Of a stretch of 64,000 nucleotides of DNA, positions 1 through 64,000 are shown in pieces. This DNA comes from Thermoanaerobaculia bacterium. GTDB lineage: Bacteria > Acidobacteriota > Thermoanaerobaculia > Multivoradales > Multivoraceae. The stretch lies in NCBI GenBank assembly GCA_963664405.1, contig OY761158.1:384001-448000 (forward strand), given 5' to 3'. A program made the translations under genes and the position numbers. The notes beneath the pieces are model-generated. The model made no database searches and had not been told where the DNA came from. It saw nothing but the letters and a program-made list of their open reading frames with translations. The first letter of the stretch is position 1, and every line of letters starts with the position of its first letter.

Positions 1-235
1 GACCAAGACGAACGCAGACTTCGGGAGCATCTGGGCAGTTTAACAGTCTCTACCGAGCCTGTCGGGAAGCCTCTTCGTAGCCGTCGAAGACCGATGCCAC
101 GAAGCCGAGTGCGCGCTCGTTTTCCGCCGCCGCAGTGGAAAAGTCTGTTGAAATGTGCCCCTCGACAAGCTCGAACTTCAACGCCCCTCGCGACGATATG
201 CACTCTGCACAATTCCTTGAGCGGAGTGTCTACTT

Positions 236-1585
236 TCAAGGTGTCGACGAGGCCATGCGCCGAAAATAGTCTCGTGTTCCAGCCATCACTCGAGGCGCCA
301 AGAAGAGCGCCGCGATCATGTTCGGGAGCGCCATCAGCGCGAAGGCGATATCGACGAGATTGACTGCCGCCTCGGCGCTGAACAGCGCCCCCAGAAAGAG
401 ACCGCCGAGAAAGATGATGTCGTAGCGGCGTGCGTTCTCAGCACCGAAGAGGTAGCTGAAGCATTTGCGTCCGTAATAGGAATAGCCGACCATCGTCGAC
501 GCGCCGAAGAAGATCACCGCCGCAATCAGCAACAGACGACCGCCCCCCCCGAGCGCGGCCTCGAAAGCCTGCCCGGTCAAGGAGACGCCGCGCACCTCCT
601 GCGTTGTCCACAAGCCGCTCGAAAGGATGACGAAGGCCGTCAGCGAGCAGATCACGATGGTGTCGACGAACGGCCCGAGCATCGCGATCAGCCCCTCGCG
701 CACCGGCTCCGAGGTCCTGGCTGCGCCGTGTGCCATAGGCGCGGTACCGATACCCGCCTCGTTCGAGAACGCCGCTCTTCTCACCCCAATCCGCATCACC
801 GTCGCCACCGTGATGCCGGCGGCGCCTCCGGTTGCCGCGGTACCGTTCCAGGCATCGTGAAAGATCTGATGGAGCACGCCGGGCAAGAGCTCGACATTGA
901 GCGCCAAGACCCACAGCGAACCGAGCAGATAGATGCCACACATCAACGGTACGAGCCGGCTGGTAACTCGGCCGATACGCTCGATGCCTCCCCAGGCCAC
1001 CGCCATCACGAAGGAGACGCCGAGAGCTCCGGTCAACCAGCGCGGGATGCTGTAGGCCTGGTCGAGAATCTCCGCCATCTGATTGCTCTGGAACATGGGC
1101 AGGCAGCCGACCAGACCACAGGAGGCAAAGATGACAGCAAGGATTCGGAAACGCTTTCCCATCCCCTCCTCTATGTAGTACATCGGTCCGCCCTGAAGCT
1201 GCCCCAGGCTGTCGCGCCCCCGATACATAACCGCAAGGGTGCAGGTGAAAAACTTGGTCGCCATACCCACCAATGCCGCCACCCACATCCAGAACACGGC
1301 CCCCGGGCCACCCTGGGTAATGGCCACCGCCACACCGCCGATGTTGCCTAGGCCAATCGTCGAGGCAAGCGCGGTAGAGAGCGCCTGAAGGTGGGAGATC
1401 TGCCCTGGGTCGTTCTCGTCATCGAACTCACCGCGCAGGATCCTGATGGCGTGGCCCGCCTTCAGTAGGGGTAGAAAGCGAGCGTACAGGCTAAGAGCGA
1501 GCCCACCCCCGACTACCAGGACGACGAGCGGCGGTCCCCATGCCAGGTCGACCGCAGTCGCCAGAAAGTGATTGATGCGGTCCAA
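236..1585 (-). CDS. Alanine/glycine:cation symporter (AGCS family)
   Basis: Motifs ALASTIGLGNIGGVA, GGPGAVFWMW, GGPMYY, FSNEAGIG, GPFVDTIVIC; TTG start at 1585 follows a GAGGGGAG RBS. Confidence 0.93.
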   Translation of the reverse strand: MDRINHFLATAVDLAWGPPLVVLVVGGGLALSLYARFLPLLKAGHAIRILRGEFDDENDPGQISHLQALSTALASTIGLGNIGGVAVAITQGGPGAVFWMWVAALVGMATKFFTCTLAVMYRGRDSLGQLQGGPMYYIEEGMGKRFRILAVIFASCGLVGCLPMFQSNQMAEILDQAYSIPRWLTGALGVSFVMAVAWGGIERIGRVTSRLVPLMCGIYLLGSLWVLALNVELLPGVLHQIFHDAWNGTAATGGAAGITVATVMRIGVRRAAFSNEAGIGTAPMAHGAARTSEPVREGLIAMLGPFVDTIVICSLTAFVILSSGLWTTQEVRGVSLTGQAFEAALGGGGRLLLIAAVIFFGASTMVGYSYYGRKCFSYLFGAENARRYDIIFLGGLFLGALFSAEAAVNLVDIAFALMALPNMIAALFLAPRVMAGTRDYFRRMASSTP

Positions 1586-1643
1586 GCTCTCCCCTCTCGA
1601 ACTGGGCGCGAGCCCTGCGCGCGAAGTCCCGATTCGTCTCTGA

Positions 1644-2630
1644 TCAGGTCGCGATAACGGACAGCACGGACGGCATGCCTGACGCGACAAGACTCCATTC
1701 AGCGTCGTTGCTCACACGCCACAGCTCTCCGCTATCGGTTCCGATCATCACGCCGCCTGGGACGGCCGGATCCGGCGCCAGACCATGAATGTTCTCGCGC
1801 GCAGGCGAGTGCGCCTCGTCACACAGCGAGCGCCAGGACCTGCCGCCGTCCTCCGAGCGGAAGAGCATCGCCTGCGCTCCCCCATCGTCTCTGTAACTCG
1901 AGAACGCCGTCGGCGCGCTGGCCACGCTGAGCCCATAGGGCGGACGGGGATCAATGCACATGGGACGCGAATAGCGCGGCGTAATTCCGTGCCAGGCGTA
2001 CTGCCACGTAGCTCCGCCGTCTTCGGAACGAAAGACGCCAGCATTTCCTTCCACCATCTCCGCGACACCATCGAGGCGGCCGTAACCGGCGGAGGCGAAC
2101 AGCACTTCCGGTCGGTCTGGCTGTGCACACATCATGTGCAGATCAGGGTTGTCGCGCGGCAGAGTGAACTCCCAACGATCGCCACCGTCGGCGGTGTGCA
2201 TGATGCCGCCGACCTCAACTCCGACCCACAACCTCCTCGGATCCTCTCTGTCGACTACCAGTGCGCGAGCGCGGCCGGGCAGCGGCGGCCGAACCGGCAC
2301 ACACCACTCCTTGGCCCGCGGATGCCGAGCGAAGGAGTCGATTTCGGCCCAGGTGCTACCGCCATCGCCGCTGCGAAAGAGTCCGGCGGGCTGGGTCACC
2401 GCGTAAACGACTCCGTTTCCGGCGCCGCGAGTCTGCCAGACCTCGCGGTCCTCCATCCCGGCCAGAGACCAGGTCTCACCGGCATCATCGGAGAGAAACA
2501 GCCCGGCACCTGTGCCCGCGAACAGTCTGTCTCCGTCACTCGACAGGTCGCGTACGGCGCCGCTCTCGAGCACTTGGCGCGCCTCACCGCGGTGGATCGA
2601 GTAGATACCCCTGGTGGTTCCTGCCAACAC
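1644..2630 (-). CDS. BNR/Asp-box repeat beta-propeller protein
   Basis: Repeated S/T-x-D-x-G-x-x-W Asp-boxes (SDDAGETW, SGDGGSTW, TADGGDRW, SEDGGATW, SEDGGRSW). Confidence 0.85.
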   Translation of the reverse strand: MLAGTTRGIYSIHRGEARQVLESGAVRDLSSDGDRLFAGTGAGLFLSDDAGETWSLAGMEDREVWQTRGAGNGVVYAVTQPAGLFRSGDGGSTWAEIDSFARHPRAKEWCVPVRPPLPGRARALVVDREDPRRLWVGVEVGGIMHTADGGDRWEFTLPRDNPDLHMMCAQPDRPEVLFASAGYGRLDGVAEMVEGNAGVFRSEDGGATWQYAWHGITPRYSRPMCIDPRPPYGLSVASAPTAFSSYRDDGGAQAMLFRSEDGGRSWRSLCDEAHSPARENIHGLAPDPAVPGGVMIGTDSGELWRVSNDAEWSLVASGMPSVLSVIAT

Positions 2631-2954
2631 TTCGATTGCTCCGAGGCTTCGCTGAGGTGCCGACGTGGATCATAGCGCGATGCCTCGCAGTCAGTTTGAT
2701 GCAGGAGATCTCAATCACGAAGGTCGGGCACTCGGCTCCAGCGATTGGTGAAGTACACGGTGAGCTCCTCACCCGGCCATGCCAGCTCGAGGGTTTCCTC
2801 GAACGGGAATGGATCGGACATCTCGACCGTGAGTCGAGAGCGCATGCCAGTACCCGGCAGGTCCATCCACGCCCATCCAACGAGTGCGCTAAGATCGCCC
2901 ACCGTGTCATTCACGACCTGCTCCTCTGGCGCTAGTGCGGCTTCTCGGCTCATC

Positions 2955-3971
2955 GTGAGCTTCAGATCGCTCGCCGCCTGCGCGCTTCTCGTCTTCGCCT
3001 CTGCCCTCCCTACGATCGCCGCATCTCCGCGGACGATTCGCTTCACCTACGAAGTCGAGATCGGGCCCCTGACCGGCGGCTCGGAGCCCGCGCACATCTT
3101 CGTGCCGCTGGCCCAGAGCGACGAGCACCAGCGCGTGCTTTCGCGCGAGATCACCGCCAGCATCCTGGGCGTACTGGGCCACGAGGCGCAGCACGGCAAC
3201 GTCTTCTGGCACGGCCAGCTCGCGCGGCCGGAGGGCGAGACCGTCCACGTGCGCGTTGACTACGTAGTCGAGCGCCGGCCGTACCGGAAGGACGGCCTCG
3301 CCGGTGAGAGCCGCGGCGACGTGCTCTCTCCGGCCGAGGAGCGGCGAGCTCAGCAGTACCTGGACGGGAGCAGCCTCGTGCCCGTGAACCACCCCATGCT
3401 CGCGCCGGTGCTCGCGGAGATCCGGCTCCAGGCTCCGGTCGACGACAAGGCCCGTACCGCCCGCGCCATTTACGACTGGCTGATCGACAACCTGGAGTAC
3501 AAGAAGGTCGGCAGCGGCTGGGGCAACGGCGATGCCTTCTGGGCCTGCTCGGAACGCTATGGCAACTGCACGGACTTCCACTCGCTCTTCAACGCCCTGG
3601 CCCGCAGTTCTAAGATCCCGGCGCGCTTCGAGATCGGTTTCCCGATCCCGGAGGACCGCGGAAGAAGCAGCATCGGTGGCTACCATTGCTGGGCGCAGTT
3701 CTTCCTCCCAGGCGTCGGATGGGTGCCAGTCGACGCCTCGGAGGCCTTCAGGCGCCCAGAGCGACGCGAGGAGTTCTACGGAGGCCAGGGTGCCGATCGC
3801 ATCCGTTTCACGACGGGCCGCGACCTGGAGCTCGGTCCACAGCACACGAGCGGTCCGCTCAACTACTTCATCTATCCGCACGTCGAGCTGGCTGGCGAGA
3901 CGTGGAAGGGACCGATCGAGAAGAAGTTCACCTTCGAAGATGTCCCGACGGACGAGCTGGCGAAAAAATAG
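2955..3971 (+). CDS. Secreted transglutaminase-like domain protein
   Basis: Signal-peptide-like N-terminus from GTG 2955; Cys-His-Asp triad motifs GNCTDF, YHCWAQF, WVPVDAS; ends 11 nt before the selD ATG. Confidence 0.85.
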   Translation: MSFRSLAACALLVFASALPTIAASPRTIRFTYEVEIGPLTGGSEPAHIFVPLAQSDEHQRVLSREITASILGVLGHEAQHGNVFWHGQLARPEGETVHVRVDYVVERRPYRKDGLAGESRGDVLSPAEERRAQQYLDGSSLVPVNHPMLAPVLAEIRLQAPVDDKARTARAIYDWLIDNLEYKKVGSGWGNGDAFWACSERYGNCTDFHSLFNALARSSKIPARFEIGFPIPEDRGRSSIGGYHCWAQFFLPGVGWVPVDASEAFRRPERREEFYGGQGADRIRFTTGRDLELGPQHTSGPLNYFIYPHVELAGETWKGPIEKKFTFEDVPTDELAKK

Positions 3972-3982
3972 TTCCAGAGGAG

Positions 3983-5035
3983 ATGGTGCTGAAGCGAAGG
4001 CCAAGCCTCACGAGCCTGGCAAAGACGTGCGGCTGAGCGGCCAAGCTGAGCCCGGTCGGGCTCTCGGAGTTGCTCTCGGCGCTTCCGCGCCCACAGGATC
4101 CCGCTCTCCTCGTGGGCTTCGAGACGAGCGACGACGCGGCGGTGTACCGCCTCGCGGAGAACCAGGCGGTCGTCTCGACGGCCGATATCATCACGCCGCC
4201 GGTGGACGACCCAGACACCTTCGGCCGGATCGCGGCGGCCAACGCGCTCTCGGACGTCTATGCCATGGGCGCCCGGCCGATCATGGCCCTCAGCCTCGTC
4301 GGCTTCCCCTCGAAGAAGCTCGACGGGGCCGTGCTGATCGACATGATCTCGGGCCTCCAGGAGATCGTCGAGGACGCGGGTGCCGTGCTCGCTGGCGGAC
4401 ACACGACCGAGGACGAGGAGCCCAAGCTCGGCCTGTCGGTCACCGGCCTGGTACACCCCGAAGAAGTGTGGCGCAACGTCGGCGCGCGCGCCGGTGACGC
4501 GCTGGTCCTGACCAAGCCGCTCGGCTCGGGCGTGCTGTTCAACGCGAACCTCAAGGGGAAGGTGTCGGCGGCGGCTCTCCAGACCTGCCTCGACGCTCTC
4601 ACGACCCTCAACGCGCGGGCCGCCGACGTCCTTCGCGGCTTCGAGGTGCACGCGGTGACCGATGTCACAGGCTTCGGCCTCGCCGGCCACGTACTCGAGA
4701 TCGCCCAGGGCTCGGGCGTGACTTGCGTGCTTGATCTGGACGCCCTGCCTATCTTCGACGAGGCGCTGGCCTGCTATAAGCAGGGCGTGACGACAGGTGC
4801 CAACGCCGCCAACCGTGAGCTCGTTGCGCCGCAGGCGCGTTTCGCGCGGCAACTGCCGGCCTGGCGCGAGGAGATCGTCTTCGACCCCCAGACCAGCGGT
4901 GGGCTGCTCGCCGCCGTGCCGAGCCATCAGACGAAGCAGCTGCTGGCCGCTCTCGCTGACGCAGGGGTGGAGGATGCCCGAGAGGTCGGGCGCGTAACGC
5001 CCAGCGACGGAATTCTGTCGCTGGTCTTCGAGTGA
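3983..5035 (+). CDS. selD: Selenophosphate synthetase SelD/SenC, selenocysteine-containing
   Basis: AGAGGAG RBS and ATG 3983 give MVLKRRPSLTSLAKTCG-U-AAKL; TGA 4034-4036 is in frame with the 4070..5035 ORF; motifs DDAAVY, NALSDVYAMG, GGHT, LTKPLG, TDVTGFGL, DPQTSGGLL. Confidence 0.95.
4048..4063 (+). promoter_or_regulatory. Bacterial SECIS hairpin of selD
   Basis: GAGCCC-GGTC-GGGCTC perfect 6-bp stem with a G-starting loop; 11 nt separate it from the in-frame UGA. Confidence 0.8.
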
Positions 5036-5045
5036 GGTCGCTTCG

Positions 5046-6353
5046 ATGAACGGGCCGGATGCAGCGACTCTCGCCAGCTGGATCGCGGACTCGCGTGAGT
5101 GCACGCTCGCCGTCCTCGACGAGCTCGACGACTCACACTTGGACATCCCTCCGTACCTGCCGACCGTGAACCCCTTCCGATGGGAGCTCTGCCACCTCGC
5201 CTGGTTCCAGGATCACTTCGTGCTCCAGCACGGGCTCGGGCTCGACCCGACCGACCCGGAGGCGGCGCGACTCTTCGACTCGGCAGCGGTGGGCCACGAA
5301 CGGCGCTGGCGACAGGAACCGCTGTCGCGCGCCCGCGTGCGCTCCTACCTCATGGCGGTGCGCGACCGGGTGCTGGACGAGCTCGGACGGCGCGAGCCGA
5401 CGGCCGAGCTCCGCGACCTCGTGCTGCTGGGCGTATTCCACGAGGACATGCACGGCGAAGCGTTCACGTATACGCGCCAGGCGCTCGGCCTGCAGCCACC
5501 GAACTCGGCCGTCCTTCCCTCCGGCGCGGTGTCCGGCGTGGCGGGTCGGGCGCCGGGTGGCGACGTCGAGGTGCCGGGCGGTACCTTCCGCCTGGGAGCG
5601 GAGGACGACGGCCGCTTCGCCTTCGACAACGAGCGCTGCGCGCACACCGTGGAGCTGGCGCCGTTCCGGATCGCGCGCCTGCCGGTCAGCCAGGGCGAAC
5701 TGGAGGCCTTCGTCGGCGAGGGAGGCTACGAGCGACCCGAGGTCTGGAGCCCCGCGGGCTGGCAGTGGCGCCAGGCGGTCTCCGCAGAGCAGCCGCTGTA
5801 CTGGAAGCGCGACGGCGAGGGCGGCTGGCTGCGCCGGCACTTCGGCGATCTGCAGCCGGTCGAGCCTGAGCTACCGGCCGTGCACGTCTCCTGGTACGAG
5901 GCCGATGCCTGGTGCCGCTGGGCGGGGCGGCGACTGCCTTCGGAGGCCGAGTGGGAGGCTGCCGCCGCGGCTGAGATCGCGGGCGGCGGGCTCGCAACGA
6001 GCAAGCGCGCGCACCCGTGGGGCGAGGCCCCACCGGACAGATGGCTCGCCAACCTCGACGCGCGCGTGATGGGGTGCGTTCCTTGCGGCGCCCACGCGGC
6101 CGGCGATACGCCGCTGGGGTGCCGCCAGCTCTACGGCAACGTCTGGGAATGGACCGAATCGACCTTCTCGCCGTACCCGGGCTTTGTGCCCGGCGTCTAT
6201 GCCGACTATTCCGAGCCTTGGTTCGGCGCCCGCAAGGTGCTGCGCGGTGGCTCCTGGGCAACGCGCGCCCGCATGCTTCGGAACACGCTACGTAACTTCT
6301 TCACGCCCGAGCGCCGCGACGTCTACGCGGGCTTCCGAACGTGCGCACGGTAA
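5046..6353 (+). CDS. senA: Selenoneine synthase SenA (EgtB-like DinB + FGE-sulfatase fold)
   Basis: NPFRWELCHLAWFQ and HEDMHGE metal-ligand motifs; RLPSEAEWE, GNVWEW, RGGSW, GFR FGE motifs; lacks the EgtB YNGKFM motif (has YADYSEPWF); lies between selD and senB. Confidence 0.85.
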   Translation: MNGPDAATLASWIADSRECTLAVLDELDDSHLDIPPYLPTVNPFRWELCHLAWFQDHFVLQHGLGLDPTDPEAARLFDSAAVGHERRWRQEPLSRARVRSYLMAVRDRVLDELGRREPTAELRDLVLLGVFHEDMHGEAFTYTRQALGLQPPNSAVLPSGAVSGVAGRAPGGDVEVPGGTFRLGAEDDGRFAFDNERCAHTVELAPFRIARLPVSQGELEAFVGEGGYERPEVWSPAGWQWRQAVSAEQPLYWKRDGEGGWLRRHFGDLQPVEPELPAVHVSWYEADAWCRWAGRRLPSEAEWEAAAAAEIAGGGLATSKRAHPWGEAPPDRWLANLDARVMGCVPCGAHAAGDTPLGCRQLYGNVWEWTESTFSPYPGFVPGVYADYSEPWFGARKVLRGGSWATRARMLRNTLRNFFTPERRDVYAGFRTCAR

Positions 6354-7300
6354 TCGTCACGCCGACGCAGCCGGGCTCGCTGACGGGCAATCGCGTCACG
6401 GCAGAGCGCTGGGCGCAGCGGCTCACCGAGCTCGCCCACGACGTGTGCGTCCTCACCGCGTGGGACGGCGAGTCGGCCGATCTTCTCGTCGCTCTCCACG
6501 CCCGCAGGAGCCACGCCTCGGTCGTCCGTTTCAGCGAACGCTTTCCCGGCGCTCCGCTCGTCGTCGGGCTCACGGGCACCGACATCTACGTCGAGCTTCA
6601 CGACGGCGAAGAGTCGCTCGACTCGCTCTACCGGGCAAGACGTCTGGTGGCATTGCAGCGACTCGCGGTGTATCGGCTGCCGCCAGACCTGCGCGACCGC
6701 GTGCGCGTCATCCACCAGTCTGCGGAGCCTCCGGCCGACCGCCCGCCGCCGGCGACGGACGCCTTCGAGGTGTGCGTCCTCGCTCACCTGCGTGCTGTGA
6801 AGGATCCGCTGCTCGCGGCTCGCGCCGTGCGCCGGCTGCCGGCCGACTCGCGGCTGCGCGTCCGTCACGCGGGCCAGGCGCTGGACGAGGATCTCGCCGA
6901 CGCGGCGAGGCATGAGGAGTGCGCCAACCCGCGCTACCGTTGGCTGGGGCCGCTGCCACGCGCCCAGGCCCGGCGACTGTTGGCCTCCAGCCGGGTGCTC
7001 GTCCTGTGCTCGGCCTCCGAGGGCGGCGCCAACGTCGTCTCCGAGGCGATCGCCTGCGGCGTGCCGGTGCTGTCGACGCGAATCGACGGTTCGGTCGGCC
7101 TATTGGGCGAAGACTACCCGGGATACTTCGGCGTCGGCAACGAGTCCGAGCTGGCGGAGCTGCTGCAGCGCGTCGAGACGGACGCCGGCTTCCTCGGCGA
7201 GCTGCGTCGCCGCTGCGACGCCCTCGCGCCGCTGTTCACGCGAGAGGCCGAGCGCCAGGCCTGGCGCGACCTACTGTTCGAGCTCTCCGCGGCCTCATGA
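6341..7300 (+). CDS. senB: Selenosugar synthase SenB (GT-B glycosyltransferase)
   Basis: GNRVTAERW, ALHARRS, LTGTDIY, HLRAVKDP, EGGANVV motifs; overlaps the senA stop. Confidence 0.88.
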   Translation: MRTVIVTPTQPGSLTGNRVTAERWAQRLTELAHDVCVLTAWDGESADLLVALHARRSHASVVRFSERFPGAPLVVGLTGTDIYVELHDGEESLDSLYRARRLVALQRLAVYRLPPDLRDRVRVIHQSAEPPADRPPPATDAFEVCVLAHLRAVKDPLLAARAVRRLPADSRLRVRHAGQALDEDLADAARHEECANPRYRWLGPLPRAQARRLLASSRVLVLCSASEGGANVVSEAIACGVPVLSTRIDGSVGLLGEDYPGYFGVGNESELAELLQRVETDAGFLGELRRRCDALAPLFTREAERQAWRDLLFELSAAS

Positions 7301-7485
7301 TCTCCCATATCGAGAAGGAGTTCGCGACCACAGGCTTATTTAGCCAACGCCGCCCTCGTGCGGCTCATACGGGATTCGATCATCGTATCCCCCTAGGCGT
7401 TCGGCCGGAGCCCGTCCTGTCCGAAAAGTCCGCCGCGCCGTAAGTACCTGCCAAATCAGTGTTTGATGACAGCTAGAATCTCGGA

Positions 7486-8493
7486 ATGAGAGCCGTCCTG
7501 TACCTCGCTCACCTGCTCCTAATCTCTCTCGCTGCCTGGATCAACCGCCATCAGCAGGAGGTGCTGGAATACCTTGTCGAAGAGAACCGGGTGCTGAAAG
7601 AGCAGCTCAGTGGAAGCCGCCTTCGCCTGAACGACGATCAGCGTCGACGACTCGCCGCAAAGGGAAAGAGAATCGGGCGCCAGGCGCTCAACCAAGTAGC
7701 GACCATCGTCACTCCCGACACCCTCATGCGGTGGCATCGACGATTGATCGCCCTGAAGTGGACGTTTGAGGGCAAGGCGTACGGGGCGCCCAGGCATTCT
7801 CAAAGAGATCAAGCGGCTGATCGTGAAGATGGCGACCGCCAACTCGACTTGGGGCTACAGCCGCATCCAAGGCGAGCTGAAAGGGTTGGGCCACCGCGTG
7901 GCCCGAACCACGATCGCTTCGGTCCTCAAGGAGAACGGGATCGGGCCCGCCCCGGAACGCCCCTCGTCCTGGCGGTCGTTTCTGAGGGCTCACTGGGGAG
8001 ACGCAGCCGCCATCGACTTCTTCACCACAGAAGTCTGGACTCGCTCGGGTCTGGCGACGTACTACGTTCTCTTCGTGATCGATCGGAAGAGCCGGCGAGC
8101 CCATCTGGCGGGCGTGACCAGGCATCCGGAGGAGGGCTTCATGGCTCAGGTGGCCCGCAACCTCGCGGACTGCATGCATGGCTTCCTTCGTCTCCACAAA
8201 GACCTGAGGCTGGTGTCAAAGTTGTCCGGAGGCCCCCACGGGCACCAAACGGCAACGCCTTTGCGGAGCGATTCGTGCTCTCGATCAAGTCCGAGTGTCT
8301 TGATCGCATGATCTTCTTCGGCGAGTCCTCACTGCGTCACGCACTAAAAGAGTATCTGGAGCACTACAACCAGGAGCGCGCTCACCAGGGAATTGGAAAC
8401 GAGGTGATCGAACCCCGTCCACTAGGCCGAGGTGATGTCCGTTGCCGCGAGCGACTGGGCGGGCTGCTCAAGCACTACCAACGGGCCGCCTGA
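7486..8493 (+). pseudogene. Integrase-core transposase, frameshifted with an internal deletion
   Basis: Split over two frames: YLVEENRVL..VTPDTLMRWHR / TWGYSRIQGEL..AIDFFTTEV / NAFAERFVLSIKSECL..HYNQERAHQG..RERLGGLLKHY. Confidence 0.85.
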
Positions 8494-8495
8494 CC

Positions 8496-8844
8496 GTGAA
8501 TCTGGTCAACCAGTCGGCGAGCATCCTGAAGCCCAAGCGACCGTTCCTCGAATGGTCGAAGCAAGATGACGCAGAGGGGCTCGCCGAATCGGTCTGCGAG
8601 GCACTTCACGAGGAACCGAACGTCTAGCTCCTGCCTGAATACGAGGACGCCTCTTCTCAGCAGGAGCTATTGAAGGAGTTCTGGCCCGGGTTGTTCGAGG
8701 CCATGCTCGAGGGATGGGTGACGGACGAAGCATGCTGGCCGAGAAAATCGGACCCTCGAGATGTTCCAGGAGTGGTTCGAGATCCAGATGACTTCCGTGG
8801 TTGAGGATCTCGACCTCGACGAGCCACTCCAGCTCCTAGAGTAG
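8496..8844 (+). pseudogene. Small acidic hypothetical protein, disrupted passenger
   Basis: Reads LVNQSASILKPKRPFLEW..PNV*LLPEYED..WPR, then frameshifts to NRTLEMFQEWFEIQ..; internal TAG at 8625-8627. Confidence 0.6.
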
Positions 8845-8920
8845 AAGGACTCAATCGGCGTTGGTGGTAGGAACCGGCCGGCCAAGTTTCTGGACAGGAC
8901 GGGCTCCATAACCGGCTCAA

Positions 8921-10483
8921 TTAGGTCCGTCGCGAAAGGCCAGACCTGGAAGCAGAATGACCGACAGCGACGAGGAACATCACGCTCTTGCCCTCGGCAT
9001 GCGGAGAGAAGAATCCGACGACCTCCTCATCGAGGAAGGTGAGGCCGGTAGCACCGAAGCGCTGAGCGTACGCCGCCAGGTACAAGCGTCCTCCTCGGAT
9101 ACCGCCCTCCAGCTGAGCGGCGCGATAGCCACGATTGCCCCACGTTTTCAAGACCCGGTCGAGATCGGTGAGGCAGTAAATATTTGCTGCGGCGTCTGCG
9201 GGCAGCTCTTGAAACAGTCCAAGTCTTCCAGCAGCGTTGCGGAAATCTCCTTCGCGCAGCAGCTCCAGCGAGGCGGCCTCCCGTTGGTAGTAATAGGCAC
9301 CCGCCGGCAATTGCTCCACCGCGTGGACGATCAGGTAGAAATCGATGAGCGGCTCACTCCCGCACGCGAGGAAGTCGGCGGCAAGCTCGCTGCTGGCTCT
9401 ATCGAGAAGGGTGGCAAGCTGCTCAAGCGAGATCGAGGCCTCTCGTTCGAAGGCCCGTGTCGAGCCACGGCGTCGGATGATGGCCTCGATCGACTCGGAC
9501 GGAGCCTCCTGGTTCGCCAGGGGCTCGAGCGAGTACACGCGCCCTTCTACCGTTGGGGACCTGTCATCCCGGGCCGCCTGTCGCCAAGCGGCGGCCTCGG
9601 CACCCGACTCGAGCGACGATGCTGCATGCATCTGACGAATGGCAGGGTAATCGACTTCGGTTGGCGAGAGCGGAGCCGTTTCGAAGTGAATCTCGGGAAC
9701 GTCGCGAAGCGGAGGCGCGTCGGCTTCGCTCCATCCCAGGGGCACAAGCGTGAGGGCCCCCTCCTTCTTCGGGTCGAGCCCTAGCAGATGTTCCACCGGA
9801 CGGTCTGCGAAACCGATCACGACTCGTGGTGCGAGGCCCTCTGCCCCTGCTACAGCCAGGAAATTCGCGTGAAGGGTACCGGCGTCCCAGAAACAGTGGC
9901 GGTAAGCTCTCGCTTGATACTTCCAGGAATTGCGCCAGTAGGTGGACACGGACACGACGATCACCGGTGCATGTGCCAGCGCAGGCTCCTGACCACTGGC
10001 ATCGATGAGAACGGCGCGGTGATCGCCCTCTCTCAGCCGCCTCAGGGCGAAGTCATGCGGCCCGAAATGGTAGACGCCGGCGGGCAGGTCGGGAAGATCT
10101 TCGCAGACGAGATAGAGATCGATGTGATAGAGGGCCCCCGTGTTGGGATGGGCCCGGAAGGAAATCACACCACCCGGGTAGGGCTTCTGCTTGGTAATGC
10201 CAGCCGACAAGTAGAGAACTCGGGAGAGACCGCAAAGATCAGGGATCTTCTCCCGACTGTCCTCCCGGGCCGACCCTTCGGAGTTAGAGATCGCCTCGAG
10301 CGCGGGTACCTCGAGCGTCGAGCGTTCCCCTACGAGGGGAATAGGCTGGAGGGTGGTGTAGATCTTGAGCGGCTGCGGCTGGTTGTCGTAGTCCAGGTAG
10401 TGAGGGCTCTCTAAGAGCCTTCGCTCATTGTGCTGAGTCGCCTCGTGGTATGTGTATGCGGCCTCGATGTCTCGGTTGCGCAT
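8921..10483 (-). CDS. SagB/ThcOx-type tandem nitroreductase-fold flavoprotein
   Basis: YHEAT N-terminus, RAHPNTGALY, WKYQARAYRHCFWDAG, second domain IRRRGSTRAF..RGYRAAQLEGG. Confidence 0.88.
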   Translation of the reverse strand: MRNRDIEAAYTYHEATQHNERRLLESPHYLDYDNQPQPLKIYTTLQPIPLVGERSTLEVPALEAISNSEGSAREDSREKIPDLCGLSRVLYLSAGITKQKPYPGGVISFRAHPNTGALYHIDLYLVCEDLPDLPAGVYHFGPHDFALRRLREGDHRAVLIDASGQEPALAHAPVIVVSVSTYWRNSWKYQARAYRHCFWDAGTLHANFLAVAGAEGLAPRVVIGFADRPVEHLLGLDPKKEGALTLVPLGWSEADAPPLRDVPEIHFETAPLSPTEVDYPAIRQMHAASSLESGAEAAAWRQAARDDRSPTVEGRVYSLEPLANQEAPSESIEAIIRRRGSTRAFEREASISLEQLATLLDRASSELAADFLACGSEPLIDFYLIVHAVEQLPAGAYYYQREAASLELLREGDFRNAAGRLGLFQELPADAAANIYCLTDLDRVLKTWGNRGYRAAQLEGGIRGGRLYLAAYAQRFGATGLTFLDEEVVGFFSPHAEGKSVMFLVAVGHSASRSGLSRRT

Positions 10484-10504
10484 CGGAAGGGGGTTCTCCC
10501 GGTT

Positions 10505-10816
10505 CTAAGGGATCTCCACTTGGATGCCCTCCTCGTCCACTTTCACCTCGTAGCATGCCACCTCCTGCGGTGCGGGAGGGCTGAGGTTCTTCCCGGTGCA
10601 CAGGTCAAAACTCGCTCCGTGCCACGGGCAGGTGACGGTCGTCCCATCGAGTGAGCCTTCGGAGAGCGGGCCTCCTCTGTGAGTGCATTTTCCGCCGATG
10701 ACATAGAACACCCCATCCACGTTAAAAAGGGCGATCTCTTGGCCCCCGACCTCAACAGCCTTGCCCTGTCCATGGGCGAGGTCATTCGCTTCCGCTACCT
10801 TGTGAAAAGTTCCCAC
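10505..10816 (-). CDS. Rieske [2Fe-2S] ferredoxin
   Basis: CTH and CPWH Rieske motifs. Confidence 0.92.
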   Translation of the reverse strand: MGTFHKVAEANDLAHGQGKAVEVGGQEIALFNVDGVFYVIGGKCTHRGGPLSEGSLDGTTVTCPWHGASFDLCTGKNLSPPAPQEVACYEVKVDEEGIQVEIP

Positions 10817-10954
10817 AGAATGCCTCCTTTGAGCGAGTAGTAACCGACACTATCGATGGAGTTTCCAGCCTGGTCGGCTCCGGAAGACCCCGATCGCCTT
10901 GACCCCTTGTTTCTAGGTCCTAGAAGGGATTCCCGTTGAGAGCCATCCGATGGC

Positions 10955-11206
10955 TCATGGAGCTTCGATGTCGAAGGCTACGTAGTTCTTGGCGATCCAG
11001 GACTGCCACTTTTCGGGAACGTCCTCCTCGGTGACGATGGCTTCCACTGGGCAGGCATCGATGCAGAGTCCGCAGTCGATGCACTCTTCCGGGTGGATGA
11101 GCAGCGTATCCCACTCGTCTCTGTCGTAGATGCAATCCACCGGGCAGACCTCGACACAGGCCGTATCTTTGACGCCGACGCAGGGCTCCATAATGATGTG
11201 AGTCAA
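10955..11206 (-). CDS. Dicluster (7Fe-type) ferredoxin
   Basis: CVGVKDTACVEVCPVDC and CIDCGLCIDACP; AAGGAG RBS before TTG. Confidence 0.92.
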   Translation of the reverse strand: MTHIIMEPCVGVKDTACVEVCPVDCIYDRDEWDTLLIHPEECIDCGLCIDACPVEAIVTEEDVPEKWQSWIAKNYVAFDIEAP

Positions 11207-11280
11207 ATCGAGCTCCTTTATCCTTGCTCACTGCCTAAAAGAAGGGCAGAACCTCTCCCTCCTTTCGCAGGTCTCAGTGG

Positions 11281-11401
11281 GCTATTGTCAACTTGAGCCG
11301 GAGTGCCTATGGAGCCCCACTAGATGTAGCGGTCTAAGTTCCCGGTGAACTACACCATATGGTAGTCCGAGTCGGCACCAGGAACTCAAGTTGACAGTAC
11401 C
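11281..11401. mobile_element. 121-bp MITE-like element
   Basis: Inverted repeats GCTATTGTCAACTTGAG (11281-11297) and CTCAAGTTGACAGTACC (11385-11401), 15/17 match; no ORF. Confidence 0.65.
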
Positions 11402-11818
11402 ATCTTCACTATCAGCCGCTTGATCTCTTTGAGAATGCCTGGGCGCCCCGTACGCCTGGCCCTCAAACGTCCACTTCAGGGCGATCAATCGTCGATGCCA
11501 CCGCATGAGGGTGTCGGGAGTGACGATGGTCGCTACTTGGTTGAGCGCCTGGCGCCCGATTCTCTTTCCCTTTGCGGCGAGTCGTCGACGCTGATCGTCG
11601 TTCAGGCGAAGGCGGCTTCCACTGAGCTGCTCTTTCAGCACCCGGTTCTCTTCGACAAGGTATTCCAGCACCTCCTGCTGATGGCGGTTGATCCAGGCAG
11701 CGAGAGAGATTAGGAGCAGGTGAGCGGGGTACAGGACGGCTCTCATTCCGAGATTCTAGCTGCCATCAAAACACGAAGTGGCAGGCACTTACGGCGCGGC
11801 GGACTTTTCGGACAGGAC
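11400..11818 (-). mobile_element. Truncated inverted second copy of the 7414 IS (left end + transposase 5' part)
   Basis: Near-identical reverse complement of about 7414-7830; broken off at the 121-bp element. Confidence 0.88.
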
Positions 11819-11881
11819 GCCCTCGACACCGGCTACCTCCGGTACCTTGGAACTTTCATCCGCGACAGCAGCCAAGACCCA

Positions 11882-11932
11882 GACCATCATTTACTGTGAT
11901 CAGCCCGCCATCGATTACCGTGATCACTCTCA
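11882..11932. mobile_element. Orphan IS21-like terminal repeat
   Basis: ..CCGCCATCGATTACCGTGATCACTCTCA closely matches the element end at 27363-27413. Confidence 0.65.
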
Positions 11933-12184
11933 CCTGGATACTGCTGGTGGCCAAAGATCATTTCCTTCTTGGGATACGATCCGATTCCAACCTCAGACAT
12001 GCCGAGCCGATTGAAGACGGTTCGAAGAAGGCTAGGTATCTCGCAGAAGAAGCTCGCGAGCATCCTCGACGTTGATCCCGGGACCGTCCGGAAGTGGGAG
12101 GATGGAAAAGGCGTGCCGATGACGTGGCGTGGTGATGCGCTCGCAGACCTGTTTGAGCAGGTAGGGCTCACGCAGCCTCACTGA
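11933..12184 (+). pseudogene. XRE/Cro HTH protein, 5'-truncated (copy 1)
   Basis: WWPKIISFLGYDP..RLKTVRRRLGISQKKLASILDVDPGTVRKWEDG; begins right at an IS end. Confidence 0.65.
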
Positions 12185-12326
12185 TTCTTGCCCGGAGGCC
12201 TGCGGCGCAGACTTGGCTCCTAACATGATGTGGGTTTCGGTCGCTTCGCGTCGGAAAGAGTGATGACGGCCTGCCCTCGCTCCTAGAATGACCAGGGGGA
12301 TCCTAAGGGTCGGCGCGGAAATAACT

Positions 12327-13088
12327 TCACATTATCGCCGGAGCGTGTGAGGCCGAGGCGCCACAGGGCGGTCGCTGCATTGGAGGTGGTGGTGAGCTGA
12401 GCCCAGGCTGTGGGGCAAGCTCTTCCTGCTCGGTTCGCGGTCTCGGCGAGAGGGTGTAGTTCCACTTTCCTAGGAAGTCGCTCCTGGCCACCGCGAGCTG
12501 CAGCATTTCCTTGTCCGATACCCTGACTCCTTTCTGGTATTGGCGTTGATCACGGCACGGCTCGACGCGCAGTCCGGTGGATGTCGTCGTGTTGCGGACG
12601 AGGTTGACGAGGATCTCGAAACTCTCGAGAGGAACTCCGGCCCAGTTCTTGCTGATCTCGCTGAACATCCTGTGCTCGATGGGATTCCATTTACTGGTGC
12701 CAGTTGGATAGTGGGCGACGGTGATGATGAGGCCGCACTTGTCTACGAGCTTCTCCTGGAGGTACTTCTTCCAGGCTCGAAGCCGTGCGCCGTTGCTTGC
12801 GCCGCTGTCGGCAAGAATGAGGAGACGCTGAGACGCCGGATAGTGAGATCGACCGTATTTGAGCCACCAGGTCGCGATGCTGTTGACAGCGAACTCCGGC
12901 GTGTCCGACGACTGTCCGAGGACGAGAACGCCGAAGTTCCTCTGAAGATCGTAGATCCCATAGGGGGAGGCGATGGCGAGAGCTTCGGACCGGAAGTCGT
13001 GATCCTTGACCCGCTTGGCCTCGCGGCACCATGTCTGTCCCTGGTTCTTGAACCGACCGATCAGCTCCTTCTTCTTCGTATCGACGCT
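12327..13088 (-). pseudogene. ISAzo13 transposase C-terminal part
   Basis: DTKKKELIG, DHDF, LLILADSGASNG, HYPTGTSKWNPIEHRMFSEIS. Confidence 0.9.
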
Positions 13089-13100
13089 TGTTATCGGCGG

Positions 13101-13454
13101 TCATAAAGTGCGGGATTCCGGCTGTGTAGTGGCGCTTTTGGTTTCATCCTCCTCGAGAAGGGACCGGTGCCGAAGGAGGATGTAGCGGACGTATTGAGGG
13201 TCGAGCTCGTCGTTGGTCAGGGCTCGATGTACGGAGCGGTAGTAGGCAAGTGAGTGAATCTGCGGCAGCGGATCGGTGCTGAGGCGCCGTCGCAAGGTGG
13301 CGAGTCGAATGGCATGGGCAAGCTCTTCGAGGGGGACGTTGGCTTGATAGAGCTTGTCGGCGATGGCCCAGTCTCGGCGCCGAGGTCTAGGCGGGGTTTT
13401 AGGAGCGTCGAGGTAGAGGCGGATGAGCTCGGCGCGATACTCCTGTCGGATCAC
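13101..13454 (-). CDS. IS21-associated accessory protein (ORF4)
   Basis: GTG overlaps the istB TGA; a diverged second copy of its C-terminus at about 26291-26395 keeps the frame. Confidence 0.7.
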   Translation of the reverse strand: MIRQEYRAELIRLYLDAPKTPPRPRRRDWAIADKLYQANVPLEELAHAIRLATLRRRLSTDPLPQIHSLAYYRSVHRALTNDELDPQYVRYILLRHRSLLEEDETKSATTQPESRTL

Positions 13455-14224
13455 GAGGTCTTCGCACTGCGCCGTCGAGGGCGAGTGCCGCTTCGGCGGG
13501 CCGAAGCGCGCTTCTTGGCGTGCTCCTTGGACTCCTTGAGCCGATAGGAATCGCCCTCGATGTTGACGAGCTCGCAGCGATGGACGAGGCGATCGACGAT
13601 GGTGACGACGGTAGTAGCGTTGGGGAAGACCTCTCCCCATTCTCCAAAGGACTTGTTTGTGGTGATGAGAAGGGACTTATTTTCGTACCTGCGGGAAACG
13701 ACCTCGAAAAGTAGATCGGCGTGGCGCGTGTCGTAGGACAGATATCCGAGCTCGTCAATGCAGAGCAGGGATGGGCGCGCAAAGAGCGCGAGCTTGCGCT
13801 GAAGGCTGGTCGAGGAGTCTTGTTCGGCGAGGGTGTTGAGCAGCTCCGAGGCGGTGAGGAATCGGGCGGTGGCTCCACGTAGTACGGCTTGATGGGCGAG
13901 ATTCTTGGCAATGAGCGTCTTGCCGATGCCGTTTGGCCCTATCAAGACAGCGTTGTGCCCTCGGGCGAGCCACTCGAGCCGAAAGAGATCTTCGATCTGC
14001 TCGCGGTCGATCTTCTTGGGCCAATTCCAGTCGAAGTCGGCCAGCGGCTTGAAGGTGCCGAGCCGGGCCCGACCCAGGCGTCGCTCCAGTCCGCGACGGG
14101 CTCGCTCCTGCTCTTCCCAGTCGAGCAGGTCGGGGAGCCAGGGTTGGTTGGCGACCTCATCCCAGTGGGCTAGGAGGCCATGGAGTTTCAGGGCTGTGGC
14201 ACGCTCTTGGTCGGTGTTGTTCAT
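13451..14224 (-). CDS. istB: IS21 helper AAA+ ATPase
   Basis: Walker A GPNGIGKT, Walker B LCIDELGY, ITTNK, VDRLVH, GDSYR. Confidence 0.95.
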   Translation of the reverse strand: MNNTDQERATALKLHGLLAHWDEVANQPWLPDLLDWEEQERARRGLERRLGRARLGTFKPLADFDWNWPKKIDREQIEDLFRLEWLARGHNAVLIGPNGIGKTLIAKNLAHQAVLRGATARFLTASELLNTLAEQDSSTSLQRKLALFARPSLLCIDELGYLSYDTRHADLLFEVVSRRYENKSLLITTNKSFGEWGEVFPNATTVVTIVDRLVHRCELVNIEGDSYRLKESKEHAKKRASARRSGTRPRRRSAKTS

Positions 14225-15720
14225 TCGTCGTCCTCCTCGTCGTTGGGGTTGTCGTAGTCGGCCAGTGCATGGGGAGTGACCGTGAGCTCCCGGATCCTGG
14301 GATCGTCGGGGAGCTGGACAGGCAGCGCGGGTAGGAGTCCCCGCTCGTGGCGCCGACGATCGAGGATGAGTCGCACCGCTTCGGGATGCGGGGATCCTTT
14401 TTCGAGGGCCTCGTCGATCGCCACTGCAAGCTCCCTGGGTCCACTCTCGGCAAGGAGCTCGAGGAGTCTGGCGACGGCACTCGAGAGTCGTCTCTGCCGT
14501 CGGGCCAGCTCCCGCAGGAGCTCTTCGGCCTGGGGCACCGTACGCAGCAGGTAGTCCTGGCCGCGCTGTGTACGTGCCTCGCGTTTCTGTCGTTCCAGCT
14601 CTTCTAGGTGACGGGGGTCTTCGATGATCTGGCCCTTGTCCCAGGACCTTGTGTGCTCGGCGATGAGCTGCTCGCGATCGAAGATGCGCACACGCTCCGG
14701 GTCTGCGGCGATCTGTAGCGAGCGGGCGATGCGATCATGCGGGATCGAGTAGCGATTCGCATCGAAGCTCAGGTAAGGAGTGCGCCGCGTGATCCGCTCG
14801 ACCCATTCGTGGCAGGGGAAAGGCTGCGCCGGAAGGCTCACGAGATGAGAGCGCTCCTCGAGATAGGCCTGCTCGACGGTGCGACGCCGGTCCTGGGGCC
14901 ACGGGCGCTTCATCGCTCGGTCGCGACACCACTCCAGAGCGTCCCGGTTCAGCGCTTCTCTGTCCCAGGTGCGACGCAGCGGAAAGAAGGAAGTTCTGAC
15001 AAAACGAATGGCTCGTTCGACGCGACCTTTTTCATTTCCTCGTCTGGGAGCAACGGGCCTTGGATCAAAGCCGTAGAAGTCGGCGAGCTCGAGAAGCCGT
15101 GGATGAAAGCGAATGGCGCTGCGGCGCCGCTCGAGCACAGCGCTGCGCAGATTGTCGTAGAGGTGGATCTTGGCCAGACCCTCAAAGAAGGAGAAGGCGA
15201 GGACATGCCCGGTCAGGAAGCTCGGCAGACGAGCGTCGTAGAAGAAGTGCAGAAAGAGAGCTCGCGAGTAGCTCAGCACCATGACGAAGGCGTAGAGACG
15301 GCGCTCTCCGCCATCGACCTTTCGGGTGCCGAAGTGAGCCCAGTCCACCTGGGCCTGTTCGCCGGCAAGCGTACGGAGCACAAAGAAAGCCTCAGGCGCC
15401 TTGCGGGGGCGCAGGCCGAGCTCGGCAATGCAGTGGCGGAAGTGATCCTCCCCACCGGGATAGTCACGCTTCTTGACCATCTCGTAGAGCACGCTCGCCG
15501 GCAGCTCCGGGTAGCGCTCAAAGACTTCCTGGATGAAGGGGACGAAGCGATCGACCATGGACGCTCGTCGCGGCGATCGAGGCCGGCTCAGCCCTTCGCG
15601 TCGAAGGACTCGAGTGACCGTCGAGTGATGGATTCCCAGATGGCGGGCGATCGTGTTGCGCCGCCAGCCCTCCGACTCATAGAGACGGCGGATCTCGGCG
15701 GCGAGCTCGGGAGAGATCAT
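14221..15720 (-). CDS. istA: IS21 transposase
   Basis: N-terminal HTH, GEQAQVDW, LSYSR, LYDNL, KGRVERAI; ATGA overlap with istB. Confidence 0.93.
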   Translation of the reverse strand: MISPELAAEIRRLYESEGWRRNTIARHLGIHHSTVTRVLRREGLSRPRSPRRASMVDRFVPFIQEVFERYPELPASVLYEMVKKRDYPGGEDHFRHCIAELGLRPRKAPEAFFVLRTLAGEQAQVDWAHFGTRKVDGGERRLYAFVMVLSYSRALFLHFFYDARLPSFLTGHVLAFSFFEGLAKIHLYDNLRSAVLERRRSAIRFHPRLLELADFYGFDPRPVAPRRGNEKGRVERAIRFVRTSFFPLRRTWDREALNRDALEWCRDRAMKRPWPQDRRRTVEQAYLEERSHLVSLPAQPFPCHEWVERITRRTPYLSFDANRYSIPHDRIARSLQIAADPERVRIFDREQLIAEHTRSWDKGQIIEDPRHLEELERQKREARTQRGQDYLLRTVPQAEELLRELARRQRRLSSAVARLLELLAESGPRELAVAIDEALEKGSPHPEAVRLILDRRRHERGLLPALPVQLPDDPRIRELTVTPHALADYDNPNDEEDDE

Positions 15721-16201
15721 CCCGCGCCCGCCTGCGCACCGGGCGTACTCGGCGCGATCGCAAGAAGTCGTGGCGGACAATCGGCTCGCAAGGATGGCGG
15801 CACAGCCTGCAGAGAAGCTCCTCGTTCCGACCTCCAACGGACAAGCCTTGCAAAAACAACGGAAGCGGCGCGGTGGGCCATGACGCCACCGTCGCAGGGC
15901 AGCCCCCGGTGCGGCAACTGTGATGCGTCACTTTCTTTGAGCCTTGCTGCTTGCGATCTCGATAGGCCTGCTGACGACGAGCATGCAAGCGGCGCCCTCG
16001 CGGCGTCTGCTGATAGCGACGCCCGGCCCCGCGAAGGCTGTGGCGCCGAGCCTCATCCCGGCACTCCGGCGTGCAATAACGATGGCCGCGATCGCACCAA
16101 GAGCAAATGTAGACAGCTTGCCGGCAACGATCGCAAACGAAACGGCGACAATCGGGACGGCGGCGCACGGCCCAGGCCTCCTTCGGCCTGGACTTCGCCA
16201 C
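15677..16201 (-). CDS. IS21-associated Cys-rich putative zinc-binding protein (ORF1)
   Basis: CDRC..CSWCDRGHRYCTPEC and CRLC..C motifs; inside the element, overlapping the istA start. Confidence 0.7.
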   Translation of the reverse strand: MAKSRPKEAWAVRRRPDCRRFVCDRCRQAVYICSWCDRGHRYCTPECRDEARRHSLRGAGRRYQQTPRGRRLHARRQQAYRDRKQQGSKKVTHHSCRTGGCPATVASWPTAPLPLFLQGLSVGGRNEELLCRLCRHPCEPIVRHDFLRSRRVRPVRRRARDDLSRARRRDPPSL

Positions 16202-16414
16202 CCGCAGGCGGAATACTCCCTCTTCTGGGGCGTCATACCCCAGGCCTTCCGGCGGTGGGCGGTCACCTTGCTTGGAGTCGCCCCCGCCGGTCTCCCCATA
16301 CTCCCACCTGCCACGCTGCTCGCGCGCTCGCGCGCGACGATGATGCTGAAGAGACTCTCAGCAGGAAACGCGGTCAGAAAGCCGGGATCGCGCGCTTCTT
16401 AAGCGCCGTTGACA

Positions 16415-17486
16415 ACGCTGATGATCGGGTCGCCAGCGCTTGTGAAATCCTCGCGCAGTCGCTTGATGGCCTTGAACTGTGCATCACGATCTGGGGAGTT
16501 CCCCGAAGACAGACATTTCCTATTGCTCTTGAGGGAATAGTTCAGGTCTGCGAGCAATCGACGCACCACCGTAGCCGATACGATGATGTCAAGGCGTTCG
16601 GCAAGGCATTGGGCCACCTTTGCAGCGGTCTCGTGCGTCCATCTTTTTGATGACATGGGATCACCAGCTATATCGGCCTCGAGTATGGAATGGATTCCAT
16701 CGACTATCTCGGGCGTTTTTTTTCCACTCGTTGGTTGCCACCGCCTGCTCTTCGAACTCTTCCGCGCTCCACGGAGCCGCCGAAGAGCTCGCGACGTCCT
16801 TTTGCGACTGTATGAGGGTCCAGGTCCAGAAGATCGGCGATCTTCCGGTCGCCGCCATGCCCGAGCTTGGTCGCTTCCAGGCCAGCGAAGAGCCGCCGCT
16901 GGCGTTCGTCTAGCAGGCTGAAGAATAAAACGATGGCAGCCCTGAGCTCCTCGGGGAGCACTTCTGGAACGAGGCTGGCAGCTACATCCTGGAGAGCCTG
17001 CCGTTCGTTGCGCATCAGCTTCTGCTGACGACGGCGCCCTGTTTCCGAGCACAAGTATACGAACCTCTTCCCAACTCTGGATCGTACGATTCTCTTGCGA
17101 CGAACGAGGTGCAACATCGCGTGCTTGACCTCGACCTGCAGCAGGAGCTCGAGTTCAGAAGCCGTATAGCCGGCAGCGGACCGGTCCACGGCAGCCACCG
17201 CAGTTTCGAGGAGGCTGCCATGCCGACTGAACCTCGCCGAACCGCACGACCACAAACCCAGATCGTCGAAATCGGGAATCTCGTTCAAGGTATAGAACCG
17301 CCCTCGATCCGAGTAGCTGGCCAAATAGCCCAATCGAGACAGCGAACGGTAGACCGTCATGGTGGCTCGGGTTCCCATGGCGTCCTTGAGCTCATCCATG
17401 GTGGCCATCTGTTCGCTCATCAAGAGCTCGCGCACTGTTGCATCACGATCTTCGGCTCGTACCATTTGGTATAGTTCCCCTTCCAA
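16415..17486 (-). pseudogene. ISAzo13 transposase N-terminal part with -1 frameshift site
   Basis: LDERQRRLFAGLEA..GRVRRAGGG, then an A8 run (T 16716-16723), then AGDPMS..YSLKSNRK..DRDAQF..PIISV. Confidence 0.88.
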
Positions 17487-19461
17487 AAGAGGTGACAGGG
17501 AAAACTATACCAAATGCGGGCAGGGCTATGCTAGCTCTAAACCTTGCAAACAAGGCGCGTACCGGAGGATTATGCGGTGGCTGAAGAAGGGGGCAGTGGT
17601 ATGGTCACCCCAGATACTGGAAACTTATTTCCGCGCCGACCCTAAGCGTATTCAGGGTCTTGCATTCGGGCGGTTAGGACTCATTAGCATGTTGGCAGGG
17701 CCGGGCGCCGGAGTGGGGCTTGTGAACTCTACGTGCACGTGGAACAGCTCGGTGTTTCCGCACCGTATCAGCTCCCGCCACTCGATCTCCGAGCCAAGCT
17801 CGCGTGACGTCAGCGTCGCCCACTTCGTGGCGGGGCGCTTTCTTCTTGGGCAGCGCTGCACTTCCCGCCACCTCCACATCCTTGTATCCATAGGCGGCCT
17901 TCCTGAGGCACAGTAATGCGAAACGCCGAACAGCCCGATGACGTGCCCATGCTACGCCCTATGGCACCGCCCGGCCTATCGCTTGGGGCCGGTGCTACAC
18001 TGGCATCCACTTTGGGTCTTGTTCTCCTCGCCTTCGTCTATCTCGCCACCGTCCTCGTCCTCACCGCGGCTCTACGACTCTCCGGGACTCAGCTCTCCAC
18101 GCCGCACGCGCTCATTCTCGGCGCCCTTCCCCTAGCTTTCACGTTTCAGGGCTTTCTGCCAGGCCGCACACTCTCGCCGACCCCCCTGCTCCTCGGTGTC
18201 GCTCCGTGGGCGGAGGAAAGTGCGGTGGCGGCAGCAGAGGCCCGATCCTCCCCCCGCAACCCCCTTCTCTTAGATCCCATGAGCCAGATGATCCCCTGGC
18301 GGCGTGCCGCCAGGGACGATCTCCTATTCAACCCAGCACAGGGGGGCGGGGCGGCGTTGCTCGGCAACGCTCAGTCCGCGCTGCTCTTCCCCAGCGAGCT
18401 GGTAAGCCGCTTGTTGACGCCGTTCCGCGCAGTCACCTACAGCCAAGCAGCGCGCCTCCTGATCGCCGCTTTCGGCATGTTTCTTCTCGCGAGTAACCTT
18501 GACTTTTCTCCCTTGTCCGCCCTAATTGGCGCGACGGTCTTTGTCTCTTCGGGTTTCCTGCAGCTTTGGCGGCTCCACCCACATTCGCTTGTGGCAGCGA
18601 TGCTACCCTGGGTTCTTGCGGCCGGCGTGGCTCTGTGGCGGAAGCCGGGGCCGCGGACAGCCGTTCTCCTTGCCCTTGCCGGCACTACGGCATTCTTCGG
18701 TGGGCACCCCGAGACCCTTCTTCATGGGCTCCTCTTCGCCGCTGTGACGGTCCCACTGCTCGCCACCTGGCGGCCCCGGGTCGGTTCGGCGTCAGATGAG
18801 GATAGCCACCGCTGCCGAAAGCGCTCGGCGTGGAGCGCAGCTTCTTGCGCGTTGGCAGTGTTGATGGCCGCGCCGGCCTTGCTCGCAGTGGTGGAGAATC
18901 TGCGCGTATCGGCAGAGTGGGAGCTTCAGCGGGAAGCACGACGTGCCCAGATCGAGGTGCCGTTGCAATCGGCTCTCGAGCGCCTACGCCCCGTCGCGGC
19001 GCTCTTGGCCCTCGGTGATCCGTTGGACGAAAGCTTTGCTGGGCCCGACAACCTGGCCGAACTTGGCGGAGGCGCCCTCGGCGCTGGCGCCCTGACCCTC
19101 GTCCTCGTCGGCTGTGTCGGCAACCGCTGGCGCCACGGTGCCTCGCTAGCGCTGGTGGGAGCGGCAGGCCTCCTCTTCGCCGTCCACATGCCGCTGGTGA
19201 GCGCACCCCTGGCCTGGGTGCCGCTGCTACGGGACACTCTTCTCAAGCGCCTATGCTTGTGGTGGGTCGTGGCCGGTTCCCTGCTGGCCGCCGCTGGTGT
19301 CGATAAAGTCAGGAGATCGCAGTCCGGCTGGTCAATACTGGCAGTACCCGGTGCCTCCCTTCTCATTACTGCCATCGTTGTCCTGGCCAGCTCGGAGACC
19401 TCCAGCGTAATCAAGCGCCGGATCTGGGTCATCGAGGGAGGCGGCGTTCTTCTCGCGCTAG

Positions 19462-21015
19462 GAGTCTGCGCGGCAGAAACGGAGTGTTTAGTGAAGAGAT
19501 CGAAGACGGAGTAGAGTTGTGGCATGCCAACGTCATTTCGTCCGTATGCCCCGGATCAGCTGTATCTGTTAGCTCCGAGCCCTCGTGACTGGTTGCCGGA
19601 GGGTCACTTGGTGTACTTCATCTCCGAGACGGTGGAGGCGCTGGATCTGTCGTCGTTCTACGCTCGTTACGAGGGGGATGGTCGTCGGAATCAGCCGTTC
19701 GATCCTCGGATGATGGTGAAGGTTTTGCTGTATGCGTATGCGACGGGGACGTATTCGTCGCGTGGCATCGCGCGCAAGCTCGAGGAGGACGTGGCCTATC
19801 GTTTTCTGGCGGCGGGCAACTCTCCGGCGCATCGCACGATTTGTGAGTTTCGTCAGCTTCATTTGGCGGCCTTCCACGCACTGTTCGTGCAGGTGGTGCA
19901 GATCGCGCGTGAGGCCGGGGTGTTGCGTCTGGGGACGTTGGTGGTGGACGGTACGAAGGTCAAGGCCAACGCGAGCAAGCGCAAGTCGATGAGCTACGGT
20001 CGAATGCTGGAGGAGGAGAAGCGTCTGGAGGAGGAGATCGCCGCGCTGATGGCGCAGGCCGAGGCGGTGGATACGGCTGAGGATGCCGAGCATGGAGCGC
20101 AGCTGCGCGGCGATGAGCTGCCGGCCGAGCTGCAACGGCGCGAGCAGCGCTTGGCGAAGATCCAGGAGGCGAAGGCGCGCCTCGAGGCGCGCCAGGCCGA
20201 GAAGGACCGCGCGCGCGGCCGTACGGAGGATGACGACGACGATCCGCCTCGTCGCGGACGCCCCTTCGCGCGCGATTTCGGTGTTCCGGAGGACCGGGCC
20301 CAAGACAACTTCACCGATCCGCAGAGTCGGATCATGAAAACGGTCCATGGCTACGATCAGTGCTACAACGGCCAGTTGGCGGTGGAGGAAGAGTCGCAGA
20401 TGATCGTCTCGACGAGCCTGACGAACAACGCCGCGGACGTGGACCAGATGATGCCGTTGCTCTCCCGGGCGAAGGCGGCGCTGGGGGAGGATCCCGAGCA
20501 GGTCTTGGCGGACGCGGGGTATCGCAGCGAGGCGACATTCCTCGAACTCGAGGAGCGAAGCATTGACGCTCACATCTCCTTGGGTCGAGAGGGAAAGAAG
20601 TGGGAAGTGAGTACGCAGCTCGAAGCGTCTCACCGCATGCAGATCAAACTCGCCAGCGAGGCCGGCAAGCAACGCTACCGACGGCGCAAGGCGGTCGTGG
20701 AACCGGTGATCGGGTGGATCAAAGAGGTGCTGGGCTTCCGACGATTCAGCCTCCGGGGCCAAGACAATGTCGGCCACGAGTGGGATCTGGTGTGTCTGGC
20801 CGTCAACTTGAAGCGCTTCCACGTCCTCCAAGCGGCTTCATGAGCCGCTCCGGGCCATGCCACCGAGTTAGAGCTCACTATACGACCCGCATCGCGCTTC
20901 CTGACGCCTCGTCAGGCTTGCTCAACGCACTCTCCGCCATCCGAAACCCAATGCGGCGTCCATTCTGCAGCGCGATCGAAGCTTCACCGTACCCGCACTC
21001 CTGCCGCGCAGACTC
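19462..21015 (+). mobile_element. IS1182-family element
   Basis: Perfect 15-bp TIR GAGTCTGCGCGGCAG; CTAG duplication at 19458-19461 and 21016-21019. Confidence 0.93.
19524..20843 (+). CDS. IS1182 transposase
   Basis: LPEGHL, KVLLYAY, VDGTKVKANAS, NFTDPQSR, LADAGY, YRRRKAVVEP. Confidence 0.95.
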   Translation: MPTSFRPYAPDQLYLLAPSPRDWLPEGHLVYFISETVEALDLSSFYARYEGDGRRNQPFDPRMMVKVLLYAYATGTYSSRGIARKLEEDVAYRFLAAGNSPAHRTICEFRQLHLAAFHALFVQVVQIAREAGVLRLGTLVVDGTKVKANASKRKSMSYGRMLEEEKRLEEEIAALMAQAEAVDTAEDAEHGAQLRGDELPAELQRREQRLAKIQEAKARLEARQAEKDRARGRTEDDDDDPPRRGRPFARDFGVPEDRAQDNFTDPQSRIMKTVHGYDQCYNGQLAVEEESQMIVSTSLTNNAADVDQMMPLLSRAKAALGEDPEQVLADAGYRSEATFLELEERSIDAHISLGREGKKWEVSTQLEASHRMQIKLASEAGKQRYRRRKAVVEPVIGWIKEVLGFRRFSLRGQDNVGHEWDLVCLAVNLKRFHVLQAAS

Positions 21016-22129
21016 CTAGCCGCGCTTACCCTGTTTACTCTTGCGAACGCCCCAGAGACCACTTCCAGGCTCCGACGATATGGTTCAGCCGCGGCAATCC
21101 TCCTTGCGCTCGTCCTTCCCCGGGCGATCCTCTTCTCTGGGTGGGTACCGGTCACGGGGCCTGACAGCTTCTACCCGGACACCTCAGCGGTAAAGGTGGT
21201 GAAAGAGATGCTCTCCAAGCAGGACCCAGCCGGCTACCGAGTCTCTGGCGTAGGCGGGAGTCTGCTGCCTCAGTCAGCCGCATTCTTTAGTCTGGAGGAA
21301 ATCAGGGCCTACGATCCGATCACCTTCATGCCCTATGATCGATTCCTTGAGGCCGTCGGAGAGCATGGGCGACCTGGGTGGGTGAACATTCTTGACCCCA
21401 CGCTACCGGCCCTTGCCTTCCTCGGAGTGCGCTATATCTTCGACCAGCCGCAGCCTCCACGCCGGCTTCGCCGTCTCGAGCGTGAGCGCCGAGGCTTCGC
21501 CGACATCGTTTACCGCGGTCACGACGCCGTCGTCTGGGAAAGGCCAGACGCATTACCCAGGGTCTTCTTCCCGCATCGGCTGTTGATTGAGCCCGACACA
21601 AACGCTGCACTCCGGCAAGCAAGGCAACTGGAGGACTTCGCCGCCGTTGCCGTCGTGGATCGCCCGGCGGAGGCATCCTCAGCAGACTCAGGTGCCTCGG
21701 AGGCAGGCGCTCTGGTGAAACCACAGTCCGAAGACGCCGCTATAGAGAACCAGGGGGCAACCGTCGAGGATCTCACGGTCGGCCGCGGGTACCTCCATGC
21801 TCGGGTCTGGGCGCCGTCTCCAGCTATCTTGGCATCGAGTCAGCCCGCGATACCCGGCTGGGAGCTCAAGATCGACGGCCGCCGGAGCGGGCAACACCTG
21901 CGCAGGATCAACGGCGCCTTTCTCGGAGTCGCGATCCCCAGCGGCTCATCGGATGTTGTGCTCCACTACGCGCCGCGGTCTTGGCACCTCGGCCTCACTC
22001 TGGCCCTAACCGGCGGGCTCTGCTGCGCTTTTCTCTGGCGATCTCCCTCTCGGGTTCGGTCCCGAGCTGCTCTTTCCGGGGCGCGTCTTCATTAGCCCAA
22101 TGGAAAGAAGTCTAGGCGTGGGGGCAGGG

Positions 22130-22416
22130 AGAAGGACAAGCGCTGGCCGGGCTACCAGTGGTGGCCGAAGATCATTTCCTTCTTGGGCTACGATCCGATT
22201 CCAACCTCAGAGGACATGCCGAGCCGATTGAAGACGGTTCGAAGAAGGCTCGGTATCTCGCAGAAGAAGCTCGCGAGCATCCTCGACGTTGATCCCGCGA
22301 CGATGAGGAGGTGGGAGCTTGGAAAAGGAGCACCGATGGAGTGGCGAGGTGACGAGCTACGGGTTCTATTCGAGCGAGCCGAACTCACACTCCCCAGGAA
22401 ACGAGAGTCGCAATGA
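22130..22416 (+). pseudogene. XRE/Cro HTH protein, 5'-truncated (copy 2)
   Basis: Direct repeat of about 11945-12130; WWPKIISFLGYDP..LGISQKKLASILDVDPATMRRWELG. Confidence 0.65.
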
Positions 22417-22514
22417 TCCCAACAAGTGGGTGAAGGATTCGAGTACCCGCCGTAGGAGCCTGCTTCCTAGGCGGCTGTGTCGGCATCTCGGTCTCCTTCA
22501 GAAGAACGTAGCTA

Positions 22515-24226
22515 GTTCTCGTCCGGAATCGTGTAAGTTGTTTTGCGTCAGTGGCTTGCGAGGGAGGCAGGGCTGGTAATTCTCCGCGGAGCTTGATAGA
22601 GTCTAGGTGACGAAACCGTTGATTCTAAATAGCTTACGCCGAGAAGGAGCCAGCCCGAGATGCGACAAGCCGTCAGTATTCAGCCTGATCTCACCGAAAA
22701 GTGGCTCGATCTGGACCATGCCAAAGAACTCGAAGCGATCTCTCGCCTCCTCGACAGGGATCCTAGAATCTACGAGCTTGCGTGGCAAGACCTGCAGCTA
22801 CAGGCTGGAGGCAAAGGCCAGAGCACCGGGGCGCGAGGCATGTCGGGCGAGCAGGTGGTCCGGGCCCTGATCGTGAAGCAGATGGGCGGTTTCAGTTATT
22901 CGGAGCTCGCCTTCCACCTTGAGGATTCCCGTAGCTACCGGACCTTCTGCCGCCTCGGCCTCGTCGGGTGGACGCCGAAGAAGTCGACGCTGGCCCAGAA
23001 CATCAAGGCACTGACGTGCGCCACCCTGGAGGCGATTCACAAGCGAATCGTGGCCCTGGCACTCGACACGGGAGTGGAGCGAGGCAACAGAGTCCGGGTG
23101 GACGCCACCGTGGTGGAGTCCAACATCCATCATCCGACCGACTCCGAGCTGCTCTGGGATTGCGTTCGGGTGCTTACCCGATTGCTCGCAAGGGCGCGAG
23201 GCCTGCTGGGCAGCGAGCACTTCTCGTTCCGCGACCGATCGCGGCAAGCCAAGAGGCGGCGCAAGAAGATCAACGACTCGCGCACCAAGGATATGCGGCT
23301 CCAGCCCTACCGCGACCTGATCCAGATCACCGAGAAAGTCCAAGATTCAGCCAAGGCGGCCCGGAATGTGCTCGCCAAGCAGGGGCCTTCCCAGGAATCC
23401 GGCGCCCGTGGACTCCTCGAGGAGCTCGACTGTTTCCTCGAGCGCACCGCCACGGTCATCGACCCGACACGCCGTAGAATTCTCGACGGCGAAACGGTCC
23501 CCGCGAGCGAGAAGATCGTCTCGATCTTCGAGGAGCACACCGCGATCATTCGCAAAGACGCCAGAGAAACGCTCTACGGCCACAAGGTCTGCCTCACCGC
23601 CGGCTCCTCGTCCCTTGTCCTGGATCTCGTGATCCTCCAGGGAAACCCGCCCGACTCCAGCCTCGCCACGACCATGGTCCAGCGCCACATCGCCAACCAT
23701 AGCCAACCCCCGCGCCAGATCGCCTTCGACGGCGGGTTCGCCTCCAAAGCCAATCTCGAAGAGATCAAGCAGATGGGAGTGCACGATGTCGTCTTCAGCA
23801 AGGGCCGGGGCCTTCAGGTCAGTGACATGGCCCAGAGCTCCTGGGTCTACAAGCGGCTGCGCGACTTTCGCGCCGGTATCGAAGGCATCATCTCCTTTCT
23901 CAAACGCGCCTTTGGACTCAAGCGATGCACTTGGAGATCCTGGCCTTCCTTCCAGAGCTACGCTTGGGCGAGTGTGATCACCAGCAACCTCCTCGTCACC
24001 GCAAGGCACCTCATCAACTGAAATAGGGCATCGCACACCGTTCGATTCACCCCCAGCACTGCTGGAGAAACGGAGCACCAACCCCGCAATACGCCGTCAA
24101 AGCAGCCGAGCCTTCCTGATCCAGCGAACCAGGTACAGAAAACCTGGAATCGCACGCAACAGGCCTCGAAAAAAAGCTCGATGAGACCCGGACACCACTC
24201 TATTTCGTCCGTTTCCGGACGCGATC
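22515..24226 (+). mobile_element. ISNCY/IS5-like element
   Basis: Imperfect TIR GTTCTCGTCCGGAATCG versus GATCGCGTCCGGAAACG; flanked by TAGCTA (22509-22514; the right copy is restored once the IS110 is removed); exact ends ambiguous by 1-2 nt. Confidence 0.8.
22660..24021 (+). CDS. ISNCY-type DDE transposase
   Basis: RVDATVVESNIHHPTDS, EKIVSIFEEH, FDGGF, FRAGIEGIISFLKR. Confidence 0.9.
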   Translation: MRQAVSIQPDLTEKWLDLDHAKELEAISRLLDRDPRIYELAWQDLQLQAGGKGQSTGARGMSGEQVVRALIVKQMGGFSYSELAFHLEDSRSYRTFCRLGLVGWTPKKSTLAQNIKALTCATLEAIHKRIVALALDTGVERGNRVRVDATVVESNIHHPTDSELLWDCVRVLTRLLARARGLLGSEHFSFRDRSRQAKRRRKKINDSRTKDMRLQPYRDLIQITEKVQDSAKAARNVLAKQGPSQESGARGLLEELDCFLERTATVIDPTRRRILDGETVPASEKIVSIFEEHTAIIRKDARETLYGHKVCLTAGSSSLVLDLVILQGNPPDSSLATTMVQRHIANHSQPPRQIAFDGGFASKANLEEIKQMGVHDVVFSKGRGLQVSDMAQSSWVYKRLRDFRAGIEGIISFLKRAFGLKRCTWRSWPSFQSYAWASVITSNLLVTARHLIN

Positions 24227-24228
24227 TC

Positions 24229-25635
24229 CTAAGTAACTTCCTCTGTCTGTAGCGAGCCGCGATCGAGCGGCAGAAGGGAGAAGCCGAGACGTTTAGCGTT
24301 GCGTTTGAGGTTCTTGAGGACACGTTTTCGATACTCGGTCTCGTAGTAGTCCTGTGACTTCGCAGCGTACTCGGTTCCGTATCGGAGCATCGAGTAGATG
24401 ATGCGTGCGAGCTTGTGAGCGGTTGCGGTGATGGCCTCCGGTCTTCCGATCTGACCCTTCTTGCGACGGAGAAAGGCGCCGAGAGAGCTGTGCGAGTTAT
24501 GCAGGCCATTCGCGGCGAATCGCAGGGCGGAGGCAGCCCGATTCGCCGAGGCTTTCGAGCGACTACTCAGCTGCTTGCCGCCGGTGATCTTGCTCCCGGG
24601 ACAGAGCCCGAGCCACGACGCGAAATGCTTCGAGTTGGGCCATCGAGTCATGTCGAGTCCGATCTCACCGATGACTTTCAGTGCCGTGTGCGCCTGAATT
24701 CCCTCGATCGCTGTGAGGTCGACCCCTGTCATGCGGAACAGATGAGAGCGCGCATCGAAGCCCAACCCGGTCCGGGTCTGCTTCTCCTTGGCCTTCTTCG
24801 GTGGGGTTTGTCCGCCCGATTGGTCTTCGAAACCTTCGAGGTAGGTCTCGATCTTCTGGTCGCACTCGCCGACTTTCTGGTGGTAGATATCGAAAAGCTC
24901 CACCGCCTGCCGGAGCTCGAAGAGATGTTCTTCACGCCAATGACCTTCCAGCGCCTTGGCGATCGTCGCCTCGCTGTTCTTGCATCGACCATCTCGCATC
25001 TGGGCCAATCGTTTTGGATCCTGCTCACCCTCGAGAATCGCTCGGATGATCCGCATCCCGGTCGCCCCCGTGATGTCGCTGACCACATGCTGGAGTTTGA
25101 TGTTCATCTGGGTCATCGCCTTTTGCATGTGTTGAATATGCTGGCCTGCGTACGAGACCAGCATCGCGCGCTGTCGCAGGTAGCTGCGCAGAACACAGAT
25201 TTGATCGTCCGGCCGAAACGCTCCCCCCAACAGCCCAAAGGTGTGCAGCTGCTGAAGCCATTGGCAATCCAGCACGTCGCTCTTGCGACCAGGAACCTGG
25301 CGAAGACGATGAGGGTCGACCAACTTCACCTCGAAACCCCGCTCCTCGAGCACCTCCATCAATGGAATCCAGTACACACCCGTCGACTCCATCACCACCG
25401 TGTCGATCCCACACGCCAGAAGATGCTCGGCCAGCGAGTACAGATCCGCCGTGAACGCTCCGAACTTCCGAACCGGCTGCGAATCCCGGTCTTCGGGCAC
25501 CGCCACCCAATGCTCCGTCGCTCCGATATCGATCCCGGCAGCATTCAGGTTGACCTGCTCAAGGCTTGCCGGCAGCTGGGATCGACGGCGCTTCGAATCA
25601 CCCGCCGACCGACGACGCTCTTTCTTCCGAGACAT
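24229..25635 (-). CDS. IS110 DEDD recombinase/transposase
   Basis: GIDIG, MESTGVYW, KSDVLDC (DEDD); FASWLGLCP, ATAHKLARIIY; GAGGAGG RBS. Confidence 0.95.
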   Translation of the reverse strand: MSRKKERRRSAGDSKRRRSQLPASLEQVNLNAAGIDIGATEHWVAVPEDRDSQPVRKFGAFTADLYSLAEHLLACGIDTVVMESTGVYWIPLMEVLEERGFEVKLVDPHRLRQVPGRKSDVLDCQWLQQLHTFGLLGGAFRPDDQICVLRSYLRQRAMLVSYAGQHIQHMQKAMTQMNIKLQHVVSDITGATGMRIIRAILEGEQDPKRLAQMRDGRCKNSEATIAKALEGHWREEHLFELRQAVELFDIYHQKVGECDQKIETYLEGFEDQSGGQTPPKKAKEKQTRTGLGFDARSHLFRMTGVDLTAIEGIQAHTALKVIGEIGLDMTRWPNSKHFASWLGLCPGSKITGGKQLSSRSKASANRAASALRFAANGLHNSHSSLGAFLRRKKGQIGRPEAITATAHKLARIIYSMLRYGTEYAAKSQDYYETEYRKRVLKNLKRNAKRLGFSLLPLDRGSLQTEEVT

Positions 25636-25877
25636 ACATCCTCCTCTTGTGCGCAAACCGCACAGGAGTGGGAGCCGCACACTCTGGCACTCTCCTAAAC
25701 GGGATCACGATCTCTCGTGTCGCCACTGTCTTCTACGCAACGCTCCCAGGACCACGCTAGCTAACGGGCACGAAGCACCAATGCTCTTCCGGCCTTCTTC
25801 TCCCCGTGCGGTGCCAACAGAGTATCCTGACTGCGCACCGTTACTTCCCGTCTCCAAGTCGTCCCGACGTACCTACG
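25636..25877 (-). ncRNA. Putative IS110 bridge RNA region
   Basis: 242-nt non-coding end with two similar modules, CCCGT-TAGCTAG-CGTG and CCCGT-TTAGGAG-AGTG, whose 7-mers match the target and donor junctions. Confidence 0.7.
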
Positions 25878-25936
25878 CTAGCTAGGCTCATCATCTTGCT
25901 CAACTTCTGGCGGCTCTGAATCTTGAGACGACAACG

Positions 25937-26161
25937 GTGCTGGTCTTCGGCGAGGACGGAGAGACGCCTGCCGAGCGCTACTGGGGATTGGGCCACCGAG
26001 GCCGGGTCTTCGACGAGCAGATTCGCGTTTCCCTTGTTTCCTACGTACCAGGGAGCGACCCACGAGTCGTGGACGAGTTCGTCGAAACCGTGGATCTTCT
26101 TCCTACGTTACGTGCCGCGGTCGGGGTTCCGCCATCAGATCTCCACTGCAGGGCCGGATGA
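25937..26161 (+). pseudogene. Sulfatase-like C-terminal fragment
   Basis: GHRGRVFDEQIRVSL..VETVDLLPTL. Confidence 0.55.
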
Positions 26162-26260
26162 TGGCGCGGCTCCCGGGCCATCAGGTCTTCGCCTACGCTG
26201 GACCGGTGGACGTGCGCAAGGGGTACGACAGCCTGGCGGCCCTGGTGGAGCAGGGTCTCG
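26158..26260 (+). pseudogene. IS66 TnpB accessory protein fragment
   Basis: VFAYAGPVDVRKGYDSLAALV resembles the IS66 orf2 DMRKGFDGL motif. Confidence 0.7.
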
Positions 26261-26290
26261 ATTCGGGACGTCTTGTCCGGAGAATCTCGA

Positions 26291-26407
26291 CTCGACCCTC
26301 CGTACCTCCGCTACATCCAGCTCCGCCACCGCTCCCTTCTCGACGAGAACGAAGCCAAAAGCGCGACTACACAGCCGGAATCGCGCGCTTTATGACCGTC
26401 GACAACA
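26291..26407 (+). mobile_element. Remnant right end of a related four-gene IS21 (ORF4 tail + terminus)
   Basis: Encodes LDPPYLRYIQLRHRSLLDENEAKSATTQPESRAL* and ends CCGTCGACAACA; diverged inverted match to about 13089-13205. Confidence 0.85.
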
Positions 26408-26412
26408 AATGG

Positions 26413-27955
26413 TTACGAGGATCCGGCATCGACAGCGAGGACCCGGCTCAGAAACTTAGCGATTTCTTCCGCGGCCAGCGCGTTGCCCGCGATATTCCAA
26501 TGCGTGTCTTGAGGTTTAAACAGCCTGGCGTCGTTCCGCCGCATGATGGGCAGGAGATCGTGATGTGCTATTCCGAGTGCCGCCAGGGCCTCGGTGAGCT
26601 TCACGTTGGGAAGGTCAAAGTCGACGTTCTCGTCGTGGTAGACCGGAAAGCGGTCGGCCAAGCGGCGCCGAAGGTCCGGGTCAACCTGGGTCTCCTCAGG
26701 AATCAACACAATAGACAGGCTAATGCCACGGCTGGAACACAGGTCGCGAATCTGGCGCATCAATTCTTCCACGATCGGAAGAACCCTCGGCAGGGTCCCA
26801 TCTTGTTTTTGAAAAATTCGGTCCCGACGCGCGAGGATTTCGAGGTGGCGGTCGGGCCCGATCGACGGCCGCTCGTCGTCATAGTGGGGCGCATTTCTGA
26901 GTTCCCGCGGATCGAAGTGCGGCGCTATGCGAGCGATGAGAGTGAGCACGATAATCGATGGGAATGTTGGCCATTCTGAGCACGGTAGGTGAGGGAAGGG
27001 TGTTTGGTCCCTCAAGTAGTGTGCTCAAGACTAGGTCCGTCGGCATCATCCCCGCCGAAGGCGGGCCGTCGGGGCCTGACGCGCAGTCCATACTTGTTCT
27101 TTCGCTGATCACGCTGAACGAGGGCTGACACGCAGCGATGGGATGAACGGCACGCTATCTGATGGGCGATCGAGGCGGTTCGCCGAGCTTCCATCGCGCT
27201 TGGGCCCCTGGTTGCGCCCTCAGATACCTTGAACGGAACACCCATTCCCACCAGACAACGTGATCGGGTTTCCTCGAATCGCCATCAAATACTGTGAACA
27301 AGACCGTCTGAGGCAAGTGGCAGCGAAACGCAGCTTCGGCTAAGTCCTTCAAAAGGCTACGCGACCATCACTTATCGTGATCGGACCGCCATCGATTATC
27401 GTGCTCACTCTCAGCGAGATAGACGATCAATGTTGCAACGAAAGAGTGCTCCCACCATTCTTGGTCAGCAAGCCACGGGCGCTCGACTTCGATGAAGTCA
27501 TTGCCGATGAAGAACGAGAGCAAGACGTGGTCAGGGTCGAGCTGCAGTCCCTCCCTCGCCAGTAGACTTAGGTACTCGTTGGGTCCTATACGGGGAATCC
27601 CCATGTTGATCACTTCGACGCCTCGCCCCAAACGCCGTTCAAGCGTACCCTCCAGCAGGGTTAGGTAGTTGTGCGCGTAAGGCACCACGCCGGTCGCGAA
27701 TGAATCTCCTAGAGCGACAATGCGGTAGTCCCTCTTGGGGCTCTCGGGCTCGAGATCGTGAAAACCGAGTGAGTTGACGCGAAAGCCGTAGAACACCGTG
27801 TCAGGTGAGAGTCTGAAGCGATGGTCATCATCAGAGAAAAAGACAAAGCTGGGTCTTCGCCAATGAACGATTCTAAGAGCCAGCTCCGAGACACCCAAGC
27901 TCAAAGCCAACATGGCCAGCACTTTGGTCAGTGTAGCTAGTCGCCCAAGTGCCAT
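26413..27955 (-). pseudogene. SGNH/GDSL hydrolase-like membrane-anchored protein, interrupted
   Basis: NSLGF, ALGDSF, INMG, GNDF, DTHWN motifs; the halves join as VYL-ARIAPH after removing 26937-27413 and one GCGA. Confidence 0.85.
26937..27413. mobile_element. 477-bp non-autonomous IS21-like element
   Basis: Perfect 25-bp TIR TGAGAGTGAGCACGATAATCGATGG; GCGA duplication at 26933-26936 and 27414-27417; no transposase. Confidence 0.88.
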
Positions 27956-28376
27956 TTCGCTCGTTCGTGACTCATCTGTATTTCAAGTCCCGGAGAGACA
28001 ACCGTCAACTGGAGCTCATCCGGCTGCGGAGAACGAATGTCCTAACTCCCAGCCAAGGCCCTGCAGTAGCGCTTAGCACGTAGCCTATCGCGTGGCAGAG
28101 TCTCTCTACACCCCCGGCAGCCTTCGGCTGCCACAGGTACCACCCACTTCGAAGAACCCGAAGGAACCTCGCGAAAAGCAAACCCATGTCGGGCACCTAA
28201 GAAGAGACGAAAGGCCCGAAAAGGGACAAGTCGCCGGCTCTCGTGTTGGTAAGACGAGTTGCAAGCGTCTCTGGGCACTCGAGACCTGATCACGGAGCGC
28301 ACTTTCCCTGGCGGCACACCCCCGACGTTGGAGGAGGGTAACCATTTGTCCTCGATCTGCGGTGAGGCCGGCGCGC

Positions 28377-29312
28377 CTAAGGCCCCGCCCGAGCCTCGGG
28401 CACGTACGGCAATCCCGGAGGGAAGAAGCCGGGCGGGAAGACCGCATCAAGGACTCCGTACTTAAGCAGCTCGGCGGCCTCACGGTAGGCATTGACGAAC
28501 TCCCGATACAGCTCTCGGAGCTTCTCATGGTGCTCTCTCGAGACTGCGTGAAAAGCCGGTGCGGGTGAGTTGCTCGATGTCTCCGGTCGCGAGTGCGGAT
28601 CCTGCCGCAGGATCTTCTTCCTCCCCAGCGGCGGCTTCCCCGTCTCGTCTCTCCGCCGGCGAGCAACCGCGCTGATGTCGCGCAGCAGATCCACCATGAG
28701 CTCGATTCTCCGCCGATGGGGCCAATCCACCAGACAGGGGACGGGACTCAGAATCACCGTCTCCTCGGACAGAAAGTCCTCTGGATTCAGGTCCTTACCT
28801 CCGCGGCCAGCGTTGTACTCCCCGGTCTGATTGCGCCACACCCCGCCTCCCATCTCGGCGTAGCCTCGGCTCAGCGCACCCACCGACTGGACCCCGGGCC
28901 AATCCGCCGAGTCACGGACCAGACCTTCTTTCACTCCTTGGGAGAAGAGGTACCTCAGGCGTCCGATCTGAGCCTCCGGCTCGTCGGAGACGATGATGTG
29001 ACTGTAGGGTCGATGCCAGAACTTTCCCGACCAGCCGTGGAGCGTACCGACCTTGCGAGCGATCAGGCCGTTCACGTACTCCATGAAGTCGCTCAACTGC
29101 TTGGTGCTCTCAGGGACAACGAGCATGTGGTAGTGATTAGAGAGAACGGCGAGGCCACAAATCTTCATCCCCGTGCGCTTCTGAGCACGAGCGATCACGC
29201 CGAGAATGATCCGATTCACCTCCGGCGATGGACGGAGTAGGAAGCGCTCCTGCTGCGTTCGTGTTGTGACCTCAACAAGGCGATTGGCTACCAGTCCTCT
29301 GCGTTTTCGCAC
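28377..29312 (-). CDS. HUH Y1 tyrosine transposase (RAYT-like) with C-terminal extension
   Basis: VTTRT, SNHYH (HUH), FWHRPY, LRYLFSQGVKEGLV, DWPG; start codon uncertain. Confidence 0.82.
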   Translation of the reverse strand: MRKRRGLVANRLVEVTTRTQQERFLLRPSPEVNRIILGVIARAQKRTGMKICGLAVLSNHYHMLVVPESTKQLSDFMEYVNGLIARKVGTLHGWSGKFWHRPYSHIIVSDEPEAQIGRLRYLFSQGVKEGLVRDSADWPGVQSVGALSRGYAEMGGGVWRNQTGEYNAGRGGKDLNPEDFLSEETVILSPVPCLVDWPHRRRIELMVDLLRDISAVARRRRDETGKPPLGRKKILRQDPHSRPETSSNSPAPAFHAVSREHHEKLRELYREFVNAYREAAELLKYGVLDAVFPPGFFPPGLPYVPEARAGP

Positions 29313-29499
29313 CTCTTGGCAATTCCTTCTGCCTTTGAGGACGCATTCGAGGCCCAAGACCTTGCCAGAGCGGATGGTGCGTACGGAGACACCAAATCTG
29401 GGGACTCCCCCAACTAAGAGGGTGGTAGGCATTGTCAGTAGGCAGTGTCAGCAGGCATTGCCTGCAAGCCACGAAGGGCAAATGTCGTCTTCAAAGGGC

Positions 29500-31017
29500 A
29501 TGCTCGCGCTTGCGACTGCCGCGACTCCATGGGGTATCGAGGCCTGCCGTGTCCAGGTCGAGGTCGACGTGCGCCTGGGAATGCCCCAGATGCACCTCGT
29601 CGGGTTACCCGATACCGCCGTGCGGGAAAGCAAGGAACGAGTCGCATCGGCGATTCGTAACTGCGGCTTCGAGCTGCCGCCACGCAGAGTGTTGATCAAT
29701 CTCGCTCCCGCGAACCTTCGCAAGGAGGGCAGTCATCTCGACCTGGCGATCGCCCTGGCCCTGCTTTCCGCCCACGAAAAGCTGCCCGCCGACTCGCTCG
29801 AAAACCTTCTCGTCTGTGGCGAGCTGGGACTCGACGGCACTCTGCGACCGGTAAGAGGCGGCCTGGCAATTGCCAGTCTCGCGCGCGAGCTCGGATTGCG
29901 CGAGTTGCTGGTGCCGACACAGAGCGCAAATGAGGCCGCCGCACTCCCGGGCGTCGATGTCATTGCCGTCGCCTCGCTCACCGAGACCATCGAGCACATC
30001 GCCGGTCTTTGCACCTTGCCGCCGGTCCGGCCGCGCCCGAGAGCGCAGCACCGAGGCGGCCCAGACCTTGCCGAGGTTCGCGGTCAGCCCGCTGCGAAGC
30101 GAGTTCTCGAGATCGCCGCCGCGGGGAACCATAATGTTCTTTTCATAGGCCCACCCGGCTGTGGCAAGACCATGCTCTCGAGGTGCCTACCCGGCCTGCT
30201 GCCTCCGCTCGCCAACGACGAAGCGATCACGGTGACCAAGATCCAGTCGATAGGAGGCGCCGCGCCGCCGGACGGACTGGTCCGAACACGACCGTTCCGT
30301 AGCCCCCACACCGACACCACCACGGCTGGAATGATTGGAGGCACGGCCTCCGCTCGCCCCGGCGAGGTCACCCTCGCCCACGCCGGCGCACTCTTTCTCG
30401 ACGAGCTTCCAGAGTTTCGCCGCGAGACCCTCGAGGCTCTCCGTCAACCCTTGGAAGACGGAGAGGTCACCGTCGTCAGGGCCGCGGCCCGCTTCACCTA
30501 CCCCGCGCGCTTCCTCTTGATCGCCGCGATGAACCCATGCCCTTGCGGCCACCTCGGCAACCCCCGCCGGGAGTGTCGCTGCCCGCCCGGGTCGATCGAG
30601 CGCTACCGCGCGCGCATCTCCGGACCACTACTGGACCGGATCGATCTCCAGGCCGAGGTGCCGGCGCCGAGTCTCGAAGAGCTGGCTCATCCGCCAGGAG
30701 AAACGAGTTTCGCAGTCGCCGCTCGCGTCGAGGCCGCCCGCGAAGTACAGGCGGAACGCTTTGCGGATACGGCGCGGACACTTCTCAACGGAGCGATGGA
30801 CACCCAGCGAATCCACCGGCACTGCCGGCTCGGCGACGAGGCCCGCACTCTCCTCCACCGCGCGTACGAGCGCCTGGGCCTCTCGGCGCGCTCCCTGCAC
30901 CGCGTCCAAAGGGTGGCACGAACGATCGCAGACCTCGATCAGGCACAAGACATCGCAGCCGGCCACCTCGCCGAAGCACTGCAATACAGATCGCTCGATC
31001 GGAGCTCGATGCTCTAG
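29500..31017 (+). CDS. comM: ComM/YifB Mg-chelatase-like AAA+ ATPase
   Basis: VGLPD..ESKERV, NLAPA, GPPGCGKT, FLDELPEF, AAMNPCPCG, SGPLLDRID. Confidence 0.95.
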   Translation: MLALATAATPWGIEACRVQVEVDVRLGMPQMHLVGLPDTAVRESKERVASAIRNCGFELPPRRVLINLAPANLRKEGSHLDLAIALALLSAHEKLPADSLENLLVCGELGLDGTLRPVRGGLAIASLARELGLRELLVPTQSANEAAALPGVDVIAVASLTETIEHIAGLCTLPPVRPRPRAQHRGGPDLAEVRGQPAAKRVLEIAAAGNHNVLFIGPPGCGKTMLSRCLPGLLPPLANDEAITVTKIQSIGGAAPPDGLVRTRPFRSPHTDTTTAGMIGGTASARPGEVTLAHAGALFLDELPEFRRETLEALRQPLEDGEVTVVRAAARFTYPARFLLIAAMNPCPCGHLGNPRRECRCPPGSIERYRARISGPLLDRIDLQAEVPAPSLEELAHPPGETSFAVAARVEAAREVQAERFADTARTLLNGAMDTQRIHRHCRLGDEARTLLHRAYERLGLSARSLHRVQRVARTIADLDQAQDIAAGHLAEALQYRSLDRSSML

Positions 31018-31980
31018 CTGCATGTACCAGCTGGGAGCGGCGACACAGGTCCTGGCAATCGCCTCCAGATGGCGGTGATCCGTGCCGTAGCAGCCGCCGA
31101 GAACGGTCAGGCCTGGAAGAAGGTCGCGAAGGTCTCGATACTCCCAGGCAAGCGCTTCAGGATCTCCCTCATCGAGATCGGTCGCCGCATCCAGCTTTGC
31201 ATGGCTGAGGGTCGAGGCGTTGGCGCGAAGACCCCGGATCCGCTGCGCCCAGGCCGGGCCGGGCTCCAGCAAAGGACCGAAGTGGGTGGGATGGGCGCAA
31301 TTGATCATGTAGTACGCGGGGGCGGACCCAGTCTCAGCATCGACCTGCTCGATTGCCTCGCCTAGCGACTGGCCGGCGGGTAGGCGGCCGTCGGTCTCGA
31401 CGGTAAACGATATCGCGGAGGGCATCCCGAGGTTCCGCGCAGCTCGTGCGATTCCAATCGCTTCTTCGACATAGGCCAGGGTCATCGCAGTGACCATATC
31501 GGCATCGGTCGCGGCGAAGGTCTCGATCTGGGCCCTGTGATACTCGGTGGCCTCGTCGGCCGACATGCAGCCCTCGGCAGCATAGCCATCGCCTCTCGGG
31601 CCGATACAGCCACTCACGACCATCGGTACCTCATCCGTCGCCCAATCTTGACGGAGCTCCTCGAGTAGAGCGATCGCTAGGCGGTTCACTTCAGCGAGAG
31701 CCTTGCTGGAGTAGCCCAGCTTGTTCCCCCAGTCGGAGCTCGCACGCCAGGTCGCGCTCTCCAACACAAACCCACATCCGAATTGTAGAGCTATCGACCC
31801 GTAGGACTGATAGTAGCGACGAAGACGCGCGAGGCCCGCCTCATGGGCGAGCATGGGGAATGTCGCAGAGAATGGAAGATCGATCCCGTCGTGAAAAACG
31901 AAGGTCGTCTCCATGCCGCCGTCGGTGAGAAATACTCCGTCACTCAATTGGGGCAGCCTCTCTCGATACCGACTACTCAT
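30628..31980 (-). CDS. Homocysteine S-methyltransferase family protein, possibly degenerate
   Basis: TDGGMET, GPRGDGY, INCAHP, GGCYGTD; homology ends near 31040 but the frame runs on into comM. Confidence 0.8.
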   Translation of the reverse strand: MSSRYRERLPQLSDGVFLTDGGMETTFVFHDGIDLPFSATFPMLAHEAGLARLRRYYQSYGSIALQFGCGFVLESATWRASSDWGNKLGYSSKALAEVNRLAIALLEELRQDWATDEVPMVVSGCIGPRGDGYAAEGCMSADEATEYHRAQIETFAATDADMVTAMTLAYVEEAIGIARAARNLGMPSAISFTVETDGRLPAGQSLGEAIEQVDAETGSAPAYYMINCAHPTHFGPLLEPGPAWAQRIRGLRANASTLSHAKLDAATDLDEGDPEALAWEYRDLRDLLPGLTVLGGCYGTDHRHLEAIARTCVAAPSWYMQLEHRAPIERSVLQCFGEVAGCDVLCLIEVCDRSCHPLDAVQGARREAQALVRAVEESAGLVAEPAVPVDSLGVHRSVEKCPRRIRKAFRLYFAGGLDASGDCETRFSWRMSQLFETRRRHLGLEIDPVQ

Positions 31981-32017
31981 GACCTCCTCCTAGAGCTCGA
32001 AGCGGCACCTAGCCAGC

Positions 32018-32848
32018 TCACTCACTGGCAGACGCGGAGGATCCTGCCACTTCCAGGCGAAGCTGTCTTGCCTCAGCAAGCAGGTCGCGAGCCGCCGCAA
32101 CCCTCTCTGCTTCAGCGGAGCCAACGGAAGGGCCTGACACCAGGAGCGGCTCCGCATCACCAAGGCCGGTGCCACGGACCTCCATCAGTCTCTTGTAGAT
32201 AGAATCGCGAAGGCCTTCGGCGTCTTCGAGCCCTCTGAAGAGGCCGACATGAGAACTACTCTTCTTGTCCCCGCCTCCGGCCGCCTCGGCCTCTGAACGA
32301 GAGCCGCCGCCCGCGGTATGCACCTCCAGGTCGGCGATCCCGATCAGACGCTGGATCGGGCCCTGGCGCACCGACATATTCTGGATACTGGCGATGGTCA
32401 TGGTCTGCTCGCGGAGAGACCAAACGCCCTCGCGGATCCGCACCGACTCTTCGCCCACCACGTACCAGCGCAGATCCCAGGACAGCTTCAAGAGCGCTGC
32501 GGTAAAGATCATCTGCGAAAGAAAGGAAACTACGGCTACGATTTCGAACACTCGGTAGATGAGACCCGGATCGAGAAGGAAATTGACGAATGGAACGTTC
32601 TGCTCCACGAGCTTCCCGACCACGCGCTCCACATCCTCGCTAGTGTTTTCGGGCAACCCGAACGACCCAAAAAAGGCCAGAGAGCCGACCAAGGCCAGCA
32701 AGGTGCCGACCTGTTTCGGAAACCACATCAGCACGCTGTAGTAGAGATAGCGACGGGAGGCACGAAAGAGCCGAGGCGAGCTACCCGCCCCCGCCGGCAG
32801 ATCAGGGCGCTCACTCACTCTCAGCCAACTAAGGAGACGCTTCCTCAC
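32018..32848 (-). CDS. Bacterial PH-domain membrane protein
   Basis: Two TM segments, then IREGVW..IQNMSVRQGPIQRLIGIADLEVHTAGG. Confidence 0.8.
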   Translation of the reverse strand: MRKRLLSWLRVSERPDLPAGAGSSPRLFRASRRYLYYSVLMWFPKQVGTLLALVGSLAFFGSFGLPENTSEDVERVVGKLVEQNVPFVNFLLDPGLIYRVFEIVAVVSFLSQMIFTAALLKLSWDLRWYVVGEESVRIREGVWSLREQTMTIASIQNMSVRQGPIQRLIGIADLEVHTAGGGSRSEAEAAGGGDKKSSSHVGLFRGLEDAEGLRDSIYKRLMEVRGTGLGDAEPLLVSGPSVGSAEAERVAAARDLLAEARQLRLEVAGSSASASE

Positions 32849-33384
32849 TCGTCTGGCTCCTCAGCGCCCGCCCCGGCCTTGTCAGCCAGGAACTTTCTCA
32901 GATCTCGGATCTCGGCAGCCGCTTCACGGAGGGCTGCAACCAGGTCGTCGCTCGATTCTTCCCCGAGCGGCGACTCCTGCGCCGGCACCAATCCCCGTGC
33001 AGTCCGCATCCGCGAATACAGGAAATCGCGAACATCGTCGTAGTTCTGCAGGCCCTCGATCGTCATCTCGGCTGCGGCGGTGCCCGAGGCGGTCTGCACC
33101 TGAACTCGGGCGAGACCCAGCCAGCGTTGCAAGAGATTGCTGGTGAGGTGGATGTCTTGAATACGACCGTAGGTAAGACTTACCTCTCGACGAAAGAGCG
33201 CTCCCCAGCGCATGGTGACACCCTCGTCGTCGAATTGGTATCGGAGAGTCCGGTAGCGAAGATAGCGCGGCAGCAGTAGCAGCGGAAAGAAGGGGCCGAC
33301 GAGCAGAGACTCGAGAGCGTAATAGGTAAGCAGATTCTGATGCGGGCGCCGTCGTCCACGAACCCGCTCGCCGAGATCAACCAC
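32845..33384 (-). CDS. Bacterial PH-domain membrane protein
   Basis: WGALFRREV..RIQDI..QRWLGLARVQVQTASG; ATGA overlap with the next gene. Confidence 0.8.
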   Translation of the reverse strand: MVDLGERVRGRRRPHQNLLTYYALESLLVGPFFPLLLLPRYLRYRTLRYQFDDEGVTMRWGALFRREVSLTYGRIQDIHLTSNLLQRWLGLARVQVQTASGTAAAEMTIEGLQNYDDVRDFLYSRMRTARGLVPAQESPLGEESSDDLVAALREAAAEIRDLRKFLADKAGAGAEEPDE

Positions 33385-33392
33385 GAAGCTAT

Positions 33393-34478
33393 TCAGTGGC
33401 CGGCGCCCGCCTTGACCGCCACTTCGGCCTCCAGCAGGCGCGCACCGCGCAGGATGTTGCCCATCGCGTAGTTGCCCTCGTGGCAGGCGTACTCGTAGAC
33501 CTTGTTGTCGGTGCCGGGCCAAAGGTACTCGCCGCTCCAGGGAGCTGTCCAGGTCCCCTCGTCCTCTACTGTAAAGCTGTAGAGCAGGTCGTCTTCGCCC
33601 ATCCGCTGGAAGCGCTCGATCACGTGCAGATTGCGAGTCGCTCCCAACAGTCCGGGACTATCCGTGAAGTTCGTCGTGTCCACGATCAGCGTCTCGCCTT
33701 CCCAGTGACCGATCGAGTCACCGAGCCACTTGCGCACTTCAGTCGGCGGATGCTCCGAGTTCAGGCGGATGATCCGGGCATCGTGGACCATCTCGACCAA
33801 GATCATCACGTATTCAGGAGTCTGGATGATTCGCTTGTGATTGTTGTAGAGCACGGGCAGCATGGGCGGCCCTTGGGTCGAGCCGAAACCCATGAGACAA
33901 CGCTCCGCCGGGGGACGCCGCTCCGGGTCGTCATAGGGGGCCGGCCCTTCGAGGTCGAGCCACCACGCCTCGCCGGTGTTGGGCCGAAACAAAGATCGAC
34001 GAAGGGCTGCGTGCTCTTCGCCTGCTGCCGTGAGCGGCGGCTTTCTGCCGTTCGGCGGGTCGACGATGATCGAGGTTCGGTACTCCCCATCGATGGAGAA
34101 AGCTTGGCTACCCCGGTCAGCCCAAAAAACGTTGTACCCACCGACACTGCCGGCGCCAAAGGCCTCGCGCGGGAAGTCCTTCTGCCCGACGAGCGTGGAT
34201 CCGCCCTTTGCCGGTGCCGATCTGTTGCCATCGCTGATCTGCGATCCGGCGGCAATGAAAGCTCTCTCCCCCTCTGCCACCGCCACCGCCTCTTCCTCCG
34301 TCAGATAGAGCCTGTCGCCCAATTTGACCGGTCGCTCGAGCGGTGTCAGCGTTGCCGTGTCATAGGTCCCGCTGAGATCCGGTGCCTCGAACGCCGAAAG
34401 ATGGACCTGGCCCAAGAGGTCCACAGTCGGTAGGCACACCGCAAAAAGCAGAGAGCAGTAAATGACTCGCTTCTTCAT
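33393..34478 (-). CDS. Conserved secreted hypothetical protein
   Basis: Signal peptide, PDLSG, TPLERP, GDSIGHWEGETL, YEYACHEGN. Confidence 0.75.
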   Translation of the reverse strand: MKKRVIYCSLLFAVCLPTVDLLGQVHLSAFEAPDLSGTYDTATLTPLERPVKLGDRLYLTEEEAVAVAEGERAFIAAGSQISDGNRSAPAKGGSTLVGQKDFPREAFGAGSVGGYNVFWADRGSQAFSIDGEYRTSIIVDPPNGRKPPLTAAGEEHAALRRSLFRPNTGEAWWLDLEGPAPYDDPERRPPAERCLMGFGSTQGPPMLPVLYNNHKRIIQTPEYVMILVEMVHDARIIRLNSEHPPTEVRKWLGDSIGHWEGETLIVDTTNFTDSPGLLGATRNLHVIERFQRMGEDDLLYSFTVEDEGTWTAPWSGEYLWPGTDNKVYEYACHEGNYAMGNILRGARLLEAEVAVKAGAGH

Positions 34479-34735
34479 CCCCGTAATACCTCGGTCATAG
34501 TCACTCCTCATCAGCGCGGAAGCGATTCTAGACACTCGCGCAATGATAGCAGGGGGAACAGGGGCCCTCTCTTCCTACCCTCGCGCCCGACGATGACGTA
34601 TTGTCGCCCCTGCGATGACAGGAACCACCGGGGTCGGCGAGCACTACACCACCGGCCGTGTCCTGGCGGAGATACTCCAGGTCAGGCCATCGCAAGAAAA
34701 GCCGCGGTGAGGAGAAGAGTGACTAAGGAGTGAAC

Positions 34736-35920
34736 ATGAAGATCGTCGACGCCAAGCCTTTCATCGTCGGAACGCCGCCCCCCCACTTCGGAGGTGCCAA
34801 CTGGGTCTTCGTGAAGCTGACTACCGACGAAGGGATCCACGGATTTGGGGAGTCCTACGGATCCGAGCTCTACTTCCCCAGTGCCGTAAAGCTGCTGGAG
34901 GATATGGCCGAGCACTTCGTCATCGGCTCGGATCCATTCAAGATCGAGCGACTGTGGAAGATGCTCTATGCCAGCGGCTACTCCCAGCACGCAGACATTC
35001 TGAAAATGGCGGCCATCAGTGCCATCGAGATGGCCTGCTGGGACATCATCGGTAAAGCTCTCGGCCAGCCGATCTACAACCTGCTCGGCGGGCAATATCA
35101 CGATAAAATCCGCACATACTCCTATCTCTACCCTGCTCCAGGGGACACCTTGCCGGCGAACTCCGCGATGCACTATTCACCGGAGCGGACGCGAAAGAGC
35201 GCGGAAATGGCGCTGAGCCAAGGGTTCACGGCGGTCAAATTCGACCCCCTGATGACCCGGTCGACATTCGGTCCGTCCGAGCTGTCGCGGGCAGAGCTGG
35301 ACAACGTCGAAGCCGTGGTCAGTGGAGTCAGAGAGGTGCTTGGAAACAAGGCCGAGATCCTAATCGGAACCCACGGCCAGATGACGGCATCGAGCGCGAT
35401 CATGCTCGCCAAGCGCTTGGAGCCGTACGAACCGGCGTGGTTCGAAGAGCCGGTCCCGCCGGAGAATATGGACGAAATGGCCAGGGTCGTCAGATCAACG
35501 TCTATCCCCATCGCGACCGGCGAGCGCCTCACCACCAAGTACGAGTTCGCGCAGCTGCTGAACAAGCAGGCGGTCGGAATCTTGCAGATGGCGCTCGGAC
35601 GAGTGGGGGGCATCCTCGAAGCCAAAAAGATAGCGAGCATGGCCGAGGCTCACTACGTCAATTTCGCCCCTCATGTGTGGGCCGGCCCCATCGAGGCGGC
35701 GGCCAGCATTCAGCTCGACACTTGCTCTCCCAACTTCTTCATCCAGGAAGGTATCGGCAGGTGGGGTGACTTCTATGACGAGCTCCTTGTCGAGCCCTTC
35801 GTCTGGGAAGACGGCTACATCATTCCCTCGGATCGCCCTGGTTTAGGAGTCGAGATCAACGAGGAGGTAGCTCGCAAGCATCCCTTCGTCGAGATCAGGG
35901 GGCGCGACCTGGTGATCTGA
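34736..35920 (+). CDS. Enolase-superfamily (mandelate racemase/MLE) enzyme
   Basis: ISAIEMACWDIIGK, WFEEP, ATGERL, PGLG; TAAGGAG RBS. Confidence 0.9.
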   Translation: MKIVDAKPFIVGTPPPHFGGANWVFVKLTTDEGIHGFGESYGSELYFPSAVKLLEDMAEHFVIGSDPFKIERLWKMLYASGYSQHADILKMAAISAIEMACWDIIGKALGQPIYNLLGGQYHDKIRTYSYLYPAPGDTLPANSAMHYSPERTRKSAEMALSQGFTAVKFDPLMTRSTFGPSELSRAELDNVEAVVSGVREVLGNKAEILIGTHGQMTASSAIMLAKRLEPYEPAWFEEPVPPENMDEMARVVRSTSIPIATGERLTTKYEFAQLLNKQAVGILQMALGRVGGILEAKKIASMAEAHYVNFAPHVWAGPIEAAASIQLDTCSPNFFIQEGIGRWGDFYDELLVEPFVWEDGYIIPSDRPGLGVEINEEVARKHPFVEIRGRDLVI

Positions 35921-35925
35921 CGCTG

Positions 35926-37089
35926 TCAGGCGCCAGCCCCGAGGCGGCCGTCATACAGCTTCTCGCCGTAGCGCGCGAGCACGCCCTCGTCGAGCACCAA
36001 GCCGAGGCCCGGTCGGTCGGGTACCCGGATATATCCGTCCGCCTCGATCTCGACCGGCTCGGCGAAGAGAGCGTCCCTCGCCGCCGGAGTCCAGGACGGG
36101 GGCTCGTAGGGGAACTCGCAAAATCTGCAGGAAGGAGACGCGGCGATGAGATGCAGGTTGGCGAGAAGGGCGAAGCCGTTGTTCCAGATGTGTGGAGCGA
36201 AGCCCAAATGGTTGGCTTCGGCCAATGCCGCCACCTTGCGACACAGAGAGATGCCGCCAAAGAACATGGCGTCTGTCTGAAGAATATCGAGGCACCTCTT
36301 CTCCACCAGCAAGGCGTACTCATGCAGCCGCCACATGATCTCGCCGCCCGCGATCCGCATCGAGGTCTGCTGGCGTAGCTCACGCAAACCCTCGTAGTTG
36401 TTGCGATCGAGGGGTTCCTCGAGCCAAAGCACTCCGAAGTCTTCGAGCGCACGGGCGACCTGGACAGCCGTCGCCACATCCCACTGCGGCGGGGTGCCGG
36501 GAAAGATGTTGAAGTGAAAGCCCTGATTGGCATCGACCAGGATATCCATGGTGTCACCGACGGCATCCCGGCAAGCCGCAATCACCTTCAGGTCATCGCG
36601 CCAGTCCGCACTGTGGAAGCGCAGTTTGACCGCCGAGAACCCCTTCTCTCGCAACTCCAGAAGATCCTCGGCACGGCGCTCGGGCGTCCGTAGCTCACCC
36701 GTCGAGCAATAGGTGCGCACGCGCTCCCGCCCACCACCGAGGAGCCGAAAGACCGGCAGGTCAGCCACTTTTCCCGCGATGTCCCAGAGCGCCGGCTCGA
36801 TCCAGGCGAGGCGCACGCCGAAAGCCAGCCCGGCCTCGAGGATGTCGGCAAAGCCGGCAATGTCCAGGGGATCACGGCCGAGCAGGAAGTGACCAAAGGT
36901 CTCGCCGATGCCGGCGTGAGCGCGCCCCAACGTAAAGCCGGCCGACTCGCCGACGACGCCGTCGTCGGTAGTGATGCGGACGAAAGTCAGCTCGTTGTTC
37001 TTGAATTGGAGCCCGGGCTGCGCCGAAACCTCTAGGGGCACCGGCAGCGGGACTGCAACGTAATAGAGCTCAACGCGATCGATCTTCAT
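35926..37089 (-). CDS. Enolase-superfamily (mandelate racemase/MLE) enzyme
   Basis: ALWDIAGK, VDANQ, WLEEP, AGGE, APH, PGLG. Confidence 0.9.
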   Translation of the reverse strand: MKIDRVELYYVAVPLPVPLEVSAQPGLQFKNNELTFVRITTDDGVVGESAGFTLGRAHAGIGETFGHFLLGRDPLDIAGFADILEAGLAFGVRLAWIEPALWDIAGKVADLPVFRLLGGGRERVRTYCSTGELRTPERRAEDLLELREKGFSAVKLRFHSADWRDDLKVIAACRDAVGDTMDILVDANQGFHFNIFPGTPPQWDVATAVQVARALEDFGVLWLEEPLDRNNYEGLRELRQQTSMRIAGGEIMWRLHEYALLVEKRCLDILQTDAMFFGGISLCRKVAALAEANHLGFAPHIWNNGFALLANLHLIAASPSCRFCEFPYEPPSWTPAARDALFAEPVEIEADGYIRVPDRPGLGLVLDEGVLARYGEKLYDGRLGAGA

Positions 37090-37113
37090 GACATTCCTCC
37101 CGTACCGGCCATT

Positions 37114-39240
37114 CTACGGTGCACTCCAGACCGGATTGATAAAGGCGCCGTTCGCAGCCACGTCCCAGATAGCTACCCGGGCCCATTTCCAGCCTTTGGC
37201 GTCGACCGACCACTCAAAAGTCTCGCTGCCGAAGGCTCCGGTGTCAACCAGTGGAATGATCTCCCGCTTGGTGCCGGATTCGTCACCCCAAACGATCTCT
37301 CCGAAGCGGAGCGGGAAGGTCCAATCCGCCTGGACCCTCGCAACCAGCCGGTCAGCGGTAGAGTCCGAGAGGTCGACTTCGGGCATCAGGATCTCGCCGG
37401 TGGTGGTAAAGAAGTCGCCATCGGCCAAGGGCTCTAGCGCCTCCCCATAGTGCTCGAAGTCCGGAAGTCGATCCAGTTTGATGTAGTTGATATTCATGTG
37501 AGCGTAGAGCTCGTGCGTCTGGTCGAACTGGAAAACGTCGATCTCACCGAAAGTCTTCTTTCGTAGGCCTAGATTGCTCAGGTCGTCGAGGAGGTCGAGA
37601 GACCGCTCCCCTAGACGTGGCGACGAGAGGTCGGATGGCATCGCCTTCCACCCACCACCGAGGTAGCGAGGATCACGAAAGTGCTCAGTATCGGCAATCT
37701 TGTCGGGGTATCCAGTCGAGCCCTTGGTCCGGGGATGGGTTTGGTACATATAGCCCCCTTCGCGGCGAACCAGCTCGAGCATCTCCGCCGCATCCGCGGT
37801 GCTGTAGACCTTGCCATATTTCGGATGCTCCATCTCGAAGGAGCCACCCCGCGGACGGTTCATGAACCAATAGACGGGCTTGGGGAAGAAGAGCGCCCAG
37901 TGCCCGCCTAGATGCACATTGGCCTCCTCGCCTGGGATGAGAAGAAAGTCCTTCTCAGAGGTGGCCCGAAGCACGCGGAAGTAGGAATCGAGCTCCTCGA
38001 GTCTGAGCTCGGTCAAATCACGCGGGTGGCCATCGCCGTGGAAGTCCATGATGATGGAGGCGTCCACGCCCATCGCCTTCAGTACAGGCTTGAATGGAGG
38101 CGTCCACCGGGGTCCGTTGGCCACGGCCTGGCCGGTGTAGGCGAGGTGCCAGTGCGCACTCAGGGTCTTGTACCCAGGCAGCTCGCGAAATCGATCGCCG
38201 TTGGTAAACCTGAGCACCTGCTCGAGTGTCGAGTCGAGCGAAGTGTCGCTCAAGAGAAAAAACACCCCCATCCGCTGGGTCTGGCCCGGCGGCGCGTTGA
38301 CCCAAGGGTAGAAACGCCAGTTCGAGAAGGCGATCTGCCGGATGCCCAGCGACGACTCCCCACGCCAGGCGCGATGCCACAGATACCCCAGATTCGAAGT
38401 GAAATCTCTGGGGAAAAAATACTGATGAGGAGCGGGAAATACGGCAACGCTCCCACCCGCTGTCTTCACCGCCAATGTGCGATGACGCACCTTGGTGGGG
38501 ACAGGCTCCGGCTCGAGACCCGTCGCGACTTCGTGGCGCAGCTTGCCGGCGGTGTCGTAGTAGGCGACGGTCGTCGACATATTCCTGCCGGGAGTCAGGT
38601 CGGCTGCGGCCGCCATCTCCAGCCCGGTATCGTAGAAATAGGCAACATCCTCCTCCACCGTGCTCATCACCGCTTCCTGCTGCACCAGCCGGCTGCCGGG
38701 GAAGAAGGTATACGCGATTCCGCCGTCGAAAAGGCCCATGTGCAAGCCATCGAAGAGGAGCTCGACTCGCTCCCCCACACTCTGAGCGCGGGCCGATCTC
38801 AGTTTGAACTCGCCCTCTGCCCCTCGCGTGCCTTCCGGATGGCTGGGAGGAAAATCGAAGAATGCATTCCAACCCTTCCGGCGCTTGCCGGTCTCGGCGC
38901 GATACAGCGGCCGAGCGTCGCTGACAACCGGCACCTCGCCTACGGCAATCTTGGTAATCAACGGCCGATCGGGATCGAGGGAGAAGATGGCTGTCCAGCG
39001 GCGGCCGCTCTCGTCGGGCCATGCCACGGTGACCGAATCCTCTCCGGCTTCGACGGAGATCGGTCCAGCGCGAACGTCGCCTAGATCGACCGGCACAGCT
39101 GCGCCTATCGAGGCCGAGGTCGGGGCCAACAGCGTAACGAGAACAGCCAATCTTCCAAGCCGCATCGGAACCCTCCCATAGCTGAGCGATAAGCCCAGCG
39201 GCATAGTTTGCTCTTCCCCCAATCGAACCGTATTCACCAT
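37114..39240 (-). CDS. Large secreted hypothetical protein with putative C-terminal metal-binding (PHP-like) domain
   Basis: Signal-like segment; HWH, DFHGDGH, GEE..GGHW, HPRTKGS; true start probably about 39165. Confidence 0.7.
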   Translation of the reverse strand: MVNTVRLGEEQTMPLGLSLSYGRVPMRLGRLAVLVTLLAPTSASIGAAVPVDLGDVRAGPISVEAGEDSVTVAWPDESGRRWTAIFSLDPDRPLITKIAVGEVPVVSDARPLYRAETGKRRKGWNAFFDFPPSHPEGTRGAEGEFKLRSARAQSVGERVELLFDGLHMGLFDGGIAYTFFPGSRLVQQEAVMSTVEEDVAYFYDTGLEMAAAADLTPGRNMSTTVAYYDTAGKLRHEVATGLEPEPVPTKVRHRTLAVKTAGGSVAVFPAPHQYFFPRDFTSNLGYLWHRAWRGESSLGIRQIAFSNWRFYPWVNAPPGQTQRMGVFFLLSDTSLDSTLEQVLRFTNGDRFRELPGYKTLSAHWHLAYTGQAVANGPRWTPPFKPVLKAMGVDASIIMDFHGDGHPRDLTELRLEELDSYFRVLRATSEKDFLLIPGEEANVHLGGHWALFFPKPVYWFMNRPRGGSFEMEHPKYGKVYSTADAAEMLELVRREGGYMYQTHPRTKGSTGYPDKIADTEHFRDPRYLGGGWKAMPSDLSSPRLGERSLDLLDDLSNLGLRKKTFGEIDVFQFDQTHELYAHMNINYIKLDRLPDFEHYGEALEPLADGDFFTTTGEILMPEVDLSDSTADRLVARVQADWTFPLRFGEIVWGDESGTKREIIPLVDTGAFGSETFEWSVDAKGWKWARVAIWDVAANGAFINPVWSAP

Positions 39241-39818
39241 TCTACAGGCAGCCGTGGAGTGTATCTGGCGAGCTCACGAGAGTGGGATCATCACCCGGCG
39301 GATTGCCTGGAAAGGCGAGTCTGATTCCCTCCCGGCCTCTGTCGTCTCGAGAAGTCAAGTTCCCGGGTTACCTATTTATCTGGGTGATGCGGGTATGTGC
39401 CCTCTTCGTAGCGGTGGCCGTAGCGCGCCAGGGCCGAGGAGCTATCCCGGTGCCTGGGTGAACATGATGTCGTGGCCAGTAGCTTCGATGACGCAAGCCT
39501 CTAGTACCATCTCGACTGGCCTGCCTACGGCTTCCTCAACACAAAGCGAACCGACGACTTCTTCGTCGGCCTTCTCGACCAGGCCGAAGAGAGAGGCTCG
39601 AAGGTCTGGTTCGCAGACACCCTCGAGGAATGGAACGATTGTCTGACCGACGAGTCGGAGCCCAGAGCATCGATTGTCGGGGTCTTTTCCCTCGGTTCTA
39701 TTCGCGCTGTAGCATCGAGGCTGATCAGCCTTCGGCTTCCGTCTGGCTGACCGACACATAGCCCCGGGTTCCAGAGGGGAGAGAGTTGGCCAAACTCACC
39801 TCCGAGACTCGAGATCAA

Positions 39819-40757
39819 TCAGCGCATCCAGCTTCTGGCACCAATGCGAGCGATCTGGTCGGAAAGCAAACCGACCGCCCATACGATCGCGCCGCCGAGA
39901 AAGGCCATCACGGCGGTCTCCGAAATGTTCCCCAGGGAGACATCGTAGACGAGCTTCACAGTGCCCACGGCAAAAAAGACCAACCCCAGCGGGATGAAGA
40001 CCCTGAGTGGGTTGAAGTAAACGATGGTACGTAAGACGAGCAGGAAGAAGTCGAAGGCATGCAGCGCGCGGATCTTCGAATCGCCTACGCGGGGCCGGTA
40101 ATCGATCGGATGGAAACGCACCAACGCCCCACTGCACAAGGCTGCAAGGGTCACCGAGGTCGTGAAAGAGAAACCCGCAGGCAGAACGTGACTGAAGCGA
40201 TCCACCAGATCGCGCCGAAGCACCCGGAGCCCCGAGTTGAGATCGGGAATGGAACAACCGGCAAGATAGCTGGCGAGGACGGCCAAGAACCACTTGGCCG
40301 GGCGCCGCGCCAAGGGGATGTGTACGTCCTTACCGACCCGCGCCCCGACCACCATATCGTAGCTTTCGGAGTAGCTCAGAAGCTGGGGTATCGACTCGGC
40401 CGGGTAGGTGCCATCAGCATCAATGATAAGAATTGTGTCGTGATCGGCTCTGGCGATGCCGACTTTGATGGCGGCACCGTAGCCCCGATTCTCCGGTATC
40501 GAAACGACCTCGGCGCCTGAGTCTCGGGCTTCCCTGGCAGTGTTGTCCGTGGATCCGTCATCGACGACGAGAATTTGATGCTGGATTCCGGCCTCCATCA
40601 AGGCTGAACGCACTTCCCGAACGCAGGCAGCAACACCTTGATCCTCGTTGAACGCTGGCATGACTACGCTAACGGCTGGCAGCCGCTGCTCGACAACAGC
40701 TCGTGACGACTCACCAGCGCCTTGTTGAGAACATCCTCGTGTCATGCTCAATCCCAT
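39819..40757 (-). CDS. GT2 glycosyltransferase (polyprenol-phosphate mannosyltransferase-like)
   Basis: VVMPAFNE, VDDGSTD, NRGYGAA, IDADG, DLNSG; two C-terminal TMs. Confidence 0.9.
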   Translation of the reverse strand: MGLSMTRGCSQQGAGESSRAVVEQRLPAVSVVMPAFNEDQGVAACVREVRSALMEAGIQHQILVVDDGSTDNTAREARDSGAEVVSIPENRGYGAAIKVGIARADHDTILIIDADGTYPAESIPQLLSYSESYDMVVGARVGKDVHIPLARRPAKWFLAVLASYLAGCSIPDLNSGLRVLRRDLVDRFSHVLPAGFSFTTSVTLAALCSGALVRFHPIDYRPRVGDSKIRALHAFDFFLLVLRTIVYFNPLRVFIPLGLVFFAVGTVKLVYDVSLGNISETAVMAFLGGAIVWAVGLLSDQIARIGARSWMR

Positions 40758-40763
40758 CCGGGC

Positions 40764-41300
40764 TCACAACGTCGTAAGGAGTCGCGCCGGCGGCGGGGCC
40801 TCCAGGTAGTCATGCAACGGATCGTCGATGAACGGGAAGACGTACTTTTCAACGTAGTCTCCACCCCACAGCTTCCACTCAAGCGATGCCTCCCCGACCC
40901 CGTCCAGAGTCGCCTCTCCGTACCGCCGGAAGCGGAGCTTGAAGAGTCTGACCTCTCCCTCCCGGATCGAACGAAGACAACGAAGACCAGGGCTGTCGAA
41001 GTCGCGCGATGTCACTGTTCTCTTGGGATGATCGCGCAGAGTGTTGGCGTCGCGAAGAAGCAGCCCGCCGACCGACTCGGGAGCAAGGTACTTGAGCTCA
41101 CGCCGCCTCACGGACACCCGCCTCCGACGCAAACAGGGGGGCGCCGGCTGCGAAGCCGTATCCTCCTTGACCTCATCGAAGACGATGCCGGACGAGATCA
41201 GCTGTGGCGCCGGGTAGCCCGGCTCGAGGACGTGAGTCGCCAGTCCGACCTCACCATGGCGGCCTTCGCCCGAGAATAGCTCTGCGACAAGCAAGCTAAC
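40764..41300 (-). CDS. Hypothetical protein or gene remnant
   Basis: Open frame filling the gap between the kinase and GT2; no motif recognised. Confidence 0.3.
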   Translation of the reverse strand, partial: VSLLVAELFSGEGRHGEVGLATHVLEPGYPAPQLISSGIVFDEVKEDTASQPAPPCLRRRRVSVRRRELKYLAPESVGGLLLRDANTLRDHPKRTVTSRDFDSPGLRCLRSIREGEVRLFKLRFRRYGEATLDGVGEASLEWKLWGGDYVEKYVFPFIDDPLHDYLEAPPPARLLTTL

Positions 41301-42344
41301 GGCTAGGCCCAGCAGCTGAGACCCCCGCCTCCTCTGCATCCTCTTCCGGCGCAGCCCCGGGCCAGTCCTCGCGGAGTACGAAAAAGGCCGCAATCAGGAT
41401 CGCGACAAGCGCAACGATCGCGACGACGCCAAGAAACACTCGTGAGACCTTCCTCTCGCCCTCCCGACCGGCACCTAGAAGCTTGGAGGTCGACCGTGAA
41501 AAGCCGTGCAGCTCGTTCAAGATTCCGAGTCGCAGCTGGTCCTCCAGGGCCGTGAGGCTGCGTCGAAGATCAGCGACCGAAGAGTAGCGATCTGCCGGAT
41601 TCTTGGCGAGGCACTTCAGTACCAAAGCGTCGATCTCAAAGGGGACCTCGGGGTTGCGGCTGCTCGGCAGGGCAACTCGACCTCCCGGCACCCGGCCCGT
41701 GAGCATCTCGTAAAAGATCACACCCGCCGAGTAGATGTTGCCCGTAGCTCCGGCTGTCTCCGGATCCTCGGCCTCCTCCGGCGACATGTAGTGAAGCGAA
41801 GCGATTCCACCCACCTGGGTCCGGGTCAACACCGTTCCCGTCGTGGGGCCGCCCTCCCGACATCGACCGAGGCCAAAGTCGGATGCCTTGACCAGAGCGA
41901 GATCCTCAGAGACGAGGATGTGCTCCGGAGCGAGGGCGTGGTGAAACAGATCCTGCTCATGAGCTGCCTGGAGCCCCGCCAAGATGCCCTTGAACACGCG
42001 TACGGCCTCGTGCAGGGAGAGGCGCCGACGACTCAAGACTTCAGTCAAAGGGACGCCGTTCAAGTACTCCATTACGAAGAACGCCCTGTCGCCCTCCCTT
42101 CCGTGATCGTAACGCGGAGAACGTTGTCGTGCTCGAGCTCTGACAGACGCTCGACTTCGTCCTCAAAGCGAGCGAGTGACTCTTCGTCCTCCGTCAACGC
42201 AGAATGAAGTAACTTGACGAGTACGACTCGCTGACGAGACTCCTTGACCGCGTCGAAAGTCTCGCCCGCGGCATCACGACCGCGCCGACGCATGATCTGG
42301 TAGGGGCCTATGGCCTTCAGGCTGTCTTCAGTCGATGTACTCAT
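41296..42344 (-). pseudogene. Membrane-anchored Hanks-type Ser/Thr (pseudo)kinase, 1-nt frameshift
   Basis: IGPY..VLVKLL..ARFEDE..HDNV, then MEYL, DFG, YMSPE, YEMLTG; one T missing at about 42111. Confidence 0.85.
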
Positions 42345-43645
42345 AGACGATCACTGTATCTCCCACCGCGATCCTATCGAGATGCCGCAGTGGAGTCTCC
42401 TCTACTCGTCGACCGTTCACCCTGGTTCCACCGCGACTCGCAAGGTCGACCAGGCGGTAGCCATCCTCCCCGGGCTCGAGCCGAAAATGCTCCTTACTCA
42501 CATGACGGGCCTGCAACACGAAATCACACCCTGCCGAGCGCCCCACCCGGACTTCGGTATCGCCGAGAGCGAACGACGAACCGTAGTCGGGGCCTTCAGA
42601 AACCCACAGCGTAGCTCGTGGTGACGGCGCGGTGTCTGGGCGCTCGGAATCGACGTGTCGCACATCGACGACGTTGACCTGGGGCTCGACCTCGAGAGTA
42701 CGGATCGGGAATGGGATCGTCAGGTCGGCGCGGCGAAATTCTTCCCAGATCGCCCGCTTGACATCGCTGTCGATGCGAGGGAGCTGCGCGATGTCCTCGA
42801 TCCACGCTCGCAACTCGTAGGTGATGGCACTGTCGTCGAAGGACTTAAGAAAGACGTTGGAGGTCGGGCTCTCCAACACGCCCGGCGCGCGAGCTGCAGC
42901 GTCGAGAAGTGCCTTCTCCACCCGGTAGGGAGGGTGGCGATAATGCGCGCCGACCAAGATGCGCAGCATGTGCAGCGGATGCGGATAGTAGAGATTGAGG
43001 ATCTCGTGAGCCGCGATCAGTCCGTTCGGAATCACCAGGTTGTCGTTCTCTCGAGTCCTCAGATGGGTAGTACGCCAAGTGATGTCCACGACCCGCCCCT
43101 CGATCTCTCGGAAGCGGATCCAATCGTTGATCCGAAAGGGCCGCTCTAGGCTGATCACGAGCCCGGCAAAGAAGTTTCCGAGAATAGGCTGTAAAGCTAG
43201 ACCGAGGACCAGGGAGGTCACCGCGCTGGTGGCTACGATCGGGGTCAGATTCAGCCCCGGATAGACCAGCGGCATGATCAGGAGGCCGGTAAGCACGTAG
43301 GCGCCCGCCAAGGCCACGCGACCGAGGAAGGGCGGCAAACGCAGCCCGCGCACCCCCGGCAGGTAGTAGTCGAAGAGGAAGAGCCCGAGAAGACGTAGTA
43401 CGACGATGAAGGCGAGAAAGAGAAGCGTCCATCTCAGCGCGCCCTCAAGCCGCGACATCTGGCCACTGTCGAAGAGCGAGAAAATCAAGAGCCCGACGGC
43501 AAGTGAGGCGACGTAGAGCGGGAAAGAACGCGAGCTGACGAAAAACCCGCGCCCGACGCTTCATGTAGAGCACCAGGATTACGAGAAGCGACGCTCCAGC
43601 GAGACTGGCGAAGAAACCGGTGACGAGACGGAGGGGATCTGACAT
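42328..43645 (-). pseudogene. MscS mechanosensitive channel fused to a C-terminal FHA domain, frameshift near the N-terminus
   Basis: LGLALQPILGNFFAG..PFRINDWI..IPN (MscS) plus VGRS..VSKEH..DLASRGGTRVNG (FHA); frame change at about 43522. Confidence 0.85.
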
Positions 43646-43900
43646 TTTTGGCAGGTCGAAAGCGCGAGATTCCGAGGCGAGCCGTTAGATGCTAATCGTT
43701 GCACCGGGCGGAGGCAACGGTTCGAAGCTCCCCACCCCGCTCCACGGATCGATCGAGGTAGTGAAGAAGCTGCGGCGGCGATGCTTGCCGCCTTCATCCC
43801 GACGAGAGGAGCGAAGCGAGCTTTTGCTACGAGCGCCCTCTGCTACGAGTAGGCGAGATTCGGCGCCACATTCGGACCTATCTATATCTCGAGCGCGGGG

Positions 43901-43930
43901 TTGACACGACCGGGCAATAGCTCCGAGAAT
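43901..43930 (+). promoter_or_regulatory. Candidate sigma70 promoter for the M23 peptidase gene
   Basis: TTGACA-18 nt-GAGAAT. Confidence 0.45.
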
Positions 43931-44024
43931 ACCCTGTCAACCGGCCCAGTATCGGCCAATCAGATCTTCTATTAGCGAGGAAGTCGGCATTTCCTTCGAC
44001 CCTACGGCGCGTCCTGCGCTAGCC

Positions 44025-44861
44025 ATGCACCGGAGGAGCATCCTCGACCGGGTGAGGTCCCGCTCGCCGTGGCTGCTGCTGAGCGTGTTGATGGTGACCG
44101 TTTTCGCCACCTTTTCGACTCTTCGTTTCGCGGCCCTGCAGGGAGGCGCAGAGGAGCTTCAGGCTCTGCAGAGGGAGAACCAGCGTCTGAGGGAGGTCAA
44201 CCGATCCTTCGAGCGTTCGCTCCAAGGCCTCCAAACTCGTCTGGCGGAGCAAGAGAGCCGTACCAACGAGCTAGCGATCGTGGCGGGCATCGAGCACGCG
44301 TCCCAGAAAGTAGAGGGCGCCGATGCTTCGAATCAAGCGGGCGTCGGCGGCACCTGGAGCCCTCACGATCAAACTCCCGACCTGCCCGACCTAGAGAACC
44401 GAGCCAGAACCCTCGCCGACTCCTTGGAGACGGTCAGTAGGGGTCTCACGCAGCGTGAGCTGCGTATCTCCGCCCGCCCCGCTCTAGCCCCGGTACGGGG
44501 CGTCATTACCAGTGGCTATGGCGAGCGAAGCGACCCGATCACCGGCGGCAGGGGCTTCCACCGAGGCCTCGACATCTCCGCCCCTCCAGGGAACCAGGTA
44601 TTTGCCACCGCCGACGGAATCGTCACCCGTGCCGGACGCAACGGCAACTTCGGTATGACGGTCTATGTTGCGCACGGCTTCGGTTACTCGACCCGTTACG
44701 CTCATCTGTCCACGATCCTGGTCAAACCTGGAGCGCGGGTCAAGAGAGGGGAAGTCGTCGGCGAAGTGGGGCGCTCGGGGCGCGCCACCGGGTACCATGT
44801 GCACTACGAAGTGTACGATGATGGCCGCTCGCAGAACCCCCTCTCCTACCTTCTCGACTGA
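44025..44861 (+). CDS. M23 family metallopeptidase
   Basis: HRGLD, YAHL, HVHYEV; N-terminal TM and coiled coil. Confidence 0.92.
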   Translation: MHRRSILDRVRSRSPWLLLSVLMVTVFATFSTLRFAALQGGAEELQALQRENQRLREVNRSFERSLQGLQTRLAEQESRTNELAIVAGIEHASQKVEGADASNQAGVGGTWSPHDQTPDLPDLENRARTLADSLETVSRGLTQRELRISARPALAPVRGVITSGYGERSDPITGGRGFHRGLDISAPPGNQVFATADGIVTRAGRNGNFGMTVYVAHGFGYSTRYAHLSTILVKPGARVKRGEVVGEVGRSGRATGYHVHYEVYDDGRSQNPLSYLLD

Positions 44862-44916
44862 TCCTCCCCGCGCTTCTCCTTTGGTGTTTTTGGGCCGCCT
44901 CTCGCCGGGCGCTGTC

Positions 44917-44925
44917 TGCTAAACT
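44917..44925 (+). promoter_or_regulatory. Candidate extended -10 promoter for secA
   Basis: TGCTAAACT about 80 nt upstream of the ATG. Confidence 0.35.
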
Positions 44926-45002
44926 GCGCGTGTCTTCCTTCTCGGCGCAGGCGTCATCCGTCGGCCGCTGTAACCCTGGACCAAGTCAGACCAGAGCTCC
45001 GC

Positions 45003-47738
45003 ATGTTGGGTCGCGCTCTAACCAAAGTATTCGGCAGTAAGCACGAGCGCGACATCAAGCGGGTGCAGCCGCTGGTGGTCGAGATCAGCGCTCTAGAGCC
45101 GGAGCTGAGGGCACTCTCGGACGACCAGCTCCGAGGAAGGACCGCATCGCTGCGAGAGCAGCTCGATCAGGGTGCGGCACTCGACGACCTCCTCGTCGAG
45201 GCCTTCGCCGTGGTCCGAGAGGCAGCCGTCCGAACCGTCCAGATGCGACCTTACGACGTCCAGCTGATCGGCGGTATCGTTCTCCATCGCGGCAAGATCG
45301 CAGAAATGAAGACCGGCGAGGGCAAGACCCTGGCAGCGACCCTGCCGGTCTACCTCAACGCGCTCACCGGAAAAGGAGTCCATGTCGTCACGGTCAACGA
45401 CTACTTGGCACGACGCGATGCGGAGTGGATGGGGCTCATCTATCGGTTTCTCGGACTCGAGGTCGGCATCATCCAGCACGACATGCCGGAAGCAGAGCGC
45501 AAAGCCGCATACGCAGCTGACCTGACTCACGGCACCAACAATGAGTTCGGTTTCGACTATCTACGCGACAACATGAAGTTCACCCTCGAGAGCATGGTTC
45601 AACGAGGTCACAGCTTCGCCATTGTCGACGAGGTCGACTCGATCCTGGTCGATGAGGCGAGGACTCCGCTTATCATCTCAGGCCCCTCCGAAGACTCCAT
45701 CGACAAGTACTACCAGCTCGACCGCATCATCCCCCGACTCGAGCAAGGCGAAGAGATTCAGGAAGGGGACGAAAAGTACACCACGGGCGACTTCCTCGTT
45801 GACGAAAAGGCTCACACCGTCGCTCTCACCGAAGAAGGGGTGGAGAAGGTCGAGAAGCTACTCGGCCTCGGGAACCTCTATGACATGGAGAACATGGACT
45901 TTCTCCACGGTGTCAACCAGGGTCTTAGGGCGCACACACTCTTCAAGCGCGATGTCAATTACCTGGTGAAGGAGGGCCAGGTAATTATCGTCGACGAGTT
46001 CACCGGTCGAATGATGCCGGGCCGGCGGTGGTCCGATGGTCTGCACCAGGCGGTCGAGGCCAAGGAGGGCGTGAAGATCGAGCGTGAAAACCAGACGCTC
46101 GCCACGATCACTTTCCAAAACTATTTTCGAATGTACGAGAAGCTTGGCGGGATGACCGGAACGGCCGATACCGAGGCTACCGAGTTTGGGGCGATCTACG
46201 ATCTCGACGTCGTGGTCGTCCCCACCAACATGCCGATGATCCGTGACGATGGCGAAGACATGGTCTACGTCACCGCCAATGAGAAGTGGAACGCTGTCGT
46301 CGATGAGATTCGTGACTGTCACCAGCGCGGTCAGCCAACCCTGGTCGGCACTATCTCGATCGAGAGCAGCGAGATGCTCTCGAAGCGGCTGGACAAGGCC
46401 CGCGTCAAGCACGTCGTGCTCAATGCGAAGTACCACGAGAGAGAAGCTTCGATCGTGGCTCAGGCAGGGCGAAAGGGTGCCGTCACAATTGCCACCAATA
46501 TGGCGGGACGCGGCACCGACATCGTTCTCGGCGGCAGCCCGGAGGGCCTCGCCCGTGCTCAGGCCAACCCGGAAGAAGAGCTCGAGAAGTACGAGTCGTC
46601 GCTCGACAACTACGAACGCTCCTGCGAAGAAGAAAGGGGTCAGGTGCTGGAAGCTGGCGGCCTCCACATCCTCGGCACCGAACGACACGAGTCCCGGCGC
46701 ATCGACAATCAGCTTCGCGGCCGCTCGGGGCGCCAGGGAGATCCCGGATCTTCGCGATTCTCCTTGTCCTTGGAAGACGACCTCATGCGCATCTTCGGAA
46801 CCGATCGAGTCAAGGGGCTGATGGGTCGACTGGGTATGGAAGAAGGTGAGCCGATCGAGGCAAAAATGGTCAGCCGGGCGATCGAGCGCGCTCAGACACA
46901 GGTCGAAGGTCGCAATTTCGAGATGCGCAAGCATCTGCTCGAGTACGACGACGTCATGAACAAGCAGCGGGAGGCGATGTATCAGCTCCGCCGCGACATT
47001 CTCGAGGGCGCGGAGGGGCGCGACTACATCCTCAAGATCTCCTCCGACATCGTCGACTACCTCGTCGAGACGCATTGCCCCGAAAAGGCGGATCCGCGCG
47101 ACTGGGACATCAAAGAGATCGCCACCGAGATGCTCGCCTATTTCGACATCGGCGTTCATAGCGGCCAGACGGCCCTGGACGAGCTCGGTGTCGAGGAGCT
47201 TCGCACCCATCTATTCGGCCTCGTCGAGGCCCGCTATACCGAAAAAGAGCAGAGGCTCGGCGAAGACCTGATGCGTGTTTTCGAGCGCGACGTCATGCTC
47301 AGAATCGCCGATCAATCGTGGAAAGACCACCTCCTCGCCCTCGACCACCTGCGTGAGGGAATCGGGCTGCGAGGGTATGGACAACGCGATCCCAAGAACG
47401 AGTACAAGAGAGAAAGTTACGAGCTCTTTCAGGAAATGAAGGAGCGGATCGAAGATACGATTCTGAAGACCCTATTTCGCCTCGAGCCGATCAGCCCGGA
47501 GCAAATGGAAGAAGAGAGACGCCGAAGGGCTCAGAGGGCCCCGCGCCCGAGCTTTCGCATGGGCCCCGAGCCCGGAGCCGCTCCCTTCACACCCTCCTCG
47601 GCTGGACCTCCTCAGGAGCCTGCCACGCCCCGGACGGTTGTGCGCCAAGGCGAGAAGGTCGGGCGCAACGCCCCCTGTCCCTGCGGCTCCGGCAAGAAAT
47701 ATAAGAAGTGCCACGGCGCCGCGCAAACGGTAACCTAG
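45003..47738 (+). CDS. secA: Preprotein translocase ATPase SecA
   Basis: [27 protein letters not shown]-terminal [13 protein letters not shown]. Confidence 0.99.
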
Positions 47739-47769
47739 CCACTAACATGATCAAATCGGAGACCGCATT

Positions 47770-49245
47770 TTGACCGAAGCCGATCTCCCGCTGGCCCTGA
47801 CTTTCGACGACGTCCTGCTCTCACCAGGAATGTCCGAGGTCCACCCCAACGACGTGGACCTCAAGACCAAGCTGTGCGACCGGATCACTCTCAACATCCC
47901 GCTGATCTCGGCAGCGATGGATACGGTAACCGAATCGAGACTCGCGATCGCTCTCGCCCAGGAAGGCGGCATCGGCGTGATTCACAAGAACCTCAGCGTC
48001 GAAGAGCAGGTAACCGAGGTCGACAAGGTGAAGCGCAGCGAGGCCGGCATGATCGTCGACCCGATCACGATGCGCCCGGAACAGCGGATCAGCGAAGCTC
48101 TGCAGTTGATGGCGAGCTACAAGATCTCCGGCGTACCTGTCACCGACGGTGACGGACACCTGGTCGGGATCTTGACCAACCGCGACCTCCGATTCGAGAC
48201 CCAGCTCGATCGCCGTATCGAAGAACTGATGACCAGTGAAGGCTTGATCACGGTCCCGGTCGGCACCACCCTCGAGGAGGCCAAGGCCGAGCTCCACACG
48301 CATCGCATCGAGAAGCTATTGGTGGTCGATGACGACGGAAACCTGAAGGGCCTGATCACGGTCAAAGACATCCAGAAGATGATGCAGTACCCCAACGCCT
48401 GCAAGGACGATCTCGGTCGGCTGAGAGTGGCGGCGGCGGTAGGAGCTGCCGGAGACTTCCTGGAGCGGGCCGAGGCCCTGGTCGAAGCAAAGGCCGATGT
48501 TTTGGTACTGGACTCCTCCCACGCTCATAGCCGTGGTGTCCTCAACGCCATAGCAGCGATCCGCGATCGATTCCCGGAAACCAGCATCATCGCCGGCAAC
48601 GTCGCCACTGCCGATGGAGCCCGAGAGCTCGTCGCTCGAGGCGTGAACGGCATCAAGGTCGGCATCGGCCCCGGTAGCATCTGCACCACTCGAGTGGTAA
48701 CCGGCGCAGGAGTGCCCCAAATCACGGCGATTCTGGAATGCAGCCGCGCTGCCGACGAGCAGGGGGTACCGGTCATCGCCGACGGTGGCGTCCGTTTCTC
48801 AGGCGACTTGACCAAGTCGCTTGCGGCCGGCGCTTCCGCGGTAATGATCGGTTCGCTCTTCGCCGGGACCGAAGAAAGTCCGGGAGAGACGATTCTCTAC
48901 CAGGGCCGCACCTACAAGGCACACCGCGGCATGGGCTCGCTGTCGGCAATGGCCAAGGGTAGTGCGGAGCGCTACTTTCAGAGCGAGGCCGGCGGCCTGC
49001 AAAAGCTCGTTCCCGAAGGTATCGAGGGTATGGTGCCTTACAAGGGCAGCGTCCACCAGATGGTAGGTCAGCTCACCGGCGGCCTCCGCCAAGGTCTCGG
49101 GCTCACAGGCAGTGCGGGCGTAGCCGAGCTCCGGCAGCGCAAGTCGCTCATCCGCGTCACCTCGGCCGGGCATCGTGAGAGCCACGCTCACGACATCGTC
49201 ATCACCAAGGAAGCGTCGAACTACTGGGTCGAACGGGGAGAGTGA
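47770..49245 (+). CDS. guaB: IMP dehydrogenase
   Basis: [11 protein letters not shown] pair, [21 protein letters not shown]. Confidence 0.98.
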
Positions 49246-50402
49246 GACTCGCAGAGGCTTCGGTAAAGGGAGAAGTGGGCGTCCGCGACTACGCCGATCG
49301 AATACTCCTCTTCGAAGACTCTCCGAGCGGCCGCACCCATCTCGTCTTGCAGATCTTCATCGCCGAGCAGCCGGCCTAGAGCGGAAGCGAGGCCTTCCGC
49401 GTCTTCGGGATCTACCAGGATACCGGTAACACCGTCGCGGACGGCCTCGGGAACACCGGCGACTCGAGTGGCGACAACCGGAAGCGCGGCCGCCATAGCC
49501 TCGAGGATTGTCACCGGAAAGCCTTCGTAAAGCGAGGGGAGACAAAGCACCGCGGCTTTCTCATAATGTTGCGCGACCTCCTCGCGAGCCAAGGCGCCTC
49601 GGAAGCGGACCCGATCACTCAGTCCCAGAGCCGAGCACTGTCTTTCAAGCTCCCGCTCCTGCTCTCCCGAGCCGACAATGTCCAGAGTCACATCCGTGAT
49701 CCGCTCGACGAGCAGCGCCAACCCCTCCAGTAGAACTGCAACCGCCTTACGAGTTCGCAGCCGTCCTACGTAGAGAACGCCCTTGCCTCGGCCGCGGAGC
49801 CCCGGCTCGGAGACCGCGAGAACACCATTCGGGATCACCGCATCGACAGTGCAACGATAGTCGCGCTCGAGCTCGCGGGCGGTCGCCTGGCTTGGCGCCA
49901 CTACCGCGTCGGCTGCCTTCGCGGTGATACGTCCCATCACTGCGAGAAGAGGAGCGCGGCCCCAAGCAAAGATCCGCTCGCCGAGAGTCGGCCTGGAGAC
50001 GACTACACCGTCCACGCGGAGGCTTCTCACCGAGAGGCGCTCTTCGCGGTAAGAGACCTGCAGCGTGGCAACCACTCTAGCGGCGCCCGCACGGTGCCCC
50101 AGAAGACGACACACGCGGACCAGAAGGGCAGTGGGAGCTCCGTCCGATTCGTGAACATGGATCACCTCCGGCGGGCGAGCCCGAAAGCGCCACAGAAAAA
50201 CCGCAGCGGCGGTCAACGGGAACAGGATCTTGGGCCCCGGCACGCGAAGCAGCGTCGCGTCGCCACCCGTCCCACTAGCGCGACGAAGCACTCGCACTTC
50301 GTGACCTCGACGTCCGGCCTCACCCGCCAACTCCGCGACCAGAGCCCCGACCCCGGAGATGTCACCCGGTGGAAAGGTGTTTGTGATGAGTAGCAGCCTC
50401 AT
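49221..50402 (-). CDS. GT4 glycosyltransferase
   Basis: [22 protein letters not shown]. Confidence 0.92.
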
Positions 50403-50459
50403 TTTCCTCTAGACCTCTGATAAGTTGACCCCAGCGTCAGCCCAGGGGGCCGCCGAACA

Positions 50460-52277
50460 GTGAGAGATTCAAGACTGCGTGTGGCCCTTTGGGTCGGATC
50501 CTCCTACGGAGCCCTCGTCTTTGGTGGGACGATCTCGCTCCTACACCTGTTTTACAACCGGTTGAGCAGCTTCCAGGACGCAATCGTTCTCTGGCTCTTC
50601 TTGGGTCTTCTCTTCGGCATTCCCTGTGCTCTGGTGTGCGGAGGTCTCACCGCGGGACGGATCCTCGTCGATCGCAAGGAGCATCGTAACAAAGCAGACA
50701 CAGGGCTCGATACGGCTCTTGCCGGACCGCTGACCTGCGCTCTCGCGCTATTTCACAGTGGCTTTTTTGTTCCGTTCTTTCTCTATGGCCTGACCTACGA
50801 CCAACTGCCGCTCGAGGCGCTCCGCAACCGCAGCGGGATGCTCTTATTTCTCGGCCTCAGCTCAGCGCTCATCGTCACAGCTGCCGGCTTCTTGTCGAGA
50901 CGGATTGCCCTCTTTCTTGGTGCGCGCCTGGCCGCAGGAAGCTGCAAACGCGGGCTGAGGCTAGGCTTCGCGATCGTCGCCGCCGGGCACCTTGTACTCG
51001 CCCTCACCTTCAAGCTGCTACCGAGTCCCTCCCCGCCTTCAGCAAGCCCATACCGACCCCTTCGGGAAGGAGCCGGTGCGCGCGGACGAGTCGTTTTCGT
51101 CGGACTCGACGGAGCGGACTGGCGGGTCGCGAAACCGCTCATCGAGTCCGGGGAGCTACCGGTCTTCGAAAAGCTCATCGCGGAAGGTGTTGCCGGCGAC
51201 CTGGCGACTCTCGGAGGTAGTAACTCGGCCGTTATCTGGGCCTCAATCTATACCGGCCGGCGCCCCCGCGAGCATGGGGTCCTCGACTTCTATCGCATTC
51301 GCCTGCCGGGCATGGCGGGCCCCGGCGTCTTTCCGGTCCACCGAACCTACTTCAAGGAGGCGGCGGACTTGCTGGAGCCTCTGGGACTCTCCCGCAGGCG
51401 CATCGCCGATCGCTCGTTTCTTCGACACCGACCGATCTGGGAGACCCTCGATGACCTGGGTCTGAGTGTCGGCGTCGTCGACGGCTATTACTTCTCGGTG
51501 CCGGCTCGCGGACAAGAGAACGGCCAGAGCTTCCTCTACTCCTACGCCTTGAACGCGACCTCGCGCCGAAAGGGGTGGCAGCCGAGGTCGCTGTCGGACG
51601 TCGAGACCGCGCTGCTGGTCAATCCTCCAAAGATGATCCGCCACTATCTTCCCTACGCGGGTAGCGAGGACTTCGACTGGCAATCCGGGACTTTGCTCGA
51701 GGTCCTCGAAGAGGAGTCTCAGCCCGACTTTCTGCAGCTCTACACCCACCAGCCCGACAGCGCCCAACATTCCTACTGGAAGTGGCATGCGCCGGACCTC
51801 TTTCTGGGTGTCGATTCTCGAGAATTGGCCGAAAACGGCCCCGAGATCGCCCGAATTTACCGTGACGTCGACCGCTTTCTCGGCGCGCTACTTGCGAGGC
51901 TGGAGCCGGACACTACTCTGATCGTAGCTTCCGACCACGGGCACAGCCCGACACTCACCCACAAGCTCTACACTCAGCATCGACACGGTCCGCCTGGTGT
52001 GATCCTGATGTGGGGTCCTCGAATCGAGCCGGGAGCGGAGCTGATCGCCCCTCATATCTACGACTTGGCGCCCACCCTTCACCACCTCCTCGGCCTCCCG
52101 GTCGCGAGTGACATGGCCGGCCGAGTTCTGCTCGAGGCGCTGAAGGAAGGCGACCCGAGCGACGTTCGTCAGATCGACTCCTACGACGCCTTCGACCCCG
52201 GCTTCGAGGATCAGGGGCCCAGCCTGGAGCTCAACGAAGAAGAGCTCGAGCGTCTACGAACTCTGGGCTACGTCTAG
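50460..52277 (+). CDS. Membrane-anchored alkaline-phosphatase-superfamily (phosphodiesterase-like) protein
   Basis: N-terminal TMs; GLDGADW, WASIYTG, DSAQH, SDHG, DLAPT, LRTLGY. Confidence 0.85.
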   Translation: MRDSRLRVALWVGSSYGALVFGGTISLLHLFYNRLSSFQDAIVLWLFLGLLFGIPCALVCGGLTAGRILVDRKEHRNKADTGLDTALAGPLTCALALFHSGFFVPFFLYGLTYDQLPLEALRNRSGMLLFLGLSSALIVTAAGFLSRRIALFLGARLAAGSCKRGLRLGFAIVAAGHLVLALTFKLLPSPSPPSASPYRPLREGAGARGRVVFVGLDGADWRVAKPLIESGELPVFEKLIAEGVAGDLATLGGSNSAVIWASIYTGRRPREHGVLDFYRIRLPGMAGPGVFPVHRTYFKEAADLLEPLGLSRRRIADRSFLRHRPIWETLDDLGLSVGVVDGYYFSVPARGQENGQSFLYSYALNATSRRKGWQPRSLSDVETALLVNPPKMIRHYLPYAGSEDFDWQSGTLLEVLEEESQPDFLQLYTHQPDSAQHSYWKWHAPDLFLGVDSRELAENGPEIARIYRDVDRFLGALLARLEPDTTLIVASDHGHSPTLTHKLYTQHRHGPPGVILMWGPRIEPGAELIAPHIYDLAPTLHHLLGLPVASDMAGRVLLEALKEGDPSDVRQIDSYDAFDPGFEDQGPSLELNEEELERLRTLGYV

Positions 52278-52286
52278 CGGCCGACA

Positions 52287-52453
52287 CTAGACCAGCGTTT
52301 CCAAAGTCGCGCTACAATAGCTCGCGGTCATTCTGTTCGCTGGCAAGGCGCGCCGACGTAGGCATATTGGGGAATATGTCGAGGAGGCGCAACGCCGCCA
52401 GCGGGGCAGAACGGGCCGAGATATGTAGTGCTACTTTGGAAACGCTGGTCTAG
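52287..52453. mobile_element. 167-bp palindromic MITE-like element
   Basis: Perfect 21-bp inverted repeat CTAGACCAGCGTTTCCAAAGT at both ends, with nested internal stems. Confidence 0.8.
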
Positions 52454-54135
52454 GTGAGCAATGCGTTGTAAACATCGAGAGTCGTCGACGACGGCTCGAC
52501 GCCGAGCTCCAAGAGGAGCAGCTGGCGCAGCCGGCCATATTGCCGGTTGACCAGATCTCTACGGCCTCGCGCCGCATAGACCTTCATGATCGAGACGTGT
52601 ACCGATTCCTCGAGAGGATCCTCAAAGAGCAGCGAGCGGTAGGCATCTTCAGCATCGCTCCAACGCTCGAGCCGACTGTAGACATCGCCCAGTCGACGCA
52701 GGAGATCCACATAGCGCAGCTGGAGCTCATCACGTCGTGACAGCATCCATGAATCGCTCATCCCTTCGAGGAAAGGCCCCTCATAGGTGCTCCAGGACTC
52801 CTGCCACACCTTCGCCGCCTCCTCCAGGCGGCCCCTGTCGCGAAGCTCCCTCCCGCTTCTGAGTCCGTCGAGAAAAACGCGCAGGTCGACATCCCAGCGC
52901 AGCTCAGGATCGAGATCGTAAATGCCGTCACGCAAGCGAATCACGGCACCATGCTCGGTTCCTTCGGGCTGAAGACTGCGACGCAGGCGCGAGATGGTCG
53001 GATGGAGATTGCGCCGAACCTGATCTTCGGTGGCGTCTCGCCACAGTACGCTGACAATCTCTTCGCGCGAGGCGGCCAGGCCCGGAGAGGCCGCTAGATA
53101 GGCCAATACGCGCAGTGGCCTCTTGAAGCTCCAGGTCACGAGGTCGAAGTGGCCGTCTGTGCTCAGGCGCTCGACCCGAGGCGTACCGAGAAGCTTGATC
53201 TTGAGGTCCGGCTCTTCCCGGCTTCGTCGCCACGGCTCGCGCTCCCGCGAGTGTCGACCGGCAACTCTCACCCGAGACCGCGCAAGGGACGCGACCCGTC
53301 GCGTTCCCCACCGCACGAGGGCCTCTTCTTTCAACACAGCCTCGAGCGGAGCCGGCAAACGCAGCCGCCCCTGTTTCACCATCGGCAGCCCGACCTCACG
53401 CGTGAGCCGGCTGAGAACCGCATCTCGATTACGCCGGTTCCCACGGCTTCCGACGAAGCTCCGCCAGTCCTGGTGTTCGCTACAGGCAAGCTCGAGCAGC
53501 AGCTCCTGTTCCGGTTCCGACAGCGGCTGCAACACCCTCGTGCGCAGAAAGCCAGCCACGGAAGAGACCGACATGAATGCGTCACTTCTAGGACTCGCTG
53601 ACGCGCAGCCAGGGTCGCGGCTCCACAGCACGAGAGGCAGCAGCCAGCCCTCGCTCCAGGTCACGAGCGCTCGGGCATCCGCCTCGTTCACGACCCGCGA
53701 CGTTTCGTCCTGCCATAGCTTCGCCACCTCCTCGATGTTGAGGAGAAGTTGCTCGGGCGATGTCGAGAGAGCTCCCAGGCTGGTCGCAAGAGGTGCCTCT
53801 CCAGCAACTACCACGCGCTCACCGGGGCGTAGCCACGAGGTCAGCTCGTCCGCATCGGCGTCAGAAGGGTCCTGACAGACGAACCAAGACACGCCCCTCC
53901 CCCTCATCTCCTCGATCCGACCCTCGAGTCGATCAGAGCTTTTCAGCCACCCGGAAGGTACGAAATCGACAGCTTCGTCTTCTAAGAACCGGCCGAGGAG
54001 AGCCCGCTTCCCTGTTCCGGGCCAGCCCCAGAGTTGAACCAAAGGCGCATCGAGCGACTCGACTATGTCGCGAAGACGGGCGAAATGAGGAGCTCCGGCC
54101 GCCCCAGTCCCCGCGCGGGAGGATCGAGTCGGCAA
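52450..54135 (-). CDS. SARP/BTAD-domain transcriptional regulator
   Basis: Degenerate P-loop GWPGTGK, wHTH (LAYLA..SREEI..LW), BTAD (GPFLEG..W, DPLEE, LGVEPS). Confidence 0.85.
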   Translation of the reverse strand: MPTRSSRAGTGAAGAPHFARLRDIVESLDAPLVQLWGWPGTGKRALLGRFLEDEAVDFVPSGWLKSSDRLEGRIEEMRGRGVSWFVCQDPSDADADELTSWLRPGERVVVAGEAPLATSLGALSTSPEQLLLNIEEVAKLWQDETSRVVNEADARALVTWSEGWLLPLVLWSRDPGCASASPRSDAFMSVSSVAGFLRTRVLQPLSEPEQELLLELACSEHQDWRSFVGSRGNRRNRDAVLSRLTREVGLPMVKQGRLRLPAPLEAVLKEEALVRWGTRRVASLARSRVRVAGRHSREREPWRRSREEPDLKIKLLGTPRVERLSTDGHFDLVTWSFKRPLRVLAYLAASPGLAASREEIVSVLWRDATEDQVRRNLHPTISRLRRSLQPEGTEHGAVIRLRDGIYDLDPELRWDVDLRVFLDGLRSGRELRDRGRLEEAAKVWQESWSTYEGPFLEGMSDSWMLSRRDELQLRYVDLLRRLGDVYSRLERWSDAEDAYRSLLFEDPLEESVHVSIMKVYAARGRRDLVNRQYGRLRQLLLLELGVEPSSTTLDVYNALLT

Positions 54136-54141
54136 ACCGTC

Positions 54142-54876
54142 TCAGGCCCGAGAGCCCACCGGTGTACTCGGCCCGCGAAGATCCTCGACGAGACGAGCGC
54201 GCACGATCTTCATATCCTCCCAGGTCGGCCTCTTGTACTGTTGGCTGCGAAGCAGTGCCGCGGGGTGGTAGGTAACCCTCAGGGGAGCTCCACGAAATTC
54301 ATGCCACTCGCCTCGCATACGACCCAACGATAAGTCGCTGCCGAGAAGAGTCTGAGCGGCAACCCGGCCCAAGGCAACAACGATCTTCGGCTGCACCAGG
54401 TCGATCTGACGCTCCAAGAAGGCACGGCACGCGGCCACTTCGGCTGGAAGAGGATCCCGGTTTCCTGGCGGTCGACACTTGACGATATTGGCGATATAGA
54501 CCTCTTCGCGAGTGAGGTCGATCGCTTCGATGATGCGGGTCAGAAGCTCGCCGGCGGGCCCGACGAAGGGGAGGCCCTTGGCGTCCTCATGGGCTCCAGG
54601 ACCTTCTCCCACAAACATCAGCTCCGCATTGGCGTTGCCCGACCCGAATACGACATTCTTGCGTTGGCCCGCGAGAGCACAGGCTTCACAGCCGGCCGCC
54701 TCCTGCGCGGCTTCACTCAGAGCAATCGCTCGTGAAGCAGGGCTGGCCCCCAGCTCTGTACTGGGTGCACCCGCGCCAGCCGCAGATCCCTCCGCCCCCT
54801 CTACGGGGCGAGACGCCCGAGGATAGACGTATTCATAGTCCAAGTCGCGGAGATAGCGAAGTACCTCGTACACCAC
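54142..54876 (-). CDS. Family-4 uracil-DNA glycosylase
   Basis: CEACAL, GEGPG, PFVG, KCRPPGNR, TYHPA. Confidence 0.93.
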   Translation of the reverse strand: MVYEVLRYLRDLDYEYVYPRASRPVEGAEGSAAGAGAPSTELGASPASRAIALSEAAQEAAGCEACALAGQRKNVVFGSGNANAELMFVGEGPGAHEDAKGLPFVGPAGELLTRIIEAIDLTREEVYIANIVKCRPPGNRDPLPAEVAACRAFLERQIDLVQPKIVVALGRVAAQTLLGSDLSLGRMRGEWHEFRGAPLRVTYHPAALLRSQQYKRPTWEDMKIVRARLVEDLRGPSTPVGSRA

Positions 54877-54909
54877 GGTTTCCCTAGACCTCCGATGAGG
54901 AGCTCCTGT

Positions 54910-56148
54910 TCAGGGGCTCGCTCCGGAATCTGCGGTCTCTCGCGATGGGCTCGCGCCATTGCTATCAAGAGCCACTATCAAAAGCTCGAACAGCCTCCTT
55001 GCGACTTCGGCCTTCGAGCAGCGCTCGATGAGGGTGACTGATCCGTCTCTTCCATAGACAGTCACTTCGTTGCAGTCGCTGCTGAAGCCGATATCGGAGC
55101 GCGATACATCATTCGCGACCAGGAAGTGAGCTTGCTTGCGCTCGAGCTTCGCCCTTGCATAGTCCTCGAGGCCTTCGGTCTCAGCGCCGAAGCCCACTCG
55201 TATCGCTCCAGCCGCCGTCTTGGCGAGCCCGGCGAGAATGTCGGGGTTCTCTACCAAGGGAATCTCGCTAAGGCCGCCAGTCTCCTTCTTCAACTTCTTC
55301 GCTGCCGCGTGCTCGGGACGGTAGTCGCTTACGGCAGCCGCCATGATCACAAGATCGGCACCCTCCACGGCACTCTCCACCGCGCTCTTCATCTCCACCG
55401 CCGACTCGACGTCAACACGAGTGACGCCCGCAGGTGTTGGCAAGCTAACCGGACCTGCCACGAGGCACACGCCGGCGCCGCACCGTGCCGCCTCGGCAGC
55501 GAGCGCAAAGCCCATCTTGCCACTCGAGCGATTCCCCAGAAAACGGACCGGATCCACGGCTTCATAGGTAGGCCCGGCACTAACCACTACGCGTCTGCCG
55601 ATCAGAGTGCCCAGCCCGGCCGTGCTCTCCTCGACAACATCAAGGATGGTCTCCGGCTCGGCCATCCGGCCCCAGCCGACCTCCCCCGAAGCGAGATCGC
55701 CACACTCGGGGCCAATCATAGTGACGCCGCGCCCCTCGAGCCGACGCACGTGCTCCTGCACACTCGCCTTCTCCCACATCGCCGGATGCATCGCCGGCGC
55801 GGCGAATACAGCTCCATCGAACGCAAGCGCCATCGTCGTCAGGAAATCGTCTGCCAAACCCAGAGACAAGCGCGCCAGCGTGTGCGCCGTCGCCGGCACC
55901 ACGAGCAGGGTCTGCGCCCACTGCGCAGCGCTGATGTGAAGTTCCTCGCCGGAGCCATTTGCTTCGAGGTAGGCGTCGTCGTAGACCGGATAGCCGGACA
56001 GCACCTCGAGACTCAGCGGAGTCACGAAAGACTCCGCAGCACGGGTAAGAGCGCAGCGCACCTCGTGCCCTCGCTCGCGCAACCGGCGCACGAGCTGAGG
56101 TGCCTTGATCGCCGCAATACCTCCACTGACCCCGACCAGGACCCGCAC
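54910..56148 (-). CDS. coaBC: Phosphopantothenoylcysteine decarboxylase/ligase
   Basis: GVSGGIAA, APAMH..M, DPVRFLGNRSSGKMG, AAAVSDY. Confidence 0.96.
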   Translation of the reverse strand: MRVLVGVSGGIAAIKAPQLVRRLRERGHEVRCALTRAAESFVTPLSLEVLSGYPVYDDAYLEANGSGEELHISAAQWAQTLLVVPATAHTLARLSLGLADDFLTTMALAFDGAVFAAPAMHPAMWEKASVQEHVRRLEGRGVTMIGPECGDLASGEVGWGRMAEPETILDVVEESTAGLGTLIGRRVVVSAGPTYEAVDPVRFLGNRSSGKMGFALAAEAARCGAGVCLVAGPVSLPTPAGVTRVDVESAVEMKSAVESAVEGADLVIMAAAVSDYRPEHAAAKKLKKETGGLSEIPLVENPDILAGLAKTAAGAIRVGFGAETEGLEDYARAKLERKQAHFLVANDVSRSDIGFSSDCNEVTVYGRDGSVTLIERCSKAEVARRLFELLIVALDSNGASPSRETADSGASP

Positions 56149-56165
56149 TAGTGCGTCCTCCTACG

Positions 56166-56411
56166 TTACTCCTCGGCCAGCTCCTCGGCCCCTTCCGCTC
56201 CCTCTACAGCCTCCTCCTCCACCACCGGAGCTGGACCATGGTCCCACTCGATGAGGCCCCCAAGCACCTCTTCCATCGCCCCCCTGGCCAGCTTGGGGCT
56301 CGAGTATTCGATCTTCGGGCGGGCCCCGCGCATCACTTGCTCTGCGCGTCCGGCAGCCAGAAGAATGAAGCGGAATTTACTGTCTATATTGGTATGCTCG
56401 TAATTTGGCAT
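56166..56411 (-). CDS. rpoZ: RNA polymerase omega subunit
   Basis: IDSKFRFILLAAGRAEQ; lies between gmk and coaBC. Confidence 0.9.
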   Translation of the reverse strand: MPNYEHTNIDSKFRFILLAAGRAEQVMRGARPKIEYSSPKLARGAMEEVLGGLIEWDHGPAPVVEEEAVEGAEGAEELAEE

Positions 56412-56457
56412 GAACTCCTCCACGATCCCGGCGGGAGCGCCAGAGCGACGGTTCCGC

Positions 56458-57129
56458 TCACGAAGCTGTCCGGCTGAAGTCTTCGAGCACGACCGCGATG
56501 CGGTCGCGCACACGTTCTCTTCTATGACGCTTTTCTATGATGATCGACGCGAGAGCCGCACTTGCCGCCTCTACATCATCATTAACAATAACATATTCAT
56601 AATTCTCAAAAGAGAGGATCTCCTGAAGGGCCGCTGCCAACCTTCGCTCGATGGCTTCGGCAGCATCGAGATCCCGAGCCAGCAGTCGCGCCTTCAGATC
56701 TCGATAGCTCGGCGGCACGACAAAGACGCCATGCACACGCTTGAAGGCCAGCTTCGAGCGGCTGTCGTCGAGTACCTTGCGCGCGCCCTGGACATCAATG
56801 TCCATGACCACATCTACTCCGCCATCGAGCCGCGGGAGCACCTCGTCGAGCGCGGTGCCGTAATGGTGGTCGTGCACACGCGCCCACTCGAGAAAGCGCT
56901 CGTCCTCGATCATCTCCTCGAAGGTCGCCTCAGTCACAAAGTGATAGTCGCGACCGGTCTCCTCACCGCATCGAGGCCGCCGAGTGGTGTGGCTTACAGA
57001 AAACGCCAGGCGCTCGACCTGTTGGCCCTCGAGAAGTCGACGAATCAGCGTCGTCTTGCCGCTTCCAGAGGGGCCCGAAAGGATAAAGAGCTCGCCGTGG
57101 TCGGCGACCTTGTCTTTACTACTGGACAT
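56458..57129 (-). CDS. gmk: Guanylate kinase
   Basis: SGPSGSGKTT, SHTTRRPR, DYHF, DIDVQG. Confidence 0.96.
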   Translation of the reverse strand: MSSSKDKVADHGELFILSGPSGSGKTTLIRRLLEGQQVERLAFSVSHTTRRPRCGEETGRDYHFVTEATFEEMIEDERFLEWARVHDHHYGTALDEVLPRLDGGVDVVMDIDVQGARKVLDDSRSKLAFKRVHGVFVVPPSYRDLKARLLARDLDAAEAIERRLAAALQEILSFENYEYVIVNDDVEAASAALASIIIEKRHRRERVRDRIAVVLEDFSRTAS

Positions 57130-58009
57130 TCTGCACTTGCTCCCGCAACTGGTCGGCAACGAGCCTGGCATCGAGGACGGCCTGCGCCATCGAGAGGTCT
57201 CGGCACTTGGCTCCTATCGTGTTGAGCTCCCGCATGAGCTCCTGACACAGAAAGTCGAGTCGCTTGCCTACCGGCGGCGGGTTACTCATGATCTCGGCTC
57301 CATGCTCCAGATGCGCTCGCAACCGATCTAGCTCTTCGCGCACATCTCCGCGCTCGACCAAGAGGGCGACCTCCTGCAAGAGGCGCTGACGATCCGGCAG
57401 CGCTTCTACCACCAGGGCGTGCAGACGTTCCTCGAGAGCACCGAGCTGGTGCTCCGCGACCTCCTGCCTACGGCGCGTCAGCTCTTCGACAATCCCAGCG
57501 AGTTGGTCGAATCCCGCCTGCAGCTCTTTGGCTAACTTCGCCCCTTCGATCCCTCGAGCGTCCTGGAGCTCATCGAGGGCGATCGAGCTCACTTCAATGA
57601 GGAGCTTCTCGTCGGCACGAGACCACGAGGCCTCAGCCTCTCGGATCTCGAGAATGCCGGGAATTCGTAGCAGGTCGCCGGCGGACAGCGGCGCCAACTC
57701 TAAGCCCTCCGCCCGAAGCCCAGCGACCAGCTCGACGAGCGCTTGAGCACGACGCCGGTCGATGTCGACGCTGGCCTCGAGCTCGACAATTCTCTCGACA
57801 TCGACACTGACCTCTACCCGCCCGCGTCGCAGACGACTCTTGACCAGATCTCTCAACGCCACCTCGTTTCGACGGTAGGGATCGCGGAGACGGACCACCA
57901 GATCGAGACCGCGATGGTTGACGGATCGAATCTCGACACCGATGCGGTAACGGTCGTTCTCCTCGACCGCGGAACCGAAACCGGTCATGCTGGTCAAGCC
58001 CTCACTCAT
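57119..58009 (-). CDS. yicC: YicC/YloC family endoribonuclease
   Basis: SMTGFG, SVNHR, EELDRL, GKRLDFLCQE..RELNTIGAK, REQVQN. Confidence 0.95.
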   Translation of the reverse strand: MSEGLTSMTGFGSAVEENDRYRIGVEIRSVNHRGLDLVVRLRDPYRRNEVALRDLVKSRLRRGRVEVSVDVERIVELEASVDIDRRRAQALVELVAGLRAEGLELAPLSAGDLLRIPGILEIREAEASWSRADEKLLIEVSSIALDELQDARGIEGAKLAKELQAGFDQLAGIVEELTRRRQEVAEHQLGALEERLHALVVEALPDRQRLLQEVALLVERGDVREELDRLRAHLEHGAEIMSNPPPVGKRLDFLCQELMRELNTIGAKCRDLSMAQAVLDARLVADQLREQVQNVQ

Positions 58010-58189
58010 GCGACCTCCTCCAGCAGCGCCGGTCTCCAATCAGCGAGCTCCCCTCGAGCAGCTGGTCGAAAAGTGCGCTCGGCAAGCCTGGCGCCTCAAC
58101 CAGTACAGCCTTCAGTGAGCGCTCTTGCGCCACTCTGGCAAGGCCTCCGAGCATTGTGAAAGGGAGCGAGCGAACCTCGCGCTCTCCGT

Positions 58190-58381
58190 TCATGGAAACG
58201 GAGTGGGCGGTCCCGACGGGAAGGGGTACATAACCCACGCCGCCGCGATTCCACCTAACATCAACCCCAAAAAGAGCTGCGCGAACAGTTTGATCTGCTC
58301 CCCTCGATGACGTCGCCACAGCACGGAGAAGAAGGTGCTCAGCAAGAGAGCGTAGACCGTCATGAGGAAGAGATGACTCAT
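58190..58381 (-). CDS. Small two-TM membrane protein
   Basis: 63 aa, two hydrophobic segments, co-oriented with its neighbours. Confidence 0.7.
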   Translation of the reverse strand: MSHLFLMTVYALLLSTFFSVLWRRHRGEQIKLFAQLFLGLMLGGIAAAWVMYPFPSGPPTPFP

Positions 58382-58403
58382 CTTCTTGCCCGGGAGAGCG
58401 CGA

Positions 58404-58814
58404 TCAGTCCTTCTCGCCCCGCCCGATGTCGAAGACGTCGAGAATCACGAGAATGTTCATCAAGCCGGAAGTGAGGATAAAAGCCTTTCCGTATTCGTAG
58501 CCCGCGGACTCGAGATTGCCGGCGTAGTCGAGAACATGAAGGAAGACAAAATACAGGGAGCCTGTAGCCGCACAGGCCAGCGCAGCGAGGGTCGCCAGCG
58601 GTTGACCGACGTCATGATAGAGCTCGCCCTCCAGCTGGCAACCGAGCAAGAAACAAGCTGCAACGATGGCGAAGAAGACGACTGCCCGAGCGCGACGGCC
58701 AAGCGCCCAGTGCCCGGCTCCCGGAATCGCCCAAGCCAGTACGAGGGCTAGCGCAAGCTTTCCGCCGGCGACCGAAGACGCAACCGAGACGCCATCCTGC
58801 GTAGAAGAATCCAT
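58404..58814 (-). CDS. Conserved membrane protein (PGAGH motif)
   Basis: LAWAIPGAGH..YEYG..SGLMNIL..D. Confidence 0.75.
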   Translation of the reverse strand: MDSSTQDGVSVASSVAGGKLALALVLAWAIPGAGHWALGRRARAVVFFAIVAACFLLGCQLEGELYHDVGQPLATLAALACAATGSLYFVFLHVLDYAGNLESAGYEYGKAFILTSGLMNILVILDVFDIGRGEKD

Positions 58815-58837
58815 CGACGCAAGAGGCCCCGACGCGA

Positions 58838-59131
58838 TCAGGACCCGGAGGGGTTGTCTCTGTTGAGGAGCTCTCTGAGTTCCTTGCCGGGCTTGAAGTA
58901 GGGGATACTCTTCGAGGGAACGTCCACCTTAGCCCCGGTCTTGGGATTTCGGCCAGTTCGCGAGCCACGCTGCCGAATCCGGAAACTCCCGAAACCGCGT
59001 AGCTCGATCTTCTCGCCATCCTTCAGCGAACCGACAATACTGTCGAATACGGTGTTGACCATCACTTCGGCGTGCTTCTTGGTCAGCTGCGTGTTTCTCG
59101 CCACCTGATCGACCAACTCTGCTTTCGTCAT
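58838..59131 (-). CDS. HU/IHF family DNA-binding protein
   Basis: MTKAEL, IELRGFGSF, GRNPKTG, FKPGKEL. Confidence 0.95.
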   Translation of the reverse strand: MTKAELVDQVARNTQLTKKHAEVMVNTVFDSIVGSLKDGEKIELRGFGSFRIRQRGSRTGRNPKTGAKVDVPSKSIPYFKPGKELRELLNRDNPSGS

Positions 59132-59150
59132 CCCTCCACGCATGAGCACC

Positions 59151-61337
59151 TCACTCCTTCTCTTCCTGTGCCTCTCCCTCGTCCGCCGGCGGCGCGGACT
59201 CGCTACTGCCTTGAGCGCCGTCTTCCGCGGGCTCGCCTTCGGATCGGGCCGCTTCGGCCGAAGCCTCTTGCGCGGCAGCCTCTTCGGCTGGAGCCTCTTC
59301 GTCCGTGGCCGGTTCACTCGAGGCCGCGGCCTCCGTGGTCTCCGAGCCTGAAGCCTCCTCCTCGGTCGACTCGCTATCGGAAGCCTCGGCGGCCTCACTC
59401 TCGGCAGCAACCTCGACTGCGTTCTCAGCCCCAACTGCGTCTACAACCTCAGCCTCCGGCTCCGCTTCGGCTGAAGCAGTGGAGGTGTCCTCGAGGCTGC
59501 TGACGTCGGCCGCATCGTCGGTCGCAGCTTCGGTCGCAGCTTCGGTCGCGGCTTCGGCCGCCGCTTCGGCCGCCGCTTCCGGACCGGCCTCTTCGTTTTC
59601 GGCAGCCTCCGCATCGGTGGCTGCCTGCACGACCGCTGCAGCCAGGGTCGACAGCTTCTCCTGGAAAGTCTGCTCCAGAGCCTCAGACTCCTCGTTCTCG
59701 AGAGGTGTTACACCTCGCATCGTCAGACCGACCTTGTGATCGTCGTCGTCGACGCGCAGGATTCTCACCCGCACCCACTTCCCGACCACGTAGTGATCCT
59801 CCAAGCGTTGCCCAGGGATGTCGATCTCGCTGACGTGGGCCAGGCCCTCCAGCCCCTCGTGTACGTCTATGAACAGACCGAAGTCCGTGATGTTGACCAC
59901 CCGTCCTTCGATCGTGTCTCCCACCATGTGAGAGTCCACGAAGTCTTGCCACTCATTCGGCAAGAACTCCTTGATCGAAAGTGAGACCCTCTGGTTGTCG
60001 ACATCGATCGAAGTGATCCGGGCACGCACCGCGTCCCCCTTGTTCAGCACTTCGCTCGGGTGCTTGATCCGCCTGGTCCAGCTCATGTCCGAAACATGGA
60101 TAAGACCGTCGATCTCGTCGGTGATCTCGACAAAGGCGCCGAACTCGGTCAGGTTGCGCACCGCACCCTCGATAAGAGTTCCTACCGGGAAGATGTTCGC
60201 AAGGTCCTCCCACGGGTTCGTCTCGGTCTGTCGCAGCGAGAGGCTGATGCGTCGATTGCTCATATCGAGCTCCGAGACGATCGCCTGCACTTCGTCTCCG
60301 ACGGTCAGCATTTTGGACGGATTCACTACCTTCTTCGTCCACGACATCTCGCTGACGTGAATCAGGCCCTCGACCCCGTCCTCGAGCTCGATGAACGCAC
60401 CGTAATCGACCAAGCTCACGGCTTTGCCGCGAACCAAAGAGCCGAGCGGGTACTTCTTGTCGACCAACGACCAAGGGTCCTCCCCACGCTGCTTGTAGCC
60501 CAGCGAAACTCGCTCAGTCTCGCGATCAAACTTGAGGATGACGATCTCGACCTCGTCGCCGACGCCAAAGTGCTCGGAGGGATGATTGACCCGGCCCCAG
60601 GAGATATCGGTGATGTGAAGCAGCCCGTCGATGCCTCCGAGGTCGATGAAGACGCCGTAGTCGGTGATGTTTTTCACCGTACCCATCATCACCGCACCTT
60701 CGCGTAGGTTCTCCAGAGTCTCGGCCTTCTGCTTCTCGTATTCCTTCTCCAAGACCGCTTTGCGGGAGAGCACGATGTTGTTGCGCCGTCGGTCCAGGCT
60801 GATCACCTTGAACTCGAGGTCTTCCCCCCGGAAGCTCTCGAGATTTTTCACCGGCTTGATGTCGACCAGAGAACCTGGGAGGAAAGCCCGTAGACCCACG
60901 TCGACGGTAAGACCTCCTTTGATGCGATCAATGACGCGGCCGGTGAGGATTGTGCCCTCTTTATAGGCATCCTCGACGCGGTTCCAAATCTTCATCCTCT
61001 CGGCCTTCTGCTTCGAAAGCAGGACATGGCCGTTTTGGTCCTCGGTCTGTTCGAGAAGGACTTCGACTTCTTCGCCTACGTCGACACCAATCTGACCGTC
61101 ACGGTTCCGAAACTCATCGAGGGAGATCAACCCCTCCGACTTGTAGCCGATGTCGATGATGACTTCGTTGGGAGTAAAGCCAATCACCGTCCCCGAGACG
61201 ATCTCACCCTCCGAAAGGTTGCGCATACTCTCATCGTAGAGAGCTACGAGCTCTTCGTAGCCGAGCTCCTGACGATCACCGCTAGCCTTCCCCTCGGGAG
61301 ACCCCTCAGCGCCGCCTTTATCTTCAATAGGCTGCAT
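59151..61337 (-). CDS. rpsA: 30S ribosomal protein S1 with long acidic C-terminal tail
   Basis: Six S1 repeats (DYGVF..GLLHITD, GLIHVSE etc.); GGAGG RBS with TTG start. Confidence 0.97.
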   Translation of the reverse strand: MQPIEDKGGAEGSPEGKASGDRQELGYEELVALYDESMRNLSEGEIVSGTVIGFTPNEVIIDIGYKSEGLISLDEFRNRDGQIGVDVGEEVEVLLEQTEDQNGHVLLSKQKAERMKIWNRVEDAYKEGTILTGRVIDRIKGGLTVDVGLRAFLPGSLVDIKPVKNLESFRGEDLEFKVISLDRRRNNIVLSRKAVLEKEYEKQKAETLENLREGAVMMGTVKNITDYGVFIDLGGIDGLLHITDISWGRVNHPSEHFGVGDEVEIVILKFDRETERVSLGYKQRGEDPWSLVDKKYPLGSLVRGKAVSLVDYGAFIELEDGVEGLIHVSEMSWTKKVVNPSKMLTVGDEVQAIVSELDMSNRRISLSLRQTETNPWEDLANIFPVGTLIEGAVRNLTEFGAFVEITDEIDGLIHVSDMSWTRRIKHPSEVLNKGDAVRARITSIDVDNQRVSLSIKEFLPNEWQDFVDSHMVGDTIEGRVVNITDFGLFIDVHEGLEGLAHVSEIDIPGQRLEDHYVVGKWVRVRILRVDDDDHKVGLTMRGVTPLENEESEALEQTFQEKLSTLAAAVVQAATDAEAAENEEAGPEAAAEAAAEAATEAATEAATDDAADVSSLEDTSTASAEAEPEAEVVDAVGAENAVEVAAESEAAEASDSESTEEEASGSETTEAAASSEPATDEEAPAEEAAAQEASAEAARSEGEPAEDGAQGSSESAPPADEGEAQEEKE
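59519..59579. repeat. 12-bp tandem repeat in the rpsA tail
   Basis: About five units of CGGYCGCVGCTT encoding EAAA/EAAT. Confidence 0.75.
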
Positions 61338-61461
61338 TGAAACCCTTACCTCCTGGCTCTTTTTTTGGCTACCCGCTCGCCGAGTCGACGCAGCAACAGT
61401 GCAAGATCCCTGCGTAGAGGAAGCCCAGAACCCCGGAGTATAGGGGCGGCTTCTTCAGGGG

Positions 61462-62628
61462 TCAACCGACGGTGGGCTCAGCGCGGCCACCCGAGAGTCC
61501 GGCCAACGCACCCTCGAGCTCCTCCAAGACCCCCCCATCGGCCTCCTCGGTCAGGGCCTTGCTCAGAGCCGTCCGGGCTTCTTCGCCTCCGATCCGGCCG
61601 AGTGCCCAGGCCGCATGACCCCTCAGCACCGGCTCCTCCTCGAGGAAAAGGAGATCCGATAGCGCCGGTACGTACTCGCGGCGACGGCGATTCCCCATCA
61701 CAACAGTAGCGTTGCGCTTCAAGCCTGCCAGTTTGGCACGCTTGATCGGGCTACGGCGGAAGATCTCGACATAGTCGTCGCGTGACAGCCGGAGAATATC
61801 GACCAGACCCAAGTGTCGTCTCCGCTCAGGAATAGCGAAACTCGCTTCCCTAGCCGGCGTTGGCTCAGCGTTCCACGGGCAGACCTCCTGGCAGACATCG
61901 CAGCCAAAGACCCATTCCTCGACCCACTTCCTTGCCGGCAGTGGAAAAGGCCCCCGATGTTCGATGTTCCAGTAACTAATGCAGCGGCGGCTATCGAGCT
62001 GGTACGGAGCCACGAAGGCATCGGTGGGGCAAGCCTCGAGACAGGCCGTGCAAGAGCCACACATATCCGCGAGCGGCACATCCGGAGCGAGCTCGAGGCT
62101 GGTGAAGATCTCTCCCAGAAGAAAGTAGGAACCGCCTTCCGGATGGAGGAGATTGGTGTTCTTACCCACCGCACCCAGTCCAGCTCGGGCGGCCAGCTCA
62201 CGCTCGAGCACCGGCCCCGTATCGACGTAGCGACGCGTAATCGCATCGGGAAGGGCCTCCTGAATGCGCTCCTCGAGCAGAGCCAGACGACCTATCATCG
62301 TCTCGTGGTAGTCGTCGCCACGAGCGTAGCGAGCCACCCCCGGCCAAAGATCTCCACTTCCCTCCGCGTCCTCCATCGGCGCATATTGCAGAGCAACACA
62401 CAGCACGCTCCGCGCACCGGGGAAGATCCGACTGCCGTCGAGCCGCTCCTCCATCTTGCGCTCCATGTACCGCATCCCTGCGTGTCGCCCCGCCGACAGC
62501 CACTCGCGCAAAGAATCTCCGTGGGCTGAAGGCGCGAGCTCGCCCACACCCGCACGATCGAAGCCGCACTCCAAGGCCCATCGTTTGAAGACCTCCGCGC
62601 TCACGAGCGGTGAGGAGTCGGTCGTCAC
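61462..62628 (-). CDS. queG: tRNA epoxyqueuosine reductase
   Basis: ARYARGDDYH, VDTGPVLER, CGSCTACLEACP, FGCDVCQEVCPWN. Confidence 0.96.
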   Translation of the reverse strand: MTTDSSPLVSAEVFKRWALECGFDRAGVGELAPSAHGDSLREWLSAGRHAGMRYMERKMEERLDGSRIFPGARSVLCVALQYAPMEDAEGSGDLWPGVARYARGDDYHETMIGRLALLEERIQEALPDAITRRYVDTGPVLERELAARAGLGAVGKNTNLLHPEGGSYFLLGEIFTSLELAPDVPLADMCGSCTACLEACPTDAFVAPYQLDSRRCISYWNIEHRGPFPLPARKWVEEWVFGCDVCQEVCPWNAEPTPAREASFAIPERRRHLGLVDILRLSRDDYVEIFRRSPIKRAKLAGLKRNATVVMGNRRRREYVPALSDLLFLEEEPVLRGHAAWALGRIGGEEARTALSKALTEEADGGVLEELEGALAGLSGGRAEPTVG

Positions 62629-63125
62629 CGCCCCGGCCCGCAGCGGTCCAGCACCAGCCAGGAGAACGCGTAGGGGTTCTTCCCATCGGCCTCGAAGTCG
62701 GTACGCTCCATCTGGCGCCAGTTTTCGGACGAAAAGTCCGGGAAGCGGGTATCTCCTTCGACATCCGCGTGGACTCGGGTCATATACATGCGATCGGCCA
62801 ACTCGAGAGCGAGAAGGTAGATCTCTCCCCCACCAACGAAAAAGAGCTCGTCCTCCCCAGCCTCTTCAGCGATCTCGAGGGCTTCGGCAAAAGAACCTGC
62901 CCGCAATACACCTTCGGGCAGCTCCGCCTGGCCTCGAGTGAGCACGATGGTGGTACGCCCCGGCAGCACCCCCATCGAGTCGAAGTTCTTGCGCCCCGTG
63001 ACCATGTGGTGCCCCAAGGTCAAGCTCTTGAAGTGACGCAGATCGGCCGAAAGGCGCCAAGGCATGTCGTTGTCGACGCCGATGATTCCGTTGGCTGCAA
63101 CCGCGGCGATGATGGAAAGCCTCAT
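62625..63125 (-). CDS. folA: Dihydrofolate reductase
   Basis: IG..NDMPW..DLRHFK, GRK, LPGR, GGGEIY, GDTRFP. Confidence 0.96.
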
Positions 63126-63916
63126 ACCGCAATCGGAGCCGAGATCGCCTCGTGCGGCTCGTAGCCCTCGAGATCGAGACTCTCGTAGCGAAAGTCGAAG
63201 AGCTCGTCCACCGACGGATCGAGCCTCAGCCTCGGAAGCGCTCGGGGAGCCCGCTCGAGCTGGGCTCTGGCCTGGTCGAGATGGTTGAGATAGAGGTGGG
63301 CGTCTCCGAAAGAGTGAACGAAGTCGCCAGCGCCAAGATCGCAGACCTGGGCAATCATATGCGTCAGTAGCGCGTAGGACGCAATATTGAAGGGTACGCC
63401 CAAAAAGATATCGGCGCTACGTTGATAGAGGTGACACGAGAGCTTTCCGTCCGCCACGTAGAACTGAAAAAGGGCGTGACAGGGAGCCAACGCCATCTTG
63501 GGAAGATCGCCGACGTTCCAGGCCGAGATCACGTGCCGTCGTGAGTAGGGGTCGCGCCGGATCGCCTCCACCAGTTCTGCCAGCTGATCCACGGTCCCAC
63601 CATCGGCGGTCGGCCAAGCGCGCCACTGCCTTCCATAGAGAGGGCCCACCTCGCCGCTCTCGTCCGCCCAATCGTCCCATATCTTGACTCGGTTCTCGGT
63701 CAGATAGGCGATGTTGGTCTCACCCCGAAGAAACCACAGCAGCTCGTGAAAGATGCCGGGCACGTACAATTTCTTCGTTGTGAGCAAAGGAAACCCCTCG
63801 CTCAAATCAACCCGTAACTGATAGCCGAAAACACTGCGAGTACCAACGCCGGTACGGTCCGATCTCTCCACACCTGTCTCCAAGACGTGCTCAAGGAGAT
63901 CGAGATAGCTCTGCAT
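63122..63916 (-). CDS. thyA: Thymidylate synthase
   Basis: DRTGVGT, FPLLTTK, LAPCH, YQRSAD..GVPFN. Confidence 0.98.
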
Positions 63917-64000
63917 CGGCGGGGCCTAGTCTACTCCGTCACGAGGCGACCGGCTGGCCTCTTGGTCGATGACCACAGTCCACTACAATGCGCCCCAGAA

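What the first reader, a model, noticed from the sequence alone, without database searches (positions are those of the whole stretch)
25636..25877. IS110 bridge RNA with readable target and donor guides
Seen (element orientation, minus strand): pre-insertion target ..CCTAGCT[AG]ATCGCG and circular donor ..ACTTAGG[AG]CGTAGG. The 242-nt non-coding end holds two parallel modules, GAAGA..CA(T/G)TGG-hairpin-CCCGT-[7-mer]-NGTG. The 7-mers are TAGCTAG (plus 25757-25763, target-left + core) and TTAGGAG (25692-25698, donor-left + core). GCGTAG (25733-25738) matches donor-right on the same strand. The matches extend across the post-insertion junctions (10 and 8 nt). Known: IS110 recombinases use bispecific bridge RNAs; IS621 uses a CT core and reverse-complement right guides. 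Inference: a variant architecture with an AG core, left guides 3' of the hairpins, no obvious reverse-complement right guides and almost no right end (the donor site overlaps the stop codon). It is a candidate programmable recombinase.
Basis: partly seen in the sequence, partly recalled or inferred. Interest (0 to 1): 0.85.

Follow-up and report, generated by a model that had tools for sequence, protein, structure and literature searches.

The report
IS110 bridge RNA, mirrored guide layout
The non-coding stretch in front of this IS110-type transposase gene encodes a folded guide ("bridge") RNA whose two loops spell out the insertion site and the element's own end; it is a real but broadly expected feature, laid out as a mirror image of the well-studied IS621 RNA.

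Summary
Window 25877-24226 (minus strand) is a 1652-bp IS110-family element with three identical copies in this genome. Paralogous empty sites fix its ends and the AG core. A 163-nt conserved RNA structure lies at 25817-25655, upstream of the transposase gene. Of its 42 pairs, 37 show compensatory changes across 75 distinct homologues.

The 7-mer in loop 1 (TAGCTAG) matches the left flank. The 7-mer in loop 2 (TTAGGAG) matches the element's right end. Across homologues, the loop-1 7-mer occurs in the expected upstream stretch in 45 of 65 elements (about 1.4 with shuffled pairing). The loop-2 7-mer occurs at the gene's end in 37 of 55 (about 3.5 shuffled).

- The long guides do sit on the 3' strands of the loops.
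- A short reverse-complement right-target guide does exist on the 5' strand.
- The two bases after the core in loop 1 track the element's first two bases, like a handshake guide.
- The GCGTAG match is a conserved motif that does not track the donor.
- "AG" is the canonical CT core read on the other strand.

The order (top-strand guide first) and a 7-bp subterminal inverted repeat resemble IS1111. The RNA position and the protein resemble IS110. No RNA or activity data exist.

The parts
24226..25877 (-). IS110-family insertion sequence, 1652 bp (CGTAGG...ACTTAGGAG). The core AG stands at its right end (24226-24227) and again in the left flank (25878-25879).
   Evidence: 3 identical copies in the genome; flanks; paralogous empty sites; Logan contigs break at 24226 and 25884/25885.
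25878..25884 (-). Left target plus core, TAGCTAG. It is flank DNA, not part of the element.
   Evidence: Present left of all 3 copies. It is contiguous with ATCGCG in 2 ISNCY paralogues that lack the element.
24229..25635 (-). DEDD recombinase/transposase gene, 468 aa, ATG at 25635, GGAGGA ribosome-binding site upstream.
   Evidence: Pfam PF01548 and PF02371; NF033542; D36, E83, D120 and D123 invariant in 25 of 25 homologues, GL-P----(T/S)G motif with T351.
25655..25817 (-). Bridge RNA core (match to model R1, 163 nt): a closing helix, the target-binding loop module, then the donor-binding loop module.
   Evidence: cmsearch 111.8 bits, E 3.4e-32; pair counts.
25750..25794 (-). Target-binding module. 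Outer stem GGCCG (25790-25794) with UGGUC (25750-25754). 5' loop strand GAAGAGCAU (25781-25789). Inner hairpin UGGUG..CCCG (25765-25780). 3' loop strand UUAGCUAGCG (25755-25764).
   Evidence: Helices 3 and 4 form pairs in 99.2% and 99.5% of cells, with compensatory changes; coordinates.
25783..25786 (-). Short right-target guide GAGC. It is complementary to the core G plus an ideal right flank CTC. This copy's right flank is ATC, so 2 of 3 positions pair.
   Evidence: Family-wide complementarity to right-flank positions +1 to +3.
25757..25763 (-). Left-target guide UAGCUAG. It has the same sense as the left target plus core, so it would pair with the bottom strand.
25755..25756 (-). Handshake-like dinucleotide CG, equal to the first two bases of the element's left end.
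   Evidence: Equals the first two bases of the left end in 42 of 47 elements (shuffled mean 12.8, max 21 of 1000). Equals the first two right-flank bases in only 3 of 47.
25669..25748 (-). Donor-binding module. Outer stem UGGGAGC (25742-25748) with GCUCCCA (25669-25675). 5' strand 25726-25741. Inner hairpin 25700-25725. 3' strand 25676-25699.
   Evidence: Helices 5 and 6 form pairs in 90.6% and 94.7% of cells; 7 of 7 and 9 of 11 pairs show compensatory changes.
25692..25698 (-). Left-donor guide UUAGGAG.
   Evidence: Identical to the element's last 7 bases. The loop-2 7-mer lies at the gene's end in 37 of 55 homologues against 3.5 shuffled.
24226..24232 (-). Left donor plus core, TTAGGAG, at the right end. 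It contains the TAG stop codon (24229-24231).
24231..24237 (-). Left arm of the subterminal inverted repeat, GTTACTT.
   Evidence: In the family, positions -13 to -8 covary with a left-end motif: 23 of 33 against 3.0 shuffled, max 8 of 500.
25840..25846 (-). Right arm of the subterminal inverted repeat, AAGTAAC, 32-38 nt into the left end and 23 nt upstream of the RNA model start.
22509..24225 (+). Neighbouring ISNCY-family insertion sequence. Its junction with the palindrome CTAGCTAG was the target of this insertion.
   Evidence: NF033593, 438.5 bits; 4 copies in the genome; junctions.

Best explanation
Window 25877-24226 (minus strand) is an intact IS110-family insertion sequence. Its 5' non-coding end encodes a bridge RNA of about 163 nt or more. 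The RNA folds into a long closing helix that encloses two stem/internal-loop/hairpin modules.

Module 1 is the target-binding loop. [quoted passage not shown] It runs on for 2 nt (CG) that equal the first two bases of the element. That fits a handshake pairing which forms only after strand exchange. Its 5' strand carries a minimal guide, GAGC, complementary to the core G plus up to 3 bases of the right target.

Module 2 is the donor-binding loop. Its 3' strand, UUAGGAG, reads the element's last 7 bases, which are the left donor plus core in the circle junction. No right-donor guide is detectable. A 7-bp subterminal inverted repeat (GTTACTT / AAGTAAC) may contribute to donor recognition instead.

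Shown here: the ends, the core, the structure with covariation, and the tracking of guides by sites.

Inferred from the published IS621, ISEc21 and IS1111 work: the DEDD/(S/T)G recombinase binds this RNA, excises the element as a circle, and recombines the junction ..TTAGG-AG-CGTAGG.. with targets ..TAGCT-AG-...

Inferred from geometry: on the complementary strand the core is the canonical CT, and the loop layout equals IS621's (5' left guide, 3' right guide followed by a handshake dinucleotide). This clade would then carry its RNA and transposase genes in the opposite orientation relative to the chemistry-defined strand, with the long and short guides swapped.

In this genome the preferred site is the rare palindrome CTAGCTAG, which ISNCY insertions create.
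For: Ends and core:
- 3 identical copies.
- TAGCTAG lies left of all 3 copies, and the right flanks differ.
- 2 paralogous empty sites read CTAGCTAG|ATCGCG.

Protein:
- PF01548 and PF02371; NF033542, 260.6 bits against 140.
- The DEDD residues are invariant in 25 of 25 homologues.

RNA structure:
- On a MAFFT alignment not fitted to the structure (43 sequences), 79.6% of cells pair against 68.1% shuffled and 36-48% with slid partners. The covariation score is 0.333 against 0.168, and 0 of 500 shuffles reach it.
- On the model-fitted alignment (82 matches, 75 distinct), 89.4% pair against 69.7%. 37 of 42 pairs change on both sides. The score is 0.511 against 0.182.
- Invariant G-U and U-G pairs (39:79 in 75 of 75; 28:90 in 72 of 75) fit only this strand as RNA.

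Guides:
- The loop-1 7-mer occurs 105-150 nt upstream in 47 of 69 loci (shuffled mean 1.6, max 6 of 200). The loop-2 7-mer occurs at the stop codon in 49 of 67 (4.3, max 9).
- With model-based extraction the figures are 45 of 65 (1.4, max 6 of 300) and 37 of 55 (3.5, max 9).
- There are 58 distinct target 5-mers against 23 distinct donor 5-mers among 75 elements. AG stands at the core position in 72 of 75 target loops and 70 of 75 donor loops.
- The handshake dinucleotide equals the element's first two bases in 42 of 47.
- Right-target guide: 65 of 135 Watson-Crick pairs against 36.2, with 0 of 1000 shuffles reaching it. Registers slid by +1, +2 and -2 show no signal; the register slid by -1 keeps a weaker one (52 of 135 against 38.9, 3 of 1000).

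Elements outside the model's seed set: R1 hits upstream of ISArsp3 (27.6% aa identity) and of a Streptomyces element. Read by eye, their loop 7-mers plus 2 nt (AAGTGAG|TT and GCGTCAG|TA) match their left flanks exactly, and ATGTCAG and GGACCAG match their right ends.

Published frame: guide strands and loops in IS621 (PMC11208160, passages); handshake guides 3' of the right guides (PMC11208158, passages); guide order reversed between IS1111 and IS110 types (PMC11187229, passages and section 6).
Against: - There is no expression or activity evidence. No RNA run holds the sequence. Contigs show no circle junction or empty site.
- The consensus scan finds no promoter or terminator in 25600-25950, so the RNA's 5' and 3' ends are unknown.
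- The single-sequence fold is not better than shuffles (z -1.38).
- Rfam has no matching family (best hit mir-611, E 0.92).
- The exact 7-mer was not found for 20 of 65 left flanks and 18 of 55 right ends. Some of these fit with 1 mismatch; the rest were not explained.
- The right-target guide signal is modest, with all three pairs in only 12 of 45 elements. In the all-column scan its z of about 4 is no higher than several scattered correlations that are probably clade effects.
- This element's own three right flanks (ATC, TCT, CAG) fit GAGC only partly.
- About 100 other TAGCTAG sites in the genome are unoccupied.
- The mirror-image reading rests on geometry alone, not on any cleavage data.
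Confidence: 0.88

Rival explanations
1. The RNA is a bridge RNA, but the layout is a mechanistically distinct architecture. The left guides on the 3' strands would act like IS621's left guides on a true AG core. The synaptic geometry or order of strand exchange would then differ. It would not be a mirror image of the canonical CT system.
For: The guide order differs from IS621, ISEc21 and ISPpu10. No right-donor guide was found. The second core position is not matched by the 5' strand, whose conserved sequence is C-A where C-U would be needed. The nucleophile position is T/S rather than S. Siddiquee et al. themselves suggest that mechanics may differ where the order is reversed (PMC11187229).
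Against: Reading the other strand reproduces three IS621 features at once: the CT core, a 3' guide complementary to core plus flank, and 2 handshake bases directly 3' of that guide which match the non-cognate DNA (42 of 47) and avoid the cognate one (0 of 47 for the donor loop against the element's first two bases). That makes a mirror image the more economical reading.
Confidence: 0.2
2. The conserved structure is only a 5' leader that controls transposase translation or stability. On this view the 7-mer identities reflect DNA-level end recognition, such as internal copies of the ends bound by protein, and not RNA guides.
For: No RNA or binding data exist. The structure ends 20 nt before the ATG, and an alternative hairpin overlaps its last helix and lies near the ribosome-binding site. 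A DNA-level inverted repeat does exist.
Against: The loop-1 7-mer matches DNA outside the element and changes with the insertion site: 58 distinct 5-mers, 45 of 65 found against 1.4 shuffled. Internal protein-binding copies of the ends cannot explain that. The guides sit in unpaired loop strands of a covarying, strand-specific RNA fold. The family model is named RNA-guided, and homologous systems have been shown experimentally (PMC11208160, PMC11187229).
Confidence: 0.04
3. The boundaries are mis-set. TAGCTAG would belong to the element's left end, and the internal TAGCTAG would be a repeat of the terminus rather than a target guide.
For: All 3 copies share TAGCTAG upstream, and the assembly unitig spans 24226-25884.
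Against: In 2 ISNCY paralogues without the element, CTAGCTAG is directly joined to ATCGCG. In homologues the upstream 7-mer differs wherever the loop 7-mer differs. Some homologues insert next to unrelated sequence, such as the right end of a sister element.
Confidence: 0.03

Closest known systems
IS621 / IS622 / ISPpu10 bridge RNAs (IS110 group, IS621-like clade; PMC11208160, PMC11208158, 10.1101/2025.05.14.653916, 10.64898/2026.03.19.712850)
   Same: The RNA is encoded in the left non-coding end, upstream of a DEDD recombinase gene. It has two internal-loop modules, target first and donor second. Each loop has a guide that includes a shared 2-nt core. The target guide is more variable than the donor guide. 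A 2-nt handshake follows the 3'-strand guide and matches the non-cognate DNA. There is no target-site duplication beyond the core.
   Different: Here the long bottom-strand guide lies on the 3' strand and the short top-strand guide on the 5' strand; IS621 has them the other way round. In the element's orientation the core reads AG, which is CT on the other strand. The 5' guide pairs with only one core base. No right-donor guide was found. The subterminal inverted repeat is 7 bp and placed asymmetrically, against 2-3 bp flanking the donor. The protein has 468 aa against about 326 and is only weakly similar (E 5.2e-5 to 8WT6). The nucleophile position is T/S. No junction-spanning promoter is evident.
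IS1111-group seekRNAs (ISEc11, ISPa11, ISKpn4; PMC11187229)
   Same: The segment complementary to the top strand precedes the segment that matches the bottom strand. Subterminal inverted repeats of about 7 bp or more are present. The motif is GL-P----S(t)G, with T allowed.
   Different: The RNA is downstream of tnp in IS1111 and upstream here. IS1111 transposases have 330-350 aa, against 468 here. At E <= 1e-5 the 65 plasmid rows I listed (25 best, 40 spread) named only IS110-family or unannotated features under the match (one row an IS3-like ISEc36 gene); the other records were not inspected. The NCBIfam assignment is transpos_IS110.
ISArsp3 and other long-transposase IS110-like elements of Actinomycetota (the subgroup containing IS110, 395-455 aa, per PMC11187229 section 6)
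   Same: The R1 model hits the same position and strand. By eye they show the same layout: CC(C/U)G, then a 7-mer ending in AG, then 2 nt equal to the element's first bases, then UGG. Their guides match their own flanks and ends, and they have the inverted repeat ATTTTC/GAAAAT.
   Different: Protein identity is only 27-31% and the RNA scores are weak (21-25 bits). In the papers I could read I found no description of their RNA layout. ISAar29 is drawn in Extended Data Fig. 10c of PMC11208160, which I could not see.

Membership tests
IS110 family (sensu lato) RNA-guided DEDD recombinase elements | DEDD RuvC-like N-terminal domain plus a Transposase_20/Tnp C-terminal domain with a G--P----S(t)G motif | tested here: met
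   PF01548 (61.4 bits) and PF02371 (45.3 bits). NF033542, 260.6 bits against 140. D36, E83, D120 and D123 in 25 of 25 homologues. G343-L-x-P346-xxxx-T351-G352, with T in 15 and S in 10 of 25. The motif definition comes from PMC11187229 section 6.
IS110 family (sensu lato) RNA-guided DEDD recombinase elements | Site-specific insertion without terminal inverted repeats, with a shared 2-nt core at both junctions | tested here: met
   AG stands at both junctions. All 3 copies are preceded by TAGCTAG. Empty-site paralogues exist.
Bridge RNA / seekRNA | A structured non-coding RNA in the long non-coding end, with covariation-supported helices that enclose unpaired loop strands | tested here: met
   (37 of 42 pairs compensatory; 0 of 500 shuffles reach the observed score). 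Transcription itself was not tested.
Bridge RNA / seekRNA | Loop segments that track the target and the donor across orthologues | tested here: met
   Target: 45 of 65 against 1.4 shuffled. Donor: 37 of 55 against 3.5. Handshake: 42 of 47. Right-target guide: 65 of 135 against 36.2. A right-donor guide was not found.
Bridge RNA / seekRNA | The RNA is bound by the recombinase and required for recombination, and changing the guides redirects insertion | not testable with these tools
   This needs RNP purification and a recombination assay. No RNA runs are available.
IS110 group as characterised (IS621 / ISEc21 / ISPpu10 type) | RNA upstream of tnp in the left end, with a long left end and a short right end | tested here: met
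   Left end 242 nt; right end 3 nt after the stop codon. Family element lengths are 1631-1719 bp, n=33.
IS110 group as characterised (IS621 / ISEc21 / ISPpu10 type) | Bottom-strand (left) guide on the 5' side of the loop, top-strand (right) guide on the 3' side, and a CT core in element orientation | tested here: not met
   The order is the reverse, and the core reads AG in element orientation. The definitions come from PMC11208160 and PMC11187229.
IS110 group as characterised (IS621 / ISEc21 / ISPpu10 type) | No subterminal inverted repeats, or only 2-3 bp ones | tested here: not met
   A 6-7 bp covarying inverted repeat is present: 23 of 33 against 3.0 shuffled. In the window it is GTTACTT / AAGTAAC.
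IS1111 group | RNA downstream of tnp in a long right end | tested here: not met
   The RNA lies upstream, and the right end is 3 nt.
IS1111 group | Subterminal inverted repeats of 7-17 bp, and the top-strand complement 5' of the bottom-strand match | tested here: met
   However, the right arm lies 32-38 nt inside the left end and does not flank the donor site. The IS1111 spacing was not compared.
IS1111 group | Transposase related over its full length to that of IS1111 (330-350 aa) | tested here: inconclusive
   The protein has 468 aa. The nearest named relative in the plasmid collection is the IS110-like ISArsp3 (27.6% identity). No tree with ISfinder references could be built because no reference sequences were on hand.

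The most novel reading that the evidence does not exclude
The long-transposase IS110 subgroup (this clade, ISArsp3 and Streptomyces elements) may be a third configuration of bridge recombination that the literature I could read does not describe. The RNA is upstream of tnp as in IS110. The guide order, the subterminal inverted repeat and the S/T nucleophile are as in IS1111. The genes are carried in mirror orientation relative to the CT core. Donor recognition relies on a single guide strand of 5-6 nt plus core, together with a covarying 7-bp repeat whose right arm abuts the RNA start. That arm may be a DNA-level protein site or an extra guide. If so, the order of guides is uncoupled from the position of the RNA gene, and this subgroup would link the two described groups.
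Probability: 0.35. Interest if true: 0.65.

Novelty: new variant of a known kind. Interest (0 to 1): 0.5.

Why it matters
Bridge RNA-guided recombinases are being developed as programmable tools for DNA insertion, excision and inversion. So far, detailed rules come from the short IS621-like clade and a few IS1111 elements.

This element gives a fully readable natural example from the large, long-transposase IS110 subgroup. Its ends, core, target guide, donor guide, handshake bases and a minimal right-target guide can all be assigned, and a covariance model recovers the RNA in 78 of 80 homologous loci.

The layout shows that the order of the two guide strands is not tied to where the RNA gene sits. 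It also shows that an apparent 'AG core' can be the CT core with the cargo in the opposite orientation. This is a practical point for anyone who calls guides automatically in the orientation of the recombinase gene.

The small number of programmable bases (about 5-6 plus up to 3 for the target, 5-6 for the donor) argues against special value as a tool.

For this genome, it explains why the element sits at junctions of another insertion sequence: those junctions create the otherwise rare palindrome CTAGCTAG.

Tried and rejected
- Rfam scan of 24000-26400: nothing relevant. The only match was mir-611, 19 bits against a gathering score of 90, E 0.92.
- Single-sequence fold of the 242 nt: z -1.38, and the minimum-energy fold differs from the comparative structure. 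I did not use it.
- RNAalifold on the whole left-end alignment: it found the loop-1 stems and the closing helix but missed the donor-loop outer stem, because MAFFT misaligned it.
- My own column-pair scan: it gave only repeats of the UGGUG/CCCG motifs. I replaced it with a hand-drawn structure and model R1.
- A proposed 3-bp helix (A3 columns 84-86 with 159-161): only 42.6% of cells paired, so I dropped it from the model.
- Search for a right-donor guide in the 5' strand of loop 2: no pairing with the element's first bases (21 of 84 against 19.8 shuffled) or with the right flank (50 of 135 against 54.8) in any of three registers.
- Donor-loop bases after the core as a handshake to the right flank: 5 of 47, not above chance.
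- The all-column covariation scan also lists about 30 scattered correlations at z of about 4-5. I take these to be clade effects and did not interpret them.
- Promoter and terminator scan: none found in the window. A TAnnnT hexamer starts 10 nt before the model start in 26 of 72 homologues, and a TTG 16-19 nt upstream of such a hexamer occurs in 12 of 72. This suggests an internal promoter in relatives, but it is not convincing for this copy.
- RNA evidence: no RNA holder is listed.
- Contigs of 4 runs from 2 studies (X1, X2, X3, X6) showed no joint, so neither an empty site nor a circle junction.
- Literature. I searched for descriptions of this layout. I read passages of PMC11208160, PMC11208158, PMC11187229 (plus its section 6), 10.64898/2026.10.21.760802 (plus its section 8), 10.64898/2026.03.19.712850, 10.1101/2025.05.14.653916 and 10.1101/2024.06.21.599552. 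None of the text I saw describes an upstream RNA with the top-strand guide first. Figures and supplements were not visible: Extended Data Fig. 10c of PMC11208160 with ISAar29, the supplementary tree of PMC11187229, and Fig. S12 of the 2026 preprint. Any of them may already show it.
- No phylogeny against ISfinder references, no structure prediction and no complex prediction was run.
Full report
**What is there.** On the minus strand, window 25635-24229 encodes a 468-aa protein. It carries the Pfam domains DEDD_Tnp_IS110 and Transposase_20. It scores 260.6 bits (cut-off 140) against NCBIfam NF033542, 'IS110 family RNA-guided transposase'. The four DEDD residues (D36, E83, D120, D123) are invariant in 25 of 25 aligned homologues. 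The C-terminal motif reads G343-L-x-P346-xxxx-T351-G352, with T in 15 and S in 10 of 25. The only solved relative is IS621, and the similarity is weak (E 5.2e-5).

**Ends and core.** The genome holds three copies at 100% identity. They share window 25884/25885 down to 24226. All three are preceded by TAGCTAG and followed by different sequence: ATCGCG, TCTCGG, CAGACG.

The window copy abuts an ISNCY-family insertion sequence at 22509-24225 (NF033593, 438.5 bits; 4 copies). Two other copies of that ISNCY element carry CTAGCTAG joined directly to ATCGCG. These serve as paralogous empty sites. They show that the inserted segment is CGTAGG...ACTTAGGAG (25877-24226, 1652 bp). Only the dinucleotide AG is common to both junctions.

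A second copy (L002) sits at the other end of a further ISNCY copy. The third copy is not next to one. TAGCTAG occurs 51+55 times in 6.78 Mb, whereas the same letters read backwards occur 1162+1145 times. The target is therefore a rare word, and ISNCY junctions supply it as the palindrome CTAGCTAG.

**Relatives.** The protein has thousands of relatives (8000 scored hits, the best at 73-75% identity). A scan of one genome per species confirmed 587 of 600 pattern-matching stretches as relatives. The best 80 loci were kept, at 52-68% identity. They come from Dehalococcoidia, cyanobacteria, delta- and gammaproteobacteria, Planctomycetota and Acidobacteriota. In the plasmid collection 419 records match, including Bradyrhizobium, Nostoc, and Citrobacter and Enterobacter plasmids at about 52% identity.

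**The RNA.** Aligning the 400 nt upstream of these genes shows a strongly conserved pattern:
- GACCG, about 9 nt, UGGUG, 4-9 nt, CCCG, [N, 5 variable nt, AG, 2 nt], UGGUC
- then ..AUCAU, UGGUGAC, a variable hairpin, GAUCCCG, [U, 5 variable nt, AG] ..

I drew a structure from this. It has a closing helix, an outer stem and inner hairpin for module 1, and an outer stem and inner hairpin for module 2.

On the MAFFT alignment, which was not fitted to the structure (43 sequences), 79.6% of cells pair. The shuffled figure is 68.1%, and with slid partners it is 36-48%. The covariation score is 0.333 against 0.168, and 0 of 500 shuffles reach it.

A covariance model (R1, 163 positions, 42 pairs) finds the RNA in 82 places across 83 sources. 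These include the window at 25817-25655 (111.8 bits, E 3.4e-32), both other genome copies, and 78 of the 80 homologous loci. It was not found in L029 or L085, and it was found twice in L052.

On that fitted alignment (75 distinct rows), 89.4% of cells pair against 69.7% shuffled. 37 of 42 pairs change on both sides. The score is 0.511 against 0.182. A fitted alignment leans towards the model, which is why the unfitted count is given first. Near-invariant G-U pairs fit only the transposase-sense strand as RNA. Only the three copies of this element match R1 in the genome, although 17 places match the IS110 protein model.

**Do the loop 7-mers track the sites?** Yes.
- With guides taken from the MAFFT alignment, the loop-1 7-mer occurs exactly 105-150 nt upstream in 47 of 69 loci that have enough flank. 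With guides dealt to other loci the mean is 1.6 and the maximum 6 of 200 shuffles.
- The loop-2 7-mer occurs within -10 to +55 of the stop codon in 49 of 67 (shuffled 4.3, max 9). L029 and L085 were left out because their upstream regions did not align. L001 and L003 were left out as duplicates.
- With guides taken from the model alignment, the figures are 45 of 65 (1.4, max 6 of 300) and 37 of 55 (3.5, max 9).
- The misses are real. Some fit with one mismatch, and the others I did not explain.
- Among 75 distinct elements there are 58 different target 5-mers but only 23 donor 5-mers. AG stands at the core position in 72 of 75 target loops and 70 of 75 donor loops.

**Further guide segments.** Boundaries defined by the 7-mers leave the neighbouring bases free for testing.
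- The two bases after the core in loop 1 equal the first two bases of the element in 42 of 47 cases (shuffled 12.8, max 21 of 1000). They equal the right flank in only 3 of 47.
- The 5' strand of loop 1 ends in NNN-C-A-Y. The C faces the core G. The three N pair with right-flank positions +1 to +3 in 65 of 135 cells by Watson-Crick rules, against 36.2 shuffled (0 of 1000 shuffles). All three pair in 12 of 45 elements against 1.4. Registers slid by +1, +2 or -2 show nothing, and the register slid by -1 keeps a weaker signal (52 of 135 against 38.9, 3 of 1000 shuffles). This signal is modest. In the all-column scan its z of about 4 is matched by scattered correlations that I regard as clade effects.
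- For the window element this guide is GAGC (25786-25783), with an ideal right flank of CTC. The three copies have ATC, TCT and CAG.
- The 5' strand of loop 2 (conserved ..AUCAU) pairs with neither the element's start nor the right flank. The two bases after the core in loop 2 match the right flank in 5 of 47 and the element's own start in 0 of 47.

**A covarying inverted repeat.** Positions -13 to -8 before the right end lie directly left of the donor guide match. They are the reverse complement of a motif 33-46 nt inside the left end in 23 of 33 elements (shuffled 3.0, max 8 of 500). In the window the arms are GTTACTT (24237-24231) and AAGTAAC (25846-25840). The right arm lies 16-43 nt upstream of the model start, next to a -35-like TTGnnn in many relatives. 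Without a mapped 5' end I cannot say whether it acts as DNA or as part of the RNA.

**Elements not used for the model.** R1 also hits upstream of four plasmid-borne relatives: the Citrobacter element (62.3 bits), ISArsp3 of Arthrobacter (27.6% protein identity; 24.6 bits, E 1.6e-6), a Streptomyces element (21.3 bits) and, weakly, a Chondrinema element (15.5 bits, E 0.00098).

Reading by eye:
- ISArsp3 has ..CCUG-U-AAGUGAG-UU-UGG, and its left flank reads ..GAAGTGAG|TTTCTC. Its loop 2 has ATGTCAG, and its right end reads ..TCATGTCAG|AGGGG.
- The Streptomyces element has GCGTCAG-TA with flank ..ACGCGTCAG|TAATCC, and GGACCAG with right end ..TCGGACCAG|AGGG.
- Both carry ATTTTC/GAAAAT as the inverted repeat.
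- The Citrobacter element has AA at the core position and one mismatch in each guide.

The layout therefore belongs to the whole long-transposase IS110 subgroup, not only to this clade.

**Comparison with what is known.**
[quoted passage not shown] Both include the CT core (PMC11208160, passages).
- The handshake guides lie directly 3' of the right guides. They pair with positions 6-7 of the non-cognate DNA only after strand exchange, and pairing with the cognate DNA blocks the reaction (PMC11208158, passages).
- ISPpu10 and IS622 follow the same logic with CT cores.
[quoted passage not shown] They also report that IS1111 elements have subterminal inverted repeats and a downstream RNA, and that their motif allows S or T before G (PMC11187229, passages and section 6).

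Here the RNA is upstream, as in IS110. The order (top-strand guide first), the repeat and the T/S are as in IS1111.

My reading is an inference from geometry only. On the complementary strand the core is CT. The 5' strand then becomes a short left guide. The 3' strand becomes a right guide followed by a handshake dinucleotide, which is exactly the IS621 arrangement. On this reading the clade carries its genes in the opposite orientation relative to the strand on which the chemistry is defined, with the long and short guides exchanged.

**Novelty.** Large surveys have predicted bridge RNAs for 85.7% of ISfinder IS110 elements (PMC11208160). A 2026 preprint built 86 covariance models over 32,190 loci, many 'visibly deviating' from IS621 (10.64898/2026.10.21.760802, section 8). 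This RNA has therefore very probably been catalogued.

In the text I could read, nobody describes an upstream RNA with the top-strand guide first, the asymmetric 7-bp repeat, or the mirror reading of an AG core. I file it as a variant of a known kind, with that caveat.

**What is missing.** No transcript, no circle and no activity has been shown. No RNA run holds the sequence. The DNA contigs show neither an empty site nor a circle junction. No promoter or terminator is recognisable in this copy.

Noticed in passing
window 22509-24225 (+); also G000 2971458-2973173, 2985139-2986855, 5435865-5437595: An ISNCY-family insertion sequence of 1717 bp with 4 copies. Where I read the junctions (one end of 3 copies, the other end of 1) they carry the palindrome CTAGCTAG. 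Two of the three IS110 copies are inserted exactly at such junctions, so one insertion sequence creates the target of the other. The window insertion separates ...CGCGAT from CTAGCTAG and may have cut the ISNCY terminus.
   Followed up: partly
whole genome: TAGCTAG occurs 106 times on both strands, against 2307 for the same letters read backwards. This is about 20-fold avoidance of the CTAG-containing word. About 100 sites are unoccupied by the element.
   Followed up: no
L014, L017, L037, L055, L074 (Dehalococcoidia genomes): Sister elements of this family sit head to tail. The target guide of one equals the right end of another: L014 targets GTTAGTCCATAG, which is the right end of L074-type elements, and L074 targets GTTAGTGGGGAG, the right end of L014. 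Several share the same right flank, GTCTCGCAGATGG. These look like mutually targeting elements that build tandem arrays. In 3 to 4 of 45 elements the left target looks like a family right end.
   Followed up: partly
window 25840-25846 and 24231-24237 (-); homologous loci: A covarying 6-7 bp subterminal inverted repeat with asymmetric spacing. The left arm touches the donor guide match, and the right arm lies 32-38 nt inside the left end, next to a -35-like TTGnnn in relatives. Its function is unknown.
   Followed up: partly
window protein residue T351 (codon near window 24583-24585, -): In this family the position corresponding to the catalytic serine of the G--P----S(t)G motif is Thr in 15 and Ser in 10 of 25 homologues. 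The window protein has Thr.
   Followed up: no
window 25640-25665 (-): The hairpin UGUGCG-GUUUG-CGCACA, just upstream of the GGAGGA ribosome-binding site, overlaps the 3' strand of the RNA's closing helix (GUGCGGU). The two pairings exclude each other, so this may be a switch between guide RNA and mRNA leader.
   Followed up: no
L086 (Citrobacter koseri plasmid NZ_CP026698.1, 2307-2447 and flanks): A 52%-identical relative is widespread on Citrobacter and Enterobacter plasmids (61 and 21 records). It has AA instead of AG at the core position of both loops and one mismatch between each guide and its site in this copy. It lies between sopA and an IS66 element.
   Followed up: partly
G000: The genome has 17 matches to the IS110 transposase model, in several other subfamilies (for example 5488127-5489116 and 3365830-3366816, some multi-copy). 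None of them carries the R1 RNA.
   Followed up: no
homologous loci, 10 nt upstream of the RNA model start: A TAnnnT hexamer starts at -10 relative to the model start in 26 of 72 and at -5 in 13 of 72 elements. This suggests a promoter internal to the left end rather than one that spans the circle junction. The window copy has only TACTCT there, and the scan tool found no promoter.
   Followed up: partly
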